Source: an archaeon
Lineage (GTDB): Archaea; Asgardarchaeota; Heimdallarchaeia; Heimdallarchaeales; JAJRWK01
Assembly: GCA_024276795.1 (NCBI GenBank)
Contig: JAJRWK010000032.1
Span: forward strand, 1-16,668
Reading direction: 5' to 3'
DNA length: 16,668 nucleotides
The notes beneath the pieces are model-generated. The model was not told the DNA's origin. It saw only the letters and a program-made list of their open reading frames with translations, and searched no databases. Below, piece after piece: positions 1 to 16,668 of the stretch. Position 1 is the first letter of the stretch, and every line of letters begins with the position of its first letter. Made by a program: the position numbers and the translations under genes.

Positions 1-1
1 A

Positions 2-2413
2 ATAGAGGAAAGCAATCCCTCATTCAATGAATCAGTACTAGACTATCAAGAGGACTATTCTATACTAGTAACGTTCAAAGACGGCCTAAACGGGTCAGTA
101 ATCAAAATAGGTTCATTTACTAGAAACTCTCAATCCAATGAGAGTTCCAACAATATCCAAGTAACATTCAACCTACTCCCCAATGGATCATACTCCTTCG
201 ATCTCACGGTTAACAGTTTTGTTAATCAGACGATCGCCATCATATGGACACTCAATGCTGAAGGATACGATATTGTGAACTACAAGCTAATCCTGTTCAC
301 AAGCCCGCGACCAATTGACCAAATAGTTGCATCTCCAACTTCAGAATTGATTGTTGGAGAAACTCCAAGCCCTTCGTTTGTTTCCTTTAAAGACAACATT
401 ACGGGACTTCAGGTTTACATACCGGAAGACAATACAACAATTCATTATTATGTTTATTCAGACCTAGCACTTTTCAATGGCTCAGATTCTTGGTATTGGG
501 AAACGATACCTGGTGGGATTGGTCTTTACATTTACATTATTCCAGCAGAAAACGATGCAGGAAAAATCATCACTTTGAAATTACCTGTTCAGATAGATGG
601 ATATGACTTAGTCATTCTCGAAGTGTCTGTCAAAGTTGCACCTTTAATCTCGACCTCACTGAATTATGTGACCGTGGGTTCTCTTCATTACTTCGAGGAA
701 GGACAAGTATTGCTTAACTATGCAGACGAAAACGGCACTTTGCCAGCTTTTGATGTCTCCATTGTTGCAATTAACGCATCTGATGCATTTAAGCTAGTAT
801 CGATTAGTCAGCTACCCAATGACTCACGAATTGTCGAGTTTCGCGTAATGGAAAAGCTTCCCAACAATATCTTAATCCTCAACATCTCCACTTCAAGTCC
901 AGGATACGAGACACGTTCAATATTAATCCAGATAACCATGATTCGAGGTGATGTGGAGCTACTCTACTCCGACATAGGCCCCGTCCCCGTGTACAACGAA
1001 ACTGCAAACATCGTAATAGAGACCTTTGCTTACGGACAACCAGTAAATGCAGTAGTCATAGTTGAGAATTACAATGGAACGAAACCCCCACTCATTACTC
1101 CCGCAAACATGTCTTCACAATTTACTCTCATCATTTATTTGGATAACAAAGATGCAAACACGACTCTAGCAATCCGCCTTGTCATCAATACGGAGACCTT
1201 GTATGGTGAACAAACAATTTATGTGTCCGTCTTACCCCTAGCAAAAATCAACATTGACGTTGAAATTAGTGGTACCCTTGCTCCAGGCCAGAACTTTACA
1301 GTACTCATAACAGCAAGCGCTGAAGAAGCCACGCAACTACTAGCTCTAAACCAAGCATCAAATAACATAGACTTTTCAAAGATCAATGTGTCCATATTCG
1401 CGGCATTCACTCTTGCGGATGGATCCACCGTCTTGCAAAGCGAAAACATCACTCTTTCGACGGATGGAATTGCTGTTGCGGGGCCATTCACTGTTCCACT
1501 TAATGCAATGAATGCTTCTCTTAGTATCACGGCAAAAGGACTTGGCATTGCACCGGTAGAAATAAGCTCGTCCGTTTCAATTTCTTCACCAACGGGTCCT
1601 ACAACACTGGGTCCCGGAAACCAGAATGGTATACCAACGATCTATGTTCTTGCAGGAATTGCAACCGTAATTGGACTTGCAGCCCTCTTATTTATTATCA
1701 GACTTGTCCGAAAGAAGAAAGAACAACAACGAGAAGAGGAGACAAGGGCATTGCGCCTTATCGGTGAGGTAAGCAACGCACGGGCACTAATAATTGTTGA
1801 TAGAAGAACGGGATATGCAGTTTTCACTCACAAATTCCAAGATGTGCCCGTAGATCCTCAACTCATTGCAGGAATCTTACACGCCTATGGTGCTTTTGAT
1901 CAAGAGATCACAGGGGGAATGGCCATTGACGTTCCACCAGGATTTTATCGGGTTGAACTTGGAAATCACTTCATTAACCGTGTCGTCGGAGACCCGTATG
2001 ATATTTACTTAATCACTTCTGGCCCAACCGATTCTCTCAAGGAAGGATTGTTGGAATTTGCCGACTGGTTTACTAAGAAATTCAAAACTGATGAGCCAGT
2101 AACAGATCTGGAATTCTATGATAGTGAAAGCCATGAGATAGAGTACATGCTCAACAAAACACTCCACGGCTGGATAACTGAAGAGATCATAACCACGAAT
2201 AAGCCCCAAAGAAAACTAAGACCTCTGGAACAGGAGATCCTTAAATGGGTTGATGAAGAGGAATCAGGGGAATTCACCCAAATCATTGAGGAATTCTCAC
2301 ACACTGCCACCGTGCCTGAAATCTTCAACGCTGTAAAGAAATTGTTTGAAGAAGGCTACCTAATGGTTATGAAAAGTGATGACATGAACAACGATGAAAC
2401 ATTCTCGATTTAG
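2..2413 (+). CDS. Large N-glycosylated type-I surface/receptor-like protein (5'-truncated by window edge) with a cytosolic longin/roadblock-like module and a winged-helix-like tail
   Basis: The frame of the 275..2413 ORF stays open back to base 2 (IEESNPSFNESVLDYQEDYSILVTFKDGLNGS...). The GTG at 275 is therefore not the real start and the gene continues upstream. The ectodomain is about 543 aa with about 20 N-x-S/T sequons. A single TM helix IPTIYVLAGIATVIGLAALLFIIRLV (nt 1631-1708) is followed by RKKKEQQREEE. Next comes an alpha/beta module (ALIIVDRRTGYAVFTHKF...LIAGILHAYGAFDQEI...YDIYLITSG...LLEFADWFTKKF, about nt 1778-2086). The tail is HTH-like (LEQEILKWVDEEESGEFTQIIEEF..VPEIFNAVKKLFEEGYLMV). 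Confidence 0.8.
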   Translation: MEESNPSFNESVLDYQEDYSILVTFKDGLNGSVIKIGSFTRNSQSNESSNNIQVTFNLLPNGSYSFDLTVNSFVNQTIAIIWTLNAEGYDIVNYKLILFTSPRPIDQIVASPTSELIVGETPSPSFVSFKDNITGLQVYIPEDNTTIHYYVYSDLALFNGSDSWYWETIPGGIGLYIYIIPAENDAGKIITLKLPVQIDGYDLVILEVSVKVAPLISTSLNYVTVGSLHYFEEGQVLLNYADENGTLPAFDVSIVAINASDAFKLVSISQLPNDSRIVEFRVMEKLPNNILILNISTSSPGYETRSILIQITMIRGDVELLYSDIGPVPVYNETANIVIETFAYGQPVNAVVIVENYNGTKPPLITPANMSSQFTLIIYLDNKDANTTLAIRLVINTETLYGEQTIYVSVLPLAKINIDVEISGTLAPGQNFTVLITASAEEATQLLALNQASNNIDFSKINVSIFAAFTLADGSTVLQSENITLSTDGIAVAGPFTVPLNAMNASLSITAKGLGIAPVEISSSVSISSPTGPTTLGPGNQNGIPTIYVLAGIATVIGLAALLFIIRLVRKKKEQQREEETRALRLIGEVSNARALIIVDRRTGYAVFTHKFQDVPVDPQLIAGILHAYGAFDQEITGGMAIDVPPGFYRVELGNHFINRVVGDPYDIYLITSGPTDSLKEGLLEFADWFTKKFKTDEPVTDLEFYDSESHEIEYMLNKTLHGWITEEIITTNKPQRKLRPLEQEILKWVDEEESGEFTQIIEEFSHTATVPEIFNAVKKLFEEGYLMVMKSDDMNNDETFSI

Positions 2414-2614
2414 TAGCGAACAACAGCTTAACAATGTTACTAAAATACAAATGGCCTCTCATCTTACCTGGAAAAAGCGGCACGATGGGAAGCATTTCCT
2501 CTGCTACATTATGCGGAATAATGGATAGTAGGTAACACCCTGGGTTCACAGTTGTTCCAAACACACAAAGACCGGACACTAGCGACTTGTCTTCAGATGC
2601 TAGTAGTGGAGCCA

Positions 2615-3421
2615 TTACTCGGGCAGCAGATTATACATGGAGATCATACGTAGCAGATCTTTCTCTGTGAATATTCCAACAAGTTTCTCATTAGAAGTGA
2701 TTGGAACAGCACCAATATTCTTCCCCATCATAAGATTCACAATTTCTTTGACTGAAGCATTTCGATCTGCGGTGATCACCGGCGTTGTAGCAATTTCACT
2801 CACCTTTACCTCCAGCAAGGTACTATCCTTTTCGAGAAGAGAGTCTTTTCTCCGATGCAACACTTTCAAAATATCGGAAGCAGTTAAAATACCCTCCACG
2901 GTTTCGTGGTCTGAAGAAACAACAAGTCTGCGAATTTTGTTATGAGCCATGGACTTGATTGCGTGCTTTATCGATTTAGTGGGCTCAATTGTGATGACAT
3001 TGGAGGTGAAAAACTCTTCCAAGCTAGCATCTGCAAGAGATCCTGCAAAATGCTTGACAATGTCACGCTCGGTAACAATTCCCCCTAATGTTCCTTGTTG
3101 GTCAGTCACTAGTAATAGCGCGCCAACATTATTGCGATCCATCAGATTGACCGCTTCTTGAACAGAAGCCCTCGCGTCAATAACGATGGGTCTTGAGCTC
3201 ATGAATTCTTGAACTGGTATTGAGAGAACCGTCGGCAAGTTTTCCTCGGCTAGAACAGAAATAATATCCTTGACCGTAATCATGCCCGTAATTTGTCCCA
3301 CGTTGTCCAGGACAGGCAGACGTCGGATATTATTCTCAACCATTATCTCGACAGCATCCAACAACGTCTTATCATCTTCAATAAAGATTGTTTCAAGGGT
3401 AGCAATACCGGCGATTTCCAT
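2615..3421 (-). CDS. CBS-domain protein (two CBS pairs, four CBS repeats)
   Basis: Four repeats of the CBS pattern are present. They are TLLDAVEIMVENNIRRLPVLD..GMITVKDIISVL, SVQEAVNLMDRNNVGALLLV..GIVTERDIVKHF, SIKHAIKSMAHNKIRRLVVS..GILTASDILKVL and SVKEIVNLMMGKNIGAVPIT..GIFTEKDLLRMI. ATG start, 268 aa. Confidence 0.9.
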   Translation of the reverse strand: MEIAGIATLETIFIEDDKTLLDAVEIMVENNIRRLPVLDNVGQITGMITVKDIISVLAEENLPTVLSIPVQEFMSSRPIVIDARASVQEAVNLMDRNNVGALLLVTDQQGTLGGIVTERDIVKHFAGSLADASLEEFFTSNVITIEPTKSIKHAIKSMAHNKIRRLVVSSDHETVEGILTASDILKVLHRRKDSLLEKDSTLLEVKVSEIATTPVITADRNASVKEIVNLMMGKNIGAVPITSNEKLVGIFTEKDLLRMISMYNLLPE

Positions 3422-3530
3422 ATTAACTCATGTATTCGTAAATTTCTAACTTTATGAAAATTCCGCATGATTGTTCCGCAATACGGGAAAATACATTAAG
3501 ATTGCAAGCTATTCTTGAGGAAAAGCATGC

Positions 3531-3626
3531 TGGTGCCCCGGCCGGGATTTGAACCCGGGTTGCCGGCTTTCTTCAGAAATGATCTTCGAAAGGCCGGAGT
3601 CCTGGGCCGGACTAGACGACCGGGGC
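3531..3626 (-). tRNA. tRNA-Glu (anticodon UUC) with 18-nt intron at the canonical 37/38 site and genomically encoded CCA
   Basis: The reverse complement folds as a cloverleaf. Acceptor GCCCCGG/CCGGGGC. D stem GTCT/GGAC with loop AGTCCGGCCCA. Anticodon stem CCGGC/GCCGG with loop CT-TTC-G[intron AAGATCATTTCTGAAGAA]A. Variable loop of 4 nt. T arm CCGGG-TTCAAAT-CCCGG. Discriminator A, then CCA. A T-run follows the 3' end on the minus strand. Confidence 0.9.
3569..3586 (-). other. tRNA-Glu intron (18 nt)
   Basis: There are 25 nt between the two halves of the anticodon stem. Of these, 7 form the loop CUUUCGA and the remaining AAGATCATTTCTGAAGAA is removable. The exact boundary can shift by 1 nt because of the flanking A. 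Confidence 0.75.
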
Positions 3627-3790
3627 TTTAAAACAAGCCGTCATGATCTGCCAGCATAACACAAACCTTCGCATTTCATTTTATATCTTTCTCTTGGTGC
3701 CACATAATATCGTCAGTCATTCTTCCCGGCATCCGCGATAAGTGCCTTGCTCCAAAAAGACAAATTAAGCAGTGTTTCGATTAATGACAT

Positions 3791-4405
3791 GTGAGTGGTT
3801 CCGCAGAGATTAGAGACGAAGAGCTTCGGTCCATAACTGATATGTTCATCAATGACCGTAGGTCAAAAGCGTTCGAAGCCCTTCAAGAAACGTTTCTAGG
3901 ATGGATGGAGGAAAAAGAATTAGACGATATTGAACATGCCATCATTCAATTCAGTGATTGGCTCACAAAACAAGGATACGAAGTAGAAGCTGCTTGGCTC
4001 CTAGCACGATTACTTTTCCTTCATTTGTCCCATGGAAATATTCAAGGTGCTCGAGCAATCGCCCCAAAACTTGAAGAATATGTTTCCCTCTCTCCGTCTG
4101 CACAAATTGCTTTGCAACAATACAAGATTCGGATGGAGCGAAAAGAAACCATTTTCTCGCCTATGACCATCGAGAGAAGGTCATTTCTTGGAGTCGATAT
4201 TCCCAAGAAAGAAACCCCTCTTGCGTTATTTGATTCAGTAGACGAGGCAAAGGAATGGATTAAGAAGACATTTGGTGAAGGCATTTACGAAGTGGTTCTC
4301 TTAGAAGAACGATCAAATATTTCTCAACATGTAACAGTTCCCATTGGGAAGGTCACAGAATACGAGATCATTGAGGAAAGATACGAGGGCATGAAACCAG
4401 AGTAA
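3791..4405 (+). CDS. Hypothetical protein (helical N-terminal half, no family recognised)
   Basis: A 204-aa ORF bounded upstream by in-frame TAA TGA. The start is GTG at 3791, with the first ATG at 3842. A weak A/T box AAATTAAG (3762-3769) lies about 26 nt upstream of the GTG. Composition is similar to neighbouring genes. I recognise no motif. Confidence 0.55.
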   Translation: MSGSAEIRDEELRSITDMFINDRRSKAFEALQETFLGWMEEKELDDIEHAIIQFSDWLTKQGYEVEAAWLLARLLFLHLSHGNIQGARAIAPKLEEYVSLSPSAQIALQQYKIRMERKETIFSPMTIERRSFLGVDIPKKETPLALFDSVDEAKEWIKKTFGEGIYEVVLLEERSNISQHVTVPIGKVTEYEIIEERYEGMKPE

Positions 4406-4483
4406 TTGCTCTTAGAGAAAAACACCAAAGATCTTAGCCGTCTCTTCCCCTTGGCTTTTGGCTTTGAAAACCATATTCCGTAG

Positions 4484-5398
4484 TCATTTTGGCATTAGAG
4501 ACCTTAAGAATTGAAGTGTGGACGGAAGATCCTTCTGTGAAATCCCCCCAAGCAGAATTTCTTGAACTCCAATTGAATCCAATTCTCTAAGTTTTCGCTG
4601 GACAGCCTTTCTTTCCATCACTAAGCAGAATTCGTCTGCAAGTAAATGGAGTTTGTCAAGAGGGAGCTCCTCTAGTCTTGTTGTTTTTTTCTTTATCTTC
4701 AGAAGAATGCTTGATATTTCCGTGGGAAAAGCCTCTAGGGTCTTTCTTGATACGGAAGAAATCACCATATTTAGGAGGGATATATTTCGCTGTTGATATT
4801 TTTCGTCATTTGGGAAAAATACAGGGATGAATGTCGATACGGTTTTGAAGGGATTCTTTTCTAGGAGATGAGAGAGTTCATGCACGCTACCTGTGTTTCC
4901 AATATAACCGTCAACAATGTCACAAAGCGATGAGAGAACTGATTGATTCTGTGTGCCTAAGAAAACCAAGGGGACACTCCTAGGGCGTTTCATTTGCAGA
5001 TGCGGATATTTAGGATCCTCGCCCTTTTGAATGAAATTGACAATACTGTGTACCTTTTCTATGAAAAGCGAAACAGATCTTTCCAACCGTAGTAGATTAG
5101 AACTTCTTTTGTCACCAGCACCCAAACCAATGATCACAGGTTCTGAAACAAGCTCTTGCAAAGTTAAGATTTTTCGAACAATATTGAATGGATGATACAG
5201 AGAGGTTGCTACGACGGAAATCCCAAATCGTTTCTTTTGAAGTATGGCAGACAAACCAAGCAATGTAAGAAATGGATCATATCCCTCAATGGAATCGCCA
5301 ATCCAAAAACGATGCACACCCTCTTGAAACGCTATTTCTGCGTGGCTTACGTGTGTTTGAAATGGGGACTTGGGGGCAATAGCGACACTAAGTTTCAT
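4484..5398 (-). CDS. Luciferase-like monooxygenase (LLM) family flavin/F420-dependent oxidoreductase
   Basis: The N-terminal half follows the LLM/Mer-type TIM-barrel pattern: MKLSVAIAP...AEIAFQEGVHRFWIGDSIEGYDPFLTLLGLSAILQKKRFGISVVATSLYHPFNIVRKILTLQELVSEPVIIGLGAGD. ATG start, with a TATA-like box 26 nt upstream. Confidence 0.7.
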   Translation of the reverse strand: MKLSVAIAPKSPFQTHVSHAEIAFQEGVHRFWIGDSIEGYDPFLTLLGLSAILQKKRFGISVVATSLYHPFNIVRKILTLQELVSEPVIIGLGAGDKRSSNLLRLERSVSLFIEKVHSIVNFIQKGEDPKYPHLQMKRPRSVPLVFLGTQNQSVLSSLCDIVDGYIGNTGSVHELSHLLEKNPFKTVSTFIPVFFPNDEKYQQRNISLLNMVISSVSRKTLEAFPTEISSILLKIKKKTTRLEELPLDKLHLLADEFCLVMERKAVQRKLRELDSIGVQEILLGGISQKDLPSTLQFLRSLMPK

Positions 5399-5420
5399 TA
5401 AGAGAATTCGGAATGAAGGG

Positions 5421-5427
5421 TTTATAG
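5421..5427 (-). promoter_or_regulatory. Candidate TATA box (CTATAAA on minus strand) for the LLM oxidoreductase gene
   Basis: Centred about 26 nt upstream of the ATG at 5398. This implies a leaderless or near-leaderless transcript. Confidence 0.4.
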
Positions 5428-5455
5428 TTGTTCTTAGAGATACAAGACGTGGGGT

Positions 5456-6973
5456 CTATTCGAGATGTAGCGCCTCCTTCAAGTAAAGCAGACGGTTTTG
5501 CACAACGCTGACAAACTCATCGTTGAAGGTCAAGAAGCCAGAATAACTCCCTCTTACGTCTCTGTACAAGACCAGTGCCACCCGAATTATTGGCAAATCG
5601 ATTACTGCAAAACGATACTCTGAAAGCGGAATCAAGCCTCGAGAAACATAAATGCCTCTCGAAGTCCGCAGATCGAGACTTTCATCCGGACCAAGCTCTA
5701 GGAATAGTTCTAGGGGAACTCCTTGATTTATGAGAGACATGAGACGATCCATCGCTGTTTTCAAACCCCGGGAATCTCCAATTCCAAGAGCCAATGGCCT
5801 AGGACGACCCGTTGAATAGTCATCAAAACTCCCTTGCTTCGCAAAATAGGTCGCCATTTCTTCCATAAAACGCATAAAAGCAAGAGAGGAAGCAACATCA
5901 AGAACGACTTTCCAGCTTTTCTCAGGGGTCTTCATGATTTCTGCAATTCTTTCTGAATCTAACTCTCTTATTGCGCTTCCGAGCTGAGTCAAAATATCAA
6001 TTACGTCAACTTCTACGGGAATATCGTTACGTTGCCTTTGAATGATCATTTGGAAAATCCCGGTTCCAGCGACTTGTTGGAATCTTGCTTGTGCCACTGG
6101 TAGGTCTAGTGAATAAATAAAACGGATCAATTCTCCAAGCGGTCCCTCCATACCAATTTGGGCAAGCTCAGATCGGATCATGGGAATAATTACTTGCTCC
6201 AAGCTAGGAATCAATTTTCGATAAATCAAACGAAGAACCTTGCTAAGAACTAATTCTGATCCTGCTTCAAAGAATTGGATAGCCTTTGCCGCATCAATCC
6301 TTGAAACAAAAGCCCACCATTCCTCTTCTTCTCCATAGGAAAAAGGATGAATCACGTGGAACCATTTTTGGTCTTGTGTTATGACGCGGACATTGACTTC
6401 GCTTAATTGGACATGCAAAAGATCAACAATATCCCTCCAAAAGAACTGCGAGTGCTGAAGAGCGCTGGCCTCCCGATGGTTAATCAATATGGGCCATCCC
6501 TCTGGAGTAGCGATTCCGATGAGGTCAATAAAGGGATATTTTTCCATGTATTCGTGAATAATCTGTTCAGCATGAGCCATTTCCCGAGGGTTCACAGGAA
6601 GTTTTTCACCTAGTAGGAGATCCAAGTCTCGTCTTAATGCCCTCAGTTCATGTTGTGCTGCCCCCTTTTCAATAATGAGCTCTTCTGACTCCTTTAGACG
6701 TTGCATGATTCTATTTAGAAGCCTACGTGCTCCATTTCTGCTTACGGTTTGACTACATCTGAGAGCTACGAGGAAGTCACCGTCTCGTAGATATTGAATA
6801 TAGGAAGTTTCTAATTCCTCCATGATGATGTTTTCGCCTGTTGCTTCAAGCCCTAAAGCATCTTGAGCAGCAATTCTTCCTGCTGATAACATATTGTCTG
6901 TTTTTGCTTCTCCAAGATGGATAATGGGTGCGCTCTTGTAGAGCACATAGAGCTCAAGAATATCCGAATGCAT
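5456..6973 (-). CDS. Hypothetical multi-domain protein with about three longin/roadblock-like modules
   Basis: 505 aa, ATG start. Module 1 (aa 1-95): ILELYVLYKSAPIIHL..MLSAGRIAAQDALG..YIQYLRDGDFLVALRCS..ARRLLNRIMQRLKE. Module 2 (aa ~125-245) has a roadblock/LC7-like order: AEQIIHEYMEKYPFIDLIGIATPEGWPILINH..FFWRDIVDLLHVQL..VRVITQDQKWFHVIHPF..WWAFVSRID..AIQFFEAG. Module 3 (C-terminus): LKTAMDRLMSLI..YRFAVIDLPIIRVALVLYRD..GFLTFNDEFVSVVQNRLLYLKEAL. It lies only 24 nt downstream of the preceding gene, and the spacer is purine-rich (AAAGGCGGGG). Confidence 0.8.
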   Translation of the reverse strand: MHSDILELYVLYKSAPIIHLGEAKTDNMLSAGRIAAQDALGLEATGENIIMEELETSYIQYLRDGDFLVALRCSQTVSRNGARRLLNRIMQRLKESEELIIEKGAAQHELRALRRDLDLLLGEKLPVNPREMAHAEQIIHEYMEKYPFIDLIGIATPEGWPILINHREASALQHSQFFWRDIVDLLHVQLSEVNVRVITQDQKWFHVIHPFSYGEEEEWWAFVSRIDAAKAIQFFEAGSELVLSKVLRLIYRKLIPSLEQVIIPMIRSELAQIGMEGPLGELIRFIYSLDLPVAQARFQQVAGTGIFQMIIQRQRNDIPVEVDVIDILTQLGSAIRELDSERIAEIMKTPEKSWKVVLDVASSLAFMRFMEEMATYFAKQGSFDDYSTGRPRPLALGIGDSRGLKTAMDRLMSLINQGVPLELFLELGPDESLDLRTSRGIYVSRGLIPLSEYRFAVIDLPIIRVALVLYRDVRGSYSGFLTFNDEFVSVVQNRLLYLKEALHLE

Positions 6974-6997
6974 GATTGCCCCGCCTTTTCATCTTAA

Positions 6998-8434
6998 TCA
7001 CGATATTGGAATGAGCCTTGCTAAGGGGTGTGGAATTATTTTTTTCAAGCACTCAAAGACCAGCACTCGATCGTCCTTTTCAATACTTTCCATGAGCGAT
7101 ATAAACGTTTGGCGTCTTTCGAGTAATTCTGTCAGCAATGCCATGGCTTTTGCAATGATTTGGTGTTGATGTGCTTCAAAGTAAATGCGGGCGTCCTGAG
7201 GGGGGAGCGAAAAGATCGGGCTCCATTTCATAATAAGCTCTCTCGAAAGACCTCTCAAACCCCCTCCGCGTACTGACCCAGTTGCTGGATCAACAATAAC
7301 TGCTCCATAACGAACGTAGTCCTCAATAAGAGAATCTGAAGGCGGAATGCCTACGATGTCACACTCGATCAAGGAATGAGAAAAAATCTCGAAATCCAGA
7401 TATGATGTTAGGGACGCCAAGGCAAGAAGAACTATACGAATATCACCAGGATTTCCCACAACTGCAATGGTTCTTTTTGTTGTTAGGGCTTGAATGACTG
7501 GTAACCATGCATTGCCAAGAATACGTCTTGTCAAATCAGGTGTTACATCATGACTGCGTGGGAGGAATCGATCTAATGTTGGGTCGTAAACCATTTGTAG
7601 CCCAAGACTTTGCCAGCGATCGATAAGGAGCGTTTTGAAATCAAGCCAGCGATCCAAATCATGATCTGATTCGAATCCTTGCAACGAGCTATTTGCTGAA
7701 CTTTTATTCAAAATCTTGTGTGCCAGTTCCTTGAGCTGGCTTCTCACACTAAGGATTGAAACTATGTGCATCGAAGGAAAAACCATTCCTAAGAGACGAA
7801 GATTAGGCTGAGAAATACCTACAATGTAGGCAAATACTTCTCTTTCACCTAAAGGAAGGAACCCATCAAACAATCCATGTTCTTCGAATTGATCCAAGTA
7901 GGGGGTTAGCAGATGTTCTAACTGATTTCGAATGTCGAAGGGTAGTTCTCGATCAATCCAAAAAGATTGATTCTCTTTAACTTCGAGGAAAAAGGGCTGA
8001 ACGCCTTTGATTTCCTCTGTCGGATAAAAAGTAGTCAGCACTTCTCTCACTAGTTCTTCGATTTCGGCAACAGATTTATCCCAGAAATCATAAACTTCGA
8101 ACCGGTTTTTGTTCATCTCATTTATGCGAGTGTCAACTTCTTCCTGAATAATGCTCAGGATTTCTGTTGCAAGTTCTTCGTCGCTCCCCTTATCCATTAC
8201 AAGAACGTAGATTATGTTTTCGTCAAAACTAGATCGCAACACCAAAGTATTAGCAGTCCCCATATTAAGCTGACTAATTTCCGAGCCGGAAATCTCGCTT
8301 GCAAATGATGTGATTGCGCTTAGGAAACCGGCGGCGAGATCAACGTTTTTGAAAGTGAAGCCACTGAAATGAAGATGTAGGACAGGAACTCCTCCATAAA
8401 TTACTAAAAAATCGCGGATATTCATAAGAACCAC
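6998..8434 (-). CDS. Hypothetical protein: two N-terminal longin/roadblock-like modules plus a C-terminal alpha/beta + helical region (DENN-core-like?)
   Basis: 478 aa. The start is GTG at 8434, or ATG three codons later at 8425. Module 1: [78 protein letters not shown]. Module 2: [79 protein letters not shown]. C-terminal: [37 protein letters not shown]...[29 protein letters not shown], followed by a helical tail. Confidence 0.8.
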   Translation of the reverse strand: [478 protein letters not shown]

Positions 8435-8539
8435 GTGAAATCCTAAGATTCAATGCGTTTTTCTCCCCTTTAAGCCATTGGTTTAAAAACAAATAGGAAA
8501 AGCCACCAAAGACTAGTTGCAATGATTATTGACAGAACG

Positions 8540-8547
8540 ATAATTTT
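8540..8547 (+). promoter_or_regulatory. Candidate TATA box (ATAATTTT) for argF
   Basis: An A/T octamer centred about 30 nt upstream of the ATG at 8574. No Shine-Dalgarno-like purine patch lies between them. Confidence 0.35.
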
Positions 8548-8573
8548 TTCCGCAATTACCAGTAGCAATAACC

Positions 8574-9497
8574 ATGAAACGAGATTTTCTAACTCTGCTC
8601 GACTATTCAAAGGAAGAGATTAATGAGCTATTGGATATTTCTGACGAAATGAAGCGCTGGATGAAAGAAGGCACCAATGAGAGGCCTCTTTCAGGAAAAT
8701 CAATGGCAATGATCTTTCAAAAAAGGAGTACCAGAACAAGGGTAAGCACCGAAACAGGAATGGCATTTCTTGGAGGTCATGCTCTATTCTTGGGAATGTC
8801 AGACATTCAGCTAGGGAAAAATGAGACGTTGAAAGACACCGCCCTAGTACTTTCCCGATTCAATGACTTGATTCTGGCGAGAGTCTATGGACACGAGGAT
8901 GTCGAAGAACTCGCAAAGTACAGCAGAGTACCCGTAATTAACGCTCTAAGTGACAAATTCCACCCACTCCAGATTCTTGCCGATCTTATGACTATCCGAG
9001 AACACTTCGGCAAACTAGAAGGGTTAAAAATTGCGTGGGTTGGGGATGGAAACAATGTCTGCCATTCATTGATGATTGGTGCAACAAAAGTAGGAATGCA
9101 TATGAGCGTTGCAACGCCAAGAGGCTACGAACCAGCTGAAGACGTGATTGAGACCACTAAGAAAATTGCAGAGAAAAAAGGTGTTACCCTCACCTTTACA
9201 AATGATCCCAAAGAAGCAGTCAAGGATGCCGACATCATCGTGACAGACACTTGGATATCAATGGGTCAGGATGCTGAAAAAGAAAAAAGACTCCGTGATT
9301 TTGCGGGATATCAAGTTACTGAAGAATTAGGAAAGCTTGCAAAGCCTCATTGGAAATTCATGCACTGTTTACCCAGAAAACCACAAGAAGTATCTGACGA
9401 AGTATTTTACAGCGAACGAAGCATTGTTTTTGATGAGGCCGAAAACCGAATGTATACAGTAATGGCCGTTATGATGAAGCTTCTCGAAAAAAGATAA
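8574..9497 (+). CDS. argF: Ornithine carbamoyltransferase
   Basis: Carbamoyl-phosphate motif [21 protein letters not shown] motif. Ornithine-binding [8 protein letters not shown]. HCLP motif ([12 protein letters not shown]). The 307-aa length is typical of OTC, and the protein is colinear with OTCs I know. Confidence 0.95.
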   Translation: [307 protein letters not shown]

Positions 9498-9510
9498 AAA
9501 GAGAAGCAAA

Positions 9511-9601
9511 TGGCGGACCGGGCGGGATTCGAACCCGCGGCCTGCGGCTTTCTTCTCCAAGAATAGAAGGCCGCCGCTCTATCCTCCTGAGCTACCGGTC
9601 C
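9511..9601 (-). tRNA. tRNA-Arg (anticodon UCU) with 14-nt intron at the canonical 37/38 site and encoded CCA
   Basis: Reverse complement: acceptor GGACCGG/CCGGTCC. TA. D arm GCTC-AGGAGGATA-GAGC. Anticodon stem GCGGC/GCCGC with loop CT-TCT-A[intron TTCTTGGAGAAGAA]A. Variable AGGCC. T arm GCGGG-TTCGAAT-CCCGC. Discriminator G, then CCA. A T-rich tract follows on the minus strand. The 3' end lies 13 nt from the argF stop. Confidence 0.9.
9550..9563 (-). other. tRNA-Arg intron (14 nt)
   Basis: There are 21 nt between the anticodon-stem halves. Of these, 7 form the loop CUUCUAA and the remaining TTCTTGGAGAAGAA is removable. Confidence 0.75.
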
Positions 9602-9756
9602 CTATAAGATTTACTTGTAAGCAACTCGCTTATCAGCAATGATTGTGTCATGAGTGCTTTTCTAAAACTTTTCGAATTGTGGGTTATCTTATTTCACCAA
9701 GAACTCCAGTCACCATTGCTCAATAATCGACGTTTTTCGTTCTGCAAATGATGTTG

Positions 9757-9802
9757 AGAAAAAAAGAGAGGGTCGAATTATTGCATGAGGCTTAGAAAAA
9801 TC
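9757..9802 (-). terminator. Oligo-T termination region downstream of the 8-TM/roadblock gene
   Basis: On the minus strand a T5 run (AGATTTTTCT) lies about 15-20 nt after the stop. A T7 run (CTCTCTTTTTTTCTC, plus-strand A7 at 9759-9765) lies about 52 nt after the stop at 9817. Oligo-U tracts are the usual archaeal termination signal. Confidence 0.4.
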
Positions 9803-9816
9803 TGTTGCTCAGGATG

Positions 9817-11070
9817 TTATGACTCAATTAGTTGGATGAAGGGGAATATTGAAACGAGAAGATCCTCTGCATCCCTGAAGACAGCCACGTTTCCAGAATA
9901 CTGCTCGATCTCCTCTTGATATTTGGAATAAAAGTCTCGCACGAATTTGTCAAATCCACGTCTAAGGAAATATGAAGTGCGATCTGCAAGGACGATCCCT
10001 ACAATATAACGATAGGACTTCACCATGATGGTTCGATCTGAAAGACTTATGGACCGAAGTTCTCCTTGAGCACCAGATAGCTCACTAACAAGAGAAGCGA
10101 TTGCTATAATTGCTGGCGATTTCAAAGAAGCATCCGGCAGCTTTTCGACGCCCTTGGGAATCTCAATGAGCCCATGAAAGTATGCGGTTCCAGATTCGTC
10201 AATAATAAACATCTCGTATATGTTGAAGGGAAACGAGTAAGCATACGTGGGCAACATGATGTAAACCAAAAGAAGCAACATAATACCAAAAGTGAACATC
10301 CACGTGTTATAAACACGAATTTCCGTTCCAAAAACTCGGAGGGAATTGCCAAACGGAGCAAGGAAAAAAGATATCAGAAGAACAGTTGCTCCAATATAAT
10401 TAACAAATGATGCAAATTCAGCGGCCAGTGTATCAGATTCCCTGAAAATCCGGTAGTACACGTAGATTCCAAAGATCGCCATAAAAAAGAGAGAAATGCT
10501 GAACGCGGCGGTATAACCCGTTATTAAGTCATTAAATTCCGTTATTCGTTCGATAGTATTCTGAAAAGGTCTCAAGATAACCAAAGCAGCGAGGGGAGCC
10601 GCAGAACCGAGAATAAGTATGGCTCGGATGAGATTGGGGCGATCATTCGAGGTCAGTTCCAGATGCAGGTAAAATAGGATCACTGCAAGAGCAAGAAAAG
10701 CATCTGCTACATTTGCGATAAAGCCATCCGTAGATCGATGAAATGCCCCTTCCCCTTTGTTTTCATAATCAATTATGAGCAAGAAGAGCCACAGCGCAAC
10801 CGCCGAGGCAAAGGCAAGCATTAATTCAAGACCTTGAACTGATTCTTGAATTACATGTCGGTAGAGAATATACAGCATAATAAGAATCCCGATCGTGGGA
10901 GGCAATAAGTACCAACGAGTGTTGCTGATAGGCTCGATGAGCCAATAAAATATGACTCCTGTTAAGAACACAAAACCAAATGACACTGCGATCCCCACTA
11001 GAAAAGCTATCGTCCCCAGAGCAGGAGCGGGAATATAATCCTTCAGCATGCGTTTCGAATGGGTGTTCAT
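9817..11070 (-). CDS. Polytopic membrane protein (about 8 TM helices) with a C-terminal cytosolic longin/roadblock-like module
   Basis: 417 aa, ATG start. Hydrophobic helices include IAFLVGIAVSFGFVFLTGVIFYWLI, PTIGILIMLYILY, LMLAFASAVALWLFLLII, ADAFLALAVILFYLHL, ILILGSAAPLAALVIL, AAFSISLFFMAIFGIYVYY, IGATVLLISFFLAPF and MFTFGIMLLLLVYIML. The C-terminal module (nt ~9820-10224) reads IYEMFIIDESGTAYFHGLIEI..SPAIIAIASLVSELSG..LRSISLSDRTIMVKSYRYIVGIVLAD..FLRRGFDKFVRDFYSKY. Confidence 0.85.
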   Translation of the reverse strand: MNTHSKRMLKDYIPAPALGTIAFLVGIAVSFGFVFLTGVIFYWLIEPISNTRWYLLPPTIGILIMLYILYRHVIQESVQGLELMLAFASAVALWLFLLIIDYENKGEGAFHRSTDGFIANVADAFLALAVILFYLHLELTSNDRPNLIRAILILGSAAPLAALVILRPFQNTIERITEFNDLITGYTAAFSISLFFMAIFGIYVYYRIFRESDTLAAEFASFVNYIGATVLLISFFLAPFGNSLRVFGTEIRVYNTWMFTFGIMLLLLVYIMLPTYAYSFPFNIYEMFIIDESGTAYFHGLIEIPKGVEKLPDASLKSPAIIAIASLVSELSGAQGELRSISLSDRTIMVKSYRYIVGIVLADRTSYFLRRGFDKFVRDFYSKYQEEIEQYSGNVAVFRDAEDLLVSIFPFIQLIES

Positions 11071-11092
11071 TGTAGTTTCTTTTTCAGTCCAA

Positions 11093-11100
11093 GTTAAAAA
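11093..11100 (-). promoter_or_regulatory. Candidate TATA box (TTTTTAAC on minus strand) for the 8-TM/roadblock gene
   Basis: Centred about 26 nt upstream of the ATG at 11070. Confidence 0.4.
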
Positions 11101-11170
11101 CTTAGGCTAATTTTGAAGGTCTTAAAACTAGGAGAATTGCAAAAGGTGAAAAAATGGGTAAATTCTTACA

Positions 11171-11935
11171 TCAAATAGGAACAATCACCATCTGATCCTT
11201 GTCTGCTGAAGAGTGAGCTTTGCTCTGAATTTTGACAAAACCCAACAATTCCAGGGTTCTAACTCGATCCCACAATTGGTCTATACTTAATTCCAAGAGT
11301 GTTGAAAGTTTGCCAAGGAAAATACCTTGGGGAAACTTTAATAGGGCGACTGCAACATCTTGAAGCTCATTTGGGAGCTGTTTGACAACACCAAGGTCGT
11401 AAAGAGATTCTCCCATTTCGGCCCCTTTGATCTTCCATGACAATCGTTTATCCAATTCATCCCTAATCTGGCGAAGAATTGCAGTCGCTTCAGTTTGGCA
11501 AATATCGGTGGTAGAAAATAGAGAATCGAATTCAATGTATTGGGTAATGTGTTCGAAGACTTCTTGGATAAATTCCTCATATTGGGATAAGAGGGGTCGC
11601 CGTTCTTCGAGAAACTGAATGCAGAAAAGCAGTACTCTTGTTATTGACCCAATTCCTTGCTGAGCCAAGTCCAGCTGAATGGGAATAGGGTAGATATAAG
11701 TTTGGAGACGAACAGACTTTACCTCAATTGTGTCCAAAGGTCCATGCAATTTCCGAGGAGGAAGCAAATTCTCTCCAATTCCGGCTGTTAAAATGATTCT
11801 TGAGGCAAACATTTCTCGAGAAACTATGTCAAACAAGTCCTCACGAGAAGATGAGCAATAGAATGGACCTAAGGCGTGGTGAGAGAATACCAATGTAATG
11901 TCGTAAATGAGCGAGCTCGCTCTTGAGGGATTCAC
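11171..11935 (-). CDS. Hypothetical protein: N-terminal longin/uDENN-like alpha/beta region plus C-terminal winged-helix-like domain
   Basis: 254 aa, GTG start at 11935, supported by a TATA-like box 26-27 nt upstream. N-terminal pattern: IYDITLVFSHHALGPFYCSS..DIVSREMFASRIILTAG..LDTIEVKSVRLQTYIYPIPI..ITRVLLFCIQFLEERRPLLSQYEEFIQEVFEHITQYI. C-terminal HTH-like: VAVALLKFPQGIFLGKLSTLLELSIDQLWDRVRTLELLGFVKIQ. Confidence 0.7.
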   Translation of the reverse strand: MNPSRASSLIYDITLVFSHHALGPFYCSSSREDLFDIVSREMFASRIILTAGIGENLLPPRKLHGPLDTIEVKSVRLQTYIYPIPIQLDLAQQGIGSITRVLLFCIQFLEERRPLLSQYEEFIQEVFEHITQYIEFDSLFSTTDICQTEATAILRQIRDELDKRLSWKIKGAEMGESLYDLGVVKQLPNELQDVAVALLKFPQGIFLGKLSTLLELSIDQLWDRVRTLELLGFVKIQSKAHSSADKDQMVIVPI

Positions 11936-11957
11936 AATCCAAGATTTTTAAGAAAGT

Positions 11958-11965
11958 GATATAAC
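11958..11965 (-). promoter_or_regulatory. Candidate TATA box (GTTATATC on minus strand) for the longin/wH gene
   Basis: Centred about 26-27 nt upstream of the GTG at 11935. It lies in the 48-nt spacer after the ArsR-like gene. Confidence 0.4.
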
Positions 11966-11983
11966 TCTTCTGCAACTCTGTAA

Positions 11984-12784
11984 TTAGTCGGAAACAGCAA
12001 GTTTATTCATTACTGCAAGAGTTTCGAGAAGTTTTCTTCCTTTCTCTGTGAGCAAGTAATTTCGATCTCGATCTTGAAAGATAAGCCCGTTCTTAATCAA
12101 TGGTTTCAAATGATACAGAAGATGCCCCCCTTCAAGTTTGACGATCTCTTCGTAGTCACTAAATCTTTTCCTTCCCCGGTAAACCTCTAGAAGAATCTGT
12201 AACCGTGTCGGGTTACTTATAGGTTTCAAGACATTTTCATGCAGGTGCTTTGGATTGATTTTTGAAATATCTAAGGAAGAACCCTCTTTGGTTTGGGACA
12301 CAAATGATTTTGGTTCAAGAGACGTGAGCGACTGTAAAGTGGCCAGCTGATTTTGAAGAACGGAGAGCAGGCCGTCCCAGTGAGTCAAGCAATGATTTCT
12401 TCTTGGATCTTCTTGTCTCTTTTCCTCATTGCTTTGTTTTTGTGTCTCGGCGTAGTCGATGGTTTTTCGCAACTCGTTTATTGCGCCTTCCAAATCACTT
12501 CTCTGGAGAAGCTCTACAATTTTTTGAATCGGTCGATACATTTCAGTTTTGCAATGCTGCTCGGAAGTAGAATCGAAGAGACAGTCTATTGTTTCTATTT
12601 TTTGTTTTCCAAGAAGATCAATATTCGTACCCATCAGCAGTGAGGTGTTAAGTATTATTCCTCGTCTGATTTCTTCCCGTATCTTCTTGAGTTCTTGCTG
12701 TAGGGAATAATTAGCGTATTTTACTTCTAAAAGGGTTTTATCAACGTTCCGGGAAGCATCTGTTTCAATGGTCACAGTAATCAC
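11984..12784 (-). CDS. ArsR/SmtB-type winged-helix transcriptional regulator with a long N-terminal coiled-coil/helical extension
   Basis: The C-terminal ~85 aa match the ArsR HTH pattern: ISNPTRLQILLEVYRGRKRFSDYEEIVKLEGGHLLYHLKPLIKNGLIFQDRDRNYLLTEKGRKLLETL. The N-terminal ~170 aa are charged and helical (LQQELKKIREEIRRG..). GTG start at 12784. Confidence 0.75.
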   Translation of the reverse strand: MITVTIETDASRNVDKTLLEVKYANYSLQQELKKIREEIRRGIILNTSLLMGTNIDLLGKQKIETIDCLFDSTSEQHCKTEMYRPIQKIVELLQRSDLEGAINELRKTIDYAETQKQSNEEKRQEDPRRNHCLTHWDGLLSVLQNQLATLQSLTSLEPKSFVSQTKEGSSLDISKINPKHLHENVLKPISNPTRLQILLEVYRGRKRFSDYEEIVKLEGGHLLYHLKPLIKNGLIFQDRDRNYLLTEKGRKLLETLAVMNKLAVSD

Positions 12785-13020
12785 TTAGTTCGGCAGTTTC
12801 TAGTCATACGTTGATATGAGAGGTAAAAAGAATTACCTTTATGGGAAATTGAAATAATTCAAGAACTAACTGAATTGAAAAGAACAAATTTGATAGCACA
12901 TAAAACAATACGACGTTAAGACGATTTTTTGAACAACTAATCAATCATATGCTAAAAAATCGATTTCCGTCAAAAATATGATTCTTTGAATGGAGTCAGA
13001 ATAAAGTCAAGTGTTGCATC

Positions 13021-13028
13021 TTATATAA
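13021..13028 (+). promoter_or_regulatory. Candidate TATA box (TTATATAA) upstream of the antiporter gene
   Basis: A near-consensus archaeal TATA octamer centred about 27 nt upstream of the in-frame ATG at 13052. If functional, the true start is 13052 and the mRNA is leaderless. Confidence 0.4.
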
Positions 13029-14305
13029 TGGGATTGACAAGCAATATTCCAATGAATAAACCAGAATATGATGACAAGAATGATAGAAGAGACCCAGATC
13101 AAGAATCCTTCAAGAATGAGGAAAATTATCGCGAAAAATACAAGTCTCTTTTTCAATCACTGCAGGTTTCGTTACCAGAATTCATCTTCGTTGTTGGCCT
13201 AGCGATTTTTTTCCTATTGTTTGGCTATGAAGGAAAATTTGTTGCTGGAGACTTAGAACTCGGATCATGGATGCTGATATTCCCTCTAACATTAGGCATT
13301 TGGCTCACTTTCCGCCCTTCAGAATGGGCAGTCCATGGATTAGACGCGGGTACTAAATATCTCAGACAAACAGACTATGTTGCAGGGGTAATCTCAAGTT
13401 TAGCTTCAAACTTACCAGAAGCAGTATTAGCATACTTATTCATAACATCAGGAACAGAAAACGGAGTCTTGATTGGTGTTGTATCAATCCTAGCTGCTGC
13501 TGGGTTCAATACCCTGCTTTTTGCGATTGTAGTTATTGCCGGTTCTTTGAATGAGGAAGGCGGATTTGAAGTAAAAGAGGAGACTATTTTTCAAGAGCTT
13601 GTGCTTATGAGGTGGGCTTTTGTTGCAATCTTCGTAATCGTGATTGTCGGAATTATTGAGCATATTCAGTTCTTGAGAGACAAAATCGCGACGGGAGAAG
13701 CGGCTATTAGTCAAAACCCCAACCTTCCTCGACTCGCAGCTCTTTTGCTTGGTGTCTCTTACTTGGTTTATTTGTTCAATTTAATCATAGCCCAGAGAAA
13801 AATCGCCTTGAAAAAGAATGGTGGTGCGTACATTTCCCAACCATCAATCAGTAAAACAACAACAGTTCTTCTCTTGTTACTTGGATTTATCGGAATTGCA
13901 CTTGGAGGAAAAATCATTGAGCAATCAATTCATGCTCTATTGGAACACTATGATCTAAAACCATTACTAGTCGCCTTAATTCTAGGTGGAGCAGGTTCTA
14001 TTCCAGAGCACGGAATAGCGCTACTAAGTGCAAGAAAGGAAAAAATTGATGTGGCAATCGGCAACACCATTGGTGGGATACTACAGACGACGCTTTTGTT
14101 GTTAGGTTTTTTCGGACTCATAACAAACATTCCGTTGGAACCATTCATCCTCATCCAGCTTGCGGCAACTGCTAGTGTTCTTTGGTTCATTAAAGTATCA
14201 ATACAGAATGACCATCGACTAGACCTCTATGAGGGAACAATGATACTGCTACTACAACTGTTCATTTTCTTGCTTTTCATCTTCGACATCACCACATTTA
14301 CTTAG
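13028..14305 (+). CDS. Divergent CaCA-family (Na+/Ca2+ exchanger / YrbG-like) cation antiporter
   Basis: Two alpha-repeat signatures are present. Alpha-1: GVISSLASNLPEAVLAYLFI...VSILAAAGFNTLLF. Alpha-2: GGAGSIPEHGIALLSARKEKIDVAIGNTIGGILQTTLLLLG, comparable to the GTSLPE...AARKG..DLALGNxIGSNIFN consensus. About 10 hydrophobic helices. The start is ambiguous: the ORF opens at TTG 12986, the first ATG is 13028, and ATG 13052 fits the TATA spacing best. Confidence 0.65.
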   Translation: MGLTSNIPMNKPEYDDKNDRRDPDQESFKNEENYREKYKSLFQSLQVSLPEFIFVVGLAIFFLLFGYEGKFVAGDLELGSWMLIFPLTLGIWLTFRPSEWAVHGLDAGTKYLRQTDYVAGVISSLASNLPEAVLAYLFITSGTENGVLIGVVSILAAAGFNTLLFAIVVIAGSLNEEGGFEVKEETIFQELVLMRWAFVAIFVIVIVGIIEHIQFLRDKIATGEAAISQNPNLPRLAALLLGVSYLVYLFNLIIAQRKIALKKNGGAYISQPSISKTTTVLLLLLGFIGIALGGKIIEQSIHALLEHYDLKPLLVALILGGAGSIPEHGIALLSARKEKIDVAIGNTIGGILQTTLLLLGFFGLITNIPLEPFILIQLAATASVLWFIKVSIQNDHRLDLYEGTMILLLQLFIFLLFIFDITTFT

Positions 14306-14424
14306 CAAGTCTCCGTTGTTCTCCTTCATCTTCTTTTCTTGACCTACCAAGAAGGATTAGTCTAAAGGGTTTGCTCAAGCACTTATACTTTTAAGAGAAG
14401 AGAACGATATGAAACACAAGGAAA

Positions 14425-14432
14425 GATATTTT
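14425..14432 (+). promoter_or_regulatory. Candidate TATA box (GATATTTT) for the MinD/ParA-like gene
   Basis: Centred about 26 nt upstream of the GTG at 14454. Confidence 0.35.
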
Positions 14433-14453
14433 GTTTCTAAGATTTAAGGGCTG

Positions 14454-15272
14454 GTGAGAAGAACGCCGACGATTACAACGTATAGCACAAGAGGAGGCAG
14501 TGGAAAAACACTGATTTCTGTGAATCTTGCGCAGTGGTTCGCAGAAGTAATGGGCAAAAAGACCGTAATCATTGACGCAGATATTGAAGCACCCTCCATC
14601 GACAAAATCTTCAAAACAGGTAAAGAAAGTAGAAGTTCTAACAAAACATGGGTTCACTACTTGGATAATTATTTTGAAAAAATCGACGAAGCAATACTCC
14701 CAACAAGTCATGATAACCTTTTCATGATTATTTCCCCTCCCCCTGAAATAGGAAAGAGATTCTTGGCCACGAAAAGATCAGAATGGTGGTCTATGGCACT
14801 AAAACGGAGCATTGTTGCCCAAAAAAGATTATTGGGAGAACTTGGCTTCGACTGGATAATCTTTGACAACCAATCAGGATTATCCATGAATAGTGTAAAC
14901 CACATGGCTCTTGCTGACAAAAGCCTACTAGTCCTGCGACCAGCGAACTATGGAGTAGATGCTACTCTCGAATTCCTACATGAAATGGTTTCGATTCTTC
15001 AGACTAAAATACAGTCACGGAGGGACTATTTTGCTTGGAACCAAGTTCCTAAACCTCAAAACGAGAAAGAAGAAGAGTTGCTCGAAATGTTCTTGGGTAA
15101 ATGGGAGCAATTTTTTGTAGATAGGGGGGTAAGGCCCACCGTCAGAATTCCTTATGTTCACAGCTTAGCAATAGAGCTTCTAAACAAAGAAGCTGGAATC
15201 TTTGCACATATCCTGGAATTCTATGAACACATTGACAGGATAGGGAAAATCTTGCTCAGTTCAGAAGACTGA
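14454..15272 (+). CDS. MinD/ParA-superfamily (SIMIBI) P-loop NTPase, atypical Walker motifs
   Basis: Deviant Walker A reads STRGGSGKTLISVNLA. A'/switch I region: VIIDADIEAPSIDKIF. Walker B-like: WIIFDNQSGLS. In-frame TAA at 14445. The Walker A precedes the first ATG, so the GTG at 14454 (or the CTG at 14451) must be the start. Confidence 0.8.
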   Translation: MRRTPTITTYSTRGGSGKTLISVNLAQWFAEVMGKKTVIIDADIEAPSIDKIFKTGKESRSSNKTWVHYLDNYFEKIDEAILPTSHDNLFMIISPPPEIGKRFLATKRSEWWSMALKRSIVAQKRLLGELGFDWIIFDNQSGLSMNSVNHMALADKSLLVLRPANYGVDATLEFLHEMVSILQTKIQSRRDYFAWNQVPKPQNEKEEELLEMFLGKWEQFFVDRGVRPTVRIPYVHSLAIELLNKEAGIFAHILEFYEHIDRIGKILLSSED

Positions 15273-15275
15273 GCG

Positions 15276-16304
15276 TTACAGATCAGCCAGGAAAGCAAAT
15301 GATTCAAGTATTCTTGTTCGCTGTTTTATGTCATTTCTTGCGTTTTTACGCTCTTGCTTAAGCTCACGATACTTTTTCTTAGCCCTAGCTAGTTCTCCTT
15401 CGATTACTGCTCTTTTCTGCTTCTTTTTGAAAACACCGAACAAAGATCTCTTTGACAGTTCCTTTTCAAGACTTGAGATCTCGTTTTCCAGAACAGAGAT
15501 CCTAGAAGAGAACTTATCGTTCAGGTTTTTTGTTTTCAAGAGAGCGTCAATTCTAGAAGTGATTATTTCTTTGTTAGCGTCTTTGATTTGAGACTTCTTG
15601 ACCCGTTTTTTCAAGAGTTCTAGTGTTTCAGGATTGATTGTTTTTTGGTTTTTCTCCCAGAATTCAGGATCTTCTCTAACTGCAATCAAGAATGAGTGCC
15701 ACATCTCGGAAGGAATATCTTTTGAGTTCTTGAGCGTAGTTGCAACTGCAAGCAGTTCCTTAGCGAAGAGGTAACCTCTTTGACAGGAATTGAAGGTTTT
15801 AATGAGGTCTAGCCATTCTTCACTGGTCTTGAAAAGTAAAAGAGCACTAATCATTCTCTTTTGTTCTGATCCTTGAACGAATCCTGCTTTTATGGAACAA
15901 AACTCTTCGTTCGGAGAAGAAGTGGATACATTGTCAGGTGGACACTGATAAAATAGGCAACTCTCTCCAATACAGATTTCCTTTGCGTGAATTGTATACC
16001 ATGTTAGTACTTCCTCGAGGTTTTCATCACTTAGGTTTTCCAGATCCTCCATTTCGCGCTCTTTTCGATCTACAAATAGTTTAAGTTCTTCAATAGTTTC
16101 AAATCCATTCGCTTTCGCTATTCTTTCAAGAGCTTTTTCAGTGGCAATGCGGATTTCATCATATTCCTCTGATTTTAGCAATTCAAGTAATCTGCTAGCG
16201 GCTCGTATGTCTCCTAAATCTCCTAGTTCAACGACCGCAACTTGTCTTTCCCAAATATGAGGAGAGGAAAGCTTGCGAATAAGCTCTTCGACTTCAAGAC
16301 TCAT
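15276..16304 (-). CDS. HEAT-repeat protein with a Cys cluster and a C-terminal coiled coil
   Basis: N-terminal PBS-lyase/HEAT-like repeats: LSSPHIWERQVAVVELGDLGDIRAASRLLELLKSEEYDEIRIATEKALERI. Central region: CIGESCLFYQCPP..(17)..C. The C-terminal ~110 aa are K/E-rich heptad-like sequence (ISVLENEISSLEKELSK..ARAKKKYRELKQERKNARNDIKQ). ATG start. The stop lies 3 bp from the stop of the convergent MinD-like gene. Confidence 0.75.
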   Translation of the reverse strand: MSLEVEELIRKLSSPHIWERQVAVVELGDLGDIRAASRLLELLKSEEYDEIRIATEKALERIAKANGFETIEELKLFVDRKEREMEDLENLSDENLEEVLTWYTIHAKEICIGESCLFYQCPPDNVSTSSPNEEFCSIKAGFVQGSEQKRMISALLLFKTSEEWLDLIKTFNSCQRGYLFAKELLAVATTLKNSKDIPSEMWHSFLIAVREDPEFWEKNQKTINPETLELLKKRVKKSQIKDANKEIITSRIDALLKTKNLNDKFSSRISVLENEISSLEKELSKRSLFGVFKKKQKRAVIEGELARAKKKYRELKQERKNARNDIKQRTRILESFAFLADL

Positions 16305-16385
16305 TTTTCTCGAAACGACCTACAATTTGACCAATTTGAACCTTAGCATAATGAACCACAAAATTAGAACAGCAAAAAGGAAATG

Positions 16386-16420
16386 AGAAAAAAAAGAAAA
16401 GGAGCGACTCGCTGTCGCTC
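16386..16420 (-). terminator. Hairpin plus oligo-T terminator downstream of the right-edge gene
   Basis: Minus-strand read: GAGCGAC-AGCGA-GTCGCTC, a perfect 7-bp GC-rich stem with a 5-nt loop (nt 16402-16420). It is followed immediately by CTTTTCTTTTTTTTCTC. It lies 31 nt after the stop at 16451 and upstream of the HEAT gene promoter region. Confidence 0.6.
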
Positions 16421-16450
16421 AAGCGCCTAAGTCTTTTCAGACTTCAGCGT

Positions 16451-16668
16451 TTACTTCTTGCGTCGAACGATGGGAACGACTGCAACTGCACCAAGAGCAG
16501 CAATCAATGCGAGGAATGGGCTGAAGGATACGAATCCTCCGTCTCCACCGCCTTGAGTGGCTCCGGCCTCGCGGATTCTCCACCATTGTTGAGCAGCAGA
16601 GCTGAGAAGAACGAAGTCAAATCCTTCCCAGATGTCTCTGTATGCCCAGTGGTCTTGTGAGTAGACCA
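16451..16668 (-). CDS. C-terminal end of a secreted/surface protein with a tripartite C-terminal anchor (5' part outside the window)
   Basis: The minus-strand frame is open to the window edge. It reads ...VYSQDHWAYRDIWEGFDFVLLSSAAQQWWRIREAGATQGGGDGGFVSFSPFLALIAALGAVAVVPIVRRKK*. This is a Gly-rich linker, an SPF motif, a hydrophobic helix and a basic tail. Confidence 0.6.
   Translation of the reverse strand, partial: VYSQDHWAYRDIWEGFDFVLLSSAAQQWWRIREAGATQGGGDGGFVSFSPFLALIAALGAVAVVPIVRRKK

Follow-up and report, generated by a model that had tools for sequence, protein, structure and literature searches.

The longin/roadblock fold docks small GTPases in eukaryotic trafficking. Longin domains are found in the tri-longin complexes (Mon1-Ccz1, BLOC-3, Fuzzy-Inturned), in the longin GAP complexes (FLCN-FNIP, C9orf72-SMCR8, GATOR1 NPRL2/3 and the Heimdallarchaeial FLCN/SMCR8-type longins), which are heterodimers of longin paralogs, and in the longin SNAREs (VAMP7, Sec22b, Ykt6), where the domain is combined with a membrane anchor. 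A GP motif at the β1-β2 turn is a feature of the GAP longins (PMC12290439). Known roadblock/LC7 proteins (MglB, LAMTOR2/3, dynein LC7 and the Asgard RB proteins 7f8m and 9jue) are small soluble proteins or GTPase fusions; the published roadblock topology is α-ββ-α-βββ-α, and some roadblock/longin proteins have GTPase-independent roles (PMC10933270). Asgard archaea hold approximately 130 roadblock/longin gene families, often with lineage-specific multidomain architectures (10.1101/2020.10.19.343400), and one Loki genome has 38 roadblock and 41 longin domains. In the literature on this expansion, no mention was found of tethering to a surface glycoprotein or to a polytopic membrane protein, and no paper was found that links tri-longin proteins with Asgard archaea.

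Here, an entire contig of 16.7 kb (the window) was analysed, whose closest and sole genome match, a Candidatus Heimdallarchaeota MAG, shares 86% identity with it. With a probability of roughly 0.55, the contig derives from a Heimdall-group Asgard archaeon and holds a lineage-restricted gene cluster whose proteins centre on very diverged longin/roadblock members. The families are known from three closely related lineages only, among the public protein and contig collections searched. Asgard longin/roadblock expansions are an already known theme and these orphan proteins are highly diverged cases of it: they belong to the same phylum-level phenomenon of many diverged roadblock/longin proteins, but are too diverged for the current Pfam/NCBIfam models. 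The original prediction, which agrees with our ORFs and module coordinates (13 ORFs were examined, 14 had been counted), placed the same kind of module in five proteins. This is partly confirmed: the modules at the N-termini of g06 and g05 (g06N, g05N) and in the g01 tail are upheld, that at the g08 C-terminus is weak, and that at the g09 N-terminus (g09N), which shows no detectable similarity to the others, is putative. Its interpretation as a whole is partly supported.

The adjacent pair g06 and g05 comprises the following features:

6998..8434, minus strand: g06, orphan protein (478 aa, or 475 aa when read from the ATG at 8425)
8027..8425, minus strand: g06 N-terminal longin domain, predicted as Mon1/Fuzzy/HPS1 first-longin type, ββαβββαα (P0006 homology, AF2, Foldseek)
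5456..6973, minus strand: g05, orphan protein (505 aa) whose N-terminal module, at least, is paralogous to that of g06
6674..6973, minus strand: g05 N-terminal longin-like module, homologous to g06N (hhalign, partial AF2)
6269..6598, minus strand: g05 middle module, aa 126-235, candidate second roadblock-like copy, α-ββ-α-ββ-α (low-confidence AF2)

Only three close homologs of g06 were found among the public proteins searched. A HMMER scan of the whole library with g06N retrieved a standalone 130-aa homolog, P0005 (E 3.8e-4). Its near-identical, full-length version of 135 aa, P0006, is 30% identical to g06N, matches Pfam Fuz_longin_1 at E 4.3e-5, just under the cut-off, and has a Ras/Arf-type GTPase gene two genes away. 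The g05N and g06N modules are significantly related (hhalign P=6.4e-6, probability 85%), and g06 finds the g05 ortholog of L009, a sister-lineage locus, at E about 4e-4 (BLAST, tblastn). The AF2 fold is ββαβββαα for g06N (pLDDT 54–77) and a partial β-α-ββ-α for g05N (pLDDT 40–55). Orthologs of g05 are 95% identical in L002 and 53% in L009, with 64% identity to the distant ortholog in g05N. Together, these data support g05 and g06 as adjacent paralogs of about 500 aa, whose N-terminal 100–130 residues are predicted to be Mon1/Fuzzy-type first longin domains. The several module copies originally proposed for this pair reduce to a single candidate, g05 aa 126-235, which showed roadblock-like topology at low confidence in two independent AF2 jobs and no sequence similarity to the other modules. 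In the syntenic L009 locus, g06 and g08 are both missing; as g05 occurs there without g06, an obligate g05-g06 pair is not conserved.

The second setting of the module is the tail of a surface protein:

2..2413, plus strand: g01, giant type-I surface protein of which the C-terminal 800 aa are present, ORF open to the contig start
1628..1714, plus strand: g01 single transmembrane helix (hydropathy scan)
1715..2092, plus strand: g01 cytosolic roadblock-type module, predicted α-ββ-α-βββ-α (AF2, profile, conservation)
2225..2410, plus strand: g01 C-terminal three-helix, winged-helix-like end, low confidence (low-pLDDT AF2 helices)

The part of the ectodomain that is present has 15 N-x-S/T sequons, and the tail is placed in the cytosol because a basic stretch, RKKKEQQR, follows the transmembrane helix. 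Relative to the ortholog P0007 (1587 aa), the tail is 71% identical and the ectodomain 33%. The tail is modelled at pLDDT 50–81 in the same order of elements as the published roadblock topology. It matches the g05N/g06N profile in register, though weakly (E=0.0012 against a database of 70 ORFs; hhalign P=0.003–0.02). In two related contigs, a bona fide Robl_LC7 gene adjoins the g01 ortholog in divergent orientation. Thus, g01 is predicted to be a glycosylated surface protein with a roadblock-type cytosolic tail, followed by a small winged-helix-like end. It differs from known roadblock proteins in failing the Pfam Robl_LC7 model, in being tethered by one transmembrane helix to a surface glycoprotein and in its C-terminal end, which has a weak PCI/eIF3e match (E=0.1). 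The transmembrane and winged-helix-like partner domains that had been proposed are plausible.

The remaining two proteins are as follows:

9817..11070, minus strand: g08, a 417-aa polytopic membrane protein, about 8 TM
9820..10230, minus strand: g08 cytosolic C-terminal module, possibly longin-like, ββαββ(β)αα (weak: AF2, profile)
11171..11935, minus strand: g09, a 254-aa protein, conserved N-terminal region and winged-helix-like C-terminus
11600..11935, minus strand: g09 N-terminal region, claimed longin module (AF2 without strands, no profile similarity)

The 8-TM protein g08 probably, if weakly, ends in a longin-like domain. Its C-terminus matches the module profile in register at a borderline E of 0.017–0.057. 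Compared to longin SNAREs, the order is reversed, with the TM bundle first and the longin last, and g08 is polytopic rather than tail-anchored and has no SNARE motif. In g09, identity to the distant ortholog is 49% in the N-terminal region and 19–25% in the rest (33% for the whole protein in L009), and a SHxxxGPFxC motif is kept in the L009 ortholog. Its GP dipeptide coincides with the place that the β1-β2 turn would take in FLCN/SMCR8-type longins, the g09 fold itself being putative. AF2 gave no strands in g09N (pLDDT 25–38), and no similarity was detected to any of the other module profiles. The protein may belong to the same longin system.

Across the modules, the template consists of a strand pair, a helix ending ..A..x..E.xG, three strands and a helix. 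Its alignment is almost gap-free across four families (g06N, g05N, the g01 tail and the g08 C-terminus). In each protein, the module is the best-conserved part when compared with a distant ortholog. The original prediction had named a roadblock/longin profile check as its refuter, and here no window protein gave a direct match to the Pfam and NCBIfam models (Robl_LC7, longin families), nor did the excised modules of the five, even at E<=10. In our view, the predicted folds and the homology to Fuz_longin_1, which is transitive, weigh more than this failure. PDB sequence searches gave no significant match; with a joint module profile, the top matches, all sub-significant in E, were four VAMP7 longin entries and Bet5.

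Structure models were built as artificial chimeras placing modules in tandem, with a small MSA for g06N, and overall confidence was low (mean pLDDT 34 and 44; below 40 for the g08 and g09 regions). Of the Foldseek matches in the PDB, 19 had E<1e-3, and every one was a longin protein (Mon1/Ccz1, BLOC-3, Fuzzy/Inturned, AP-2 sigma). The rest of the listed matches, to E 6e-3, were nearly all longin/roadblock (VAMP7, Sec22b, LAMTOR, MglB, TRAPP, dynein LC7), and these families were already dominant with a poor first model. The output does not indicate which module in the chimera matched and, as the modules were modelled in tandem, the tri-longin proteins heading the list may reflect that arrangement.

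By analogy, the proteins would most likely serve small GTPases, encoded elsewhere, as membrane-tethered platforms that dimerise. Longin/roadblock dimers would dock or regulate small Ras-superfamily GTPases, as GEF, GAP or scaffold, with g05 and g06 pairing via their N-terminal longin domains, as in Mon1-Ccz1 or FLCN-FNIP. The g01 and g08 modules, being membrane-tethered, would bring these dimers, or roadblock proteins that stand alone, to the cytoplasmic side of the membrane, thereby linking the cell surface with a GTPase switch whose gene lies elsewhere in the genome. As originally stated, there is no GTPase gene in the window, and none was found in the syntenic loci L007-L009. This absence is uninformative, since small-GTPase genes in the Asgard genome MK-D1 generally lie outside operons with roadblock/longin genes (PMC10933270).

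Several other explanations were weighed. That the g08 C-terminus and g09N are not longin/roadblock at all, the template there being generic α/β amphipathic periodicity, is somewhat unlikely, and would leave the module in only 3 of the 13 examined ORFs. It would fit with g09N, given its lack of strands and of profile similarity, and with a g08 signal that does not survive a broader profile (E=0.33) and a pLDDT of only 25–35. Against this, the g08 C-terminus is collinear with the other modules with few gaps, ranks straight after the true members among 70 ORFs and still has a low-confidence ββαββαα topology, and in g09 it is the N-terminal half that is conserved, with GP at the expected turn (PMC12290439). 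More specific roles for g05-g06 are less probable. An archaeal tri-longin heterodimeric GEF of the Mon1-Ccz1, Fuzzy-Inturned or BLOC-3 type, which we regard as unlikely, would have three longin domains per subunit, with the two first longins building the GTPase-binding site. The sole Pfam link, Fuz_longin_1 via P0006, reaches g06N (and g05N by homology), the side-by-side paralogs of about 480–505 aa match tri-longin subunits in size, g05 has its low-confidence second module, and such GEFs head the Foldseek list for the chimeric models (E 5e-7 to 7e-4). However, that order is probably a product of the tandem chimera; there is no direct profile match for g05 or g06 and none to the Fuz_longin_2/3, Intu_longin or Mon1/Ccz1 models, and the second and third longins are hypothetical. 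The full-length model (pLDDT 34) is unusable, the sister lineage lacks the partner subunit, and the archaeal context has no known Rab7, Rab23 or Rab32 equivalent. Still less probable is that the two combine longin and DENN domains in the manner of folliculin/FNIP or C9orf72/SMCR8, and form a heterodimer that acts on Rag/Arf-like GTPases as a GAP or regulator. One lead is the g06 segment TIAVVGNPGDIRIVLLALASLTS...CDIVGIPPS...GAVIVDPATG (nt 7235-7483), which we take to resemble a DENN β-α-β core; AF2 gave no confident structure for it. No match was obtained to the Pfam DENN, uDENN, Folliculin, FNIP or SMCR8 models or, by sequence, to FLCN or DENN chains in the PDB, and no arginine finger was identified. 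Some Heimdallarchaea are reported to have proteins that show the exact FLCN domain organisation (10.1101/2020.10.19.343400), but g06 carries G-V-P (GGVP at the β1-β2 turn) and g05 S/G-A-P in place of the GP of GAP longins (PMC12290439).

The platform reading also has to be set against longin/roadblock folds acting without GTPases, as domains for dimerisation or autoinhibition, like those of longin SNAREs, or as small-ligand sensors on the surface receptor and membrane protein. We doubt this, even though no GTPase gene lies in the window or related loci, such roles are known (PMC10933270), and the VAMP7, Ykt6 and Sec22 longins are among the best single-domain structural matches. The closest sequence family, the Fuz/Mon1 first longin, binds GTPases, the standalone homolog P0006 has a Ras/Arf-like GTPase as a near neighbour, and in Asgard genomes the roadblock/longin genes usually lie apart from those of the GTPases in any case. 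The original prediction had offered another partner NTPase:

14454-15272: ParA/MinD/AAA_31-type SIMIBI ATPase, ordinary deviant-Walker-A

The ATPase is on the same contig, 2.5 kb from g09, but as a partner it is disfavoured and very improbable. We know of no pairing of ATPases of this class with longin or roadblock platforms. We found nothing that connects it with the longin genes. Between it and them lie genes for a transcription regulator and a Na/Ca exchanger, on mixed strands, and no linkage was seen in L008 or L009, although neither contig reaches the ATPase side of the cluster.

Both tRNA genes in the window are unusually long (88–96 nt), which is taken here to mean archaeal-type introns and, alongside the Heimdallarchaeota match, agrees with an Asgard origin.

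Longin or roadblock fold assignments are supported by the evidence for three modules only: the N-terminal modules of g06 and g05, which are encoded by an adjacent gene pair, and the cytosolic tail of the surface protein g01. The original prediction had placed such modules of ~100 aa in five proteins, adding the C-terminus of g08 and the N-terminus of g09. As only three assignments are supported, the practical value of the region lies in candidates and not in a discovery. The window spans an entire contig of 16,668 bp. ORF calling gave thirteen substantial ORFs (fourteen had been counted originally), and these are listed here with two tRNA genes:

2-2413 (+): g01, surface protein, open at the contig start
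listed between g01 and g03: CBS protein (Pfam/NCBIfam)
g03: 204-aa protein, function not assigned
4484-5398 (-): g04, luciferase-like oxidoreductase
5456-6973 (-): g05, 505 aa
6998-8434 (-): g06, 478 aa
listed between g06 and g08: argF
9817-11070 (-): g08, polytopic protein, 417 aa
11171-11935 (-): g09, 254 aa
listed after g09: ArsR-type winged-helix protein
listed after the ArsR-type protein: Na/Ca exchanger
14454-15272 (+): ParA/MinD-like ATPase
listed last: HEAT-repeat protein (Pfam/NCBIfam)
3531-3626 (-): tRNA gene, tRNA-Arg(TCG) by ARAGORN
9511-9601 (-): tRNA gene, no assignment by ARAGORN

None of the five proteins matched the Pfam/NCBIfam models for Robl_LC7, longin, MglB, LAMTOR, folliculin, DENN or the Fuz/Intu/Mon1 longins at E<=1, and the excised modules did not match the same longin, roadblock, folliculin and DENN models even at E<=10. 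Membership of Pfam Robl_LC7 (PF03259) requires a score no lower than the gathering cut-off of the family HMM, and none of the five proteins or their excised modules reached it. A gene on contig L008, from a more distantly related lineage, served as the positive control and matched this model at 1.5e-10. PDB sequence searches with single proteins or profiles gave nothing significant, and no pairwise BLAST match between window proteins was better than E=0.15. Taken literally, the lack of any match to Pfam roadblock and longin profiles would refute the original prediction on its own terms, and indirect evidence was therefore required.

The longin fold is built as ββαβββ followed by two C-terminal helices, without an N-terminal helix (PMC10933270). 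Two AlphaFold (AF2) models of chimeric sequences were used: model 1, a single-sequence run of g06 plus g05 (mean pLDDT 34), is interpretable for the g06 N-terminus only, and model 2 combines the g06 N-terminus, the g01 tail, the g08 C-terminus, g09 and g05 residues 1-251 under a block-diagonal MSA. In model 2, the g06 and g01 blocks are usable and those of g08, g09 and g05 are poor. The g06 N-terminus has the longin topology in model 2 (E3-10, E13-19, H28-44, E50-55, E58-64, E71-78, H83-103 and a further helix; pLDDT 54-77), and model 1 already gave ββαβββαα for residues 5-133 at pLDDT 50-56. The family is very small: searching a protein database of 5.8 billion clusters found just three g06 sequences, each at least 86% identical. 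A HMMER scan of 1.84 billion representatives gave one meaningful addition, the standalone protein P0005 (130 aa, E 3.8e-4), which matches g06 residues 6-129 and whose full-length version, P0006 (135 aa), is about 30% identical to the g06 module. P0006 scores 24.2 bits (E 4.3e-5) against Fuz_longin_1 (PF19036), the first longin domain of FUZ/MON1/HPS1, just below the gathering cut-off of 26.1 bits; g06 and g05 themselves do not match this family. A further match to g06 residues 100-126 ('RFEIYxFWD', E 1.4e-4) came from P0004, a 355-aa protein of about five tandem repeats of ~60 aa, and looks spurious and repeat-driven.

The N-terminal module of g05 is tied to that of g06 by hhalign (P=6.4e-6, probability 85%), and g06 also matches the g05 ortholog on the distant-lineage contig L009 at E about 4e-4. 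This module is only partly formed in model 2 (pLDDT 40-55). The predicted longin module is therefore solid at both N-termini, in g06 through the link of P0006 to Fuz_longin_1 and the AF2 topology and in g05 through homology to g06. The several copies proposed for this pair remain unproven: segment-by-segment hhalign found no internal repeats in g05 or g06 outside the N-terminal modules, and the one candidate, g05 residues 126-235, is modeled as α-ββ-α-ββ-α at pLDDT 35-61, which gives a roadblock order at low confidence only.

The roadblock fold is a five-stranded sheet in the order α-ββ-α-βββ-α, with an N-terminal helix present (PMC10933270). This order is found in the g01 tail in model 2 at pLDDT 50-81 (in model coordinates: helix to 155, E157-164, E170-175, H183-194, E212-217, E220-226, E230-236, H241-258), and the low-confidence helices that follow are consistent with a small winged helix. 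When the joint g06/g05 module profile was run against 70 real ORFs, g01 was the best non-member (E=0.0012, in register), and its ortholog P0007 was matched in register at E=0.034. The module predicted in this tail is thus reasonably supported, as roadblock rather than longin type. The window copy of g01 is cut off by the contig end and P0007 is the full-length ortholog (1587 aa, L008:824-5587, 39% identical overall); it was recovered as the sole match of a 1134-aa chimeric query spanning four proteins, which missed the self sequences. Its ectodomain carries 61 N-x-S/T sequons, and visual inspection of the first 60 residues shows no obvious signal peptide. Upstream of the g01 ortholog, in divergent orientation, the related lineage has a genuine Robl_LC7 gene (133 aa, Pfam E 1.5e-10) at L007:6612-7013 (-) and L008:148-549 (-). 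The equivalent region lies beyond the contig end, and the window may therefore miss a sixth, canonical roadblock gene.

When the window is compared with the distant lineage, the proposed module is the best-conserved part of each protein compared (g01, g05 and g09). Identity is 71% in the g01 tail module, 33% in the ectodomain and 32-37% in the remaining tail; it is 64% in the g05 N-terminus against 40-55% in the rest, and 49% in the g09 N-terminus against 19-25%. A MAFFT alignment of four module families (g06, g05, g01 and g08) is collinear with few gaps and has a common L...A...G signature around the first helix. The profile of this alignment had no significant PDB match, and among the seven best matches (E 0.3-1.2), five were longins, namely VAMP7 four times and TRAPP Bet5.

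Foldseek searches of PDB gave nothing significant with model 1, the list being dominated by the Ykt6, VAMP7 and Sec22 longins, MglB, LAMTOR and Asgard roadblock structures. Model 2 gave 19 matches at E<1e-3, led by Mon1, Ccz1, HPS1/HPS4, Fuzzy and Inturned (E 5e-7 to 7e-4), then AP-2 sigma and VAMP7 (TM 0.56, rmsd 2.5 Å, 99 columns), and further down the AP mu N-terminal domain, LAMTOR, Sec22b, MglB, TRAPP and dynein LC7. The output does not tell which block of the chimera matched. The leading ranks of the tri-longin proteins were not taken at face value, because longin-like modules set in tandem in a chimera resemble such a protein to a local aligner. What can safely be concluded from these models is membership of the confident blocks in the longin/roadblock superfamily.

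The remaining two modules fared less well. The g08 C-terminus is modeled as ββαββαα, the longin order minus one strand, at a pLDDT of only 25-35; g08 followed g01 and P0007 with the joint profile (E=0.057, in register), and this signal was lost (E=0.33) when the profile was broadened with the g01 tail, which drew in neither g08 nor g09. A longin-like module there is plausible but weak. The g09 N-terminus has no strands in model 2 (pLDDT 25-38), and profile-profile comparisons of g09 with the g01 tail, the joint profile and the g06 module were all non-significant. An earlier profile did rank g01, g08, g09 and g05 above all eight unclaimed proteins of the thirteen, but its g09 match fell outside the claimed module. 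The mutual similarity originally proposed for all the modules thus holds significantly for g05 with g06 and weakly, though in register, for g01; it is borderline for g08 and was never detected for the g09 N-terminus.

The FLCN/SMCR8/NPRL2/C9orf72 GAP longins and a Heimdallarchaeial longin class are described as marked by a GP dipeptide in the β1-β2 turn, which the FLCN/SMCR8-type GAP longins combine with a catalytic arginine finger (PMC12290439). The GP dipeptide is present in g09, at strand positions unconfirmed by the model, and no arginine finger was identified. In the ortholog, 'HHALGPFYC' becomes 'HQIYGPFFC', and the motifs 'SHxxxGPFxC' and 'HGPxxTxExK' are kept. Kinship with GAP longins through this conserved motif is a lead only, suggested by sequence. 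Residues 127-214 of g09 (window 11294-11557 (-)) also have a weak profile match to the IF3 C-terminal domain (PDB 2ife, E 0.006; 88 columns, 'RFRGREM' vs 'KIKGAEMG'), which may be chance.

A tri-longin-domain RabGEF is a heterodimer of paralogous subunits, each with three consecutive longin domains, and catalyses nucleotide exchange on a Rab-type GTPase. In g05 and g06, the first domain alone is supported (full-length AF2 mean pLDDT 34), and neither protein matched the Pfam second or third longin families. The two are paralogous and adjacent, and g06 is absent at the syntenic position in the lineage of L009. The pair could form a prokaryotic heterodimeric GEF of the Mon1-Ccz1 or Fuzzy-Inturned type, working with membrane-tethered roadblock/longin receptors (the giant surface glycoprotein and the 8-TM protein), a reading that we consider unlikely, at a probability of roughly 0.12. 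If it were true, the eukaryotic tri-longin RabGEF architecture and membrane recruitment by roadblock/longin platforms would predate eukaryotes and be present in a Heimdall-group archaeon. Our literature search found no paper linking tri-longin proteins with Asgard archaea. FLCN-like (longin-DENN) proteins have been reported in Heimdallarchaea (10.1101/2020.10.19.343400); here, a search for a DENN or folliculin domain C-terminal to the longin domain gave no Pfam match and no PDB sequence match, and model pLDDT there is about 30. Either architecture, tri-longin as in the GEFs or longin-DENN as in FLCN, may apply to the pair.

Dimers of longin or roadblock domains serve as platforms for small GTPases, as established for MglB, Ragulator, TRAPP, Mon1-Ccz1 and FLCN-FNIP. 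On the most parsimonious reading, by analogy, g05 and g06 would pair via their N-terminal longin domains, and the g01 tail would pair with a soluble roadblock protein, such as the Robl_LC7 protein whose gene neighbours the g01 ortholog on both L007 and L008. The platforms would be held at the cytoplasmic membrane face by g01 and g08, and the GTPase would be encoded elsewhere in the genome. In the search for an association with a small GTPase, neither the window nor L007-L009 showed a GTPase gene. Unlinked GTPase genes are the norm for roadblock/longin genes in one Asgard genome examined for this (PMC10933270). The only such association seen is on a 184-kb contig, where a Ras/Arf/Roc-type GTPase lies two genes from the standalone P0006. 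There, within L004:10001-12234, P0006 is followed by two genes lacking annotation (202 and 134 aa) and then by the 196-aa GTPase; this stretch may be a small longin-GTPase neighbourhood. The SIMIBI NTPase at 14454, which had been suggested as a possible partner of the modules, was rejected, as nothing found supports it. This ParA/MinD-like ATPase carries 'TRGGSGKT', where arginine replaces the lysine that marks the deviant Walker A (KGG), and its best NCBIfam match, to the KGGVGR-motif variant AAA ATPase domain, falls below cut-off.

The distant lineage (L007, L008 and L009) has orthologs of g01 (P0007), g02, g03, g04, argF, g05 (53% identical) and g09 (33% identical), and none of g06 or g08 at syntenic positions. 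On L009:1-4300, the order is the g09 ortholog, IS200/IS605-like tnpA/tnpB ORFs (L009:1741-2768), argF and the g05 ortholog (cf. window 6998-11070). As g06 and g08 are absent there, the pair and the TM-longin protein would have been gained or lost recently in single lineages. The extent of divergence varies greatly along the cluster: g04 of the window (4484-5398 (-)) shares only 71% identity with its counterpart on the close-relative contig (L002:4344-5258), compared with 95% for the flanking g05 and 97% for the CBS protein.

Eukaryotic small GTPases are switched on longin/roadblock platforms, including Ragulator, TRAPP, Mon1-Ccz1 and folliculin, and the Asgard expansion of these domains counts among the main arguments that the logic of membrane trafficking arose in archaea. 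Such expansions, some of them with lineage-specific multidomain architectures, have been well described (10.1101/2020.10.19.343400). One Loki genome has 38 roadblock and 41 longin domains predicted (PMC10933270), by our rough estimate under 2% of its genes; compared across lineages, three to five modules in thirteen genes would be a local enrichment. What is new here is divergence so extreme that current profiles miss these proteins, which makes census numbers underestimates, and their narrow distribution. Also new are a predicted roadblock-type domain tethered to a giant surface glycoprotein and a concrete candidate Mon1/Fuzzy-type longin pair. Hard-wired to the cytoplasmic end of g01, the former would provide direct outside-to-inside coupling, and the polytopic g08 is possibly tied to a longin domain in like manner; to our knowledge, such coupling is not seen in eukaryotic systems. 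With the ~500-aa paralog pair, pre-eukaryotic tri-longin or FLCN-like heterodimers become testable on concrete genes.

Within the GTDB species set, a g06 relative is encoded by one genome only, that of a Candidatus Heimdallarchaeota MAG (86% identity), and the Asgard origin proposed for the window was therefore right. Both tRNA genes (Rfam 49 and 60 bits) are unusually long at 88-96 nt, and we take this extra length to reflect introns.
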